Below are positions 1 through 64,000 of a DNA stretch of 64,000 bases, one piece after another. Under the pieces are notes generated by a model. That model did no database searches and had not been told where the DNA came from. It was given only the letters and a program-made list of their open reading frames with translations. The position numbers were made by a program, and so were the translations under genes. Source of the stretch: Schmidtea polychroa (lineage: Eukaryota); NCBI GenBank assembly GCA_044892525.1, contig CM097885.1, positions 14,200,001-14,264,000 on the forward strand. The letters are read 5' to 3'. Within the stretch, counting starts at the first letter, position 1, and each line of letters starts with the position of its first letter.

Positions 1-526
1 TACAATTTAATTTTTATTGTGTTAAATCTAATCCAATTTATCAGTACTGCTTTGTGCATGATATTTTATCATTGCAATTTTGTCACAATAAAATGTGAAA
101 ATGTCAATATGAGGCTCATAGGAACCTTGTACACATCAGAAAATGTCAGACAAATATTTGTAACCATAACGAGATCATTAGATCAATATTTTAATATTTT
201 ATGAAAAATATTTATTTTTATATTTTGATATATTTTTAATTTGTGTTTGCCATTAAAAATGTTAAAATTTTACATTTCGTTATCAAATTGTAATTTAAAT
301 AATTTTTATAAGATTTAAAATAAATGAGAAAAACACTGAAAATTAGCATTAACAATATTTCAAGCTAAAATACAATATTTATAAAATTTTTCTTTATCTA
401 CATCAAAATACAAATTATAAATATTGAAATTGTCAACGTCAGCGAAAATAATTAATATAATAAGTATGATTTATGAATGTTGTAAAATGTTGAAATATTT
501 TGATAATTTTGTTAATTTTAGATAAA

Positions 527-1875
527 ATGTTTGCAAGCGTATGGGAACTAATGAAGAGGAATAAATTTGAATTTGATAATGAAATCAGCAGTGAATTGAT
601 ATGCAGAATTTGCAAATGTTTAATGATAAAAGCTTGCCAAGCTCCTTGTGGTTGTCGCTTTTGTTCTGATTGCATTGAACATTATTTGGATGGAAAAGAT
701 AAATTCTGTCCAGGAGCAGGAAAACATTGTGGAAAGAAAATGATAAATTTCAATAAGGATGTTTCTGAAGATCACGCAGCCAATTTAAGGATTTCAGAAG
801 TGATAGTGAGATGCCCAATGCAAAATTGTCAATTCAAAGATGAATTAGAGGTGATGGAGAGCCACATGAGAACATGCAACAAGCAACCAATAAAATGTTT
901 ATTCAATAGAATCGGATGCGAAATGAATGAGGTGGATAATGACAAAATGAAGGTCCATCTCTATGAGAACAATGAAGGCCATAGCAAATTATTGATCGAT
1001 TAGATCAGTAATTTATGCAATGAGATGCAAGCAATGAGAGACGAGAATGTGACATTGCGTAATGAAATTATCAATATTAATGTAAAATTTTATTTGTAAT
1101 TAATTTTATTGATATTTGTGATTGTAGGTGAAACTGGGAAATGTTGAAAAGAAAGAGGCGGAAAACAGAGATGAAATAGAAGAATTGAATAAGGAAATGG
1201 TGGCATTGAAGAATGAGAATCGCTCATTGAGAATGGAGATGGAGACAAATATTGGATCAATGAATCAAGTTTGATTATTGATTTGATTTATTATTAATGC
1301 AAAGCAGGTCAGGCAGCAAATTGAGGCGATTGAATCTAAATGTCAACAGCAAATTGATGAGATGAAAAAGAAATGCGAGCAGCGGCTGCAAAAAGGGAAT
1401 GAAAAAGTGATTTATTGATTTATTGACGTGTTTGAATTTGAGATTCAGTTGCAGCTTTTATAAAATTATTATTTCTTGAATGGCAAATCGATAAATTTTC
1501 ACAACAAAAGATAAATGAAAATATTTATAGCGACACATTTTATTCGGGGCCAATCGGTTACAAAATGTGCTTGTGGGTGTGGATTATGGGGTTTTTGGTT
1601 GGTTTCTGTCTGATGCGAGGGGCAAATGATGAGCAAATGGATTGGCCGTTCAATCAACCCGTGACAATCGATGTGATTGATCCAGCAAATGGCAGCATTT
1701 ATATGAGCAAGTCAATAAAATATTCAGATTGCCCTGATGATGCCAGATGGAGGAAACCGTCAGATGACAGAAATGATTCAATTGGCATTTATAATCGTTC
1801 TTTTGGTGATGCCTACCTATCAATTAGCAGCCAAAACTGATAAATTGCTGCTCAGGTGCAGAATTATAAAATTTA
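527..1875 (+). pseudogene. TRAF-family gene (RING, TRAF zinc finger, coiled coil, MATH), probably a pseudogene
   Basis: RING-like CRICKC..QAPCGCRFCSDC; TRAF zinc finger CPMQNCQF..HMRTC; coiled-coil exons separated by short GT-AG introns (about 1082-1127 and 1269-1307); MATH motifs EWQIDKF, YSDTFYSGPIGYKMCL, LMRGANDEQMDWPF. In-frame TAG at 1001-1003 and an apparent frameshift near 1815. Confidence 0.8.
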
Positions 1876-1980
1876 AAAAAATTCAATAAAAAATTAATTT
1901 ATTTTGGCTTTTGATCTGTTTTATTATTTGACTGATTTAATATTTATTTATTGATTTATTATATTGTGATAATAAAATGT

Positions 1981-1987
1981 GTCGTCG

Positions 1988-2022
<35 letters not shown>

Positions 2023-2400
2023 TGCGCACCAGCAGAGCACCAATCAAGAACCGATGATGGCGAGTAACAAGAAACAGTGCTGAAAGGAAACCGCAGTGAG
2101 CATCAACAGCTGTCAGGTGGGTTCAATGCTGCCCTATGAGGTCATTATTGATTAGTGATTTACTGGTGGGAGGCCTGTGAGATGCCGTGAATCTGGTATT
2201 GCTTACGAGAGCACCTGAGAGGGGAACATGGGGATAATGCGGCACTGATTCCTATCGCATCATTTGCTACAAGCTCGCAATCCATTCTACACTGTCTGAG
2301 ATGGCTGCATTCTATCTAGTGATAGATTAGTTTGATTTGCATTTGTAACTGCTCTATGTGGCGGAGCGCTCACGGCAAATTGCCAATTGCAATATCAACA
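1981..2400 (-). mobile_element. possible 3' end of an RTE-like LINE
   Basis: Higher-GC patch whose minus strand contains DRNQCR (like the DRxxWR end motif) and ends in a (GAT)n tail at 1981-2020. Heavily degenerate. Confidence 0.3.
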
Positions 2401-3542
2401 GCATAATAATATTAATTATATAATTAAATCAAAAACATTTAATATAAATTAATTTGAATAATAATTATAATCAAAAAAATTAATTTGAAATGAAATTAAA
2501 ATTCACCCGAATATAAGCGCTGACAAATCGCCTCAAGAAATCAAACGCTCCTATGACGAATGGAACTGACGAGAAAATCGCCGGTGATGTTATATGAGTT
2601 TTAGAGAAATTATTGCTGTACTGAATGGCAGTAAAAAACCTAATTGCAATACTAATATTGTGTTATATCAAATTGATTAGTGCCTTAAAATTTGATCTTC
2701 GGCAGCTATTTGTGAGTCATTTAAACGAAAATCCGGAACAACAATACTGATAAAATGTTCGAAAATTGCTTTCACATCTGTTTGGGTAAGTTTACCAAAA
2801 TTAGAGATGTCGATTCGATGAGGGTAATCGGTGCTTTCTAGAAACTATAAAATTCTGTTACGAATTCTTTTAATAATGAAATGAATTACTTTGAATAATT
2901 TATGCTTTGCATCTTTCATGAAATTTGGATCTCTTAAAGGTCTCGGGTCTGATTTACTAATAATATTATTGTTAATATAATAATAATAATAATAATACTA
3001 TAGTTACTCTGTATTGCTTCGCCCACCATTTGAATTTGTATTGAGATCCTTTTTAAGAGCTAGTGACCTGATTTAATATTAAATAAAGTAACATTTCATT
3101 AATTTATTCACTTTTTCATTCGCAAAATTTTCAAATACAATATTATTTAAACAAATAAGATTTCATATAAATTTATATTTAAATTCACAAAATTGATAAA
3201 TTTTATGAATAAATTTTACTTTTTTAACAAACAACGAAATTTATCTTTAAATCCTGAAGATATGAAAAATATAAGATAATAAGACAACCAGGGTGATCCT
3301 AACTTGAAAGAGTACAAGAAAATATTTTGGAACCTGAATTCCTTTAGGTACATCAGAATTAGAAGGTTGTTCAAGTCAAACTTTCAGGTGTTTGGATAGT
3401 AATGGAGTTTCGGTTGGCAAACAACTCAGAATCTGGCGTGTGTGTTGTTTCTACGTCCTAATGTCGCTGATAGATTTGTAACTCTTACTTAAAAGCATTT
3501 ATGAATATTTTACTTTTTATACATTAATATACCCGTCCGAAC

Positions 3543-4287
3543 CGGTATCCCGTCAAAAGGGCCCAGATATTACGGGTCTGAGGAAACGGCCACCGACATA
3601 AAAGCCTCTGATATAAAGACCCCCGAAAAACCGACCCCTGTTAAAAGGGTCCCCAACAATAGAACCGCTTAAACACTAAGTATACAAAAACACACTGTTT
3701 CCGGAAGTTTCATACACGATCAACAACTATACACTTATCCACACTCGCTCTGGAAACCCTAAATTCTGTTTTACCTCACCGACACATATTCTCTTCCTGA
3801 CCAGCCTGATACATTCACTCTTGCAAAGGCATTCCGTGAATTCTTCACTGACAAGATTCATCGAATTCGTGCCAAATTTACTATTCCGGCTTCTCCTGGT
3901 CCATATGATATTCAAACTTCTCTTTCGCCAAAACCTTTCCATGGTACTATATGCATGTGTAATAACAAATGTATAGAACCTATCGTAAACAGTCTAAATC
4001 GTCTGTAGTCAGAGATTAGTAGGCATTCTTTTGGCCTTTACTAAATGACGCTTATAAAGTTACGGATGACGTCGTTTTGAAGTCAACATACGTACAATCT
4101 TTCTTTTCTACATACAAATATTTCAATCTTCGCGGTCCTTTTGACGTGGGCCCTTTTGACAGGGATCGTTTTTGGCAAGGACTCTTTTATCAGAGGCCCA
4201 TTTTTCAGGGCCGTTTTGCCAAGGGCCTTCTTGTTGTGGATCGTAATATTGGGGCCATATTATTGTGGCCCTTTTGACGGGTTTCCG
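3543..4287. mobile_element. non-autonomous TIR element (Mutator-like MITE) with subterminal repeats and an internal LINE fragment
   Basis: Left end CGGTATCCCGTCAAAAGGGCC is inverted to the right end GGCCCTTTTGACGGGTTTCCG. Degenerate ~15 bp repeats extend ~130 bp inward on both sides. No target-site duplication (TSD) seen. Confidence 0.6.
3700..3940 (+). mobile_element. L2/CR1-like LINE ORF2 fragment (EN-RT linker)
   Basis: Plus-strand peptides YTLIHTRSGNPKFCF and AFREFFTDKIHRIRAKF resemble the FxxFFxxKIxxIR linker motif. Confidence 0.45.
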
Positions 4288-4298
4288 TGCAACCACCA

Positions 4299-4510
4299 TG
4301 TTGGGAATGTAGATAGTCGTTTAAAATAAATAAGAAAGTGAGCTCTATTTCTAAAAGTAGATTACGAGTTGGGAGAACAATCTATGTTTATCCTTGCAAA
4401 TTTCGGCCTTTTCCTGCTGTTGCTCACACTTTACCATATTTCTTTTCGTAACTACACTTAACTATTGATTTTACAACTAAATGCCCGTCGCTAGAGACAT
4501 TGGTGCTCCA
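4299..4510 (+). mobile_element. possible LTR (TG...CA) followed by a primer-binding site
   Basis: TG at 4299 and CA at 4498-4499, followed by TGGTGCTCCA, which is complementary to a tRNA 3' end. Lies upstream of the Gypsy pol. No second LTR is present to confirm it. Confidence 0.3.
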
Positions 4511-4799
4511 ATTTAGTTGGTGACTGTGCTGTTCGTGATCCTTATGGTTATTATCACACGTTTGTTGTTATTATTATCATAATTAATTTAATTTCAAAAA
4601 CAAAATATTGTCAAGAAAGAATTAAAAAATAATGATAGCAGGATTAAATTTAATAATGTAGAACCTTTATATAATAAAATTTGTAATTTTAAAAAGTTTC
4701 CTTTAAATAATTTTAAATGTTATAGTTATTTTATTGCTGATCGATCTTTAATAAATAATAATAATAATCCTAAGAATCAAGAAGAGTATAATGAAATTA

Positions 4800-7187
4800 A
4801 AGAAGCTGAATATAATAATAAAATAGTAAATGAAAAAGTTTATAGATTTATTAAAAAGGCAGAAGATAAATTAGAGAGAAATGAAATTGGGTGGATTAAT
4901 AAAATATCAGAGGAGCAAAATATTTTCACTAAAGATGAATGGAAACGACCGATACTGAGTTATGACAAAATGCAATATAAACCGAGTACAACTCTAGAAA
5001 TTCAGAGCTATAGAGTGGAATGCTTACTAGATACAGAAGCAAGAGTAAATGTAATGGCAGAAGCAGTTGTGGACAAATTAGTGAATGTGAAAATCATAAA
5101 AACAGATAAGATGTTAAGATGTGCAAATGATAGTAAATTAGAGACAATCGGAAAAATACATTTTGAAGTTAGAATTGGTAATATGGAAAGAAAAATAACA
5201 TTTATAATAGTTAAAAATAATGTTCCAGATATAATAGGCGGAGTGGAGTTGCAGAAAGAGTTTGGAATTGAATTAAACTACATCAAGCAAAATGAAGAAG
5301 GATATAATGAATTTGTGTGTGAAATAGTAGCTAGATTTGATGAAAGGATTACAGATAACGAGAGATGTCAAAAAGTAATAGAAATTCTAAGATTAAATGA
5401 AGATAAAAGACTGTTAGAGATTGTTGAAAACAATAAAAGCGTTTTTATGGCTAATAACTGGGATATTGGATGTACTGATTTAATTGCACATAAAATCATC
5501 ACAAAAGAAGGGCCAATTATGATAAAACCCAGAAGACAACCCATCAATTTAGAGGAGAAAATAAATGCTGCTATAAAAAATTTAGAAAATAATGATAACA
5601 TAAGAAGATGTAATTCACCTTGGAATACGCCGTTAGTATGCGTGTGAAAAAAAGACAAAAAAGATATCAGACTTTGTTTAGATTTTAGAGCTTAATAAGA
5701 TTACTGAAAGACAAGCTTTTCCTATGCCGAATGTAGAAGAAATTCTAGATACATTACATGGATCTAAGTACTTTAGTTCTATAGACCTTGGGAACGCTTA
5801 TTATTAGGTGAAATTGGACATAGAATCGCAAGAAAAGACAGGATTTTCCACTAAAGAAGGGCAATTTTGTTTTAATAGAATGCCTTTTGGCATTGCGGCG
5901 ACACCGGGTACATTCCAAGAGTTAATGATAAAAATATTGAAAGATCTATGGAAAGAAGGAGTTATGGTGTATTTAGACGATATTTTAATTTTTACAAGAA
6001 CAATTGAAGAACATTGAAATGTGTTTGGAAAAGTTCTAGAGAAAATAAGGGAATCTAAACTGAGAATCAACCCAGAAAAATGTCAGTTATTAAAGAGCGA
6101 AGTAAAGTTTTTAGGACACATTATTAACATTCAGGGGATTCGGACAGATCAAAGTAAAATTGAGGCTATTAAAGAATTTGAGAAGCTTTTTAGGTATATG
6201 TAACTATTATCTGAGATTTATTAAGGAATATGCAACAAAATCAAGAGCGCTAGAAAGCATATGTGGAAGCAATAGTGAAAAATTAATCTGGACTGAGGAA
6301 TGTGAGAAAGCTTTTGAAGAAATGAAAATGGCGTTGACTACAGCGCCAATTCTCGTATTTCCAGATTTCAAGAAAGAATTCATATTAGATACAGACGCAA
6401 GCTTTGATACAATTGGAGCTGTATTATCACAAAGAGATGAAATGGAGCATGAACACGTTATTGCATATGGATCCCATGCAATTAGTAGCCATGAAAGAGG
6501 ATATTATATAACACGAAAAGAGCTTTTGGCTATATATTATTTCTGTCACCATTTCAACCATTATTTATACGGTAAACGGTTTGTTTTGCGCACTGATCAT
6601 AAAGCAATAACTTTTATGTTAACGACAAAGAAGCCGATAACAGCACAGTTCCAAACGTGGATAAATTACTTGAGCAGTTTAGACATAAAAATGGAGTTCA
6701 GAAAAGGTACGGCGCATACGAATGCAGATATGCTGTCTAGAAATACATGCGGCAAATGTGTACAATGTTTGATGGACCATTATAACCCCAAATCAGGGCG
6801 ATTAAAAACTAGATTGTTAACATTGATGACCGAAAATAATGGAAATGAATGGCAAAAAGATAATGCAGAAATACAAGAAATAAAAGATCAAATAAATGAA
6901 AGGAAAAATAATAAATATATTTTAAAAGGAAATATTATTTATACCAATCAAAACAAAATATGGATACCAGAAACAAAAAGACGAGAAATGATTAAGGAAA
7001 CACATTTATTATTATGCCACGCAGGAGTAGAAAAAGTTATGAAATATATTAGGAACAATTTTGATATGGAAGATTTGCTAAATGAAGTAAAAGAGACTAT
7101 TTCAATATGTGAAACAAAGTTTTAACTACAAAGTCAAAAGAAAAAACCCAAGTAATTCAAGCTTCAGAACCCATGGAGAAAATATAC

Positions 7188-7190
<3 letters not shown>
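4800..7190 (+). mobile_element. degenerate Ty3/Gypsy pol (protease, RT, RNase H, integrase N-terminus)
   Basis: LLDTEA protease site (DTG degraded); SPWNTP, RMPFG and YLDD RT motifs; FILDTDAS, ELLAI and TDHKA RNase H motifs; HLLLCH integrase zinc motif. Several stops and frameshifts; ends at a (TTA)n tract. Confidence 0.93.
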
Positions 7191-7281
<91 letters not shown>

Positions 7282-7288
7282 TATTACT
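7187..7288. repeat. (TTA)n microsatellite
   Basis: Seen directly. Confidence 0.95.
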
Positions 7289-7716
7289 AGAATTCTCGGT
7301 CGACCTCTGTAACTGCAATCTGTCGAAAAAGAAAGATTGTAATGGGTTTTTTTGAAGCTAGTAATATTTAACATAGAAAATGTAGCTTGAATTAATTCAC
7401 CATTTTAGAGATTTTCCTGTTTTTGCAACTGAATTATAAATAACAATGAGCCAAGAAATTTGCTTCTATTATTGGCCTGATGATGTTTGCTACTGAAATA
7501 TTCATTTGAATGATTTTTGAAAATCTTAAAATTAATCTGCCGGTAGGCTAATAATTTGATATCATTTTTAACTTCATCATATCTTCAACTGACACTATTG
7601 TCAAGACATTTAAAATTATTCAAATTGTCTTATAAAATAATATTTGTTTTTAAGTTTAAATAAAATTTGGAAATAATTAACGACATCGGTTAATTTTGTA
7701 ATTAAATCCAATAATT

Positions 7717-7717
<1 letters not shown>

Positions 7718-7809
<92 letters not shown>

Positions 7810-7862
7810 TTCATAATAATAATAATAATATTCATAATAATAATAATGTTAATGATAATAAT
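7718..7862. repeat. (TAA)n microsatellite
   Basis: Seen directly. Confidence 0.95.
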
Positions 7863-8070
7863 AAATCGTTATCAATCTATTTTTTAAGTCTGTGATAGAT
7901 TGGCATTACTTATTCTAAATGACCAATCAGAAAATGTTGAAATTTCTGTTACTATTTTTAGAAACGCGTTGTCATTCAATCCACGGTGGAGAATTTGATG
8001 CAATTCAGAATCACTATAAATATTCAATATTTTCTATGATTTTTATTATTCGATTTCATTATTGTATTAA

Positions 8071-8699
8071 ATGGGAATACTTTTCAGTAGATTATACAAA
8101 TTGCTAAACGAGTTATCTCAATCTGATCCTCGGAGAATCCTAATGTTGGGATTGGATGCTGCTGGTAAAACCACAATTCTATACAAATTGAAACTCAATG
8201 AAACTGTGACAACGATTCCAACAATCGGATTCAATGTGGAGGAAGTTTCAATTGGGAAAGGTTTGAAATTCACAATTTGGGATGTGGGAGGTCAAGAGAA
8301 GATTCGACGGTTATGGAGACATTACTATACAAATTGCCATGGATTGATTTATGTAGTGGACAGCAATGATGTGGAAAGGTTGAAGGAATCAAGAGATGAA
8401 TTATTTACGATTGCTAAATGTGACGAGATGAGAAATGTAAATCTAGATTTGATAGGAAATTGAAATGTTTAACATTGATTCAGATTCCAATAGTGGTGAT
8501 TGCAAACAAACAAGATTTACCAAATGCCATGTCACCAAGTAGAATTGTGGAAGGGTTAGAATTATCGAAACTGGAGCGCACTCACAAATGGCATCTGCAG
8601 GCATGTTGTGCAGTTTCCGGTGATGGACTGTACGAGGCATTGGAAGCAGCAGGGAAATTATCATCAGAATACTTGAAGAGTTGTAAATCATTTCGGTAG
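8071..8699 (+). CDS. ARF/ARL-family small GTPase, 193 aa; exons 8071-8436 and 8484-8699
   Basis: MG start, [30 protein letters not shown] and CA motifs. A 47 nt phase-0 GT-AG intron joins the two ORFs in frame. CCAAT and TATAAA upstream, AATAAA downstream. Confidence 0.93.
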
Positions 8700-8888
8700 A
8701 TTGTTGGAAAGGTTTTCTGAAGGGAGATTGCGAGACATATTTTCAATAAAATTATTTTTCTGTTTTTTATTTTGTATTTTTGAATAATATTTGTAAAAAT
8801 TTATTTAAATAAAATTCAAAACGATGCGAATTTGTCAATTAATATTATCATAATTTTATTCATCAAGCATAATTATTGTAATAAATTG

Positions 8889-9093
8889 GGTATAAGGACA
8901 ATACCCCCATAACAATATCATCTTGGATAATATACCCTCGGACAATATCCCCCGGGCAATTAATTTATAATTACTAGTTAATAAACTACAATGTATTTAT
9001 TATTATATTCATACTAAAATATATGCATTATTAACAAGAGTGGGGGGCATTTGTCCAGGTGGATATTGTCCGTGGGGATATTGTCCTATACTC
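8889..9093. mobile_element. Mutator-like MITE (~205 bp)
   Basis: TIRs GGTATAAGGACAATA / TATTGTCCTATACTC; internal GGACAATATCCCC-type repeats; flanked by the direct repeat AATAAATTG (8880-8888 and 9094-9102). Confidence 0.75.
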
Positions 9094-9828
9094 AATAAAT
9101 TGACCATGCATTATTTTATAACATATTTTATTACAACATAATGTTTAAATAAGAAAACAAATATTTTACATAAAGGATAAAAATATATTCATTATACATT
9201 CTTAGTTAGATCAGACTTTGTGTTAGATAATTATATGGGGAGAGGAGGCAAAGTTAAGGACCGTCCCAGGTGGCACAAACTCTTGCTACGCCACTGCATT
9301 TTTGAATATATAATTAATTTGCATTCGAATTTTATGCACAGTATTGTTATGCGGAATCAGAAAACTATACAAACTATTTTATTATTTTATTTGTAATTTT
9401 TATTTATAAATATATTGTGATAAAATGACATAATTCATTATTAATTAATAAAGTAAAAACTTAATTTTATTGAATAATTCAATTCTACTGACAAATTAAT
9501 CAGTAGTTAATTCTTTTCACATTTTGATTTCGATATATAAATGAATTTTATCACTGAATATTTTATATTTATATTTAATTTTCAAAATTTTATGACAGAA
9601 ATAAAAGAACTGATTACCTAAAGAATATGATGATGAGATAAAGGATGGCCCTTGCAAGTAAAAGCAATTGTAATTCAACTTCATGATAATTGGAGTTGAG
9701 ATTATCAAAATTATCCTCTAATCAATAGGATTGATAATATTTATGATTATAATTTTATATTATAAGAGAAATTATATTAATGGAATGCAAATGTGTAAAA
9801 TTGGATAAAAAAGAAAATTTTCAAAAAT

Positions 9829-9915
9829 CGCTGGAAAGGTGGAATCGAACCACTTCGGTGTCAACCGACTACAGGTTTGAAGCCTGCACCCCGGACCGCC
9901 GAGGCTCATCCCAGC
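9829..9915 (-). tRNA. tRNA-Sec (anticodon UCA)
   Basis: Minus strand reads GCTGGGATGAGCCTCGGCGGTCCGGGGTGCAGGCTTCAAACCTGTAGTCGGTTGACACCGAAGTGGTTCGATTCCACCTTTCCAGCG (87 nt). This fits the metazoan tRNA-Sec pattern with a long variable arm. TATA-like element near -30 and a T5 terminator. Confidence 0.95.
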
Positions 9916-10099
9916 AATTATGAATTTCTAATTTTCTTATAAATAGATTATATACACTTTACATTTTATTTATAATTATTATTGCTGCAAGTTATTTATT
10001 GTAAATTAATTAAATTCCAGTACAAAGTTGATGTTATCGATATCTCTAGCAAATATATTAATAATTTTATCTTCTTCTGAAAAATTTCTCCAATTATTA

Positions 10100-10510
10100 C
10101 CCTTATGCGGACAAGGCTGAAAACTAGCGCCAAATTATGTATTAGTATTATAAAAACTTATTAAATCTTTTAATTATTTTCAGATTATTATATTTAAGTA
10201 ATATAAGTAAAGAAGTATTTAATTATATTACATATTATATCTAATATAATACCTTTCTAAAGTTGCTGTTGAAAATTTTGCAGAGAAAAAATCTAGAAGA
10301 AAATGTTTCTAAATTAATGTTTTTTTTATTTATGAATTGTATTTCATGTTAATATCTTTTATATATGAATAACTGTAATATTATTTTCGAAATTAAACTA
10401 ATATTTACTATATAACAACAGGAAACAAAATAACCATATTTAGTTTTTAAAAAAAGATTATAAAAGGGCCCCATAAGATTTTTAGAATTGGGGCCCCTCT
10501 AGACCCGGAT
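10100..10510 (+). mobile_element. possible 3' remnant of a hAT transposon
   Basis: MRTRL and AVENFAEKKSRR resemble the end of the hAT dimerisation domain; paired GGGCCCC subterminal motifs follow. Confidence 0.35.
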
Positions 10511-11281
10511 TGAATGTTTTATTGACTTTCTTCCTAATACTGAATATTCAGATAATTAGATGAACAATTCTGTAATTTATACTCTCAAAACATATGATAT
10601 AAAAAATGTGAATGGCTGAGGTCAGTCATGCAATAATGCAGCTCATATGGCTTCTATTCTTATTTCCATATCTAGAATTTTTCACAGAATTCCTGAACCA
10701 GCCCGAAAAGAAACATTCAAAATATCAATTAACTGGGAAGCTCAGTTGAAGGGTGGCTTTCCTTAGTCTATGAGCTCAATATGATGTGCCCATAATATGG
10801 TCAAATAGAATGGAGAAAAAATCGAAATCGGTGCACCAGAAAATCGATGATAGAAAAAAAATATTTTGGCATCTTATTTTGCAGTTGGTATCTAACAGAA
10901 TGATTAAACTGTCAACCGATGCAATAAAAAATAATAATTTCATCTATGTTGCATTCAGGAATTTGAATTTTAATATTTTAAAAGAAAAACTACATAATAT
11001 TTTAAACGATACAATTATTAATGACGAAAATGTCCTTCTAATTAGAGGTTGTGATCGAAAATTCTCAACAATTTACAATTTCTCAATTCTCGAGAATTTC
11101 AATTTATTTCTCGATAGAAAAGATAATTTAAATCAAATTAATTTTAAACTACTGAAAAAGAGGAAATACATTTTCTAATAATAATTTTTTTAAAAGTAAG
11201 ATTAAAGCAATAAATCGATAATATCGTACTAAAATTTTTCTTCTTTAAACGTAAGCACATTATGAAAAAAATAAAAAAAAA

Positions 11282-12490
11282 ACTGGCTTTTTTAAAATTT
11301 TAAACAATTAAATAATTTATTTTAATTTCAATGTTTAAGCCATCAAATGGAGCAGACACATTACGAAAATTGTTGGTAACATTTTAAAAAAAAACCTGGG
11401 GATAAAGATATAGCTGTTTGTAATCTATGTAAAAAATCTATATCATGCAAAGCATCCCTTCATCGGCAAAAGTATAAAAAAGCAGGGATTTTCTTTGCCA
11501 TAGCGGCCATCAGATGTCATGAATTCGGTGTATAAGTATTATTGCTTAGTGAAAGATAAACTAGTTTTTAAAATCAAATCGCTAAAAGAACAGGATTCCA
11601 AATTTAGTTTGTCTACTGGCTTTTTTAAATTTTAAACAATTAAATAATTTAATTTTAATTTCAATGTTTAAGTCAGTGTTTCTCAAACGGTGTGCCGTGA
11701 GGTTGAACCAGGTGTGCCGCGAGACTTTTTTTTGCAAAAAAATTTGGTAATAAAAAAAATTTACAAAAACTATATCAAGCTTCTGTGGATCAAAATTACA
11801 AAGAATTGTCTTTATTAACTTATAAAAATCGCTCGTAATCATATTTAATTAGTATAGACTAAAAGGTAGCTTTTTTATATATCATTGAAAAGTCAAAAAA
11901 TTTGAAAAAATATTTGATTTTTGGACAGGTGTGCCGTGAGCGAGAAAAGTCTGAGAAACACTGGTTTAAGCCATCAAATGGAGCAGACACATTACGAAAA
12001 TTGTTGGCAATATTTAAAAATAACCTGGGATAAGGATATAGCTGTTTGTAATCTATGTAAAAAATCGATATCATGCAAAGCATCCCAAACAACTGGACCT
12101 CGTCGACATTTAACTGGTCATCATAGCATGAAGAAGATAGCAACAGCAACTGCAGGCAGTTCAAAAACCATTAACGCTTGAAAAATCTGTGACTGTCACG
12201 AATGCAAATAGTGATATTGAAACATTGGAAGAAATTGTGGCTAAATTAGCAGCCAAAGTTGGTTTCAGTATTTTGGCTATAACTAAAAGCGAGTTTATTC
12301 GTAAAAGTATAAAAAAGCAGCGATTTTTTTTGCCACAGCGGCCATCAGATGTCATGAATTCGGTGTATGAGTATTATTGCTTAGTGAAAGATAAACTAGT
12401 TTTTAAAATTAAATCGCTAAAAGAACAGAATTTTAAATTTAGTTTGTCTATTGATGAATGGACCAGTTTCAAAAAAGACGGTACATTAAT
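11282..12490 (+). mobile_element. degenerate hAT transposase (BED finger and N-terminal catalytic region), partly tandem-duplicated
   Basis: BED finger WQYLK..AVCNLCKK..RRHLTGHH and FSLSIDEWTS. An internally deleted copy (11282-11615) precedes a fuller copy. Confidence 0.8.
11674..11963. mobile_element. hAT (Charlie-like) MITE, 290 bp
   Basis: 12 bp TIRs CAGTGTTTCTCA / TGAGAAACACTG; 8 bp TSD GTTTAAGT / GTTTAAGC; the empty site is present at about 11333-11340. Confidence 0.9.
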
Positions 12491-13627
12491 GTGTTGGTTA
12501 CCTAGAGGGAAGAACTACACCATCCCATATGCTCAGGCAAAAATGATCTAGATAACCTTCATGAGTTGACAATTATATCCCCTTGCGTATACCCGTGACG
12601 ATGTAACACGTTGGTATTGTATACGAAGGTCGAAGTCTACCAGCAGGTGAGCTCCGATGGTAGAACTTCTCCCGGTAGAACTCGCGGTTCGGATTCAAGA
12701 GTGCCGTAGAAGGGCTTACCTCGCTTCTTTCTCTTCAAACCGGCGTCCTGGTCCAAGGGACGTCTCTCCACAATAGAATTTACACTATTTAAACGTTTCG
12801 CTCAATTTTTACCATAAAATTCAGAAAAACTAAATATAACGCAAGTTTTTCTTTCTCAGTACATTTATTTGTGCCATACAACACATACAACAATCATAAC
12901 AGGTTTTCTCCTTTACAGATTAACGGATAGGATGTCTTTGTACTGTTGGTTACTTAGGGGTGTATCATTTTTACATTTTAAAATGCGTTAGGGGTAATCA
13001 TAATCGTTAAACTCTTTCCTAAGCACCTCCATGACTATTGAAATTTAAACCATTTGTGTACCCATGGTGACGACCATGTTGGTACTGTACACAAAGGCGA
13101 AAAAACAATGAGCAGGTGAGCTCTATTACTAAAACTACTCCCCATTGTATTTTCTTTTCGGGTTCTAGACTGCCGATAGAAGGTTTTACGTCATTATTCA
13201 CTATGTATGCTGTTTTTAGATCATTTGTGGTCCTCAATTACGGATATTTCCTATTGCTCTCTTACAAAAATTTTTCGCAGGGATCCGCCCTTATTTTCCA
13301 GCTAATAATTATTATTCTACACTTCCTACAATATCTAAATTATCCTTTGAAAAATTTGAGCACGGATTGGCCCTTATTTTCAAGTTAATCCACGCTTCCC
13401 ATTATATTTAAGTTATACTTCAAAAAAATTTGAGCAGGGATCTGCCTGTATTCTCAGTCCTAACCTACATTTGACCACAGTACTTCCAGCGATAGGACCC
13501 GTGAGGAAGCCCCCACATTCCGGCCCAATCCAGCTGCGCGATTGAAAAACCAGCATACCCACCAGTCTGAGCATCCCGAAGGTACCTCAAACCATGATAT
13601 GCTGAATCTCAAATCAGCGGTACTAAC

Positions 13628-14502
13628 GTTCGTAATCAGTTAGTATAAAAATTGAACACAATAAAAAATTATTATTTAATATCTGCAACTAAATGAAATT
13701 AAACAATTAAAAGAAAATAACAAAAGAAAATTTAACTAAAAATTTTATTGCATATTAAATTTAATCATCTAGTAAAATTACTACAACAATAAAAAATAAA
13801 TTACCAAATCCACGTGGGCATAAAATCGAAAACTGAGAGCTTCACTGTCTACAACTAAATTTTGATGTTAGAGAAAAAGTAGTTTTTTTAAATGAATTTG
13901 TGATCAGTATTTATACTGATTTTTCATGCATTTGCTGCCACTCTATCCAATCAGAGTGCGAGAAATTTTTAATTAGTCTTGCATACCTGCATGAGTGTGT
14001 GCAATTGTTTATTTGTTTTAATTCAATAAATTTAATTAATTTCTTATTTAATTTTTATTAATTTTAATTTTATAAATAATTTGAGTTATATTAATTTTTA
14101 TTAATTTAAAAATTTTTATTCTTTAAATTTAATAAGTTAAATAACCATTTAATTCTATAAACTTTACAATTTATATAATGCTAACTAATTTTATTATTTT
14201 TGACGATTTAATTTTTATATTGTTTAAATAATTTTCAACTAATTCTATTTTATATTTTATTATTTTTCTATTTAAATTTTTAAGTGTTGAATTTTTTGTT
14301 AAATTTATTTATCTCTTATTCTATTATACGGGGTTTATTGGTTCTTAATGTGTGATGTAATTTATTTCATTTATTTTAAATTAAACCTTGGTCATAAATT
14401 TTCCAACTTTGCGGTTTTTGTGTTAGGTATTTTCGATCGATTAAAACAAACTCTCAGTTCTCGGCTTTAGCCCAACAGTACACTTTCTCCCGGGATACGA
14501 AC
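13628..14502. mobile_element. possible non-autonomous TIR element
   Basis: CGTTCGTA / TACGAACG ends and an imperfect inverted pair at ~13815-13841 and ~14448-14476 around an AT-rich core. Confidence 0.35.
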
Positions 14503-14539
14503 GAAATTGAATATTATAAGATAACGCCAATCAAACATT

Positions 14540-15032
14540 TTTTTCACGATTAATTTCGACAGTTTTCCTGTCATCATCAGGTGGGATATAATACTCATTA
14601 AATAAAGGATTTTAAACAAATTTAATTATATATAAAAAATTTTTATTTTATAAAAAATATTATTTTTTAAAAACTTTAACATTTAAAATTTAATTTAATA
14701 ATTTAAAAATTTAAAAATTTTTTATTAATTATTTAATTTAACACAACAATCAATACATACAATACACAAAAGCTTATTTAAAAACACTCAACACACAAGT
14801 ATTTACAGCATTCTGCACATTAATTTTCGGATTCAATGATTTTATCAACAACGCCTCACAAATCACACGTTCCCAATAATTATCGAAGTTTTTTAATAAA
14901 ATTTTAAAATCAGACATACCTATTTTAATCTTACAGCCCTTATTGTGCTCATCAATATGGGTCAAAGACTTCGGTATACAATATTCTCGAGCTCGAATAC
15001 AGAGATGACGGGAAGTCTCTCCAATGTATGTG
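14540..15032 (-). mobile_element. 3' portion of a Penelope-like element (GIY-YIG endonuclease C-terminal half plus pLTR)
   Basis: YIGETSRHLCIRARE at ~14985-15030, then HIDEH..DFKIL..ICEALLIKSLNPKINVQ, with a hammerhead motif downstream. Cut off at 15033 by the Polinton A terminus. Confidence 0.88.
14545..14583 (-). ncRNA. minimal type I hammerhead ribozyme
   Basis: Minus strand cac-CTGATGA-t-gacag-gaaaa-ctgtc-GAAA-ttaa-TC-gtg: stem I cac/gtg, 5 bp stem II, palindromic stem III, AUC cleavage triplet. Confidence 0.8.
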
Positions 15033-15139
15033 AGTAGAAGGATTGGAGCCCGCTAGACCAGGAGCCCGCTGGACCACATATACCCACCCCCCCGACCGGA
15101 AAATTTTTTAAAAATTTTCTAAGTCTAAAAGTACATTTT

Positions 15140-15387
15140 TTTTCAAGGTCAAATTTTAAACAAAGACATATGACTCATCAAGGTCACTTAAACAAAGACC
15201 ACGACTCATCAATACCATTCTCAAGGTCATATGACTCATCGTGATGACTCATCAACAAAGACCACGACTCATCAATACCATTCTCAAGGTCATATGACTC
15301 ATCGTGATGACTCATCAACAAAGGCCATGACTCATCAATACCATTCTCAAGGTCATATGACTCATTGTGATGACTCATCAAGGTCAT
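15140..15387 (+). promoter_or_regulatory. 63 bp tandem repeat (x3 plus partials) dense in ATGACTCAT and TCAAGGTCA motifs
   Basis: Units start at 15193, 15256 and 15319. 8 x ATGACTCAT and 6 x TCAAGGTCA, bracketed by a perfect 21 bp inverted repeat (15057-15077 / 15443-15463). Regulatory role is inferred. Confidence 0.6.
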
Positions 15388-15743
15388 ATTATTATTTTTA
15401 AAAAATATTATTATTTTATTATTATTATTCAAAATATTATTAGTGGTCCAGCGGGCTCCTGGTTTTCGTTTGCCCAAAAGTTGTCGTTCCAATCATTTTA
15501 TTTCATCGTTTGATAGCTCATTTTAAAGCTTAGTGCAAGACCTTTCGAATGAGCTATTGAAGGTATCATCATCATTAATATTGACAAAGTTATTATCGTT
15601 TTCCCGAGACCATTTTCAAGGTCATATAATTATTATTAGTATTAGTATTAATCTATATACTCCGAGTTTATCCGACAAAATATTTTGTCCCCCCTATGGG
15701 TAATGCTCACAAGGGTACTGCTCGCGCTCAACAACTCGCAATG

Positions 15744-15785
<42 letters not shown>

Positions 15786-15936
15786 GTTTTAGCACACACT
15801 CATTATACCAATATGAATTTAGTTTTCATGGTGTATCAAATCAAAACTCCTATTTTTATAGTATATCAACCAATCAGAACATATGTTATTTCAGTAGTAA
15901 TATAAATAAAGCAGTATATTAAAAATTATTATAAAA

Positions 15937-16465
15937 ATGTCTCAATTTAGTGAAAATGTTCTAAACGGAATTGTCACCGCGAATATAGTCGACAGCCTCA
16001 ATTTCCTGATCAATCGAACTGAACAAATCATTGAAGGTGAACATATCGATTATCAGCAAATGATGGAGATAGAATCCCTGGAAACCAAGAAGTATTACTT
16101 CAATAGAATATTTCAGTGTCTTTTCGATAAAGACATGAAATGGACAAGGATAATTGTAGGATTCACCTACATGAAGATAATCATTGCAAAAGGTCAACAT
16201 GACTCAGAACATTATTATCAGTGGTCTTTAGAAGTAAGATTTCTTTTATAATCTACATATATATTTTAATAATATTCATTTCTAGATAATCAAGTCCAAG
16301 TTTACCCCATGGATAGAAGCCAATGGCGGATGGGGTGTATTAAATAAACTGGCCTGCAATTTTAAAGAAACTGATGAAATCAAAAGAAAAATGAAAAACT
16401 ATATAAAACTTACAACTGGAGTTGTTATAATGTATATTTTCTGTAGATATATGAATAAAAATTAA
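15937..16465 (+). CDS. Bcl-2-family protein, 158 aa; exons 15937-16233 and 16286-16465
   Basis: BH1-like LFDKDMKWTRIIVGF in exon 1. After a 52 nt phase-0 GTAAG..TAG intron, exon 2 gives BH2 WIEANGGW and a hydrophobic C-terminal tail (LTTGVVIMYIFC). Confidence 0.8.
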
Positions 16466-16509
16466 TGTTATTGTTTTTAATAGTATATTTAAATGAAAAT
16501 AATTCAATT

Positions 16510-16844
16510 TTAAAATTTATTAACACATTCGCAATCATCATCTCCACATTTCATTATATTTTCAACGACATGATCAATACAATCATTCGTAATATTATCT
16601 TTAGGTTCCTCTATAGGTTCATAGATTTCGTCATCAATTTCTTGAGTTTCTTCCTCATCATCAAATCCTGTATCTTGACTCTCAACTACCCAGCCCATAT
16701 TTAATGCATTTGTAACAGATAATATATCCTCAATTTTTACCCCAGATATTTCAGCTAATTTTGCCAACAAAAAGTTGATTACAAATTCTAAATAATAAAT
16801 AATTTGGAAATTAATTAATCATGTTAACCTTTTTCTGCAGACAT
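16510..16844 (-). CDS. small acidic hypothetical protein (~97 aa); exons 16844-16829 and 16787-16510
   Basis: A 41 nt GT-AG intron joins MSAEK-E to FVINFLLAKLAE..; D/E-rich. Confidence 0.6.
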
Positions 16845-16976
16845 TATTAACACTTTAAAACTATATTATAAGTTTGTTTATAGATTTTCTTTGTTAAATT
16901 TGCATGTCATTTGCATTTATGTTGCAATTAATAAAGAGAAAAACAAATCTGACTAATACATTTATTAAATATAACA

Positions 16977-17387
16977 TTAAAATATTTGTGAAAGTCTAGC
17001 AGACATAATTTTCCAAATAGGAGAATATACATCATTATTATCAACTTTATATCCCTGGATTGCAATTGTTATATACCAATTTTCATTTTCTTTGAAACTG
17101 ATTTCATCAAAAGCATCATAAAATCTTGCATATCTATTGTTGAACCATGCATGTTGATTACACGATAGTTTCGAATCTATCCGTTTAAAAACATCATCAA
17201 TAGTTTTGACATCAATCATTGAAAGCGTGCCGGATAAGAATTGAAATTTAGTTGGAATTAGCTTGACTGGTGCAACCAATTTCATATTGATTTCTTCTTT
17301 CAAAAAATACATTTTGTAGTTGTGGAACATTTGAACTGGTTGTACCATTTCTTTAGGTTTTTCGGTGCTTGAAATTTTCTTAGTCAT
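16977..17387 (-). CDS. hypothetical protein, possible OB-fold ssDNA-binding protein
   Basis: Intact 136 aa ORF with upstream TATA and downstream AATAAA. The C-terminal WYITIAIQGYKV..YSPIWKIMSARL resembles T7 gp2.5-like viral SSB strands (inference). Confidence 0.55.
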   Translation of the reverse strand: MTKKISSTEKPKEMVQPVQMFHNYKMYFLKEEINMKLVAPVKLIPTKFQFLSGTLSMIDVKTIDDVFKRIDSKLSCNQHAWFNNRYARFYDAFDEISFKENENWYITIAIQGYKVDNNDVYSPIWKIMSARLSQIF

Positions 17388-17519
17388 CGTGAATAATGAA
17401 TAAATTTAAATGTTACAGGGTTTTTATACCATTGACTCATGCCTATCAACCAATCAGATTATAGCATGTCTTTGTTTAAATTGCATTCAAAATGCATTGA
17501 TGTTGCATTGTCACATGTT

Positions 17520-17566
17520 CTATTATTTTTATTAATGTTTTATTATTATTAATGTTTTATTATTTC

Positions 17567-17647
<81 letters not shown>

Positions 17648-17658
17648 TTTATTATTTC

Positions 17659-17715
<57 letters not shown>

Positions 17716-17743
17716 TTTATTATTATTAATGTTTTATTATTTC

Positions 17744-17776
<33 letters not shown>

Positions 17777-17840
17777 TTTATTATTAATGTTTTATTATTT
17801 CTATTTCTATTATTATTATTAATGTTTTATTATTATTATT
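17520..17840. repeat. compound (TTA)n / TTAATGTTT microsatellite
   Basis: Seen directly. Confidence 0.95.
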
Positions 17841-17878
17841 TCAAATATAAAAAAGATAAAACACAATAAAAAATACAT

Positions 17879-18296
17879 TTATTGGTAACCTAAATCTACA
17901 ATCCGGGAGTAGTGAAACCTTCTCAGAGTTTTCACTAACTCCCATTCGACATATCGCCGATATCGATCGGCACAGCATGAGCATCCGATGATGCATTGGT
18001 ACTCCGGCTCCATTTGCTTCATTGTTCTGTTGATTTTCACATCCCATAAAAATTGGTGAAAGACCTCCATTATTCTAATTTGCGTGGCATAAAAAATCAA
18101 ATCTGGTATGATTTCCGGTTCCCGATCTTTGATTACTTCAGCAATTTGCGGATAATAATATTTTATCCTGTTAATCATTATTTCTAAATATTTTTCTAAA
18201 ATAATAAATATAAAAAAAATGTGAAAATAAAATTTTAAATTTACCATAGTCATCAATATCCTTCATGAGATTCGCGGCGCTCGGAATTTTGTACAT
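17879..18296 (-). CDS. hypothetical protein (~122 aa) with a CxxGCxCC motif; exons 18296-18245 and 18195-17879
   Basis: A 49 nt GT-AG intron restores the frame: MYKIPSAANLMKDIDDY-E-KYLEIM..CIIGCSCC. Confidence 0.6.
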
Positions 18297-18372
18297 GTTG
18301 TTGTTGAATAAATGAATCCTAAACAAAAACCGTTTGTTTAAATCAATCAATAACCAATTAGAAATTAACCAA

Positions 18373-18810
18373 TTAGAAATCGACCAATGAAATTATCTCA
18401 TTTCGAACCTTGTCAACAAATTCTCTATACTCCAAATTTCTCAACCCCAACATGACAACCTTTCCACTAGCAAACACGTTGACACATATAGGGTTATATT
18501 TTAATAGTCTTAGTGCCGGAAACAATTCCGGTTCAAACATACAATCACATTTTTTCGACATGTTATATAGATTGATACTATGTCCCATATCCATAGTAAC
18601 GGTAATTGATTGGATTATAATATTATTTATTCGATATTGTAATTTATTAATATCCAAAGGTTTCTTACATCCCATGATTCGGCATTTACCAGTCTTGAAA
18701 AATATTATCGGATATTTCAGACTTCTATCGATAATTTGCTGGGGTTTCCCTGGTGGGAACCTCATATTCGATACATCAAAATTTCCTCGATAATTTATAT
18801 TTGCTAACAT
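18373..18810 (-). CDS. divergent TATA-binding protein (TBP) homologue, 145 aa
   Basis: Two TBP repeats: IIFFKTGKCRIMGCK, then IQSITVT, FEPELFPAL and VNVFASGKVVMLG (compare IFSSGKMVCTGAK, YEPELFPGL, IFVSGKVVLTG). Confidence 0.88.
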   Translation of the reverse strand: MLANINYRGNFDVSNMRFPPGKPQQIIDRSLKYPIIFFKTGKCRIMGCKKPLDINKLQYRINNIIIQSITVTMDMGHSINLYNMSKKCDCMFEPELFPALRLLKYNPICVNVFASGKVVMLGLRNLEYREFVDKVRNEIISLVDF

Positions 18811-18909
18811 TATTAAATCATTTATGAAAATTAGTCTTTATATATAAATTGAGCACGAGTTCATTAAATCATCGAATATAAACAAATACACATTTATAAA
18901 ATCTTTGAA

Positions 18910-19536
18910 ATGGAATTAAGAAATGATGCAGTATACCAAATCGTTGGTCCGAGTGGTAGTGGAAAAACATTATTTGTTTGTAAATTACTAAAATCAAATT
19001 TATTCAAATCAAAATTTAACAGGATTTATTGGCATAGGGGTGCTGATGAAGAACATGGATTAACTCAATCAAGTTTCTGTAAATTAAAAAACATGAAAAT
19101 AGTAAAGGGATTCGATAAAAACTGGTCCAGCCGATTAAAGAAAGGTGATGTCATTATTATCGATGATTTGTATCAAGAAGCTAATAAAGAAAAAGATTTT
19201 AATAATTTATTTCCAAAGATCAGCAGACATGTTGGTGTAACAGTTATTTTCATAACACAAAATCTATTTCATCAAGGTGGGGCACATCGAACACGTAATT
19301 TAAATGTACAATATTTAGTGATTTTCAAGAATCCTAGAGATGCAACAGTGATTGATTTTCTTGCACGTCAAGCATACCCTAACAATCGTAATTTTCTTAT
19401 CAGTGCATTTCAAGATGCTACAAAAATACCTCATGGATATATATTTCTTGATTTCACACAACAATGTCCCGATGATTTACGAGTAAAAACAGATATTTTC
19501 AACCCAAAAGGTGCCATGGTTTATAAACAAAGTTGA
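18910..19536 (+). CDS. A32/FtsK-like DNA packaging ATPase (Polinton A)
   Basis: Walker A GPSGSGKT, Walker B IIIDD, SRH, ITQNLF and FKNPRD motifs. Confidence 0.93.
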   Translation: MELRNDAVYQIVGPSGSGKTLFVCKLLKSNLFKSKFNRIYWHRGADEEHGLTQSSFCKLKNMKIVKGFDKNWSSRLKKGDVIIIDDLYQEANKEKDFNNLFPKISRHVGVTVIFITQNLFHQGGAHRTRNLNVQYLVIFKNPRDATVIDFLARQAYPNNRNFLISAFQDATKIPHGYIFLDFTQQCPDDLRVKTDIFNPKGAMVYKQS

Positions 19537-19554
19537 AAACCACTATGAATAATA

Positions 19555-20088
19555 ATGTTTCTAAAAGCAAGGGTGAAAAATATTAAGAAATTAAGAAAAG
19601 GTATTAGAAAGACTATTAAAGTTCCAAAAGTTCCACCAACAACTAGTTATACACCGTCTAAAAAACTTGTAACTGAAAATTTCTCTGCAATGAATCTTAT
19701 TTCGAAAAATCCTAAACCTAAACGTAAAACCCGTAAAACTCGTAAAACCGGTAAAAAAGTAGTTAAAAATCATCGCAGTTTTCCATTTTTTAATGCATTG
19801 TTAAAGGCCCCGAGTATGAAAAGAATGAATATATTGCAATCATTCCCAAATTTTGTTGTCGATGATTTACTCAATATTATACTTAAAGTAGTCAAAGGTA
19901 AAATTAAAATCAGTAAATCAAAAAAGCATTTATTGAGCAAACATAGGAAACCATTGTTATCTTTAGTAAATAATAAAAATCGTAAGCAAATGAGGAAAAT
20001 TATATATAAACAACAAGGTGGATTTATTGGTGCATTGATACCTCTGGCATTGTCATTATTAGGTGGAGTTGTAGGAAATCAATCATAA
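19555..20088 (+). CDS. basic core-like protein with a C-terminal amphipathic peptide
   Basis: Lys/Arg-rich; ends QQGG|FIGALIPLALSLLGGV, an adenain-type site before a hydrophobic helix. Confidence 0.75.
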   Translation: MFLKARVKNIKKLRKGIRKTIKVPKVPPTTSYTPSKKLVTENFSAMNLISKNPKPKRKTRKTRKTGKKVVKNHRSFPFFNALLKAPSMKRMNILQSFPNFVVDDLLNIILKVVKGKIKISKSKKHLLSKHRKPLLSLVNNKNRKQMRKIIYKQQGGFIGALIPLALSLLGGVVGNQS

Positions 20089-20149
20089 ACAATGGGTGCT
20101 AATCCTTCATTGCCCGACATTAAATTTAATTTTAAATCTTCTTGTTGTA

Positions 20150-21307
<1,158 letters not shown>

Positions 21308-22312
21308 ATTTTTATACTATTTTACCGAGCAATAGTTGCCCATTAATTCATCCAGACAATCAAGCCAGTAAATTCATGGTCAATCTCCAGAATCCGATTT
21401 CTTTAAATGGTGACTGGGAAGTTGCACTGCAAGATTTTACATTCGTCTACAACACTTTCCCATTTTATAGTCAATGTAAGATTGATTTCAAAAGGAATAT
21501 TGTGAAAACATGTAGCGGTATCTTTGTTATCAGTAATTATGATAAAACATATCATATTCCGAATCAAATATTAGATTCGCATTGCTATATGTTTTACAAG
21601 GATGGATTAAATATCAGTTGTGATTTTAAACCATTTACAATAACATTCGAAACTATTGAAGATGCCAAACGAATGGGTTGCAATAAGTTGAAAAATATTG
21701 TTACGGAGACCGAGTATTTATTACGTTTTAATCTATTTGAAGCAAACAGTGTAATGAAAGAAGAAATCAAAATATCTGTGTCGTATAATGGTGAAGTTGA
21801 AGAATCATTTACCTTTGCTGATGAATTATATTTTGATAAACTTGCTGATTTACTTAAATATTTAAAGTTCAATTGTTCACACATATTTAAAAATTTGGAA
21901 ATTGTGAAAGATTTGATGTTTACTTTTAGTTTGAATGAGGATATTTGCGAAGTTACATTTGATAAAAATTTGGCAAATTCACTTGGATTAGATAGGCAAA
22001 AATATCGAGAAAAATCGACTGGTATACGCAAACCAAGAATATTAGAACATCATCAACAAATGTTCATATATACTAACATTATCGAACCCATAATTGTTGG
22101 TGATTCCAGTGTTCCTCTTTTGAAATCGGTATGGATTGGAAAATATGAACATGATGAAGTTGTCAATATAAATATCGATAATCCCATGTATTTACCAATA
22201 GCAAGTTCATGTATAAAAAATATAGAAATAAATATTCGTGACGATAGTGGGAAACTTATAAACTTTCCAAAAGGTTCAAAAACTCATTTGACATTACATT
22301 TTCGTAAAATAA

Positions 22313-22669
22313 ATGGCTAATTCTGATATTATTAGTATGTATAGTGGTAGCCAATCTGGTGGTGAATTACCATATTTTATTGGTAAACAGTACGGATCAG
22401 GATGGTTGAGAACAATTGGTAGATTTGCCCTGCCTATTCTTAAACGTATTGGTAGTTTTGGTATGAAAACTGCAAAAGATGTTATTATGAATGAACAGAA
22501 AATTTTACCATCTCTAAAAACAAATGCTTTAGCTGAATTAGGGAAAGTTTTACCAGGGGTTGCAGGTATGTTTCAAAAAGATACGCCTCCAGCTCCAAAA
22601 CGTAAAAGACATGGGATATCACGTATAAACAAACGAATGAAAGGACATGGAACTATATTTGCAAAATGA
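22313..22669 (+). CDS. small Polinton virion protein (PW-like)
   Basis: QSGG..YFIGKQYGSGWLRTIGRFALPILK with a basic tail, located between penton and hexon. Confidence 0.75.
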   Translation: MANSDIISMYSGSQSGGELPYFIGKQYGSGWLRTIGRFALPILKRIGSFGMKTAKDVIMNEQKILPSLKTNALAELGKVLPGVAGMFQKDTPPAPKRKRHGISRINKRMKGHGTIFAK

Positions 22670-23889
22670 TTTGTGGTAAATCTGAATTATGTATATTTGA
22701 TAGACCATCGCCCCAGGCTGTAATAGAATTTGGGGCATTTGAGGAAGTTTTTCCTATGAATTCAATTACCGATAGTAGAAATGATATCGAGTTTTATATT
22801 AATGGTTCGCAAACTGAATATTTAGATTTGAACGATACTTTATTGACTGTTCAGATCAAGGTTGTAGATAAAGATAGAAAAGTTTTGGATGCCAATGCAG
22901 ATGTAATACCGAACAATTTCATGTTTCATACTCTGTTTAAAGATGCTGTGTTGGGATTTAATAATATCAAGATTGAGGGTGGAAATAATACATTCATTCA
23001 CAAGGCTTTGATAGAAACTATTTTAAATTACAATTCCGATACTAAAAATACCTGTCTTACACCTATGGGTTATGCAGCAACAGATGATGAAAGAAAAAAG
23101 TGGGTTAAAGGTTCAAAGGTTTTCACCATGTGCTCATCGTTACAACTTGATTTTATGGATCAACCGAAATATTTACTACCGGGAGTTAATGTACACATTA
23201 GATTGAAAAGGTCCGATTCTGCATTATCTCTTACTAGTGCAACTGGTGCACCAATATGTCAATTAGTTGATGCAAAATTATTGGTGAGAAGAGTCCGAGT
23301 GGACCCCTCAGTATTAGCTGGTCATCAATTGGGTCTTAATTCAAAACATGCAATTTATCCTTTAAAAACAAAGGAAATTGTACAATTCGCTATTGCTAAA
23401 GGTGCTTCATCATTCTATAAAGAACAAATATTTGGTGACAGAAGAATGCCTAATTTTATTCTGATAACATTTCAAAGTGAAGCACAATATAATGGATCTT
23501 ATACTGCGTCGAGCTCAATTTTCAAAAACTTTAATGTTACTTCATTGACTTTGTCGAAAAATACTGATTATAGAGAAACATATATTCAAGATTTCGAGAA
23601 TGACAATTACTGTGCGACATATATGCAGAGTATTGTTAGAAATCTGGGTTATTTAGATAAAAATTTGAATTGTGGAATTACTCTAGAAGATTTTAAAAGC
23701 AAATATCCATTTTTCACATATGTTTTAGCTCCGGATTTTGATTTAAATCAGAGTCAACTACCACAAAACGGGAATTTACGACTGGATATAAAGTTTGCAA
23801 AAGCTATTACTGAACCGGTACATGTTATAATATATGGAGTATTTGAAAACGAAGTTCAAATTACTGCAAATAGAACCGTGCTAGTATAA
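22666..23889 (+). CDS. major capsid protein (double jelly-roll), Polinton A
   Basis: KSELCIF, IEFYING..EYLDLNDT, DFMDQPKYLLPGV and GNLRLDIKF motifs; 407 aa. Confidence 0.9.
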   Translation: MICGKSELCIFDRPSPQAVIEFGAFEEVFPMNSITDSRNDIEFYINGSQTEYLDLNDTLLTVQIKVVDKDRKVLDANADVIPNNFMFHTLFKDAVLGFNNIKIEGGNNTFIHKALIETILNYNSDTKNTCLTPMGYAATDDERKKWVKGSKVFTMCSSLQLDFMDQPKYLLPGVNVHIRLKRSDSALSLTSATGAPICQLVDAKLLVRRVRVDPSVLAGHQLGLNSKHAIYPLKTKEIVQFAIAKGASSFYKEQIFGDRRMPNFILITFQSEAQYNGSYTASSSIFKNFNVTSLTLSKNTDYRETYIQDFENDNYCATYMQSIVRNLGYLDKNLNCGITLEDFKSKYPFFTYVLAPDFDLNQSQLPQNGNLRLDIKFAKAITEPVHVIIYGVFENEVQITANRTVLV

Positions 23890-24277
23890 ATGTATACAGA
23901 AACACAAAAAGTTGTCATGGAGTAAGTTGTTTTTTATACTCTGGATTTATTTAAGTAGTTCTGTTCAGGTTAATCGAATCGGAAAACAGATATTGGGAAA
24001 TGAATTTGTTGGAGTTTTTCCTCTTGATAAAATTCTATATTTGAGCAATAATCAAGCAATAATCGTCAATACTCAATCGTCTCATCTTGGTGGAGAACCT
24101 GGTAATATATTCGTGTTCGATCCTATGGGTTTTTATTACCCGGCTTTGTTGATATCAAAACTACAAACAATGGGGAAATCTATTGTGTATAATAAAACTA
24201 TGTTTCAAAATCCGTTGACCCAAACATGTGGTCAACATTGTTTAGCTTGGTTATTGTACAAAAAATTTGATGTTTAA
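23890..24277 (+). pseudogene. adenain-like cysteine protease with a probable 37 nt intron (23922-23958); catalytic His segment missing
   Basis: Spliced product reads MDSVQV..FVGVFPLD..IVNT..GGE[no HW]..FDPMG..FQ..CGQHCL. Confidence 0.8.
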
Positions 24278-24355
24278 AGAAAAATGGATGTTTAATAAAA
24301 TTTGATGTTTAATAAATGTATCCTTTCCTTTGTTGTTGTGATTAATATTATTATA

Positions 24356-24401
<46 letters not shown>

Positions 24402-24623
24402 AATATTATTATTTACAAAGTTTTATTATTAAATGCGTGATCAGTGCATAAAGAAAATGATTAATAACAAAGACAGTGCATGATCAGTGCATGTCAGATA
24501 AAGAAAAATAATGACTCGTGCATGTACAGCTCGTCTGTGATTGGCTGAGACCGGCGAGTATAATGTTTCTTTATAAACATTGACAAATCTCAAACCTTTC
24601 ACAATTTTTTCAAATTAATCAAA

Positions 24624-25096
24624 ATGGCTAACCGAAACAATATTTTGTCAACTGGTAATTTTATTATATTTATTTTATTTTATTTTATTTTAGATGTTTT
24701 CGATTGGTATGAAGTGACGGAGAACGATTCTATCTTAAATGTGGATAATATATTCGGTAAATTTAATATTTTAATTTTTATTAAATTAATTTTCTGTAGA
24801 ACCCATCGTTAGTATCGAGAATGGCTGCAATGATGATATTTTTATGGATTCACCATCGAGTAAATTTATTTTATTAAATTAATAAATTTAAAGAATGATC
24901 TAGGTGATTGTCAAATAATTGAAGATAATAATGCCATCGTTAGTATCGAGAATGGCTGCAATGATGATATTTTTATGGATTCACCATCGAGTAAATTTAT
25001 TTTATTAAATTAATAATTTAAAGAATGATTTAGGTGATTGTCAAATAATTGAAATTTCTGGAACGGCTGAAATAAATGAAATGGTGGAATCATTAA
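24624..25096 (+). CDS. micro-exon gene encoding an acidic protein, truncated by Polinton B
   Basis: Exons 24624-24654, 24694-24756, 24800-24859, 24904-24990 and 25034-25096. All introns are GT-AG, 39-44 nt and phase 1; the spliced frame is open. Confidence 0.7.
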
Positions 25097-25769
25097 GTAA
25101 ATTTAATTTATTTTAAGTAGTGTGGTTATATACCCAACCAAAACAGCCCTCCCAACAAAACATGCCTCCAAATCACTTAAGCTATTAGAAAAACAACCTA
25201 AAACTTATACTTTTATAGTATTTTAACCCTATATTTTGAAAACAACCACCCTTAATGACTCTAACTGTTTTAATCTTTAAAGCCTCAAACTCAAAAGCTT
25301 CAAACTAAAAACATAAAGAGAATAGAAAAGAAAATGGTATTATGAAAAAGTAAGAAGGCTACTTGAGGATGCCAACTAGCAAGTTGCTAATTGGCTAATT
25401 AAAAAAAATAAATGAAATCTTAATCTTGATGTCTTGAAGAATAAAAAATTTTATGAAAATAGTAAAACTGCTCTGAGAGGACAGTGGTATTTTTTTTTTC
25501 ACTGTCCTCTCAACAGTTTTTTTGATCCGGATCATTTTTTTTTTATTCAACCTCTTTCGTTTATCAAATCTCTTCCAATATACAAGCTGGCCAGGCTCAT
25601 AATCAGAATCAATTCGATAATAGCAGCACACCTTATTATTCGCTTCTCGCTCGAATACGATTTCATCGGCGTTTTAAGTGTGCTGCTCGAAAGTACAAAT
25701 GAATTCGAAAGTGAATTCGAAAGAGGTCCGAAAATAACTGAGAAATAAATGTGCACATTAAAGAATCGA

Positions 25770-25845
25770 TCCGGGGGTGTTCGAAAGACAGGTGGCGATA
25801 ATTACCGGTTCGCCACCATCACCCGTTTCAATATTTTTTTTTTCA
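25770..25845 (+). ncRNA. putative structured small RNA
   Basis: GC-rich nested stems (GGGTG/CACCC and GGTGGCGA/TCGCCACC), a B-box-like GTTCGAAAG, and a following T run. Confidence 0.35.
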
Positions 25846-25999
25846 TATTTATGTTTAAAAAATAATTAATTAATAAAAAAATAAAATAAAATAAAATAAA
25901 TAAAATAAAATATACAAGTACTTTATAAATATAAGATACCCACACTATTTTCAATATTATTTTCAAATTTTTAATATTATTTTATGTTGAAAAAAAACT

Positions 26000-26072
26000 A
26001 ACCTCAGATGTGATTTGAACCACTATCCATTTGAACCACTGTGCCAGTCTATTCCCACTGCGCCATCAAGGT
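26000..26072 (-). ncRNA. tRNA-like Pol III-type gene 3
   Basis: A box TGGCGCAGTGG, B-box-like GGTTCAAATCA, partial acceptor stem ACCTTG/TGAGGT, T8 terminator. Confidence 0.5.
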
Positions 26073-26319
26073 TTGAATTTTTGTCATTTTTTAGACTATA
26101 AATAATCGATTCAAGTTCTTTAACTCTTTCCTGTAATTGTTTCATTTTCTTCAATCTTATATCAGCAACATCTACAGCCTTCATATAAAAATGTCGATAC
26201 TTTTCATTATCTACCATCAACTCTTTGATGTATTCTAATGGTTCTTCTTCTCTTCTTTTCATTCTCTTATGTTTAACTTCATTCAATTCATTTCTCATTC
26301 TTTCTTTTAACTCATCCAT
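26023..26319 (-). CDS. hypothetical coiled-coil protein, 98 aa
   Basis: Charged helical ORF with a TAAAAATG start context. Confidence 0.55.
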   Translation of the reverse strand: MDELKERMRNELNEVKHKRMKRREEEPLEYIKELMVDNEKYRHFYMKAVDVADIRLKKMKQLQERVKELESIIYSLKNDKNSNLDGAVGIDWHSGSNG

Positions 26320-26489
26320 TTTTATAAATATTTTTTTATTGGATATATTAATTTTTGGTAGCTTAAGTTAAAACGTTTTTGATCTTAAATTTCCAAGAGT
26401 TGCCGTTGACCAATCTCATTAAAAATTTGTACAAGTACTAAATCGAGTATGCTGATCAATATTTCGTTAAAAAAAAATTTGAAAAAAAA

Positions 26490-26562
26490 TGACCGAAATG
26501 GGATTTGAACCCATTGGTATTGGCAATGCAGTCGAGTGCTATTACCACTAAGCTATTAGAGC
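26490..26562 (-). ncRNA. tRNA-like Pol III-type gene 2
   Basis: A box TAGCTTAGTGG, D stem GCT/AGC, perfect T arm ATGGG-TTCAAAT-CCCAT, T8 terminator; no anticodon stem. Confidence 0.6.
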
Positions 26563-26731
26563 TATACTCAATATAAAATAAGTTGTTAATGTGTGACTAT
26601 TTATTGATGAAATTAATAATTAATTATTCATTTTCTCGACAACTACCACTCAGATCCATTTGAAAATTTAAATATATACTAAAATCAGTACGCTGAATCA
26701 GATTCCGTTGAAAAAAAATATCGAAAACAAT

Positions 26732-26805
26732 TGACCAAAATCGAAAATTGAACCCGGTACTCCCGGTGATAAATTTGAAGCCTATTCCCACTCCGCTATA
26801 ACGGC
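26732..26805 (-). ncRNA. tRNA-like Pol III-type gene 1
   Basis: A box TAGCGGAGTGG, degenerate B box GGTTCAATTTT, ends TTGGTCA like gene 2, with T4 and T8 runs downstream. Confidence 0.45.
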
Positions 26806-26861
26806 TTACATAATATATTTAATTAATCCTATTGTGTGTGTGTAAATTTTAATATATAAAA

Positions 26862-28154
26862 ATGAATAATATAAATCTTAAAATTCAAGAAAAAAATAAA
26901 TTAAATCTTGATTATAATAAAGAATTTACTCATGAAATCAAGAAAAATGATGTACTTAAAATATCCCCTACGTCAGGATCGATTGCAAACTTAAATCGTA
27001 GGGGTGATATAGTTTTTCAATCTCTTCAAACATCAAACCCTATAGATATTTGTAATGCCAAATTATATTATAAAATCGAATTAGAAATTGAAGCAAACAA
27101 AGATATAACCCTAGAAAATAATTTCTTTCCAAATTTATTCTCCAACATGAGATTAAAACTAGGATCATCAGAAATTGAAACTGTTTTGCATCCGGGAGTA
27201 TATTCTACAATGTTAAATTTTATTTTGACTGGTTGTGATTATAAAAACGAATATGGTGAATTAACAGGTTGGATTCCTGATGTTAATAAAGGGGATTTAG
27301 ATAAAGATGGTTTAGATGTAAACCATGGTTACCATAAAAGAGCTGAACTTTATAAATCTAAAAAATTTGAAGGTTATTTTGAATTAAAACACTTGTTTGG
27401 ATTCCTTCAAAACTATAATCGTATACTTCATAATGTTTTTATAGAATTCATCTGTAATAGAGTAGAAGGTGATAAAAGATTGTTCTATGGAGCTGTAGAT
27501 ACAAAAGCTAAATTAAAATTATCAACACTTGAATTACATATACCTGAATGGACATTAAACCCACATTCTGAGATTAAACTCCTTGAAAGATTAAATTCCA
27601 ACAAGTCTATAAATGTAAATTATTTAAATAGAATCTGTAGTGAATTTAGTATGACAGAGGGTTCAACATATTCTATAAAGGTAGCAAATTTAGCATACCG
27701 ACCAAGATATATCTTGATTGGATTCAAAGAAGTAGATTCATCTTTCCAAAAAAATAACAACTTGTTTATTCAAAAGATTGGAGTTGATAATTTAAAAACA
27801 ATCCAAATTCAATTAAATAGTTCTTATTATCCAATAAATAGAATGGAATTTAATATTGAAAATAATGAAAACATATTCCCATATCTAAATTATATTGAAA
27901 CATGTTATGATTTCAAAGTTGAACCGCAATTAAGTTTAGAAGATTTCAAAAATTTATATTCTATATTTTGTATGAATGTATCAGACCAAGATGATCGCCT
28001 AGCCATAAATAATGTTGATGTTACACTTCATGTAACAAAGGATTCTAATTTTAAAGCTAAAGTATATACATTAATATTAGAAGAAAAGAAAATAGAAATG
28101 AAATTATATGGTGGAAAGATTTCAATAATCGAAAATGTTAGGGGAGATTCTTGA
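26862..28154 (+). CDS. major capsid protein, Polinton B
   Basis: 430 aa; LENNFFPNLFS..LGSSEIE, LKHLFGF, RPRYILIGF and QLNSSYYP resemble the second Polinton MCP group. Confidence 0.8.
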   Translation: MNNINLKIQEKNKLNLDYNKEFTHEIKKNDVLKISPTSGSIANLNRRGDIVFQSLQTSNPIDICNAKLYYKIELEIEANKDITLENNFFPNLFSNMRLKLGSSEIETVLHPGVYSTMLNFILTGCDYKNEYGELTGWIPDVNKGDLDKDGLDVNHGYHKRAELYKSKKFEGYFELKHLFGFLQNYNRILHNVFIEFICNRVEGDKRLFYGAVDTKAKLKLSTLELHIPEWTLNPHSEIKLLERLNSNKSINVNYLNRICSEFSMTEGSTYSIKVANLAYRPRYILIGFKEVDSSFQKNNNLFIQKIGVDNLKTIQIQLNSSYYPINRMEFNIENNENIFPYLNYIETCYDFKVEPQLSLEDFKNLYSIFCMNVSDQDDRLAINNVDVTLHVTKDSNFKAKVYTLILEEKKIEMKLYGGKISIIENVRGDS

Positions 28155-28183
28155 TATAATCCCTGATATTTTAACATTTTAAA

Positions 28184-29608
28184 ATGTCTCTAAATAAATA
28201 TTGGAGATGTGAAAGTTGTAATTGTCAAGTTACAAGACATCATAAAGCAAGTCATTTAAAAACTAAAAAACATACAGGAGGTGATCTAATTCCACGAGCT
28301 GGAGGCGATTTGCAATCTTCAAAAACAACATCTTCAATATTAAAACCTTTTACTACAGAAAAATATCCAGGTGAAAGACATTTATTTAAACACAACTATA
28401 CTGGACCAGGAACACGTCTAGATATTAGATTAGATGAAAATAATAATCCCAAACAAGGAGAAGAACCAATAAATAGAATTGATCAAGCAGCTTTAAAACA
28501 TGACATTGCATACAATTCAACAAATCTTAGAGATAGACATGTTGCAGATGTGAATTTAATACATGATTTAAATAGTATCCAAAATCCATCAACCCAAGAA
28601 AAGATTCAAAGAGCTCTAGTTAAATTAGCAATGAAAGGTAAGATTTTCATAGGCTTAGGACACAGTCCGATCACCATGGGTGCAAGACTTCCTAGGAAAG
28701 CAAAAGATGTTGCTTATAAAAAGATTATCGAACAAGCAGACATTGAAAGATCCCTTGAGAATATATCCAAGACTAGTTTACAAACCCCAACAGAATCAGA
28801 AATAAAATATGCAAAGGAATTACACCATGAATTTAGAAAAAATAAAAAATATTTAAAAGTTCAAGTACATGAAAAAGATCAAACATGGTCTGCAGATTTA
28901 GTCTTTATGCCCAAATCATCAGACCCTGAAAAATATAAAATAATTTTAACTGTAATAGATTTATATACAAGATTTGCTTTTGCAAGGTGTTTAGAAAATA
29001 AAACAGGATATTCTATTACAGAAGCATTTGAAAATATATTTGAAGAAAATCAAAGAATCCCAAAATATTTATGGTGTGATAAAGGAACAGAATTTTATAA
29101 CAAAGTTTTTACAAAGTTTTTAAATAAAAATGATATTAAATTATATTCAACAGAAAACGAAGGAAAAGCAGTCGTAGTTGAAAGATTAAATAGAACATTA
29201 AAAAATAAAATGTGGAAATATTTTACTGCTATTGGAAAACAAAAATGGAACAATGAATTGTTACAAAAGATTGTAAATGAATATAATAATGATGTACATA
29301 GTTCTATAAAATTAACACCTTTAAATGCTTCCATGAAGCCTGAAACCATTAAAGTGGTAAATATTGAAAATGATGTTATTGAAAAACCAAAGTTTAAAAT
29401 TGGTGACCGAGTAAGAATATTTAAATATAAAAATAAATTTGAAAAAGGATTCACAGCAAAATGGACAAATGAAATTTTTATTATAAATAAAATACATTAT
29501 ACAACTCCAATAACATATACCATCTTTGATTTAAATAATGAAAAAATATTAGGTAGATTTTATAATAATGAACTACAGAAAACAGATTTTTTAGTCGACA
29601 AGCCCTAA
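28184..29608 (+). CDS. zinc finger, parvovirus-type PLA2 and retroviral-like integrase fusion, 474 aa
   Basis: CESC..HLKTKKH zinc finger; YTGPG and DQAALKHDIAY PLA2 motifs; WSAD, WCDKGTEF and VERLNRTLK DDE motifs. Confidence 0.92.
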   Translation: MSLNKYWRCESCNCQVTRHHKASHLKTKKHTGGDLIPRAGGDLQSSKTTSSILKPFTTEKYPGERHLFKHNYTGPGTRLDIRLDENNNPKQGEEPINRIDQAALKHDIAYNSTNLRDRHVADVNLIHDLNSIQNPSTQEKIQRALVKLAMKGKIFIGLGHSPITMGARLPRKAKDVAYKKIIEQADIERSLENISKTSLQTPTESEIKYAKELHHEFRKNKKYLKVQVHEKDQTWSADLVFMPKSSDPEKYKIILTVIDLYTRFAFARCLENKTGYSITEAFENIFEENQRIPKYLWCDKGTEFYNKVFTKFLNKNDIKLYSTENEGKAVVVERLNRTLKNKMWKYFTAIGKQKWNNELLQKIVNEYNNDVHSSIKLTPLNASMKPETIKVVNIENDVIEKPKFKIGDRVRIFKYKNKFEKGFTAKWTNEIFIINKIHYTTPITYTIFDLNNEKILGRFYNNELQKTDFLVDKP

Positions 29609-30396
29609 AACAAACTTTTCCATATTTCAGCTTCTTCTCTATCCAAATAAATATAATTATATTTTTCTTTCCAATGATTATCAACAAACATATCAAACAT
29701 ATTCTTATCAGGTTCAACATTTGAAAATAAATCATTATAAATCATATTCTTATCACGGCGATCTAATTTAAAAAATATAAAACAATTGGAATTATTTCTT
29801 ATTGAATTTTTATCTAAAGCATAATATGTTTGAGATATATAAATAACATTACAATTATTATGTCGACCTCGTGTAAAGTAACTCTTTTGAATCTCTTGAT
29901 TTTTCATGTTGACAACATCATCAAATATAACTAGATTCTTTTTATCTTTAGGAAGTAAATCACAATGTAAAACATCTTCAGGTTTATTAGAGAATAAAAC
30001 TTGAATTGCCTCCTGCCCTTCTTCACAAATATAATCATTTTTATTACTAATATCTGATTCTAAAATCTTTTCCTTATACCAATCAACCATATCACAAGGT
30101 TGAAAAACTTCTTCAGGACACCTATGTTGATTTTTAAAAATATCAATTATTGCTTTTTTAGTTAATTTATTTTCAAATCCACATTTCAAAAGTTGTAATT
30201 CTGGTTGATTTATGGTTGTAGAATAAAAGATTAAATTATTATAATCTAAAAAATCATCTTCAAGTAACATTCTCAAAACAAGTACATTCTTTCCACATCC
30301 AGAAGAACCAACAATTAATAATCTAAAATTATCAGGAAATACTTTATTATTAAATTTACTCTTATGTCTATTTAAAATTGGTTTCCAAATATCCAT
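29605..30396 (-). CDS. A32-like packaging ATPase, Polinton B
   Basis: GSSGCGKN (Walker A with Thr replaced by Asn), LVIFDD, FTRGRHNN, ISQ and IRNN motifs; ATG at 30396. Confidence 0.88.
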   Translation of the reverse strand: MDIWKPILNRHKSKFNNKVFPDNFRLLIVGSSGCGKNVLVLRMLLEDDFLDYNNLIFYSTTINQPELQLLKCGFENKLTKKAIIDIFKNQHRCPEEVFQPCDMVDWYKEKILESDISNKNDYICEEGQEAIQVLFSNKPEDVLHCDLLPKDKKNLVIFDDVVNMKNQEIQKSYFTRGRHNNCNVIYISQTYYALDKNSIRNNSNCFIFFKLDRRDKNMIYNDLFSNVEPDKNMFDMFVDNHWKEKYNYIYLDREEAEIWKSLF

Positions 30397-30411
30397 TTTG
30401 TTTATTATAAA

Positions 30412-30990
30412 ATGACAACTGAAGAATCTTTGCAAGAATTAATAAATTCAAATAAAAATAAATCAGTAGTAATTGATGGTAAAAAATATTTTATTGGAAA
30501 ACATGTAAAAGAACAAGTTAGAGCCAAGCTCCACGAAGCTAAAGAAGGTGGCATTCTTCCATTAGCTGCTTTAATACCTGCAATCATTGCTGGTTTATCA
30601 GGTGCTGCTGGAATAGCTGGAGGAATTGCAACTACAGTTCAAAAAGCTAAAGAATCTCAAAAGACAGACCTAGAAAAAGAAAAACTACAAACTGAAATCG
30701 ATTCAATGAAGAAGGTAGGGCAAGCTAAAGGGGGAGTGTCCGTTGGAAAGGGTCTCTATCTTAATCCATATGAGGGGAGTCGGCAAAAGTCTCAGGGCAA
30801 AGGTCTCTATCTTGATCCTTATAAAGGTAGAGGTTTAAATGATTTTTTAAAAAATCAAATTTCTACATCTGAATCTTTATCTTCAAAAGATAAAGAAGAT
30901 TTAAAAAAAATATGTAAATCTTTAAAGAATGGATGCCTTTGTAAAACTAAAAATGGTAAAGGATTATACTTGAAGCCCTTCGAACTATGA
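30412..30990 (+). CDS. virion core / membrane-active precursor protein
   Basis: EGG|ILPLAALIPAIIAGLSGAAGIAGG and three GKGLYLxP repeats. Confidence 0.75.
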   Translation: MTTEESLQELINSNKNKSVVIDGKKYFIGKHVKEQVRAKLHEAKEGGILPLAALIPAIIAGLSGAAGIAGGIATTVQKAKESQKTDLEKEKLQTEIDSMKKVGQAKGGVSVGKGLYLNPYEGSRQKSQGKGLYLDPYKGRGLNDFLKNQISTSESLSSKDKEDLKKICKSLKNGCLCKTKNGKGLYLKPFEL

Positions 30991-31012
30991 TACCATTTTT
31001 GATACCATTAAA

Positions 31013-31705
31013 ATGGTATATGAAGAAAGATTAGCACTTTTAAAAAAATTACAATCAGAACAAGATAAATATAATAAAAAAGATACAACTCAACATGCTG
31101 AATCTATAATATTAAATGAGGTAATAACACAACAACAGGGGCCAACAATTAAAGCTATAAAAGAGTTGGAAGATTTCAATGAGCAAGCAAAATTTAAAGA
31201 GTTAGAAGATAAAAAACAAAAAATAAAAGAACTAGAGTGGCAGGATAAAGAAAAAGAATCCAGTGAAAACCATTCTGAAAGTCATTCTGAAAGAAATCAA
31301 AGAAAACGCAGAAGAATTTCTAATGTGGAAGAAGAAGAAATGTTTTTAAAAACAAAAGCTCTTAAAGTTGATCCTAAAATTAGAGATGATTTACCTCCTT
31401 CAATTAGACCCACATTTAATACTAATACTGAAGGATATCAAATAATAACAATTAATAAACAAAACTTTACTTTATATTCAAATTCAGAAAATAAATCACG
31501 TATTCATTCACAAAATGTTTATAATAATGAATATTTAGACTTTGAATTTACAGATGATTTTTATAGATTACTTTGTGGATATTCTTCAGATGATGTTGAA
31601 GAAATTAAAAAATATTTAAATTTAATAAAATTAATAAGAGCTAGTTCTAAAGCAAAATATATTCAAGATTTAAAGAATTATTTAAATAAAAATGAAAAGG
31701 GTTAG
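31013..31705 (+). CDS. hypothetical Polinton protein, probably truncated by element C
   Basis: 230 aa ORF whose TAG stop is completed by the AG of the terminus at 31704. Confidence 0.65.
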   Translation: MVYEERLALLKKLQSEQDKYNKKDTTQHAESIILNEVITQQQGPTIKAIKELEDFNEQAKFKELEDKKQKIKELEWQDKEKESSENHSESHSERNQRKRRRISNVEEEEMFLKTKALKVDPKIRDDLPPSIRPTFNTNTEGYQIITINKQNFTLYSNSENKSRIHSQNVYNNEYLDFEFTDDFYRLLCGYSSDDVEEIKKYLNLIKLIRASSKAKYIQDLKNYLNKNEKG

Positions 31706-32049
31706 TAGGTAGTTAGTGGCCTACGGCAGCAATAGGGGGGGGGGGGGGGTAAAAATGTTGCAAACTTTTGATTGCATAACTTTTTCCGTAGACATTTTTT
31801 GATTACATAATTGTTGCTGTAATGCCCAATGTTTTCTGGGATTTTAAATACAAAATTTTTTTTTTTTTTTTTCAATAAACAAGCCAAGGATAAATATTAT
31901 TTGGGTGGGTCTCCTTGGTCCTGAGAATTTCAATAGAAAAAGGTAGTCTTCAATAAAAAAGCATGGATTTTTCACACTATAGTGAGGGGATCTTCTTGGT
32001 CATGAGAATTTCAATAGAAAAGGTGGTTTACATTAAAAAACGCATAGTA

Positions 32050-32650
32050 AATTTTTAAAATAAAGCAAATTATGGTCCTAAAAAATTAAATTAAAGTAAA
32101 TGATGGGTCTAAAAATTTAAGTAAATCAAGGTTCAGATTTATTTTTGAAATAAAGTAAATTATGGTCTAAATAAGTAAATTATGGGCTAAGATTTTTCAA
32201 TTAAAGTAAATAATGGTTCTAAAAAATTAAATTACAGTAAATTATGGTCCAAATTTTTAAATTAAAGTAAATTATGGTTCTTAAAAATTAAATTAAAGTA
32301 AATTATGGTCAAAATTTTTGAATTACAGTCCAAAAATTTAAATTAAAGTAAATTATGATCCAAATTTTTAAATTAAAGTAAATTAAAGTAAATAATGGTT
32401 CTAAAAAATTAAATTAAAGTAAATAATGGTCCTAAAAAATTAAATTACAGTAAATAATGGTCAAAAATTTTAAAATTAAAGTAAATTAAGGTTCTAAAAA
32501 TTAAATTAAAGTTAATTAAGGTCCAAATTTTAAAATTAAATAATCAATGGTAAAAAAAATTTAAATTAAAGTTAAATAAGTAAATTAAAGTAATATTTTT
32601 TAAATAAGTAAATTAAAGTAATGTAATAAGTAAATTAAAGTAAGATTTTA
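32050..32650. repeat. ~31 bp AT-rich minisatellite (AAATTAAAGTAAATTATGGTC core)
   Basis: More than 12 diverged units are visible. Confidence 0.9.
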
Positions 32651-32830
32651 AAATTTATTAACAAAAAGTTGAAGGTGTTTGAGAATTGAAATTTTTTAAT
32701 GGAAATTTTTATGAATTATTTTTTAAGTAATTTTTAATGGAAATTTTTAAGAATAATTTTCAATGATAATTTTAGATGGAAATTTTAATAGAATAATTTT
32801 TAAGATAATTTTTAATGAAAATTTTTATGA

Positions 32831-32892
<62 letters not shown>

Positions 32893-33030
32893 TAATATTA
32901 ATAATATATCAACCAAATACTATACAACACATAAAAAATTAACTAAACACATAAAAATGAACTAGACACATAACAAACATAAAAATTTACCAAATAACAA
33001 ATGTAAAGATATAAAATTTATTCAATAAAA

Positions 33031-33680
33031 TTAGTCCTCATCGGACAAAATAACGTCATCGATATCGATGTCATCTTCTTCATTAAATTCTTCCTCATCT
33101 TCTCCATCATTTTCTCCATCATTTTCTCCAACATTTTCTGAAACATTTTCTGCAACAATTTCTCCAACATTTTCTCCAATATTTAATTCACTTAATCTTA
33201 CATGCCCATATGCAAGACTAGTATTTTTCCCCACCCAAACCCTTTTGTCATCTTTGTTAGTTAGTGCTATTTTTGTGTTTTTAATTGTAAAAATTTGATG
33301 ATTTTTGCTTGTTATTTTAGTCTGAGGAACCGAAAAAATCTGGTTAGTGTTATAACAATCGAGGTATGACTGATGTTTTATGTCACTACCTTTCAATGTT
33401 ACACCTTTAGCCTTTTTTGTTTCATCATCACCCAACAAGCTATAACATTTAGGTCTAAGAAAAACCCACTCCTTATATTTAAGACCTTTATTCTCGTCTT
33501 TGAACTTTCCAATGACTGAATCAAGGTTCTTGCTATATAAGGAATGACAACTATTGTAATTGGAAGTATCCAATAAATTATCTCGAATCATTGCAGGTAA
33601 AAGAACCTCAAGTTTGCAGTTAATGACTTCGAGGAAAAAAGAATCTGTATCACCAGCAACGATATTAATTTTACAATTAA
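33031..33680 (-). CDS. family B (protein-primed type) DNA polymerase, C-terminal part
   Basis: Frame is open to the gap: VAGDTDSFF, IGKFKDE, LRPKCYS, KAKGV and DDKR motifs, with an acidic tail. Confidence 0.92.
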
Positions 33681-34180
33681 NNNNNNNNNNNNNNNNNNNN
33701 NNNNNNNNNNNNNNNNNNNNNNNNNNNNNNNNNNNNNNNNNNNNNNNNNNNNNNNNNNNNNNNNNNNNNNNNNNNNNNNNNNNNNNNNNNNNNNNNNNNN
33801 NNNNNNNNNNNNNNNNNNNNNNNNNNNNNNNNNNNNNNNNNNNNNNNNNNNNNNNNNNNNNNNNNNNNNNNNNNNNNNNNNNNNNNNNNNNNNNNNNNNN
33901 NNNNNNNNNNNNNNNNNNNNNNNNNNNNNNNNNNNNNNNNNNNNNNNNNNNNNNNNNNNNNNNNNNNNNNNNNNNNNNNNNNNNNNNNNNNNNNNNNNNN
34001 NNNNNNNNNNNNNNNNNNNNNNNNNNNNNNNNNNNNNNNNNNNNNNNNNNNNNNNNNNNNNNNNNNNNNNNNNNNNNNNNNNNNNNNNNNNNNNNNNNNN
34101 NNNNNNNNNNNNNNNNNNNNNNNNNNNNNNNNNNNNNNNNNNNNNNNNNNNNNNNNNNNNNNNNNNNNNNNNNNNNNNNN
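33681..34180. other. assembly gap (500 N)
   Basis: Seen directly. Confidence 1.
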
Positions 34181-35037
34181 TAAAATTTGATCTTCGGCAG
34201 CTATTTGTGAGTCATTTAAACGAAAATCCGGAACAACAATACTGATAAAATGTTCGAAAATTGCTTTCACATCTGTTTGGGTAAGTTTACCAAAATTAGA
34301 GATGTCGATTCGATGAGGGTAATCGGTGCTTTCTAGAAACTATAAAATTCTGTTACGAATTCTTTTAATAATGAAATGAATTACTTTGAATAATTTATGC
34401 TTTGCATCTTTCATGAAATTTGGATCTCTTAAAGGTCTCGGGTCTGATTTACTAATAATATTATTGTTAATATAATAATAATAATAATAATACTATAGTT
34501 ACTCTGTATTGCTTCGCCCACCATTTGAATTTGTATTGAGATCCTTTTTAAGAGCTAGTGACCTGATTTAATATTAAATAAAGTAACATTTCATTAATTT
34601 ATTCACTTTTTCATTCGCAAAATTTTCAAATACAATATTATTTAAACAAATAAGATTTCATATAAATTTATATTTAAATTCACAAAATTGATAAATTTTA
34701 TGAATAAATTTTACTTTTTTAACAAACAACGAAATTTATCTTTAAATCCTGAAGATATGAAAAATATAAGATAATAAGACAACCAGGGTGATCCTAACTT
34801 GAAAGAGTACAAGAAAATATTTTGGAACCTGAATTCCTTTAGGTACATCAGAATTAGAAGGTTGTTCAAGTCAAACTTTCAGGTGTTTGGATAGTAATGG
34901 AGTTTCGGTTGGCAAACAACTCAGAATCTGGCGTGTGTGTTGTTTCTACGTCCTAATGTCGCTGATAGATTTGTAACTCTTACTTAAAAGCATTTATGAA
35001 TATTTTACTTTTTATACATTAATATACCCGTCCGAAC

Positions 35038-35782
35038 CGGTATCCCGTCAAAAGGGCCCAGATATTACGGGTCTGAGGAAACGGCCACCGACATAAAAGC
35101 CTCTGATATAAAGACCCCCGAAAAACCGACCCCTGTTAAAAGGGTCCCCAACAATAGAACCGCTTAAACACTAAGTATACAAAAACACACTGTTTCCGGA
35201 AGTTTCATACACGATCAACAACTATACACTTATCCACACTCGCTCTGGAAACCCTAAATTCTGTTTTACCTCACCGACACATATTCTCTTCCTGACCAGC
35301 CTGATACATTCACTCTTGCAAAGGCATTCCGTGAATTCTTCACTGACAAGATTCATCGAATTCGTGCCAAATTTACTATTCCGGCTTCTCCTGGTCCATA
35401 TGATATTCAAACTTCTCTTTCGCCAAAACCTTTCCATGGTACTATATGCATGTGTAATAACAAATGTATAGAACCTATCGTAAACAGTCTAAATCGTCTG
35501 TAGTCAGAGATTAGTAGGCATTCTTTTGGCCTTTACTAAATGACGCTTATAAAGTTACGGATGACGTCGTTTTGAAGTCAACATACGTACAATCTTTCTT
35601 TTCTACATACAAATATTTCAATCTTCGCGGTCCTTTTGACGTGGGCCCTTTTGACAGGGATCGTTTTTGGCAAGGACTCTTTTATCAGAGGCCCATTTTT
35701 CAGGGCCGTTTTGCCAAGGGCCTTCTTGTTGTGGATCGTAATATTGGGGCCATATTATTGTGGCCCTTTTGACGGGTTTCCG
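35038..35782. mobile_element. TIR element (copy 2)
   Basis: Same as 3543-4287. Confidence 0.6.
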
Positions 35783-36294
35783 TGCAACCACCATGTTGGG
35801 AATGTAGATAGTCGTTTAAAATAAATAAGAAAGTGAGCTCTATTTCTAAAAGTAGATTACGAGTTGGGAGAACAATCTATGTTTATCCTTGCAAATTTCG
35901 GCCTTTTCCTGCTGTTGCTCACACTTTACCATATTTCTTTTCGTAACTACACTTAACTATTGATTTTACAACTAAATGCCCGTCGCTAGAGACATTGGTG
36001 CTCCAATTTAGTTGGTGACTGTGCTGTTCGTGATCCTTATGGTTATTATCACACGTTTGTTGTTATTATTATCATAATTAATTTAATTTCAAAAACAAAA
36101 TATTGTCAAGAAAGAATTAAAAAATAATGATAGCAGGATTAAATTTAATAATGTAGAACCTTTATATAATAAAATTTGTAATTTTAAAAAGTTTCCTTTA
36201 AATAATTTTAAATGTTATAGTTATTTTATTGCTGATCGATCTTTAATAAATAATAATAATAATCCTAAGAATCAAGAAGAGTATAATGAAATTA

Positions 36295-38682
36295 AAGAAG
36301 CTGAATATAATAATAAAATAGTAAATGAAAAAGTTTATAGATTTATTAAAAAGGCAGAAGATAAATTAGAGAGAAATGAAATTGGGTGGATTAATAAAAT
36401 ATCAGAGGAGCAAAATATTTTCACTAAAGATGAATGGAAACGACCGATACTGAGTTATGACAAAATGCAATATAAACCGAGTACAACTCTAGAAATTCAG
36501 AGCTATAGAGTGGAATGCTTACTAGATACAGAAGCAAGAGTAAATGTAATGGCAGAAGCAGTTGTGGACAAATTAGTGAATGTGAAAATCATAAAAACAG
36601 ATAAGATGTTAAGATGTGCAAATGATAGTAAATTAGAGACAATCGGAAAAATACATTTTGAAGTTAGAATTGGTAATATGGAAAGAAAAATAACATTTAT
36701 AATAGTTAAAAATAATGTTCCAGATATAATAGGCGGAGTGGAGTTGCAGAAAGAGTTTGGAATTGAATTAAACTACATCAAGCAAAATGAAGAAGGATAT
36801 AATGAATTTGTGTGTGAAATAGTAGCTAGATTTGATGAAAGGATTACAGATAACGAGAGATGTCAAAAAGTAATAGAAATTCTAAGATTAAATGAAGATA
36901 AAAGACTGTTAGAGATTGTTGAAAACAATAAAAGCGTTTTTATGGCTAATAACTGGGATATTGGATGTACTGATTTAATTGCACATAAAATCATCACAAA
37001 AGAAGGGCCAATTATGATAAAACCCAGAAGACAACCCATCAATTTAGAGGAGAAAATAAATGCTGCTATAAAAAATTTAGAAAATAATGATAACATAAGA
37101 AGATGTAATTCACCTTGGAATACGCCGTTAGTATGCGTGTGAAAAAAAGACAAAAAAGATATCAGACTTTGTTTAGATTTTAGAGCTTAATAAGATTACT
37201 GAAAGACAAGCTTTTCCTATGCCGAATGTAGAAGAAATTCTAGATACATTACATGGATCTAAGTACTTTAGTTCTATAGACCTTGGGAACGCTTATTATT
37301 AGGTGAAATTGGACATAGAATCGCAAGAAAAGACAGGATTTTCCACTAAAGAAGGGCAATTTTGTTTTAATAGAATGCCTTTTGGCATTGCGGCGACACC
37401 GGGTACATTCCAAGAGTTAATGATAAAAATATTGAAAGATCTATGGAAAGAAGGAGTTATGGTGTATTTAGACGATATTTTAATTTTTACAAGAACAATT
37501 GAAGAACATTGAAATGTGTTTGGAAAAGTTCTAGAGAAAATAAGGGAATCTAAACTGAGAATCAACCCAGAAAAATGTCAGTTATTAAAGAGCGAAGTAA
37601 AGTTTTTAGGACACATTATTAACATTCAGGGGATTCGGACAGATCAAAGTAAAATTGAGGCTATTAAAGAATTTGAGAAGCTTTTTAGGTATATGTAACT
37701 ATTATCTGAGATTTATTAAGGAATATGCAACAAAATCAAGAGCGCTAGAAAGCATATGTGGAAGCAATAGTGAAAAATTAATCTGGACTGAGGAATGTGA
37801 GAAAGCTTTTGAAGAAATGAAAATGGCGTTGACTACAGCGCCAATTCTCGTATTTCCAGATTTCAAGAAAGAATTCATATTAGATACAGACGCAAGCTTT
37901 GATACAATTGGAGCTGTATTATCACAAAGAGATGAAATGGAGCATGAACACGTTATTGCATATGGATCCCATGCAATTAGTAGCCATGAAAGAGGATATT
38001 ATATAACACGAAAAGAGCTTTTGGCTATATATTATTTCTGTCACCATTTCAACCATTATTTATACGGTAAACGGTTTGTTTTGCGCACTGATCATAAAGC
38101 AATAACTTTTATGTTAACGACAAAGAAGCCGATAACAGCACAGTTCCAAACGTGGATAAATTACTTGAGCAGTTTAGACATAAAAATGGAGTTCAGAAAA
38201 GGTACGGCGCATACGAATGCAGATATGCTGTCTAGAAATACATGCGGCAAATGTGTACAATGTTTGATGGACCATTATAACCCCAAATCAGGGCGATTAA
38301 AAACTAGATTGTTAACATTGATGACCGAAAATAATGGAAATGAATGGCAAAAAGATAATGCAGAAATACAAGAAATAAAAGATCAAATAAATGAAAGGAA
38401 AAATAATAAATATATTTTAAAAGGAAATATTATTTATACCAATCAAAACAAAATATGGATACCAGAAACAAAAAGACGAGAAATGATTAAGGAAACACAT
38501 TTATTATTATGCCACGCAGGAGTAGAAAAAGTTATGAAATATATTAGGAACAATTTTGATATGGAAGATTTGCTAAATGAAGTAAAAGAGACTATTTCAA
38601 TATGTGAAACAAAGTTTTAACTACAAAGTCAAAAGAAAAAACCCAAGTAATTCAAGCTTCAGAACCCATGGAGAAAATATAC

Positions 38683-38685
<3 letters not shown>
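36295..38685 (+). mobile_element. degenerate Gypsy pol (copy 2)
   Basis: Same as 4800-7190. Confidence 0.93.
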
Positions 38686-38776
<91 letters not shown>

Positions 38777-39211
38777 TATTACTAGAATTCTCGGTCGACC
38801 TCTGTAACTGCAATCTGTCGAAAAAGAAAGATTGTAATGGGTTTTTTTGAAGCTAGTAATATTTAACATAGAAAATGTAGCTTGAATTAATTCACCATTT
38901 TAGAGATTTTCCTGTTTTTGCAACTGAATTATAAATAACAATGAGCCAAGAAATTTGCTTCTATTATTGGCCTGATGATGTTTGCTACTGAAATATTCAT
39001 TTGAATGATTTTTGAAAATCTTAAAATTAATCTGCCGGTAGGCTAATAATTTGATATCATTTTTAACTTCATCATATCTTCAACTGACACTATTGTCAAG
39101 ACATTTAAAATTATTCAAATTGTCTTATAAAATAATATTTGTTTTTAAGTTTAAATAAAATTTGGAAATAATTAACGACATCGGTTAATTTTGTAATTAA
39201 ATCCAATAATT

Positions 39212-39304
<93 letters not shown>

Positions 39305-39565
39305 TTCATAATAATAATAATAATATTCATAATAATAATAATGTTAATGATAATAATAAATCGTTATCAATCTATTTTTTAAGTCTGTGATAGATTGGCA
39401 TTACTTATTCTAAATGACCAATCAGAAAATGTTGAAATTTCTGTTACTATTTTTAGAAACGCGTTGTCATTCAATCCACGGTGGAGAATTTGATGCAATT
39501 CAGAATCACTATAAATATTCAATATTTTCTATGATTTTTATTATTCGATTTCATTATTGTATTAA

Positions 39566-40194
39566 ATGGGAATACTTTTCAGTAGATTATACAAATTGCT
39601 AAACGAGTTATCTCAATCTGATCCTCGGAGAATCCTAATGTTGGGATTGGATGCTGCTGGTAAAACCACAATTCTATACAAATTGAAACTCAATGAAACT
39701 GTGACAACGATTCCAACAATCGGATTCAATGTGGAGGAAGTTTCAATTGGGAAAGGTTTGAAATTCACAATTTGGGATGTGGGAGGTCAAGAGAAGATTC
39801 GACGGTTATGGAGACATTACTATACAAATTGCCATGGATTGATTTATGTAGTGGACAGCAATGATGTGGAAAGGTTGAAGGAATCAAGAGATGAATTATT
39901 TACGATTGCTAAATGTGACGAGATGAGAAATGTAAATCTAGATTTGATAGGAAATTGAAATGTTTAACATTGATTCAGATTCCAATAGTGGTGATTGCAA
40001 ACAAACAAGATTTACCAAATGCCATGTCACCAAGTAGAATTGTGGAAGGGTTAGAATTATCGAAACTGGAGCGCACTCACAAATGGCATCTGCAGGCATG
40101 TTGTGCAGTTTCCGGTGATGGACTGTACGAGGCATTGGAAGCAGCAGGGAAATTATCATCAGAATACTTGAAGAGTTGTAAATCATTTCGGTAG
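39566..40194 (+). CDS. ARF/ARL GTPase (copy 2), intron 39932-39978
   Basis: Same as 8071-8699. Confidence 0.92.
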
Positions 40195-40383
40195 ATTGTT
40201 GGAAAGGTTTTCTGAAGGGAGATTGCGAGACATATTTTCAATAAAATTATTTTTCTGTTTTTTATTTTGTATTTTTGAATAATATTTGTAAAAATTTATT
40301 TAAATAAAATTCAAAACGATGCGAATTTGTCAATTAATATTATCATAATTTTATTCATCAAGCATAATTATTGTAATAAATTG

Positions 40384-40588
40384 GGTATAAGGACAATACC
40401 CCCATAACAATATCATCTTGGATAATATACCCTCGGACAATATCCCCCGGGCAATTAATTTATAATTACTAGTTAATAAACTACAATGTATTTATTATTA
40501 TATTCATACTAAAATATATGCATTATTAACAAGAGTGGGGGGCATTTGTCCAGGTGGATATTGTCCGTGGGGATATTGTCCTATACTC
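40384..40588. mobile_element. Mutator-like MITE (copy 2)
   Basis: Same as 8889-9093. Confidence 0.75.
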
Positions 40589-41323
40589 AATAAATTGACC
40601 ATGCATTATTTTATAACATATTTTATTACAACATAATGTTTAAATAAGAAAACAAATATTTTACATAAAGGATAAAAATATATTCATTATACATTCTTAG
40701 TTAGATCAGACTTTGTGTTAGATAATTATATGGGGAGAGGAGGCAAAGTTAAGGACCGTCCCAGGTGGCACAAACTCTTGCTACGCCACTGCATTTTTGA
40801 ATATATAATTAATTTGCATTCGAATTTTATGCACAGTATTGTTATGCGGAATCAGAAAACTATACAAACTATTTTATTATTTTATTTGTAATTTTTATTT
40901 ATAAATATATTGTGATAAAATGACATAATTCATTATTAATTAATAAAGTAAAAACTTAATTTTATTGAATAATTCAATTCTACTGACAAATTAATCAGTA
41001 GTTAATTCTTTTCACATTTTGATTTCGATATATAAATGAATTTTATCACTGAATATTTTATATTTATATTTAATTTTCAAAATTTTATGACAGAAATAAA
41101 AGAACTGATTACCTAAAGAATATGATGATGAGATAAAGGATGGCCCTTGCAAGTAAAAGCAATTGTAATTCAACTTCATGATAATTGGAGTTGAGATTAT
41201 CAAAATTATCCTCTAATCAATAGGATTGATAATATTTATGATTATAATTTTATATTATAAGAGAAATTATATTAATGGAATGCAAATGTGTAAAATTGGA
41301 TAAAAAAGAAAATTTTCAAAAAT

Positions 41324-41410
41324 CGCTGGAAAGGTGGAATCGAACCACTTCGGTGTCAACCGACTACAGGTTTGAAGCCTGCACCCCGGACCGCCGAGGC
41401 TCATCCCAGC
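41324..41410 (-). tRNA. tRNA-Sec (copy 2)
   Basis: Same as 9829-9915. Confidence 0.95.
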
Positions 41411-42776
41411 AATTATGAATTTCTAATTTTCTTATAAATAGATTATATACACTTTACATTTTATTTATAATTATTATTGCTGCAAGTTATTTATTGTAAA
41501 TTAATTAAATTCCAGTACAAAGTTGATGTTATCGATATCTCTAGCAAATATATTAATAATTTTATCTTCTTCTGAAAAATTTCTCCAATTATTACCCTTA
41601 TGCGGACAAGGCTGAAAACTAGCGCCAAATTATGTATTAGTATTATAAAAACTTATTAAATCTTTTAATTATTTTCAGATTATTATATTTAAGTAATATA
41701 AGTAAAGAAGTATTTAATTATATTACATATTATATCTAATATAATACCTTTCTAAAGTTGCTGTTGAAAATTTTGCAGAGAAAAAATCTAGAAGAAAATG
41801 TTTCTAAATTAATGTTTTTTTTATTTATGAATTGTATTTCATGTTAATATCTTTTATATATGAATAACTGTAATATTATTTTCGAAATTAAACTAATATT
41901 TACTATATAACAACAGGAAACAAAATAACCATATTTAGTTTTTAAAAAAAGATTATAAAAGGGCCCCATAAGATTTTTAGAATTGGGGCCCCTCTAGACC
42001 CGGATTGAATGTTTTATTGACTTTCTTCCTAATACTGAATATTCAGATAATTAGATGAACAATTCTGTAATTTATACTCTCAAAACATATGATATAAAAA
42101 ATGTGAATGGCTGAGGTCAGTCATGCAATAATGCAGCTCATATGGCTTCTATTCTTATTTCCATATCTAGAATTTTTCACAGAATTCCTGAACCAGCCCG
42201 AAAAGAAACATTCAAAATATCAATTAACTGGGAAGCTCAGTTGAAGGGTGGCTTTCCTTAGTCTATGAGCTCAATATGATGTGCCCATAATATGGTCAAA
42301 TAGAATGGAGAAAAAATCGAAATCGGTGCACCAGAAAATCGATGATAGAAAAAAAATATTTTGGCATCTTATTTTGCAGTTGGTATCTAACAGAATGATT
42401 AAACTGTCAACCGATGCAATAAAAAATAATAATTTCATCTATGTTGCATTCAGGAATTTGAATTTTAATATTTTAAAAGAAAAACTACATAATATTTTAA
42501 ACGATACAATTATTAATGACGAAAATGTCCTTCTAATTAGAGGTTGTGATCGAAAATTCTCAACAATTTACAATTTCTCAATTCTCGAGAATTTCAATTT
42601 ATTTCTCGATAGAAAAGATAATTTAAATCAAATTAATTTTAAACTACTGAAAAAGAGGAAATACATTTTCTAATAATAATTTTTTTAAAAGTAAGATTAA
42701 AGCAATAAATCGATAATATCGTACTAAAATTTTTCTTCTTTAAACGTAAGCACATTATGAAAAAAATAAAAAAAAA

Positions 42777-43985
42777 ACTGGCTTTTTTAAAATTTTAAAC
42801 AATTAAATAATTTATTTTAATTTCAATGTTTAAGCCATCAAATGGAGCAGACACATTACGAAAATTGTTGGTAACATTTTAAAAAAAAACCTGGGGATAA
42901 AGATATAGCTGTTTGTAATCTATGTAAAAAATCTATATCATGCAAAGCATCCCTTCATCGGCAAAAGTATAAAAAAGCAGGGATTTTCTTTGCCATAGCG
43001 GCCATCAGATGTCATGAATTCGGTGTATAAGTATTATTGCTTAGTGAAAGATAAACTAGTTTTTAAAATCAAATCGCTAAAAGAACAGGATTCCAAATTT
43101 AGTTTGTCTACTGGCTTTTTTAAATTTTAAACAATTAAATAATTTAATTTTAATTTCAATGTTTAAGTCAGTGTTTCTCAAACGGTGTGCCGTGAGGTTG
43201 AACCAGGTGTGCCGCGAGACTTTTTTTTGCAAAAAAATTTGGTAATAAAAAAAATTTACAAAAACTATATCAAGCTTCTGTGGATCAAAATTACAAAGAA
43301 TTGTCTTTATTAACTTATAAAAATCGCTCGTAATCATATTTAATTAGTATAGACTAAAAGGTAGCTTTTTTATATATCATTGAAAAGTCAAAAAATTTGA
43401 AAAAATATTTGATTTTTGGACAGGTGTGCCGTGAGCGAGAAAAGTCTGAGAAACACTGGTTTAAGCCATCAAATGGAGCAGACACATTACGAAAATTGTT
43501 GGCAATATTTAAAAATAACCTGGGATAAGGATATAGCTGTTTGTAATCTATGTAAAAAATCGATATCATGCAAAGCATCCCAAACAACTGGACCTCGTCG
43601 ACATTTAACTGGTCATCATAGCATGAAGAAGATAGCAACAGCAACTGCAGGCAGTTCAAAAACCATTAACGCTTGAAAAATCTGTGACTGTCACGAATGC
43701 AAATAGTGATATTGAAACATTGGAAGAAATTGTGGCTAAATTAGCAGCCAAAGTTGGTTTCAGTATTTTGGCTATAACTAAAAGCGAGTTTATTCGTAAA
43801 AGTATAAAAAAGCAGCGATTTTTTTTGCCACAGCGGCCATCAGATGTCATGAATTCGGTGTATGAGTATTATTGCTTAGTGAAAGATAAACTAGTTTTTA
43901 AAATTAAATCGCTAAAAGAACAGAATTTTAAATTTAGTTTGTCTATTGATGAATGGACCAGTTTCAAAAAAGACGGTACATTAAT
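42777..43985 (+). mobile_element. hAT remnant with MITE at 43169-43458 (copy 2)
   Basis: Same as 11282-12490. Confidence 0.8.
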
Positions 43986-46034
43986 GTGTTGGTTACCTAG
44001 AGGGAAGAACTACACCATCCCATATGCTCAGGCAAAAATGATCTAGATAACCTTCATGAGTTGACAATTATATCCCCTTGCGTATACCCGTGACGATGTA
44101 ACACGTTGGTATTGTATACGAAGGTCGAAGTCTACCAGCAGGTGAGCTCCGATGGTAGAACTTCTCCCGGTAGAACTCGCGGTTCGGATTCAAGAGTGCC
44201 GTAGAAGGGCTTACCTCGCTTCTTTCTCTTCAAACCGGCGTCCTGGTCCAAGGGACGTCTCTCCACAATAGAATTTACACTATTTAAACGTTTCGCTCAA
44301 TTTTTACCATAAAATTCAGAAAAACTAAATATAACGCAAGTTTTTCTTTCTCAGTACATTTATTTGTGCCATACAACACATACAACAATCATAACAGGTT
44401 TTCTCCTTTACAGATTAACGGATAGGATGTCTTTGTACTGTTGGTTACTTAGGGGTGTATCATTTTTACATTTTAAAATGCGTTAGGGGTAATCATAATC
44501 GTTAAACTCTTTCCTAAGCACCTCCATGACTATTGAAATTTAAACCATTTGTGTACCCATGGTGACGACCATGTTGGTACTGTACACAAAGGCGAAAAAA
44601 CAATGAGCAGGTGAGCTCTATTACTAAAACTACTCCCCATTGTATTTTCTTTTCGGGTTCTAGACTGCCGATAGAAGGTTTTACGTCATTATTCACTATG
44701 TATGCTGTTTTTAGATCATTTGTGGTCCTCAATTACGGATATTTCCTATTGCTCTCTTACAAAAATTTTTCGCAGGGATCCGCCCTTATTTTCCAGCTAA
44801 TAATTATTATTCTACACTTCCTACAATATCTAAATTATCCTTTGAAAAATTTGAGCACGGATTGGCCCTTATTTTCAAGTTAATCCACGCTTCCCATTAT
44901 ATTTAAGTTATACTTCAAAAAAATTTGAGCAGGGATCTGCCTGTATTCTCAGTCCTAACCTACATTTGACCACAGTACTTCCAGCGATAGGACCCGTGAG
45001 GAAGCCCCCACATTCCGGCCCAATCCAGCTGCGCGATTGAAAAACCAGCATACCCACCAGTCTGAGCATCCCGAAGGTACCTCAAACCATGATATGCTGA
45101 ATCTCAAATCAGCGGTACTAACGTTCGTAATCAGTTAGTATAAAAATTGAACACAATAAAAAATTATTATTTAATATCTGCAACTAAATGAAATTAAACA
45201 ATTAAAAGAAAATAACAAAAGAAAATTTAACTAAAAATTTTATTGCATATTAAATTTAATCATCTAGTAAAATTACTACAACAATAAAAAATAAATTACC
45301 AAATCCACGTGGGCATAAAATCGAAAACTGAGAGCTTCACTGTCTACAACTAAATTTTGATGTTAGAGAAAAAGTAGTTTTTTTAAATGAATTTGTGATC
45401 AGTATTTATACTGATTTTTCATGCATTTGCTGCCACTCTATCCAATCAGAGTGCGAGAAATTTTTAATTAGTCTTGCATACCTGCATGAGTGTGTGCAAT
45501 TGTTTATTTGTTTTAATTCAATAAATTTAATTAATTTCTTATTTAATTTTTATTAATTTTAATTTTATAAATAATTTGAGTTATATTAATTTTTATTAAT
45601 TTAAAAATTTTTATTCTTTAAATTTAATAAGTTAAATAACCATTTAATTCTATAAACTTTACAATTTATATAATGCTAACTAATTTTATTATTTTTGACG
45701 ATTTAATTTTTATATTGTTTAAATAATTTTCAACTAATTCTATTTTATATTTTATTATTTTTCTATTTAAATTTTTAAGTGTTGAATTTTTTGTTAAATT
45801 TATTTATCTCTTATTCTATTATACGGGGTTTATTGGTTCTTAATGTGTGATGTAATTTATTTCATTTATTTTAAATTAAACCTTGGTCATAAATTTTCCA
45901 ACTTTGCGGTTTTTGTGTTAGGTATTTTCGATCGATTAAAACAAACTCTCAGTTCTCGGCTTTAGCCCAACAGTACACTTTCTCCCGGGATACGAACGAA
46001 ATTGAATATTATAAGATAACGCCAATCAAACATT

Positions 46035-46527
46035 TTTTTCACGATTAATTTCGACAGTTTTCCTGTCATCATCAGGTGGGATATAATACTCATTAAATAA
46101 AGGATTTTAAACAAATTTAATTATATATAAAAAATTTTTATTTTATAAAAAATATTATTTTTTAAAAACTTTAACATTTAAAATTTAATTTAATAATTTA
46201 AAAATTTAAAAATTTTTTATTAATTATTTAATTTAACACAACAATCAATACATACAATACACAAAAGCTTATTTAAAAACACTCAACACACAAGTATTTA
46301 CAGCATTCTGCACATTAATTTTCGGATTCAATGATTTTATCAACAACGCCTCACAAATCACACGTTCCCAATAATTATCGAAGTTTTTTAATAAAATTTT
46401 AAAATCAGACATACCTATTTTAATCTTACAGCCCTTATTGTGCTCATCAATATGGGTCAAAGACTTCGGTATACAATATTCTCGAGCTCGAATACAGAGA
46501 TGACGGGAAGTCTCTCCAATGTATGTG
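46035..46527 (-). mobile_element. Penelope 3' fragment with hammerhead at 46040-46078 (copy 2)
   Basis: Same as 14540-15032. Confidence 0.85.
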
Positions 46528-47238
46528 AGTAGAAGGATTGGAGCCCGCTAGACCAGGAGCCCGCTGGACCACATATACCCACCCCCCCGACCGGAAAATT
46601 TTTTAAAAATTTTCTAAGTCTAAAAGTACATTTTTTTTCAAGGTCAAATTTTAAACAAAGACATATGACTCATCAAGGTCACTTAAACAAAGACCACGAC
46701 TCATCAATACCATTCTCAAGGTCATATGACTCATCGTGATGACTCATCAACAAAGACCACGACTCATCAATACCATTCTCAAGGTCATATGACTCATCGT
46801 GATGACTCATCAACAAAGGCCATGACTCATCAATACCATTCTCAAGGTCATATGACTCATTGTGATGACTCATCAAGGTCATATTATTATTTTTAAAAAA
46901 TATTATTATTTTATTATTATTATTCAAAATATTATTAGTGGTCCAGCGGGCTCCTGGTTTTCGTTTGCCCAAAAGTTGTCGTTCCAATCATTTTATTTCA
47001 TCGTTTGATAGCTCATTTTAAAGCTTAGTGCAAGACCTTTCGAATGAGCTATTGAAGGTATCATCATCATTAATATTGACAAAGTTATTATCGTTTTCCC
47101 GAGACCATTTTCAAGGTCATATAATTATTATTAGTATTAGTATTAATCTATATACTCCGAGTTTATCCGACAAAATATTTTGTCCCCCCTATGGGTAATG
47201 CTCACAAGGGTACTGCTCGCGCTCAACAACTCGCAATG

Positions 47239-47280
<42 letters not shown>

Positions 47281-47431
47281 GTTTTAGCACACACTCATTA
47301 TACCAATATGAATTTAGTTTTCATGGTGTATCAAATCAAAACTCCTATTTTTATAGTATATCAACCAATCAGAACATATGTTATTTCAGTAGTAATATAA
47401 ATAAAGCAGTATATTAAAAATTATTATAAAA

Positions 47432-47960
47432 ATGTCTCAATTTAGTGAAAATGTTCTAAACGGAATTGTCACCGCGAATATAGTCGACAGCCTCAATTTC
47501 CTGATCAATCGAACTGAACAAATCATTGAAGGTGAACATATCGATTATCAGCAAATGATGGAGATAGAATCCCTGGAAACCAAGAAGTATTACTTCAATA
47601 GAATATTTCAGTGTCTTTTCGATAAAGACATGAAATGGACAAGGATAATTGTAGGATTCACCTACATGAAGATAATCATTGCAAAAGGTCAACATGACTC
47701 AGAACATTATTATCAGTGGTCTTTAGAAGTAAGATTTCTTTTATAATCTACATATATATTTTAATAATATTCATTTCTAGATAATCAAGTCCAAGTTTAC
47801 CCCATGGATAGAAGCCAATGGCGGATGGGGTGTATTAAATAAACTGGCCTGCAATTTTAAAGAAACTGATGAAATCAAAAGAAAAATGAAAAACTATATA
47901 AAACTTACAACTGGAGTTGTTATAATGTATATTTTCTGTAGATATATGAATAAAAATTAA
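47432..47960 (+). CDS. Bcl-2-family protein (copy 2)
   Basis: Same as 15937-16465. Confidence 0.8.
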
Positions 47961-48471
47961 TGTTATTGTTTTTAATAGTATATTTAAATGAAAATAATTC
48001 AATTTTAAAATTTATTAACACATTCGCAATCATCATCTCCACATTTCATTATATTTTCAACGACATGATCAATACAATCATTCGTAATATTATCTTTAGG
48101 TTCCTCTATAGGTTCATAGATTTCGTCATCAATTTCTTGAGTTTCTTCCTCATCATCAAATCCTGTATCTTGACTCTCAACTACCCAGCCCATATTTAAT
48201 GCATTTGTAACAGATAATATATCCTCAATTTTTACCCCAGATATTTCAGCTAATTTTGCCAACAAAAAGTTGATTACAAATTCTAAATAATAAATAATTT
48301 GGAAATTAATTAATCATGTTAACCTTTTTCTGCAGACATTATTAACACTTTAAAACTATATTATAAGTTTGTTTATAGATTTTCTTTGTTAAATTTGCAT
48401 GTCATTTGCATTTATGTTGCAATTAATAAAGAGAAAAACAAATCTGACTAATACATTTATTAAATATAACA

Positions 48472-48882
48472 TTAAAATATTTGTGAAAGTCTAGCAGACA
48501 TAATTTTCCAAATAGGAGAATATACATCATTATTATCAACTTTATATCCCTGGATTGCAATTGTTATATACCAATTTTCATTTTCTTTGAAACTGATTTC
48601 ATCAAAAGCATCATAAAATCTTGCATATCTATTGTTGAACCATGCATGTTGATTACACGATAGTTTCGAATCTATCCGTTTAAAAACATCATCAATAGTT
48701 TTGACATCAATCATTGAAAGCGTGCCGGATAAGAATTGAAATTTAGTTGGAATTAGCTTGACTGGTGCAACCAATTTCATATTGATTTCTTCTTTCAAAA
48801 AATACATTTTGTAGTTGTGGAACATTTGAACTGGTTGTACCATTTCTTTAGGTTTTTCGGTGCTTGAAATTTTCTTAGTCAT
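48472..48882 (-). CDS. hypothetical / possible SSB (copy 2)
   Basis: Same as 16977-17387. Confidence 0.55.
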   Translation of the reverse strand: MTKKISSTEKPKEMVQPVQMFHNYKMYFLKEEINMKLVAPVKLIPTKFQFLSGTLSMIDVKTIDDVFKRIDSKLSCNQHAWFNNRYARFYDAFDEISFKENENWYITIAIQGYKVDNNDVYSPIWKIMSARLSQIF

Positions 48883-49061
48883 CGTGAATAATGAATAAAT
48901 TTAAATGTTACAGGGTTTTTATACCATTGACTCATGCCTATCAACCAATCAGATTATAGCATGTCTTTGTTTAAATTGCATTCAAAATGCATTGATGTTG
49001 CATTGTCACATGTTCTATTATTTTTATTAATGTTTTATTATTATTAATGTTTTATTATTTC

Positions 49062-49145
<84 letters not shown>

Positions 49146-49156
49146 TTTATTATTTC

Positions 49157-49213
<57 letters not shown>

Positions 49214-49241
49214 TTTATTATTATTAATGTTTTATTATTTC

Positions 49242-49274
<33 letters not shown>

Positions 49275-49870
49275 TTTATTATTAATGTTTTATTATTTCT
49301 ATTTCTATTATTATTATTAATGTTTTATTATTATTATTTCAAATATAAAAAAGATAAAACACAATAAAAAATACATTTATTGGTAACCAAAATCTACAAT
49401 CCGGGAGTAGTGAAACCTTCTCAGAGTTTTCACTAACTCCCATTCGACATATCGCCGATATCGATCGGCACAGCATGAGCATCCGATGATGCATTGGTAC
49501 TCCGGCTCCATTTGCTTCATTGTTCTGTTGATTTTCACATCCCATAAAAATTGGTGAAAGACCTCCATTATTCTAATTTGCGTGGCATAAAAAATCAAAT
49601 CTGGTATGATTTCCGGTTCCCGATCTTTGATTACTTCAGCAATTTGCGGATAATAATATTTTATCCTGTTAATCATTATTTCTAAATATTTTTCTAAAAT
49701 AATAAATATAAAAAAAATGTGAAAATAAAATTTTAAATTTACCATAGTCATCAATATCCTTCATGAGATTCGCGGCGCTCGGAATTTTGTACATGTTGTT
49801 GTTGAATAAATGAATCCTAAACAAAAACCGTTTGTTTAAATCAATCAATAACCAATTAGAAATTAACCAA

Positions 49871-50308
49871 TTAGAAATCGACCAATGAAATTATCTCATT
49901 TCGAACCTTGTCAACAAATTCTCTATACTCCAAATTTCTCAACCCCAACATGACAACCTTTCCACTAGCAAACACGTTGACACATATAGGGTTATATTTT
50001 AATAGTCTTAGTGCCGGAAACAATTCCGGTTCAAACATACAATCACATTTTTTCGACATGTTATATAGATTGATACTATGTCCCATATCCATAGTAACGG
50101 TAATTGATTGGATTATAATATTATTTATTCGATATTGTAATTTATTAATATCCAAAGGTTTCTTACATCCCATGATTCGGCATTTACCAGTCTTGAAAAA
50201 TATTATCGGATATTTCAGACTTCTATCGATAATTTGCTGGGGTTTCCCTGGTGGGAACCTCATATTCGATACATCAAAATTTCCTCGATAATTTATATTT
50301 GCTAACAT
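49871..50308 (-). CDS. TBP homologue (copy 2)
   Basis: Same as 18373-18810. Confidence 0.88.
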   Translation of the reverse strand: MLANINYRGNFDVSNMRFPPGKPQQIIDRSLKYPIIFFKTGKCRIMGCKKPLDINKLQYRINNIIIQSITVTMDMGHSINLYNMSKKCDCMFEPELFPALRLLKYNPICVNVFASGKVVMLGLRNLEYREFVDKVRNEIISLVDF

Positions 50309-50407
50309 TATTAAATCATTTATGAAAATTAGTCTTTATATATAAATTGAGCACGAGTTCATTAAATCATCGAATATAAACAAATACACATTTATAAAAT
50401 CTTTGAA

Positions 50408-51034
50408 ATGGAATTAAGAAATGATGCAGTATACCAAATCGTTGGTCCGAGTGGTAGTGGAAAAACATTATTTGTTTGTAAATTACTAAAATCAAATTTA
50501 TTCAAATCAAAATTTAACAGGATTTATTGGCATAGGGGTGCTGATGAAGAACATGGATTAACTCAATCAAGTTTCTGTAAATTAAAAAACATGAAAATAG
50601 TAAAGGGATTCGATAAAAACTGGTCCAGCCGATTAAAGAAAGGTGATGTCATTATTATCGATGATTTGTATCAAGAAGCTAATAAAGAAAAAGATTTTAA
50701 TAATTTATTTCCAAAGATCAGCAGACATGTTGGTGTAACAGTTATTTTCATAACACAAAATCTATTTCATCAAGGTGGGGCACATCGAACACGTAATTTA
50801 AATGTACAATATTTAGTGATTTTCAAGAATCCTAGAGATGCAACAGTGATTGATTTTCTTGCACGTCAAGCATACCCTAACAATCGTAATTTTCTTATCA
50901 GTGCATTTCAAGATGCTACAAAAATACCTCATGGATATATATTTCTTGATTTCACACAACAATGTCCCGATGATTTACGAGTAAAAACAGATATTTTCAA
51001 CCCAAAAGGTGCCATGGTTTATAAACAAAGTTGA
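50408..51034 (+). CDS. packaging ATPase (copy 2)
   Basis: Same as 18910-19536. Confidence 0.93.
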   Translation: MELRNDAVYQIVGPSGSGKTLFVCKLLKSNLFKSKFNRIYWHRGADEEHGLTQSSFCKLKNMKIVKGFDKNWSSRLKKGDVIIIDDLYQEANKEKDFNNLFPKISRHVGVTVIFITQNLFHQGGAHRTRNLNVQYLVIFKNPRDATVIDFLARQAYPNNRNFLISAFQDATKIPHGYIFLDFTQQCPDDLRVKTDIFNPKGAMVYKQS

Positions 51035-51052
51035 AAACCACTATGAATAATA

Positions 51053-51586
51053 ATGTTTCTAAAAGCAAGGGTGAAAAATATTAAGAAATTAAGAAAAGGT
51101 ATTAGAAAGACTATTAAAGTTCCAAAAGTTCCACCAACAACTAGTTATACACCGTCTAAAAAACTTGTAACTGAAAATTTCTCTGCAATGAATCTTATTT
51201 CGAAAAATCCTAAACCTAAACGTAAAACCCGTAAAACTCGTAAAACCGGTAAAAAAGTAGTTAAAAATCATCGCAGTTTTCCATTTTTTAATGCATTGTT
51301 AAAGGCCCCGAGTATGAAAAGAATGAATATATTGCAATCATTCCCAAATTTTGTTGTCGATGATTTACTCAATATTATACTTAAAGTAGTCAAAGGTAAA
51401 ATTAAAATCAGTAAATCAAAAAAGCATTTATTGAGCAAACATAGGAAACCATTGTTATCTTTAGTAAATAATAAAAATCGTAAGCAAATGAGGAAAATTA
51501 TATATAAACAACAAGGTGGATTTATTGGTGCATTGATACCTCTGGCATTGTCATTATTAGGTGGAGTTGTAGGAAATCAATCATAA
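51053..51586 (+). CDS. basic core-like protein (copy 2)
   Basis: Same as 19555-20088. Confidence 0.75.
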   Translation: MFLKARVKNIKKLRKGIRKTIKVPKVPPTTSYTPSKKLVTENFSAMNLISKNPKPKRKTRKTRKTGKKVVKNHRSFPFFNALLKAPSMKRMNILQSFPNFVVDDLLNIILKVVKGKIKISKSKKHLLSKHRKPLLSLVNNKNRKQMRKIIYKQQGGFIGALIPLALSLLGGVVGNQS

Positions 51587-51647
51587 ACAATGGGTGCTAA
51601 TCCTTCATTGCCCGACATTAAATTTAATTTTAAATCTTCTTGTTGTA

Positions 51648-52796
<1,149 letters not shown>

Positions 52797-53801
52797 ATTT
52801 TTATACTATTTTACCGAGCAATAGTTGCCCATTAATTCATCCAGACAATCAAGCCAGTAAATTCATGGTCAATCTCCAGAATCCGATTTCTTTAAATGGT
52901 GACTGGGAAGTTGCACTGCAAGATTTTACATTCGTCTACAACACTTTCCCATTTTATAGTCAATGTAAGATTGATTTCAAAAGGAATATTGTGAAAACAT
53001 GTAGCGGTATCTTTGTTATCAGTAATTATGATAAAACATATCATATTCCGAATCAAATATTAGATTCGCATTGCTATATGTTTTACAAGGATGGATTAAA
53101 TATCAGTTGTGATTTTAAACCATTTACAATAACATTCGAAACTATTGAAGATGCCAAACGAATGGGTTGCAATAAGTTGAAAAATATTGTTACGGAGACC
53201 GAGTATTTATTACGTTTTAATCTATTTGAAGCAAACAGTGTAATGAAAGAAGAAATCAAAATATCTGTGTCGTATAATGGTGAAGTTGAAGAATCATTTA
53301 CCTTTGCTGATGAATTATATTTTGATAAACTTGCTGATTTACTTAAATATTTAAAGTTCAATTGTTCACACATATTTAAAAATTTGGAAATTGTGAAAGA
53401 TTTGATGTTTACTTTTAGTTTGAATGAGGATATTTGCGAAGTTACATTTGATAAAAATTTGGCAAATTCACTTGGATTAGATAGGCAAAAATATCGAGAA
53501 AAATCGACTGGTATACGCAAACCAAGAATATTAGAACATCATCAACAAATGTTCATATATACTAACATTATCGAACCCATAATTGTTGGTGATTCCAGTG
53601 TTCCTCTTTTGAAATCGGTATGGATTGGAAAATATGAACATGATGAAGTTGTCAATATAAATATCGATAATCCCATGTATTTACCAATAGCAAGTTCATG
53701 TATAAAAAATATAGAAATAAATATTCGTGACGATAGTGGGAAACTTATAAACTTTCCAAAAGGTTCAAAAACTCATTTGACATTACATTTTCGTAAAATA
53801 A

Positions 53802-54158
53802 ATGGCTAATTCTGATATTATTAGTATGTATAGTGGTAGCCAATCTGGTGGTGAATTACCATATTTTATTGGTAAACAGTACGGATCAGGATGGTTGAGA
53901 ACAATTGGTAGATTTGCCCTGCCTATTCTTAAACGTATTGGTAGTTTTGGTATGAAAACTGCAAAAGATGTTATTATGAATGAACAGAAAATTTTACCAT
54001 CTCTAAAAACAAATGCTTTAGCTGAATTAGGGAAAGTTTTACCAGGGGTTGCAGGTATGTTTCAAAAAGATACGCCTCCAGCTCCAAAACGTAAAAGACA
54101 TGGGATATCACGTATAAACAAACGAATGAAAGGACATGGAACTATATTTGCAAAATGA
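53802..54158 (+). CDS. PW-like virion protein (copy 2)
   Basis: Same as 22313-22669. Confidence 0.75.
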   Translation: MANSDIISMYSGSQSGGELPYFIGKQYGSGWLRTIGRFALPILKRIGSFGMKTAKDVIMNEQKILPSLKTNALAELGKVLPGVAGMFQKDTPPAPKRKRHGISRINKRMKGHGTIFAK

Positions 54159-55378
54159 TTTGTGGTAAATCTGAATTATGTATATTTGATAGACCATCGC
54201 CCCAGGCTGTAATAGAATTTGGGGCATTTGAGGAAGTTTTTCCTATGAATTCAATTACCGATAGTAGAAATGATATCGAGTTTTATATTAATGGTTCGCA
54301 AACTGAATATTTAGATTTGAACGATACTTTATTGACTGTTCAGATCAAGGTTGTAGATAAAGATAGAAAAGTTTTGGATGCCAATGCAGATGTAATACCG
54401 AACAATTTCATGTTTCATACTCTGTTTAAAGATGCTGTGTTGGGATTTAATAATATCAAGATTGAGGGTGGAAATAATACATTCATTCACAAGGCTTTGA
54501 TAGAAACTATTTTAAATTACAATTCCGATACTAAAAATACCTGTCTTACACCTATGGGTTATGCAGCAACAGATGATGAAAGAAAAAAGTGGGTTAAAGG
54601 TTCAAAGGTTTTCACCATGTGCTCATCGTTACAACTTGATTTTATGGATCAACCGAAATATTTACTACCGGGAGTTAATGTACACATTAGATTGAAAAGG
54701 TCCGATTCTGCATTATCTCTTACTAGTGCAACTGGTGCACCAATATGTCAATTAGTTGATGCAAAATTATTGGTGAGAAGAGTCCGAGTGGACCCCTCAG
54801 TATTAGCTGGTCATCAATTGGGTCTTAATTCAAAACATGCAATTTATCCTTTAAAAACAAAGGAAATTGTACAATTCGCTATTGCTAAAGGTGCTTCATC
54901 ATTCTATAAAGAACAAATATTTGGTGACAGAAGAATGCCTAATTTTATTCTGATAACATTTCAAAGTGAAGCACAATATAATGGATCTTATACTGCGTCG
55001 AGCTCAATTTTCAAAAACTTTAATGTTACTTCATTGACTTTGTCGAAAAATACTGATTATAGAGAAACATATATTCAAGATTTCGAGAATGACAATTACT
55101 GTGCGACATATATGCAGAGTATTGTTAGAAATCTGGGTTATTTAGATAAAAATTTGAATTGTGGAATTACTCTAGAAGATTTTAAAAGCAAATATCCATT
55201 TTTCACATATGTTTTAGCTCCGGATTTTGATTTAAATCAGAGTCAACTACCACAAAACGGGAATTTACGACTGGATATAAAGTTTGCAAAAGCTATTACT
55301 GAACCGGTACATGTTATAATATATGGAGTATTTGAAAACGAAGTTCAAATTACTGCAAATAGAACCGTGCTAGTATAA
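54155..55378 (+). CDS. major capsid protein A (copy 2)
   Basis: Same as 22666-23889. Confidence 0.9.
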   Translation: MICGKSELCIFDRPSPQAVIEFGAFEEVFPMNSITDSRNDIEFYINGSQTEYLDLNDTLLTVQIKVVDKDRKVLDANADVIPNNFMFHTLFKDAVLGFNNIKIEGGNNTFIHKALIETILNYNSDTKNTCLTPMGYAATDDERKKWVKGSKVFTMCSSLQLDFMDQPKYLLPGVNVHIRLKRSDSALSLTSATGAPICQLVDAKLLVRRVRVDPSVLAGHQLGLNSKHAIYPLKTKEIVQFAIAKGASSFYKEQIFGDRRMPNFILITFQSEAQYNGSYTASSSIFKNFNVTSLTLSKNTDYRETYIQDFENDNYCATYMQSIVRNLGYLDKNLNCGITLEDFKSKYPFFTYVLAPDFDLNQSQLPQNGNLRLDIKFAKAITEPVHVIIYGVFENEVQITANRTVLV

Positions 55379-55766
55379 ATGTATACAGAAACACAAAAAG
55401 TTGTCATGGAGTAAGTTGTTTTTTATACTCTGGATTTATTTAAGTAGTTCTGTTCAGGTTAATCGAATCGGAAAACAGATATTGGGAAATGAATTTGTTG
55501 GAGTTTTTCCTCTTGATAAAATTCTATATTTGAGCAATAATCAAGCAATAATCGTCAATACTCAATCGTCTCATCTTGGTGGAGAACCTGGTAATATATT
55601 CGTGTTCGATCCTATGGGTTTTTATTACCCGGCTTTGTTGATATCAAAACTACAAACAATGGGGAAATCTATTGTGTATAATAAAACTATGTTTCAAAAT
55701 CCGTTGACCCAAACATGTGGTCAACATTGTTTAGCTTGGTTATTGTACAAAAAATTTGATGTTTAA
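55379..55766 (+). pseudogene. adenain-like protease (copy 2)
   Basis: Same as 23890-24277. Confidence 0.8.
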
Positions 55767-55843
55767 AGAAAAATGGATGTTTAATAAAATTTGATGTTTA
55801 ATAAATGTATCCTTTCCTTTGTTGTTGTGATTAATATTATTAA

Positions 55844-55892
<49 letters not shown>

Positions 55893-58352
55893 AATATTAT
55901 TATTTACAAAGTTTTATTATTAAATGCGTGATCAGTGCATAAAGAAAATGATTAATAACAAAGACAGTGCATGATCAGTGCATGTCAGATAAAGAAAAAT
56001 AATGACTCGTGCATGTACAGCTCGTCTGTGATTGGCTGAGACCGGCGAGTATAATGTTTCTTTATAAACATTGACAAATCTCAAACCTTTCACAATTTTT
56101 TCAAATTAATCAAAATGGCTAACCGAAACAATATTTTGTCAACTGGTAATTTTATTATATTTATTTTATTTTATTTTATTTTAGATGTTTTCGATTGGTA
56201 TGAAGTGACGGAGAACGATTCTATCTTAAATGTGGATAATATATTCGGTAAATTTAATATTTTAATTTTTATTAAATTAATTTTCTGTAGAACCCATCGT
56301 TAGTATCGAGAATGGCTGCAATGATGATATTTTTATGGATTCACCATCGAGTAAATTTATTTTATTAAATTAATAAATTTAAAGAATGATCTAGGTGATT
56401 GTCAAATAATTGAAGATAATAATGCCATCGTTAGTATCGAGAATGGCTGCAATGATGATATTTTTATGGATTCACCATCGAGTAAATTTATTTTATTAAA
56501 TTAATAATTTAAAGAATGATTTAGGTGATTGTCAAATAATTGAAATTTCTGGAACGGCTGAAATAAATGAAATGGTGGAATCATTAAGTAAATTTAATTT
56601 ATTTTAAGTAGTGTGGTTATATACCCAACCAAAACAGCCCTCCCAACAAAACATGCCTCCAAATCACTTAAGCTATTAGAAAAACAACCTAAAACTTATA
56701 CTTTTATAGTATTTTAACCCTATATTTTGAAAACAACCACCCTTAATGACTCTAACTGTTTTAATCTTTAAAGCCTCAAACTCAAAAGCTTCAAACTAAA
56801 AACATAAAGAGAATAGAAAAGAAAATGGTATTATGAAAAAGTAAGAAGGCTACTTGAGGATGCCAACTAGCAAGTTGCTAATTGGCTAATTAAAAAAAAT
56901 AAATGAAATCTTAATCTTGATGTCTTGAAGAATAAAAAATTTTATGAAAATAGTAAAACTGCTCTGAGAGGACAGTGGTATTTTTTTTTTCACTGTCCTC
57001 TCAACAGTTTTTTTGATCCGGATCATTTTTTTTTTATTCAACCTCTTTCGTTTATCAAATCTCTTCCAATATACAAGCTGGCCAGGCTCATAATCAGAAT
57101 CAATTCGATAATAGCAGCACACCTTATTATTCGCTTCTCGCTCGAATACGATTTCATCGGCGTTTTAAGTGTGCTGCTCGAAAGTACAAATGAATTCGAA
57201 AGTGAATTCGAAAGAGGTCCGAAAATAACTGAGAAATAAATGTGCACATTAAAGAATCGATCCGGGGGTGTTCGAAAGACAGGTGGCGATAATTACCGGT
57301 TCGCCACCATCACCCGTTTCAATATTTTTTTTTTCATATTTATGTTTAAAAAATAATTAATTAATAAAAAAATAAAATAAAATAAAATAAATAAAATAAA
57401 ATATACAAGTACTTTATAAATATAAGATACCCACACTATTTTCAATATTATTTTCAAATTTTTAATATTATTTTATGTTGAAAAAAAACTAACCTCAGAT
57501 GTGATTTGAACCACTATCCATTTGAACCACTGTGCCAGTCTATTCCCACTGCGCCATCAAGGTTTGAATTTTTGTCATTTTTTAGACTATAAATAATCGA
57601 TTCAAGTTCTTTAACTCTTTCCTGTAATTGTTTCATTTTCTTCAATCTTATATCAGCAACATCTACAGCCTTCATATAAAAATGTCGATACTTTTCATTA
57701 TCTACCATCAACTCTTTGATGTATTCTAATGGTTCTTCTTCTCTTCTTTTCATTCTCTTATGTTTAACTTCATTCAATTCATTTCTCATTCTTTCTTTTA
57801 ACTCATCCATTTTTATAAATATTTTTTTATTGGATATATTAATTTTTGGTAGCTTAAGTTAAAACGTTTTTGATCTTAAATTTCCAAGAGTTGCCGTTGA
57901 CCAATCTCATTAAAAATTTGTACAAGTACTAAATCGAGTATGCTGATCAATATTTCGTTAAAAAAAAATTTGAAAAAAAATGACCGAAATGGGATTTGAA
58001 CCCATTGGTATTGGCAATGCAGTCGAGTGCTATTACCACTAAGCTATTAGAGCTATACTCAATATAAAATAAGTTGTTAATGTGTGACTATTTATTGATG
58101 AAATTAATAATTAATTATTCATTTTCTCGACAACTACCACTCAGATCCATTTGAAAATTTAAATATATACTAAAATCAGTACGCTGAATCAGATTCCGTT
58201 GAAAAAAAATATCGAAAACAATTGACCAAAATCGAAAATTGAACCCGGTACTCCCGGTGATAAATTTGAAGCCTATTCCCACTCCGCTATAACGGCTTAC
58301 ATAATATATTTAATTAATCCTATTGTGTGTGTGTAAATTTTAATATATAAAA

Positions 58353-59645
58353 ATGAATAATATAAATCTTAAAATTCAAGAAAAAAATAAATTAAATCTT
58401 GATTATAATAAAGAATTTACTCATGAAATCAAGAAAAATGATGTACTTAAAATATCCCCTACGTCAGGATCGATTGCAAACTTAAATCGTAGGGGTGATA
58501 TAGTTTTTCAATCTCTTCAAACATCAAACCCTATAGATATTTGTAATGCCAAATTATATTATAAAATCGAATTAGAAATTGAAGCAAACAAAGATATAAC
58601 CCTAGAAAATAATTTCTTTCCAAATTTATTCTCCAACATGAGATTAAAACTAGGATCATCAGAAATTGAAACTGTTTTGCATCCGGGAGTATATTCTACA
58701 ATGTTAAATTTTATTTTGACTGGTTGTGATTATAAAAACGAATATGGTGAATTAACAGGTTGGATTCCTGATGTTAATAAAGGGGATTTAGATAAAGATG
58801 GTTTAGATGTAAACCATGGTTACCATAAAAGAGCTGAACTTTATAAATCTAAAAAATTTGAAGGTTATTTTGAATTAAAACACTTGTTTGGATTCCTTCA
58901 AAACTATAATCGTATACTTCATAATGTTTTTATAGAATTCATCTGTAATAGAGTAGAAGGTGATAAAAGATTGTTCTATGGAGCTGTAGATACAAAAGCT
59001 AAATTAAAATTATCAACACTTGAATTACATATACCTGAATGGACATTAAACCCACATTCTGAGATTAAACTCCTTGAAAGATTAAATTCCAACAAGTCTA
59101 TAAATGTAAATTATTTAAATAGAATCTGTAGTGAATTTAGTATGACAGAGGGTTCAACATATTCTATAAAGGTAGCAAATTTAGCATACCGACCAAGATA
59201 TATCTTGATTGGATTCAAAGAAGTAGATTCATCTTTCCAAAAAAATAACAACTTGTTTATTCAAAAGATTGGAGTTGATAATTTAAAAACAATCCAAATT
59301 CAATTAAATAGTTCTTATTATCCAATAAATAGAATGGAATTTAATATTGAAAATAATGAAAACATATTCCCATATCTAAATTATATTGAAACATGTTATG
59401 ATTTCAAAGTTGAACCGCAATTAAGTTTAGAAGATTTCAAAAATTTATATTCTATATTTTGTATGAATGTATCAGACCAAGATGATCGCCTAGCCATAAA
59501 TAATGTTGATGTTACACTTCATGTAACAAAGGATTCTAATTTTAAAGCTAAAGTATATACATTAATATTAGAAGAAAAGAAAATAGAAATGAAATTATAT
59601 GGTGGAAAGATTTCAATAATCGAAAATGTTAGGGGAGATTCTTGA
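58353..59645 (+). CDS. major capsid protein B (copy 2)
   Basis: Same as 26862-28154. Confidence 0.8.
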   Translation: MNNINLKIQEKNKLNLDYNKEFTHEIKKNDVLKISPTSGSIANLNRRGDIVFQSLQTSNPIDICNAKLYYKIELEIEANKDITLENNFFPNLFSNMRLKLGSSEIETVLHPGVYSTMLNFILTGCDYKNEYGELTGWIPDVNKGDLDKDGLDVNHGYHKRAELYKSKKFEGYFELKHLFGFLQNYNRILHNVFIEFICNRVEGDKRLFYGAVDTKAKLKLSTLELHIPEWTLNPHSEIKLLERLNSNKSINVNYLNRICSEFSMTEGSTYSIKVANLAYRPRYILIGFKEVDSSFQKNNNLFIQKIGVDNLKTIQIQLNSSYYPINRMEFNIENNENIFPYLNYIETCYDFKVEPQLSLEDFKNLYSIFCMNVSDQDDRLAINNVDVTLHVTKDSNFKAKVYTLILEEKKIEMKLYGGKISIIENVRGDS

Positions 59646-59674
59646 TATAATCCCTGATATTTTAACATTTTAAA

Positions 59675-61099
59675 ATGTCTCTAAATAAATATTGGAGATG
59701 TGAAAGTTGTAATTGTCAAGTTACAAGACATCATAAAGCAAGTCATTTAAAAACTAAAAAACATACAGGAGGTGATCTAATTCCACGAGCTGGAGGCGAT
59801 TTGCAATCTTCAAAAACAACATCTTCAATATTAAAACCTTTTACTACAGAAAAATATCCAGGTGAAAGACATTTATTTAAACACAACTATACTGGACCAG
59901 GAACACGTCTAGATATTAGATTAGATGAAAATAATAATCCCAAACAAGGAGAAGAACCAATAAATAGAATTGATCAAGCAGCTTTAAAACATGACATTGC
60001 ATACAATTCAACAAATCTTAGAGATAGACATGTTGCAGATGTGAATTTAATACATGATTTAAATAGTATCCAAAATCCATCAACCCAAGAAAAGATTCAA
60101 AGAGCTCTAGTTAAATTAGCAATGAAAGGTAAGATTTTCATAGGCTTAGGACACAGTCCGATCACCATGGGTGCAAGACTTCCTAGGAAAGCAAAAGATG
60201 TTGCTTATAAAAAGATTATCGAACAAGCAGACATTGAAAGATCCCTTGAGAATATATCCAAGACTAGTTTACAAACCCCAACAGAATCAGAAATAAAATA
60301 TGCAAAGGAATTACACCATGAATTTAGAAAAAATAAAAAATATTTAAAAGTTCAAGTACATGAAAAAGATCAAACATGGTCTGCAGATTTAGTCTTTATG
60401 CCCAAATCATCAGACCCTGAAAAATATAAAATAATTTTAACTGTAATAGATTTATATACAAGATTTGCTTTTGCAAGGTGTTTAGAAAATAAAACAGGAT
60501 ATTCTATTACAGAAGCATTTGAAAATATATTTGAAGAAAATCAAAGAATCCCAAAATATTTATGGTGTGATAAAGGAACAGAATTTTATAACAAAGTTTT
60601 TACAAAGTTTTTAAATAAAAATGATATTAAATTATATTCAACAGAAAACGAAGGAAAAGCAGTCGTAGTTGAAAGATTAAATAGAACATTAAAAAATAAA
60701 ATGTGGAAATATTTTACTGCTATTGGAAAACAAAAATGGAACAATGAATTGTTACAAAAGATTGTAAATGAATATAATAATGATGTACATAGTTCTATAA
60801 AATTAACACCTTTAAATGCTTCCATGAAGCCTGAAACCATTAAAGTGGTAAATATTGAAAATGATGTTATTGAAAAACCAAAGTTTAAAATTGGTGACCG
60901 AGTAAGAATATTTAAATATAAAAATAAATTTGAAAAAGGATTCACAGCAAAATGGACAAATGAAATTTTTATTATAAATAAAATACATTATACAACTCCA
61001 ATAACATATACCATCTTTGATTTAAATAATGAAAAAATATTAGGTAGATTTTATAATAATGAACTACAGAAAACAGATTTTTTAGTCGACAAGCCCTAA
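59675..61099 (+). CDS. PLA2-integrase fusion (copy 2)
   Basis: Same as 28184-29608. Confidence 0.92.
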   Translation: MSLNKYWRCESCNCQVTRHHKASHLKTKKHTGGDLIPRAGGDLQSSKTTSSILKPFTTEKYPGERHLFKHNYTGPGTRLDIRLDENNNPKQGEEPINRIDQAALKHDIAYNSTNLRDRHVADVNLIHDLNSIQNPSTQEKIQRALVKLAMKGKIFIGLGHSPITMGARLPRKAKDVAYKKIIEQADIERSLENISKTSLQTPTESEIKYAKELHHEFRKNKKYLKVQVHEKDQTWSADLVFMPKSSDPEKYKIILTVIDLYTRFAFARCLENKTGYSITEAFENIFEENQRIPKYLWCDKGTEFYNKVFTKFLNKNDIKLYSTENEGKAVVVERLNRTLKNKMWKYFTAIGKQKWNNELLQKIVNEYNNDVHSSIKLTPLNASMKPETIKVVNIENDVIEKPKFKIGDRVRIFKYKNKFEKGFTAKWTNEIFIINKIHYTTPITYTIFDLNNEKILGRFYNNELQKTDFLVDKP

Positions 61100-61887
61100 A
61101 ACAAACTTTTCCATATTTCAGCTTCTTCTCTATCCAAATAAATATAATTATATTTTTCTTTCCAATGATTATCAACAAACATATCAAACATATTCTTATC
61201 AGGTTCAACATTTGAAAATAAATCATTATAAATCATATTCTTATCACGGCGATCTAATTTAAAAAATATAAAACAATTGGAATTATTTCTTATTGAATTT
61301 TTATCTAAAGCATAATATGTTTGAGATATATAAATAACATTACAATTATTATGTCGACCTCGTGTAAAGTAACTCTTTTGAATCTCTTGATTTTTCATGT
61401 TGACAACATCATCAAATATAACTAGATTCTTTTTATCTTTAGGAAGTAAATCACAATGTAAAACATCTTCAGGTTTATTAGAGAATAAAACTTGAATTGC
61501 CTCCTGCCCTTCTTCACAAATATAATCATTTTTATTACTAATATCTGATTCTAAAATCTTTTCCTTATACCAATCAACCATATCACAAGGTTGAAAAACT
61601 TCTTCAGGACACCTATGTTGATTTTTAAAAATATCAATTATTGCTTTTTTAGTTAATTTATTTTCAAATCCACATTTCAAAAGTTGTAATTCTGGTTGAT
61701 TTATGGTTGTAGAATAAAAGATTAAATTATTATAATCTAAAAAATCATCTTCAAGTAACATTCTCAAAACAAGTACATTCTTTCCACATCCAGAAGAACC
61801 AACAATTAATAATCTAAAATTATCAGGAAATACTTTATTATTAAATTTACTCTTATGTCTATTTAAAATTGGTTTCCAAATATCCAT
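61096..61887 (-). CDS. packaging ATPase B (copy 2)
   Basis: Same as 29605-30396. Confidence 0.88.
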   Translation of the reverse strand: MDIWKPILNRHKSKFNNKVFPDNFRLLIVGSSGCGKNVLVLRMLLEDDFLDYNNLIFYSTTINQPELQLLKCGFENKLTKKAIIDIFKNQHRCPEEVFQPCDMVDWYKEKILESDISNKNDYICEEGQEAIQVLFSNKPEDVLHCDLLPKDKKNLVIFDDVVNMKNQEIQKSYFTRGRHNNCNVIYISQTYYALDKNSIRNNSNCFIFFKLDRRDKNMIYNDLFSNVEPDKNMFDMFVDNHWKEKYNYIYLDREEAEIWKSLF

Positions 61888-61902
61888 TTTGTTTATTATA
61901 AA

Positions 61903-62481
61903 ATGACAACTGAAGAATCTTTGCAAGAATTAATAAATTCAAATAAAAATAAATCAGTAGTAATTGATGGTAAAAAATATTTTATTGGAAAACATGTAAA
62001 AGAACAAGTTAGAGCCAAGCTCCACGAAGCTAAAGAAGGTGGCATTCTTCCATTAGCTGCTTTAATACCTGCAATCATTGCTGGTTTATCAGGTGCTGCT
62101 GGAATAGCTGGAGGAATTGCAACTACAGTTCAAAAAGCTAAAGAATCTCAAAAGACAGACCTAGAAAAAGAAAAACTACAAACTGAAATCGATTCAATGA
62201 AGAAGGTAGGGCAAGCTAAAGGGGGAGTGTCCGTTGGAAAGGGTCTCTATCTTAATCCATATGAGGGGAGTCGGCAAAAGTCTCAGGGCAAAGGTCTCTA
62301 TCTTGATCCTTATAAAGGTAGAGGTTTAAATGATTTTTTAAAAAATCAAATTTCTACATCTGAATCTTTATCTTCAAAAGATAAAGAAGATTTAAAAAAA
62401 ATATGTAAATCTTTAAAGAATGGATGCCTTTGTAAAACTAAAAATGGTAAAGGATTATACTTGAAGCCCTTCGAACTATGA
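61903..62481 (+). CDS. virion core / membrane-active precursor (copy 2)
   Basis: Same as 30412-30990. Confidence 0.75.
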   Translation: MTTEESLQELINSNKNKSVVIDGKKYFIGKHVKEQVRAKLHEAKEGGILPLAALIPAIIAGLSGAAGIAGGIATTVQKAKESQKTDLEKEKLQTEIDSMKKVGQAKGGVSVGKGLYLNPYEGSRQKSQGKGLYLDPYKGRGLNDFLKNQISTSESLSSKDKEDLKKICKSLKNGCLCKTKNGKGLYLKPFEL

Positions 62482-62503
62482 TACCATTTTTGATACCATT
62501 AAA

Positions 62504-63196
62504 ATGGTATATGAAGAAAGATTAGCACTTTTAAAAAAATTACAATCAGAACAAGATAAATATAATAAAAAAGATACAACTCAACATGCTGAATCTATAA
62601 TATTAAATGAGGTAATAACACAACAACAGGGGCCAACAATTAAAGCTATAAAAGAGTTGGAAGATTTCAATGAGCAAGCAAAATTTAAAGAGTTAGAAGA
62701 TAAAAAACAAAAAATAAAAGAACTAGAGTGGCAGGATAAAGAAAAAGAATCCAGTGAAAACCATTCTGAAAGTCATTCTGAAAGAAATCAAAGAAAACGC
62801 AGAAGAATTTCTAATGTGGAAGAAGAAGAAATGTTTTTAAAAACAAAAGCTCTTAAAGTTGATCCTAAAATTAGAGATGATTTACCTCCTTCAATTAGAC
62901 CCACATTTAATACTAATACTGAAGGATATCAAATAATAACAATTAATAAACAAAACTTTACTTTATATTCAAATTCAGAAAATAAATCACGTATTCATTC
63001 ACAAAATGTTTATAATAATGAATATTTAGACTTTGAATTTACAGATGATTTTTATAGATTACTTTGTGGATATTCTTCAGATGATGTTGAAGAAATTAAA
63101 AAATATTTAAATTTAATAAAATTAATAAGAGCTAGTTCTAAAGCAAAATATATTCAAGATTTAAAGAATTATTTAAATAAAAATGAAAAGGGTTAG
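62504..63196 (+). CDS. hypothetical protein (copy 2)
   Basis: Same as 31013-31705. Confidence 0.65.
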   Translation: MVYEERLALLKKLQSEQDKYNKKDTTQHAESIILNEVITQQQGPTIKAIKELEDFNEQAKFKELEDKKQKIKELEWQDKEKESSENHSESHSERNQRKRRRISNVEEEEMFLKTKALKVDPKIRDDLPPSIRPTFNTNTEGYQIITINKQNFTLYSNSENKSRIHSQNVYNNEYLDFEFTDDFYRLLCGYSSDDVEEIKKYLNLIKLIRASSKAKYIQDLKNYLNKNEKG

Positions 63197-64000
63197 TAGG
63201 TAGTTAGTGGCCTACGGCAGCAATAGGGGGGGGGGGGGGGTAAAAATGTTGCAAACTTTTGATTGCATAACTTTTTCCGTAGACATTTTTTGATTACATA
63301 ATTGTTGCTGTAATGCCCAATGTTTTCTGGGATTTTAAATACAAAATTTTTTTTTTTTTTTTTCAATAAACAAGCCAAGGATAAATATTATTTGGGTGGG
63401 TCTCCTTGGTCCTGAGAATTTCAATAGAAAAAGGTAGTCTTCAATAAAAAAGCATGGATTTTTCACACTATAGTGAGGGGATCTTCTTGGTCATGAGAAT
63501 TTCAATAGAAAAGGTGGTTTACATTAAAAAACGCATAGTAAATTTTTAAAATAAAGCAAATTATGGTCCTAAAAAATTAAATTAAAGTAAATGATGGGTC
63601 TAAAAATTTAAGTAAATCAAGGTTCAGATTTATTTTTGAAATAAAGTAAATTATGGTCTAAATAAGTAAATTATGGGCTAAGATTTTTCAATTAAAGTAA
63701 ATAATGGTTCTAAAAAATTAAATTACAGTAAATTATGGTCCAAATTTTTAAATTAAAGTAAATTATGGTTCTTAAAAATTAAATTAAAGTAAATTATGGT
63801 CAAAATTTTTGAATTACAGTCCAAAAATTTAAATTAAAGTAAATTATGATCCAAATTTTTAAATTAAAGTAAATTAAAGTAAATAATGGTTCTAAAAAAT
63901 TAAATTAAAGTAAATAATGGTCCTAAAAAATTAAATTACAGTAAATAATGGTCAAAAATTTTAAAATTAAAGTAAATTAAGGTTCTAAAAATTAAATTAA
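63195..64000. mobile_element. Polinton C terminus and minisatellite (copy 2)
   Basis: Same as 31704-32509. Confidence 0.7.

Follow-up and report, generated by a model that had tools for sequence, protein, structure and literature searches.

In a TBP-encoding Maverick/Polinton (Maverick A) of Schmidtea polychroa, the left terminal region contains a tandem array of three short motifs (15143–15386, + strand), and the sequence makes it on balance probable that this array is a cis-regulatory block, serving as a host-factor enhancer for the early genes of the element. The sites predicted within it suggest an early-gene switch that would be run by host factors. All coordinates are those of the window, the whole stretch of 64,000 nucleotides that was analysed.

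The left end of Maverick A

What remains of a Penelope-like gene for a GIY-YIG endonuclease, its C-terminal part (14777–15032, − strand), is target DNA outside the element and was cut by the Maverick insertion. The frame 14777–15052 (− strand) shows 91% identity over 80 amino acids to P0003 and is related to P0004 and P0005, homologues which carry GIY-YIG or reverse-transcriptase (RVT_1) domains. The homology ends at 15031, the preceding part of all three homologues being missing from the remnant, and a search of the first 34.3 kb did not recover this missing part. The hexamer AGTAGA (15033–15038, + strand), which agrees with the (AGT)2 end motif at five of six positions, starts at most two bases from the last intact homologous codon and marks the left terminus of Maverick A. 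In vertebrate Mavericks the ends are (AGT)2 or (AG)3 and the terminal inverted repeats (TIRs) measure 46–1447 bp (PMC8097293). From the gene break at 15031 and the AGTAGA at 15033, the array is therefore placed 110–353 bp inside the left end.

Another candidate Maverick end, with the sequence AGTAGG, served for comparison (31704–32670, + strand). It truncates ORF 31013–31705, which ends around 70 residues before its two homologues do, with AGTAGG starting at 31704. With 21 copies of AGTAG in 33,680 bp, this pentamer is expected to coincide with a gene break at about 0.002 per three-position junction. The terminal position proposed for the array in the preliminary description is thus borne out by the end mapped at 15033 and is backed by AGTAG at the second broken gene. 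At this second end, which sits inside a gene of the neighbouring Maverick, a run of G is followed by a different array, of 31-bp units, without any of the three motifs. Tandem arrays at element ends, each family with its own motifs, may be a general feature of this genome. The 31-bp array at 31704–32670 contains AAAGTAAAT, a forkhead-like site, ten times.

The window contains the left end of Maverick A alone, and the right end and the rest of the target gene lie outside it; from this one locus we infer that the left end is continuous with the Maverick A genes.

Gene content of Maverick A

The core of Maverick A (18373–23889) encodes a TBP-like protein (− strand), an A32-type ATPase, an rve integrase with a chromodomain and a double-jelly-roll-like capsid protein. 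The integrase (20165–21304) matched PF00665 with E = 1.3e-5, below the cut-off, and Chromo with E = 3.3e-4, and the A32-type packaging ATPase matched PF04665 with E = 8e-7, above the cut-off. The capsid protein gave no match in a direct Pfam search; it scored 0.98 in the Atlas against clusters with PF21738 on 15% of their members, and it is 21% identical over 315 amino acids (E = 0.015) to the PF21738 protein of the neighbouring element. The integrase, the ATPase, the double-jelly-roll-like capsid and the AGT-type end agree with the earlier assignment of the element as a Polinton (Maverick-like). The integrase gene also holds an in-frame TAT microsatellite of 46 copies (20539–20677), and further long TAT or AAT runs are found at 7188, 7710, 15745, 17521, 24341 and 32831.

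No polymerase ORF of Maverick A was identified within the window, the sole lead being a putative small-exon start at 24624. In the segment 24624–25053 a 131-bp tandem duplication comes after this putative gene start, and the element appears to break off near here. By its motifs, the frame 23885–24277 presumably resembles an adenain-like cysteine protease; a Pfam search with it gave no match. A C-terminal fragment that runs into the assembly gap (33031–33680, − strand) is likewise, by its motifs, presumably protein-primed polymerase-like, and it had no match in Pfam or the PDB.

The gene downstream of the array (15937–16465, + strand) is Bcl-2-like, as the preliminary description had stated, with two exons joined by putative splicing. 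Its first part, 15937–16251, matched the Pfam Bcl-2 family PF00452 with E = 0.0023, below the cut-off, and an Atlas cluster with a score of 0.91, Bcl-2 being annotated on 46% of the cluster members. The exon 2 frame, from around 16286, contains an NGGWG stretch and a hydrophobic tail, and alone it had no Pfam match. The distance from the end of the array to the ATG at 15937 is 551 bp, in agreement with the earlier figure of about 550 bp. Bcl2 homologues are known cargo of adintoviruses (PMC8502044).

Anatomy of the motif array

The array holds six copies of TCAAGGTCA, eight of TGACTCA (with two further CGACTCA) and four of AACAAAG, and 138 of the 244 bases of the motif span lie inside these three motifs. 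Exact matches to ATGACTCAT start at 15170, 15231, 15244, 15294, 15307, 15327, 15357 and 15370, and those to TCAAGGTCA at 15143, 15178, 15221, 15284, 15347 and 15378, all on the + strand; eight and six sites within about 250 bp had been reported before, and the exact counts are the same. The third motif, AACAAAG(AC), had been missed. By their consensus, TGACTCA is a predicted AP-1 site, TCAAGGTCA a predicted NR5A/ERR-type site and AACAAAG a predicted Sox/TCF-like (HMG-box) site. Three of the AP-1-type sites have an extended 13-bp form, TGATGACTCATCA, and palindromic cores are found as three copies of TGATGACTCATCA and three of GTCATATGAC.

Part of this structure is a young 63-bp higher-order repeat of 3.0 copies (15191–15381, + strand) with sub-units of 20, 30 and 13 bp, for which TRF gave a period of 63, 3.0 copies and 97% matches. 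The first two copies do not differ from each other, and the third departs from them at three of 63 positions. Seven of the eight AP-1-type and three of the six NR5A-type sites lie wholly within the triplication, so the earlier derivation of the motifs from a 63-bp unit holds for the repeat itself and leaves one AP-1-type and three NR5A-type sites outside it. When the array is cut at GACTCAT, sub-units of 45 and 31 bp are obtained, followed by 30, 13 and 20 bp repeated. Its left edge consists of two older modules of 32–36 bp with the order TCAAGGTCA, AACAAAG, TGACTCA, and this is the oldest unit discernible in the array. Compared with each other, the old modules differ by one 3-base gap, one 1-base gap and three substitutions, and a motif is affected by one of these alone. 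The non-consensus CGACTCA occupies two of the ten AP-1 positions.

A seventh TCAAGGTCA begins at 15616 on the + strand, beyond the array, within a segment (15609–15627, + strand) in which 18 of 19 bases are those of the array module. Because of this match, 15464–15745 is regarded as part of the same element. TCAAGGTCA is intact in all seven copies, across five different flank combinations.

Since most motif copies are young identical duplicates, the eight and six sites cannot be read as 14 independent events. In 2000 dinucleotide shuffles of 15057–15463 the maxima were two AP-1 motifs and one TCAAGGTCA, under a null model that ignores tandem amplification. One 33-bp module holding both the AP-1 and the NR5A motif has a chance of about 1e-6; when repeats are taken into account and 30–100 motif families are allowed for, the chance of the motif pair becomes 3e-4 to 8e-3 per module and that of the motif triple 7e-5 to 6e-3, and counting 10–20 arrays lifts the upper figure to about 0.1. 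These repeat-aware odds are modest because recent slippage made most of the motif copies. The estimates suggest clustering above repeat-aware chance and are not decisive.

Recurrence of the array motifs upstream of other reading frames

Five copies of AACAAAGAC are present in the 33.7-kb unit, three of them in the array and two upstream of frames of Maverick A. Both outside copies lie no more than 160 bp upstream of an element ATG and are oriented in the sense of the downstream frame. The first belongs to the upstream region (17423–17482, − strand) of a 136-amino-acid ORF (16977–17387, − strand; ATG 17387), in which AACAAAGAC is found at −89, CCAAT at −68, TGAGTCA at −52 and TATAAA at −41. This AACAAAGAC forms part of 15 bp identical to the first module of the array, and when the array was compared with 106 other 300-bp windows the best match was this upstream region (score 32, the next being 27). 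The second belongs to the upstream region (24466–24577, + strand) of the putative small-exon gene with ATG 24624, possibly a polymerase leader, in which AACAAAGAC is at −158, ATGACTCG at about −112, CCAAT (reverse) at −85 and TATAAA at −52.

An AP-1-like site and CCAAT are present within 80 bp of both outside copies, and the cluster of AACAAAGAC, an AP-1-like site and CCAAT was found at two of 13 starts in Maverick A and at none of eight other starts (21 examined). Two such clusters appeared in none of 1500 order-2 and none of 1500 order-4 simulations, in a post hoc test whose patterns, namely the 9-base length and the TGACTCG variant, had been picked after the sequence was seen. Taken by itself, AACAAAGAC reaches two outside copies too often for this to be notable (81 of 1500 and 69 of 1500 simulations), and five of 42 comparable 9-mers of the array recur twice or more. 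Outside the terminal region there is no excess of AP-1-like sites, four being observed against 3.9 (order 2) or 1.9 (order 4) expected. Because a motif of the array recurs together with AP-1-like, CCAAT and TATA elements upstream of two frames, the regulatory role gains support from within the element. The regulatory role proposed in the preliminary description gains modest support from these two upstream regions and finds no counterpart in a wider excess of AP-1-like sites.

All seven copies of TCAAGGTCA are located within 600 bp of the end and none is in a promoter. The putative proximal promoter of the Bcl-2-like gene (15864–15910, + strand) has CCAAT at −67 and TATAAA at −36, and in the 200 bp upstream of its ATG neither AP-1 nor AACAAAGAC was found, only CCAAT and TATA. 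Its CCAAT box has 15 bp exactly in common with 17444–17458. A CCAAT-containing 15-bp unit is also repeated 2.5 times at 18351–18388, upstream of a 124-amino-acid ORF (− strand). The occurrence of CCAAT at 18351–18388, 15864 and 17444 suggests NF-Y-type promoters for accessory genes. Within the Bcl-2-like exon, at 16190–16206, AAGGTCA and TGACTCA stand three bases apart, the sole such composite outside the array; a derivation of the array from this exon was rejected, since 149 of 500 shuffles scored equally well.

Alternative explanations

A perfect inverted repeat of exactly 21 bp (15057–15077 and 15443–15463) encloses the array, as had been described. Its left arm is included in two direct copies of a G+C-rich 16-mer (15045–15077, + strand), which start at 15045 and 15061, and a third, inverted copy of the 16-mer is found in the right arm (15443–15463, − strand). 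The repeat is internal to the element and is not its terminal inverted repeat, and no target-site duplication of 2–10 bp was found for three choices of ends around it. An Rfam search returned three matches, every one far below its gathering score.

The terminal array could instead be an auxiliary origin or a packaging signal, bound by host factors or by an element-encoded protein, and we consider this unlikely; an enhancer role may coexist with it. A terminal position fits the two readings equally well. In the course of strand-displacement copying, folding or binding may then involve the three 16-mers and the 21-bp inverted repeat. The position of the array, 110–353 bp from the end, falls inside the 46–1447 bp range of Maverick TIRs (PMC8097293) and is consistent with such a role, as are the confinement of TCAAGGTCA to the element end, away from any promoter, the palindromic cores GTCATATGAC and TGATGACTCATCA in three copies each, and the tandem array at the second element end. 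The single strand forms the 21-bp stem with z = −6.1 against 100 shuffles, a value which is implied by the repeat itself. However, in adenovirus the replication motifs are found no further than 88 bases from the end (PMC6410123), nearer than this array, and promoter-like positions remote from any end carry two of the array's three motifs again.

Neutral amplification, for which we see a small probability, would mean that one module taken from a promoter was duplicated to a place near the end and then multiplied by slippage, in this copy or its sub-lineage, the high number of sites being without function. In its favour, two of the three 63-bp copies are identical, slippage between shared motifs can create new motif junctions, slippage products are numerous both in the element and in the one next to it, with 87 TRF rows in the window, and two of the ten AP-1 positions are occupied by the non-consensus CGACTCA. 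Against this reading, 138 of 244 bases are covered by three canonical motifs, the two gaps and three substitutions between the old modules touch a motif once, and the chance estimate is below 0.01 per module.

Invertebrate HINE-like repeats may have CAAGGTCA-rich cores, and an imperfect inverted repeat near the array, with arms of 16 bp around a 13-nt spacer (15513–15557), is presumably of a type familiar from invertebrate non-autonomous repeats. A MITE or a Helentron-type HINE with a tandem-repeat core, inserted 12–24 bp inside the Maverick end and carrying the motifs as its cargo, was first suspected beside the Polinton and lost ground once the left flank mapped the array inside the Maverick end; it is now very improbable. 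Inverted repeats around a microsatellite-like stretch with central tandem repeats do resemble the HINE plan (PMC4067079, PMC7492417), and TT precedes 15045 while T's follow 15463. However, the target-site duplication of a MITE is missing, the partner of the left arm is a direct and not an inverted copy, unlike in HINEs (PMC4067079, PMC7492417), and instead of a HINE 3' palindrome or a stable hairpin just outside the arms only weak folds of −2.4 to −4.4 kcal/mol were found beside them. The module moreover recurs past the right arm at 15609–15627 and has 15 bases in common with a promoter-like region in the interior of the Maverick. CAAGGTCA has no occurrence in the text of PMC7492417.

Duplicated block, searches for relatives and remaining features

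A block of 29.8 kb is present twice in the window (2686–32509 and 34181–64000) with 99.95% identity, a gap of 500 N (33681–34180) lying between the copies, and the differences are almost all in microsatellite length. The doubling is likely to stem either from the assembly or from a tandem duplication of very recent date. The identical second copy of the terminus and the array (46528–46958, + strand) is not independent, because it is inside this block.

Exact 20-base patterns had no matches in metagenome, viral and prokaryote genome collections, and no relative came up in scans for related loci that used the TBP-like protein, the capsid-like protein and the ATPase as queries. A 19-base composite was present once each in four viral contigs and was set aside as chance, there being no similarity beyond 19–21 bases. 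Among the 24 sequencing runs listed, 20 contain some part of 14400–17400, six runs from two studies contain half or more of its words, and none is an RNA run.

Elsewhere in the window, a TRAF-like gene (RING, zf-TRAF and MATH) is found at 527–1840, a Gypsy-like pol fragment at 4592–7125 and an Arf-family gene at 8071–8699. The segment 11333–12551, which had no Pfam match, is a probable hAT-like transposase fragment. In element B, a phospholipase-A2-like domain and an rve integrase are joined in one reading frame (28184–29608).

Comparison with known systems

Both tandem enhancers and viral ends that bear host-factor sites are known from other systems, and the surprise is limited because host sites in a viral end are a well-known design. 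In the SV40 72-bp repeats, the cytomegalovirus immediate-early enhancer and the repeats of LTR U3 regions, tandem repeats have been shown experimentally to be enhancers, and in such viral and retroviral enhancers modules of AP-1 and other host sites are tandemly duplicated upstream of the first-expressed genes. The array has the same tandem-module design, whereas its activity is predicted from sequence and its carrier is a Maverick. Adenovirus has a Bcl-2-like early gene, E1B-19K.

With Mavericks/Polintons of the adintovirus type (PMC8097293, PMC8502044), Maverick A shares an AG(T)-type end, a terminal non-coding region of around 900 bp before the first gene, the rve integrase, the A32-type ATPase, the double-jelly-roll-like capsid and the Bcl2-like accessory gene; it differs in that the window holds its left end only and no identified polymerase gene. 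In the parts of PMC8097293 and PMC8502044 that treat the ends, these are given by length and a 6-bp motif, with no transcription-factor array. The adenovirus ITR, with NF-I and NF-III/Oct-1 sites (PMC6410123), is similar in placing host-factor-type sites at the end of a linear element of the protein-primed lineage and in a possible double role in replication and transcription, a bidirectional transcription role being named in the title of a work cited in PMC6410123. The array differs in its motifs, in its tandem amplification and in its distance of 110–353 bp from the end, as against 88 bases or less, so that the two may work alike without the array being a member of that class; it belongs to an integrated element.

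In the C. elegans eri-6/7 Polinton_CE_TIR (PMC11414722), Polinton terminal DNA likewise carries putative transcription-factor sites, whereas these are described there as 'additional' putative sites in host-co-opted direct repeats, and the available text gives no multi-motif tandem array. The HINE/DINE-1 non-autonomous Helentrons (PMC4067079, PMC7492417) share microsatellite-like DNA set between inverted repeats, along with central tandem repeats, and the array region differs from them in the lack of a 3' hairpin beside the arm, the direct partner copy and the module common to Maverick upstream regions. In the literature listings covered, mainly of open-access papers and their main texts, no description of a factor array at a Maverick end was found, the nearest being the 'additional' putative sites in the Polinton-derived repeats of C. 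elegans (PMC11414722).

A model for the activation of Maverick A

If the array is an enhancer, a promoter-type module of 32–36 bp (TCAAGGTCA, AACAAAG, TGACTCA) would have been amplified by slippage into a homotypic cluster, to which host bZIP, HMG-box and monomeric nuclear-receptor proteins, named here from the consensus of their sites, would bind. The bound host factors would switch on the first, host-polymerase-dependent genes, which would be the Bcl-2-like gene 551 bp away, the 136-amino-acid ORF and perhaps the polymerase, and the anti-apoptotic product would keep the cell alive during copying of the element.

A bolder version of this model, to which we assign a low probability, is that a Maverick lineage senses injury or stress in a defined cell lineage through a terminal array of AP-1, HMG-box and NR5A-type sites, switching on the anti-apoptotic gene and the polymerase and then, through the TBP-like protein, the capsid genes, and that its copies have scattered injury-responsive enhancers in the genome of a regenerating flatworm. 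In planarians, wounding induces both fos-1 and jun-1 (PMC5515462), early in Hydra regeneration a Maverick falls into one cluster with Jun, Fos and creb (PMC13465017), and the planarian Burro elements carry BCL2-like motifs (PMC6431247). These findings make a link to wounding plausible, and none of them concerns this element.

In conclusion, how and when the Mavericks/Polintons of animals are activated is largely an open question, and the mapped end with its three-motif array provides a concrete candidate for host input. If the array is indeed a sensor of injury or stress, animal Mavericks would gain a named activation trigger.

Follow-up and report, generated by a model that had tools for sequence, protein, structure and literature searches.

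Does a Polinton that encodes its own TATA-binding protein (TBP) homologue also control its own late transcription? This question is raised by the stretch of Schmidtea polychroa DNA analysed here (64,000 nucleotides; hereafter the window), in which a compact TBP homologue of 145 residues is encoded at 18373..18810 on the minus strand, beside the packaging ATPase of a Maverick/Polinton element. This genome has at least four types of the protein, of which this one is type A.

The element and its gene order

The likely left end of the element (AGTAGA...; 15033..15377, plus strand) contains eight TGACTCA sites. From there, the order is a Bcl-2-like ORF, an OB-fold gene, a 124-aa ORF, the TBP gene, the ATPase, a basic ORF and an integrase, followed by the likely minor capsid gene, a 118-aa ORF, the likely major capsid gene and a protease. 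The Bcl-2-like ORF (104 aa; 15937..16251, plus strand) gave a Pfam E-value of 0.0023, below the cut-off. The OB-fold protein (136 aa; 16977..17387, minus strand) is likely a single-stranded DNA-binding protein, with a weak Z of 7.3; its domain is closest to the single-stranded DNA-binding proteins of the phage T7 gp2.5/Enc34 type and of ASFV (Z 6.5-7.3, weak), and an atlas search with it gave no usable match. This gene is a frequent neighbour of the TBP gene.

The genes on the other side of the TBP gene are all on the plus strand. The A32-type packaging ATPase (208 aa; 18910..19536; Pfam Pox_A32, E 8e-07) is followed by the basic 177-aa ORF (19555..20088), which has no Pfam match and is likely a virion core protein, and by the rve integrase with a chromodomain (20165..21307). 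The likely minor capsid protein (355 aa; 21253..22320; no Pfam match) is assigned from gene order, and the likely major capsid protein (407 aa; 22666..23889; no Pfam capsid match) from size, gene order and relatives; the conserved 118-aa ORF (22313..22669) lies between them. The copy in the window is damaged: the protease-like frame (23885..24277) is shorter by 8 codons than that of two other copies, and the place where other copies have the polymerase is occupied by part of a second Polinton family without TBP (25434..31704). In addition, the integrase frame of this copy contains an (ATT)n microsatellite (20539-20680) encoding a long poly-isoleucine run, the length of which varies among copies.

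Of the Maverick/Polinton hallmarks, the integrase and the A32 ATPase are present in the window, and pPolB in other copies and in relatives. The genes for pPolB, rve integrase, A32 ATPase, capsid and protease are shared with Mavericks/Polintons and with the virion module of Beta-class adintoviruses (PMC8502044; PMC8097293). Further likenesses are the AG-ended terminal inverted repeats, which were seen in full copies of 17.3 and 18.6 kb, and a 6-bp target duplication (CCTGTT) flanking one full copy. Some related elements (L043, L085, L095) carry genes for a ubiquitin-conjugating enzyme, a RING protein, C2H2 zinc-finger ORFs or a KilA-N protein.

The TGACTCA sites, which we take to be AP-1-like, occur 22 times in the window against 5 expected, mostly within a short tandem repeat. 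The eight sites of the left end are at 15171-15377, and one more, at 17433, is beside the CCAAT and TATA of the OB-fold gene. These sites may form a stress-inducible early enhancer.

It should be mentioned that the TBP locus is found twice in the window, because the block 2686-32509 is repeated at 34181-64000 (29.8 kb, 99.95%) across a 500-N gap. The second TBP gene (49871-50308, minus strand) is inside this block, which is likely an assembly duplicate, and the two copies are counted as one observation.

Fold of the 145-residue protein

The preliminary description had reported an intact ORF with both TBP repeats, the first of them shortened, and had proposed a search with PF00352 and a structure prediction as checks, absence of the TBP saddle being the result that would speak against it. 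The ORF is intact, and both motifs quoted from it were found. The Pfam match was confined to residues 64-125, that is, to repeat 2 (E 5.6e-15; 55.4 bits against a cut-off of 22.9), and the PDB sequence searches likewise matched only residues ~60-130, the second repeat. Since Pfam covers residues 64-125 only, repeat 1 rests on structure and not on sequence.

The AlphaFold2 model was built on 93 homologues and has a pLDDT of 96.0 and a pTM of 0.84. In VIA-align, the model superposed with all of its 145 residues on TBP from yeast and from human (Z 13.4, rmsd 2.4); for non-TBP rows, Z was no higher than 6.6. Every one of the 44 Foldseek matches listed at E 0.001 or better was a TBP-containing structure, and viral TBP models in BFVD also matched. 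A two-repeat TBP saddle across the full 145 residues is thus confirmed at the level of the predicted structure. Repeat 1 is indeed shorter than the canonical one, by ~10 residues before the GK turn (40 vs 50) and by ~13 residues after it, where a 26-residue linker takes the place of one of 39-40 residues.

Residues of the DNA-binding and TFIIB-binding faces

Residues were placed in the register of yeast TBP by the VIA-align structural alignment, and conservation was counted over 93 sequences. F38, F97, F113, N4, E93 and E95 are present in 95-100% of the 93 TBP-family sequences, and the kept yeast equivalents are N69 (N4), F116 (F38), F190 (F97), F207 (F113), P191 (P98), E186 (E93) and E188 (E95), at 90-100%. 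Three of the four DNA-kinking phenylalanines of canonical TBP are therefore present as F38, F97 and F113, and the equivalent of F99 is missing, there being no aromatic residue at positions 22-25. The C-lobe stirrup glutamates for TFIIB are kept: E93 and E95 occur in 97% and 99% of the 93 sequences, and in 89 and 100 of 101 wider representatives, respectively. In the available text of PMC7221094, two glutamates of TBP are given as the TFIIB contact.

The helices H1 and H2 of repeat 1 are not present in the model. Residues 48-62, in the region of the basic helix H2 of the N-lobe, are free of helix. The median distance between anchors is 67 residues in canonical TBP, 58 in the deeper branches of the family and 52 in the group of the window's protein; because the deeper branches keep a longer linker, complete loss of H2 is a trait of the subclade. 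The basic cluster of the N-lobe (loop 2 and helix H2) is described as the common site for TFIIA, TAF1, Mot1 and Brf1 (available text of PMC7221094).

On the DNA face, family-wide changes are found at V71 (to N), V122 (to R), T124 (to M), N159 (to S/T), V161 (to T/S), I194 (to R), V203 (to C) and L205 (to N) in yeast numbering, in addition to the loss of F99. The corresponding residues of the window's protein are N6, R44, M46, S68, T70, R101, C109 and N111. The last three are at the positions of I194, V203 and L205; R101 and C109 are less fixed in the wider set, being found in 66 and 69 of the 101 representatives. Changes of these three residues in yeast TBP (mutant TBPm3) alter the specificity and act on base pair 2, according to the available text of PMC1636458, in which the N-lobe is also said to touch the 3' half of the TATA box, where C is disfavoured.

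Cellular and archaeal TBPs (PF00352; PDB 7o4i_O, 5fur_A, 1mp9_B) are like the element protein in having a two-repeat saddle over the whole length. However, the identity to cellular TBP is ~23%, the lengths are ~180 and 145 residues, the element gene is intronless and lies on a mobile element, and H1, H2 and F99 of cellular TBP have no counterpart in the model. The protein is a member of the TBP family, yet it is not a canonical TBP.

Copies, selection and distribution

A one-off, decaying host capture with dN/dS near 1 among copies had been named at the outset as the other result that would speak against the description, a phylogeny and a Polinton-wide survey being proposed as checks. The genome contains at least 150 intact copies: of 4149 candidates ranked by similarity to the window's TBP gene, the best 150 were all full length, stop-free and 97-100% identical, so that this number is a lower bound. 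Twenty loci picked by Pfam search gave three further TBP types, 51-62% identical to that of the window, each head-to-head with an ATPase (79-97% identical). An additional variant appeared among 30 loci picked via the ATPase, all 30 of which carry a TBP gene. Several divergent TBP paralogues (L113-L118) were also seen in this genome.

Between types, dN/dS was 0.10-0.35 in 12 of 13 pairs, the thirteenth being saturated. Within types, it was 0.13 for type A (29 top-scoring copies, a biased sample), 0.64 for type C (10 copies), and 0.18 and 0.66 from two single pairs, the values of 0.64-0.66 belonging to types C and D. Such high values within a type are expected where integrated copies drift. Among types A, C and D, dS was 0.33-0.58 for the ATPase and from 2.0 to saturated for the adjoining TBP gene; because the latter is far higher, exchange of the TBP arm between Polinton lineages is suggested.

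The family is widespread. A set of 109 homologues, mostly of 140-180 aa, was collected, and a profile search added many more representatives. Some representatives of the family (P0181, P0245) have extra repeats or long N-terminal additions. When the best 80 of 176 metagenome matches were examined, 41 carried a Polinton hallmark gene, as did 28 of the 34 loci of at least 3 kb among them. The single contig found through the ATPase alone (L232) also has a TBP gene; filed in a bacterial genome bin, it is a Polinton fragment (PLA2, TBP, ATPase, integrase) of a mis-binned eukaryotic element. Scans of viral contigs gave one giant-virus-like TBP and no matches to the ATPase and capsid queries, and the phage collection gave no match.

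In a tree of 44 rows, the 31 family rows were separated from the 13 cellular, host and other rows with support of 100/99; for 18 of the 31, which are representatives, the genomic context is unknown, and one giant-virus-like TBP was included. The host TBP-family genes are 23-34% identical to the element protein in local alignments. Judged from these sequence comparisons, the gene is a conserved TBP gene family of a broad Maverick/Polinton lineage under purifying selection. Of the two results named beforehand as speaking against the description, neither was obtained.

The intergenic spacer and the YATAAAC word

The preliminary description had placed the TBP gene head-to-head with the virion gene block across a spacer with several TATA(A)A motifs. 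This layout is found here, in 49 of 50 and in 30 of 30 loci of this genome. Elsewhere, among the 25 relatives with an ATPase on the contig, only 2 are head-to-head, 22 having the ATPase downstream on the same strand and 1 having it upstream; the head-to-head arrangement was therefore rejected as a conserved design. The 99-bp spacer (18811..18909) does contain the motifs, TATAWA being matched nine times, with overlaps, where shuffled sequence gave 1.55 (p 0.005). However, these collapse into three clusters in DNA of 81% A+T, and their count is therefore weak evidence. The informative site is a single non-canonical one, TATAAACA (18877..18884, plus strand), 33 nt before the ATPase start, which is a candidate late promoter, recurs before several genes and is invariant in 27 copies, whereas the other two TATA clusters vary. 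The spacers of the four TBP types are alike in little but the core ATATAAACA, located 33-35 nt before the ATPase start and present in 29 of the 30 ATPase-picked loci. On the minus strand, the canonical TATA TATATAAA (18837..18846), 27-34 nt before the TBP start, is likely an early promoter read by host TBP.

Further sites precede other genes of the window, all on the plus strand. TATAAACA is found again at 19522..19529, 33 nt before the 177-aa ORF, and at 22624..22631, 42 nt upstream of the start of the major capsid gene. The stretch 20005..20091, which lies ahead of the integrase region, has TATAAACA at 20005 and CATAAACA at 20084, and GATAAACA at 21233 and TATAAACT at 22257 accompany the minor capsid gene and the 118-aa ORF, respectively. 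Counted across the entire window, YATAAACA is at the level of chance (16 vs 16.4).

The word ATAAAC was counted at -25 to -60 in the metagenome loci, from which near-duplicates and two ATPase rows of less than 30% identity had been removed; the start codons were assigned automatically, some with uncertainty. ATAAAC precedes the ATPase in 21 of 22 distinct relatives (shuffled mean 0.71, maximum 5), the minor capsid gene in 9 of 13 and the major capsid gene in 6 of 10. It precedes the integrase in 3 of 12, the OB-fold gene in 2 of 13 and the 118-aa ORF in 1 of 6, and was not found before the protease (0/5) or the polymerase (0/3) of these loci. The ATPase of L232 has no ATAAAC site upstream. The ATPases of the relatives carrying the word are 35-75% identical to that of the window. 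Before the TBP gene, ATAAAC is found in only 2 of 57 loci, and canonical TATAWAWR in 25 of the 57 (3.65 in shuffles). In an unbiased word count, ATAAAC ranked first, with 36/45 vs 2/57 at the TBP gene. At position 7 of YATAAAN, 36 of 42 late sites have C, against none of the 23 TBP-gene sites. In seven virion blocks, YATAAAC occurs 60 times in sense and 5 times in antisense orientation. All 31 upstream regions with TAAACA contain ATAAACA, clustered 31-50 nt before the start codons.

The second Polinton family of this genome, which served as the one TBP-less control family, gave no match to the TBP profile in eight 20-kb stretches (best E 0.3), and no ATAAAC site precedes any of the 10 ORFs checked. 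Since the loci were found via the TBP gene and the comparison includes no TBP-less elements of the same capsid lineage, the motif and the TBP gene may simply share ancestry. Even so qualified, YATAAAC is a strong candidate for a late-promoter word, and its placement fits the control of late genes.

The second family (L184 and L185; window 25434-31704) has a PLA2-integrase fusion and at least 145 copies of its ATPase. Directly 5' of most of its start codons is an A-rich ...AAA or ...TAA, a context reminiscent of the poxvirus late motif TAAATG. Contigs from presumed-RNA runs cover the TBP and virion genes; these are assembled contigs, from which transcription starts are not readable, and they do not enter the evidence given here. 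One such run shows poly(A) loose ends, and one contig begins at 18900, 23 nt after the motif, the letters ahead of this start being presumably adapter-like.

Proposed mechanism

A well-conserved, small TBP is combined with YATAAAC in front of most packaging and capsid genes, and therefore the element likely brings its own switch. The conserved TBP-fold protein is probably the late-promoter factor of the element, predicted to bind YATAAAC and to recruit host TFIIB and RNA polymerase II (Pol II). Starting from the fold, conservation, selection, residue pattern and motif placement observed above, we infer the later steps as follows. Host TBP would transcribe the left-arm genes early, the TBP gene included, from canonical TATA boxes. 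The viral TBP would then bind YATAAAC and bend the DNA with its three phenylalanines, the eight changes of the DNA face (N6, R44, M46, S68, T70, R101, C109 and N111) shifting its preference towards a TATA whose position 7 is C. The kept stirrup with E93 and E95 is proposed to dock host TFIIB, because no TFIIB gene was found in the elements, and Pol II would then start on the genes for packaging and capsid. Having lost the N-lobe helix, to which TFIIA, TAF1, Mot1 and Brf1 bind in the cellular protein, the viral TBP would be free from these factors.

For a TFIIB-like gene, there was no tblastn match in 125 stretches from TBP-bearing loci and no Pfam match, by which a very divergent one could be missed; for other viral pre-initiation subunits, there was no Pfam match among 44 ORFs, most of which have no Pfam match at all. 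More tentative, with a confidence slightly short of even, is the wider reading that an old and broad Maverick lineage has a single-protein switch from early to late genes, in which a minimal TBP of altered specificity would act on its private word YATAAAC with host TFIIB and Pol II and with no other viral factor, would escape the regulators of host TBP and would be swapped as a cassette.

Several observations count against this mechanism. One phenylalanine is missing, and I194, V203 and L205 face base pair 2 and not base pair 7. The motif is missing before the protease, most integrase and 118-aa genes, and the L232 ATPase. The within-type dN/dS of 0.64-0.66 in types C and D also counts against it, as do the chance-level number of YATAAACA in the window and the restriction of the TBP-less control to one family.

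YATAAAC might instead be the site of a host factor, either TBP/TFIID or a protein of the Forkhead group, the viral TBP doing something else; we consider this unlikely. The Forkhead consensus RYAAAYA fits ATAAACA, but its core favours G where the sites have A, and ATAAACA was nevertheless the form in 31 of 31 regions with TAAACA. The motif is also fixed in strand and clustered at 31-50 nt before start codons, and in promoters read by host TBP one would not expect C to be fixed at position 7 as it is in the late sites (36/42 vs 0/23 in TBP-gene sites). On the other hand, there is a crystal structure of cellular TBP on a TATA variant with C at this position, the C(-25) TATA of PDB 1qn3 according to the title of that entry, and the link between motif and gene depends on one TBP-less family. 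A decoy or repressor, which would occupy TATA boxes or tie up host TFIIB and so damp host or early viral transcription, seems improbable. With the TFIIB glutamates kept and the TFIIA-side surface and one phenylalanine lost, non-productive complexes could be formed; such a role, however, leaves unexplained a dedicated, non-canonical word before the virion genes of elements with ATPases only 35-75% identical to that of the window.

The chances are slight that binding of the protein to element DNA serves replication or packaging and not transcription. Its gene often adjoins the OB-fold, SSB-like gene and the ATPase, and Rep initiators show a weak likeness to the TBP saddle (Z 6.6), but the glutamates of the TFIIB contact are near-invariant and the motif sits before genes and not at the element ends. 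The view that a host TBP gene was captured recently and is decaying can hardly be maintained, although the within-type dN/dS of 0.64-0.66 in two types would suit it, many genomic copies being in drift. It is refuted by the local identity of only 23-34% to host TBP-family genes, the separate branch (100/99), the between-type dN/dS of 0.10-0.35, and the spread of the gene over many unrelated contigs.

Comparison with known systems

The proposed late-promoter factor has a close working parallel in beta- and gamma-herpesviruses, where a viral TBP mimic and a modified TATA drive late genes (available texts of PMC6541308 and PMC12529657). These mimics (KSHV ORF24, EBV BcRF1, HCMV UL87) have in common with the Polinton system a viral TBP-like factor, a modified TATA before structural genes and host Pol II. 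As described in these texts, they are large, belong to a six-member viral complex and bind Pol II directly, whereas the Polinton protein has 145 residues and consists of the saddle only; no genes for partners were found in the elements. The late word is TATT in herpesviruses and YATAAAC in Polintons. The ORF24 model is described as incompatible with TFIIB binding (available text of PMC12529657), whereas the Polinton protein keeps the TFIIB stirrup. By analogy, the latter seems to resemble the herpesvirus late TBP in its working, and it is not a member of that system.

The TBPs of NCLDVs are similar in having a viral TBP fold that has lost the regulatory signature of the N-lobe. According to the available text of PMC7221094, they have diverged at the TFIIB glutamates and co-occur with a viral TFIIB; in contrast, the Polinton protein keeps the glutamates, no TFIIB was found in the 125 stretches, and the element is without an RNA polymerase. 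Polintons are not named in the searched supplements of that paper.

For Mavericks themselves, the available text of PMC8097293 does not have TBP among the eight core genes given for vertebrate elements. A 'TBP' label appears in the legend of Fig. 5 of PMC8502044 and in preprint legends, for a related virus and without study, these legends discussing no promoter; the text of Supplementary Fig. S2 of PMC8502044, with maps of animal adintoviruses, carries no such label. Term searches of the available texts of PMC10748475, PMC11161782, 10.64898/2026.06.19.733378 and PMC8097293 returned no mention of TBP or TATA. A literature search with subscription journals and Repbase outside its scope found no study of a Polinton TBP gene or motif, and the Maverick literature checked contains nothing on how the genes are transcribed. 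Mavericks encode capsids, yet particles have not been observed (available text of PMC8097293). With a dedicated TBP and a defined word as promoter, they would have a late programme that is regulated as in true viruses. Furthermore, a TBP of 145 residues in which only the contacts to DNA and TFIIB are kept would represent a core transcription factor in naturally minimal form, and the viral TBP and YATAAAC are a possible orthogonal pair of TBP and promoter.

TFIIB-like genes of the host genome

Multi-copy TFIIB-like genes were considered as partners of the element and rejected: the four checked are TFIIB paralogues (33%) and lie near Polinton fragments only. At least 13 near-identical, intronless paralogues of this kind (~300 aa, 33% to TFIIB; L233-L236) were observed, clustered in G000 at C3:38.2-39.1 Mb and C1:23.8-24.2 Mb.

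Follow-up and report, generated by a model that had tools for sequence, protein, structure and literature searches.

The window analysed here is a stretch of 64,000 nt of the Schmidtea polychroa genome (contig CM097885.1, positions 14200001-14264000), and the genome searched with it has 781 Mb and four large contigs. The window contains two Polintons of different families, named A and B below, and a near-perfect 30-kb duplicate: positions 2686-32509 and 34181-64000 are 99.95% identical with an N gap between them, and the 1.8 kb that bear the units described here are repeated without any mismatch at +31491. This duplicate is probably an assembly artefact.

Pfam searches of the window returned integrase, A32 ATPase and double-jelly-roll (DJR) capsid families, i.e. 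a Polinton/Maverick gene set, and from 25116 inward the genes of Polinton B follow in the order capsid, PLA2-integrase and ATPase. The polymerase pPolB (DNA_pol_B_2) was found in the sister copies L158 and L160; the single ORF examined in L156 gave no DNA_pol_B_2 match. Most loci that extend far enough share the left boundary, right ends carry an inverted copy of 25116-26093 (L159, L160/L161), and a 6-bp target-site duplication surrounds the L106/L159 element, one of two end pairs checked. Polinton B combines pPolB, integrase, ATPase and DJR genes with long terminal inverted repeats (TIRs), AG...CT ends and the 6-bp duplication, as defined for Polinton/Maverick elements. The first 28 nt of its capsid gene have 1,448 genomic matches at up to 3 mismatches, so that the copy number is well over a thousand, and all 98 scored capsid copies are 99-100% identical, which makes this a very young family. 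The features of the left arm are as follows.

25116-26093, left TIR of Polinton B, about 980 bp, starting with AGTAGT and containing U0 and U1
25464-25822, minus strand, U0: tRNA-type head, T4 at 25734-25731, multi-hairpin body, A tract at 25544-25535, hairpin of about 21 bp and T4 at 25467-25464
25805-25815, minus strand, A box of U0, one mismatch to the consensus, identical in 76 of 78 distinct copies
25762-25772, minus strand, B box of U0, GGATCGA type, 44 nt from the A box; its three main variants (74 of 78 copies) fit the box
26000-26072, minus strand, U1: degenerate tRNA-like Pol III unit in the TIR with two tandem B-box-like motifs and T8 at 25997-25990
26023-26319, minus strand, 98-aa coiled-coil-like ORF whose end overlaps U1, missing from many copies
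26355-26849, 495-bp module common to Polinton B and the host rDNA intergenic spacer, just upstream of the capsid start
26490-26562, minus strand, U2: tRNA-like unit with T8 at 26489-26482, its 5' half nearest to host tRNA-Cys in a comparison with few isotypes; found 1-3 times in an rDNA spacer
26732-26805, minus strand, U3: tRNA-like unit with T at position 61 of the B box, standing back to back with the capsid gene, with 56 nt between its +1 and the ATG; found once in an rDNA spacer
26862-28154, plus strand, DJR major capsid protein gene of Polinton B (Pfam PF21738, E 1.9e-25)

Pol III-like boxes in the left arm

The original prediction had proposed three units of about 73 nt on the minus strand, and all of them lie where it placed them, at 26000-26072, 26490-26562 and 26732-26805. 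Each was said to have an A box, a B box and a T run, which is correct for U1 and U2, while the B box of U3 is imperfect (T instead of C61). In the left arm (25116-26861, 1.75 kb) we searched for pairs of A and B boxes at a tRNA spacing of 44-45 nt and compared the counts with 200 dinucleotide shuffles. Two pairs without mismatch were found (U1 and U2; shuffle mean 0.0) and four with at most one mismatch (U1, U2, U3 and U0; shuffle mean 0.015), and none of the 200 shuffles reached either count. The single mismatch to the box consensus is located in the B box of U3 and in the A box of U0, and U1 and U2 have none. Oligo-T terminators follow, with at least six T at +74-77 in 108 of 110 copies of U1, T8 in U2, T7 in most copies of U3 and T4 twice in U0; in the window copy, the first T run of U3 contains a private G, a difference from 45 of 47 other copies. 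These sequence features support U1, U2 and U3 as Pol III type-2-promoter-like units.

The anticodon stem was rightly predicted to be missing, with 3/5 pairs in U1, 2/5 in U2 and 2/5 in U3 compared to 5/5 in two host tRNAs. Low scores had also been expected from covariance models, and only U2 passes the Rfam tRNA model (32.4 bits at a cut-off of 29, E 5.5e-4), U1 and U3 being unlisted. ARAGORN made no call on U1, U2 or U3. A functional tRNA gene is ruled out by the ARAGORN result and by an anticodon stem of 1-3/5 pairs in all units. A tRNA-derived SINE, which had been named as a possible source, is likewise unsupported, as free dispersed copies with their own target-site duplications were not found: all 20 U2 matches fetched among 40 listed, and all 20 unpaired U0 matches fetched among 100 listed of 3,076 counted, lie inside Polinton ends, the latter in TIR context together with U1. 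Where copies of U2 or U3 were seen outside Polintons, they belonged to the rDNA spacer or to a spacer-derived satellite.

The best global matches to possible parent tRNAs were Trp for U1, Cys for U2 (Lys close behind) and Lys for U3. The comparison took in Lys, Arg, Cys, Trp, Sec and two array variants only, and with so few isotypes these parents are tentative. The genome-wide Rfam tRNA search scored 63 of 112,431 candidates. Between the boxes, the similarity among U1, U2 and U3 is weak, since 12-21 of 500 shuffles were as good. The flanks of U2 and U3 align, as predicted (downstream flank score 78 versus 44 for the best of 300 shuffles), whereas the U1 flank could not be aligned with that of U2 or U3 (61/300 and 72/300 shuffles as good). 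Host tRNA genes are present nearby and elsewhere: tRNA-Sec is located in the window at 9829-9915 on the minus strand, and other host tRNAs form long tandem arrays, e.g. Trp (862 matches, period 284 bp) and Cys (period 281 bp).

U0 and U1 in the terminal inverted repeats

Since U0 and U1 lie inside the TIR, both are present at each end of the element and point outward. Consistently, 3,209 genomic copies of U1 and 3,076 copies of U0, counted by a 20-mer of its A box, were found, about twice the number of capsid starts. Among the first 100 of the U0 matches, 18 adjacent pairs at 10-20 kb distance are outward and 2 inward. U1 was recovered in 36 of 36 loci, 35 of which had been picked by the capsid gene, so that the sister copies carry it as the original prediction required; it is doubled in 5/36 loci and is both polymorphic and mosaic (33 variants in 47 loci).

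Variation in U1 is not spread evenly. Among 94 copies, 21 recurrent polymorphic sites were counted and 0 of them breaks one of the 16 box positions (hypergeometric P 0.002), and with capsid-picked loci only, 19 recurrent sites in 41 copies gave P 0.004; both P values are optimistic, because the copies are related and their independence is overstated. Pairing of the acceptor varies from 3 to 6 of 7 and that of the T stem reaches at most 3/5 among copies. Boxes and terminator are kept and the stems drift, which points to constraint on the promoter rather than on a folded RNA.

The distance between U1 and the capsid gene depends on the allele. In the simplest alleles (8/46 loci), U1 and the capsid gene stand back to back, with 37-40 nt between the +1 of U1 and the ATG. 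In alleles with the 98-aa ORF and without the module (12/46) this distance is 294-328 nt, and in alleles with the module (26/46) U3 lies 55-56 nt from the ATG. The arrangement of U1 beside an ATG is also found at right ends (e.g. C1:73039342 in L160), and the 577 such sites counted genome-wide mix left and right ends and are thus unusable as an allele frequency. At right ends the TIR reaches inward to the 16-nt ATG context of the capsid start (L160:9342-9414 and many other sites), which suggests that capsid and polymerase-side genes may share a start element beside U1. The 98-aa ORF gave no Pfam family and its atlas matches are all unnamed; its presence varies among copies, and a common U1 allele frameshifts its last codons.

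U0 was overlooked by the original prediction. Its product is predicted to be an RNA of about 355 nt with ends placed by inference. The first T4 stands at +88, straight after the head, and the head forms no cloverleaf (acceptor 3/7, T stem 2/5). The region 25430-25860 folds far better than shuffled sequence, with z-scores of -7.6 for the minus and -5.7 for the plus strand, and folding of U0 as DNA gave -7.7. An alignment of 78 distinct copies, which also supplied the structure tested, has 29 broken pair cells among 8,155 on the minus strand, where G-U cells outnumber A-C cells by 1,022 to 12. When the fold of the window copy was used instead, with 102 distinct copies, the pair is kept by 13 of 19 paired-site variant types compared to 36% expected (P 0.005, again optimistic because the copies are related), including all ten variants seen in at least 5 copies; in the plus-strand test 7 variant types keep the pair and 13 break it. 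Two-sided compensatory variants number 2. A GGGT/ACCC pairing is predicted in the 5' hairpin of U0 (25824-25775, 25823-25776); the GGGU/ACCC pair of VA RNA belongs to a central domain, and the pairing in U0 may be due to chance.

The original prediction had regarded the three units as analogues of adenovirus VA RNAs. For U1-U3 this is poorly supported: their fold z-scores are -0.08, -2.45 and 0.62, and they lack VA-like long duplexes. The analogy fits the neighbouring U0 better, which, judged by its sequence, appears to be the better VA/TMER-like candidate. Rfam gave nothing significant on U0 and no miRNA or VA family. U0 was absent from the rDNA loci compared, and a diverged host source for it is possible.

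The U2/U3 module and the host rDNA spacer

Two matches of a diverged U2 query are located between 28S and 18S genes, and the whole module occurs in 12 of 14 rDNA loci at 93-95% identity. Of these 14 loci, 12 had been picked by 18S alone, and 10 of the 12 carried 26355-26850; of the two loci without the module, one has a short spacer lacking it and one is cut by the contig end. In the spacer the units form an array in the order U4-U3-U2, U2 being present two to three times, which gives 4-5 degenerate tRNA-like units antisense to the rRNA. The array (L223:1841-2635; L229-L240) lies about 3-4 kb upstream of 18S and the boxes of U4 are perfect; the rDNA spacer of L231 is shorter and the array is absent from it. 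The closest spacer match to the module of Polinton B is found in L244/L250, with 96.6-96.8% over 498 nt. In these two loci a fragment of rDNA spacer with a single U2 adjoins sequence of Polinton A.

Within the Polintons the module is optional, being present in 24 of 36 loci, and U2 and U3 are missing in 12/36. It was detected at a minimum of 537 of the 1,448 capsid starts (at least 37%, a lower bound from an exact pattern). Exact empty sites with AATTT microhomology were seen at 5 of 20 junctions among those listed. Furthermore, a satellite with 86% identity to the spacer continues along it for 166 nt beyond the Polinton boundary. The flanking rRNA genes, U4 and the additional U2, the empty sites and the satellite favour the spacer as the older home. 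Given the spacer match of U2 and U3 and their absence from 12 loci, the conservation of their boxes probably predates the Polinton.

The sequences divide very probably into two origins, with U0 and U1 as fixed parts of the TIRs and U2 and U3 common to the rDNA spacer. One cluster of three units made by the Polinton is not supported, as U2 and U3 match host rDNA.

The direction of the exchange was studied with a tree of the U2 side, which comprised 25 of 74 Polinton copies (random draw), 17 spacer copies and 4 satellite copies and was rooted on the satellite. In the best tree the spacer clade (99/98) is nested inside the Polinton copies. This nesting is unstarred (86/82); monophyly of the Polinton copies was not rejected (p-AU 0.077) and occurred in 2% of the bootstrap trees. 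The tree leans against a single one-way capture from rDNA, and concerted evolution of the rDNA together with later gene conversion could cause the nested pattern. It is quite improbable that the exchange went from Polinton to rDNA, with a Polinton arm as source of the spacer array, or of the version seen now, and concerted evolution as the means of its spread. The nested best tree speaks for this, as does the spacer fragment next to Polinton A DNA; opposed to it are the unstarred nesting and the p-AU of 0.077, the U4 and greater number of U2 copies in the spacer than in the Polinton, the older satellite that tracks the spacer past the Polinton boundary, and the exact empty sites in Polintons. 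The spacer is likely to be the donor of the U2/U3 module, a direction that the tree leaves unproven.

Inside the Polinton, U2 and U3 gave no sound indication of selection after the exchange. A Fisher p of 0.036 (sites without any shared allele, 0/147 in the units versus 10/338 in the flanks) was dropped as an alignment artefact; most of those 10 flank sites are edge positions or belong to homopolymer or dinucleotide runs. The tRNA-like array in the rDNA spacer itself represents a second lead.

A proposed terminal Pol III cassette and its alternatives

We give an even chance to the following explanation: Polinton B carries an outward-pointing Pol III cassette of U0 and U1 in its TIRs, U0 acting in trans and U1 in cis, with U2 and U3 of the rDNA-spacer type as passengers. 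Host TFIIIC would bind the A and B boxes and load TFIIIB on the AT-rich DNA upstream. U0 would give a long structured RNA that may serve in trans as a dsRNA decoy or hairpin precursor against small-RNA silencing by the host, as TMERs, EBERs and VA RNA. From U1, a U-tailed RNA of about 75-80 nt would be made; as its sequence drifts, the main job of U1 within this proposal would be in cis, where it may hold open the AT-rich stretch between itself and the first inward gene, back to back, and act as a tDNA-type barrier at the element edge. One sub-lineage would have added a piece of rDNA spacer, in which U2 and U3 would be mostly passengers, U3 restoring by chance a Pol III unit beside the capsid start. 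Several features speak against the proposal. The T4 after the head of U0 could end transcription there, the head forms no cloverleaf, two-sided compensatory variants number only 2, and the G-T pairing could also reflect a single-stranded DNA structure. The nested spacer copies in the tree and the lack of such boxes in Polinton A likewise count against it.

Contigs of three runs guessed to be RNA (X1 and X2 of study P1, X7 of study P3) and of a DNA-like run (X3) were placed on 30 bins. Any cover was seen in 29 bins with X1, 23 with X2, 15 with X7 and 30 with X3. Contig depth peaked at 25528-25741 (5.0k and 10.0k in X1, 19.3k and 5.4k in X2, 65 and 46 in X7) and was raised in the U1 bin (346, 1241 and 9), with 7, 0 and 0 in the U2 bin, 12, 3 and 0 in the U3 bin and 0.64-2.6 million across bins in X3; such depth gives no strand, ends or level, cannot rank gene parts, and its holes prove nothing. 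Seven X2 contigs have loose poly-T ends before 25535, and the internal A tract of U0 could bias oligo-dT libraries. The cover on U0 and U1, among most other parts, is only a lead towards Pol III transcription.

It appears rather unlikely that all units work in cis at the DNA level, as TFIIIC-bound barriers or promoter helpers, with the U0 fold as a single-stranded structure for protein-primed replication and any RNA incidental. Such a role would agree with the placement of the units in both TIRs and their back-to-back arrangement with the first inward genes, with the retention of the U1 boxes but not of a fold, and with a DNA fold of U0 that exceeds shuffles by far (z -7.7). However, the common U0 variants are of the G-U wobble type and keep the pairs on one strand only, and the layout of U0 resembles a transcript with promoter, body and a terminator directly after the last hairpin.

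The idea that U1-U3 are small RNAs which evolved in the Polinton as VA analogues and act in trans against antiviral or RNAi pathways of the host, as originally predicted, now has a low probability. All three have A and B boxes and T runs in many copies, and in MHV68 one tRNA-like module alone has an in vivo effect (excerpt of PMC4337559). Nevertheless, U2 and U3 match the rDNA spacer, are missing from a third of the loci compared (12/36) and gave no sound sign of selection after the exchange, U3 is without C61 in its B box, and a conserved fold is absent. Neutral relics, i.e. decayed captured tRNA genes or SINE heads hitch-hiking in a young expanding family, are improbable as a general explanation: in so young a family presence alone says little, SINE insertion was proposed as source of the tRNA-like heads in Helenus LTRs (excerpt of PMC10886601), and for U2 and U3 inside the Polinton the neutral reading may well hold, but the variation of U1 avoids the boxes, its terminator is kept and the variation of U0 keeps the pairing.

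The cassette proposed for U0 and U1 has several counterparts among known systems. TMERs of MHV68 resemble U0 in forming a cluster at the genome end and in having a 5' tRNA-like head, hairpins and an alternative stop after the head (excerpt of PMC4337559). They differ in that the head of U0 is without the acceptor and T stems needed by RNase Z, that no hairpins follow behind U1-U3, and that the Polinton B units sit in the inverted repeats of an integrated element. VA RNA I and II, for which an origin from tRNA has been proposed, occur as head-to-tail pairs, form long duplexes and have intragenic A and B boxes and a U4 terminator; VA RNA acts as a decoy for Dicer and Exportin-5 (excerpt of PMC7589676). 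VA RNA measures about 160 nt and is built of a terminal, a central and an apical domain, whereas U1-U3 have 73-75 nt without long stems and U0 has about 355 nt and another fold. Membership in the VA RNAs is ruled out by size and fold, and the Rfam scans gave no VA family.

The retroelements Helenus, Ajax and Cassandra likewise have a degenerate tRNA-like sequence in their terminal repeats, in which only the A and B boxes are conserved (excerpt of PMC10886601). Their promoter makes the RNA template of retrotransposition, whereas a Polinton is copied as DNA and its units point outward. PLVs, virophages and MELD viruses have tRNA-type genes too, with 558 tRNA matches in a PLV/virophage set (excerpt of PMC12220804), and tRNA flags are mentioned in a figure legend (excerpt of PMC8502044). 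These tRNAs are read as working and as codon compensation; in contrast, the Polinton B units are without cloverleaf and were not called by ARAGORN. TFIIIC binds A and B boxes and loads TFIIIB upstream, and such sites represent chromatin barriers; in tDNA/TFIIIC barriers, including that of yeast rDNA, the A and B boxes are needed in cis at domain edges (excerpt of PMC7990762). By comparison, the Polinton B units are degenerate and lie in a mobile element or inside a spacer, and a barrier role for them is putative. Planarian Polintons are nuclear PIWI targets that are silenced with H3K9me3 (excerpt of PMC8532177).

In the literature searched, with Repbase reports, most subscription papers and supplements outside its scope, nothing was found on Pol III or tRNA-like units in the ends of animal Polintons or on a tRNA-like array in the planarian rDNA spacer. 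Viral Pol III RNAs (VA, EBER, TMER and BLV miRNAs) are known from vertebrate viruses and are thought to derive from tRNA genes, and adenoviruses have been proposed to descend from Polinton-like elements. If the proposal is true, the same design would exist in the TIRs of an invertebrate endogenous Polinton with a traceable exchange with rDNA, which would show how such genes arise, and one could then test in a simple way if Polintons encode RNA counter-defences to piRNA silencing. A further step is less likely than not, namely that animal Polintons already carry a VA/TMER-like TIR cassette, that an abundant structured RNA made by about 3,000 U0 copies blunts PIWI/RNAi silencing and that further Pol III modules were recruited from the rDNA-spacer array.

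In Polinton A, the second high-copy family, 10 stretches were scanned at up to one mismatch without finding A/B units; one box match with 1 mismatch was found at window position 15444. No relatives were found among viral contigs, and metagenomes gave 18 relatives, mostly too short to contain element ends, with no credible A/B unit and one chance-like match. With Polinton A and the metagenome relatives devoid of A/B units, generality across Polintons is unsupported. Rfam searches on 7 Polinton stretches gave no match at E <=0.5.

A metagenome Polinton relative with 50% capsid identity (L163) contains a hairpin on the minus strand at 1810-1889 that matches Rfam mir-754 with 48.6 bits where the cut-off is 84 (E 5.5e-8); T7 comes next and A/B boxes are absent. 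As miR-754 is a planarian miRNA family (excerpt of PMC3854530), some annotated planarian miRNAs may be Polinton-borne. Searches of the S. polychroa genome by family, pattern and DNA, run without a positive control, did not find mir-754.

Three minor observations concern Polinton A in the window. It encodes a TBP-like protein at 18373-18810 on the minus strand (Pfam TBP, E 5.6e-15); TBP is also a subunit of TFIIIB. Near its end there is a weak Bcl-2-like ORF at 15937-16251 on the plus strand (E 0.0023, below the cut-off). Finally, an (ATT)n microsatellite at 20530-20680 lies in frame in the integrase ORF of Polinton A, where it gives a poly-Ile run.
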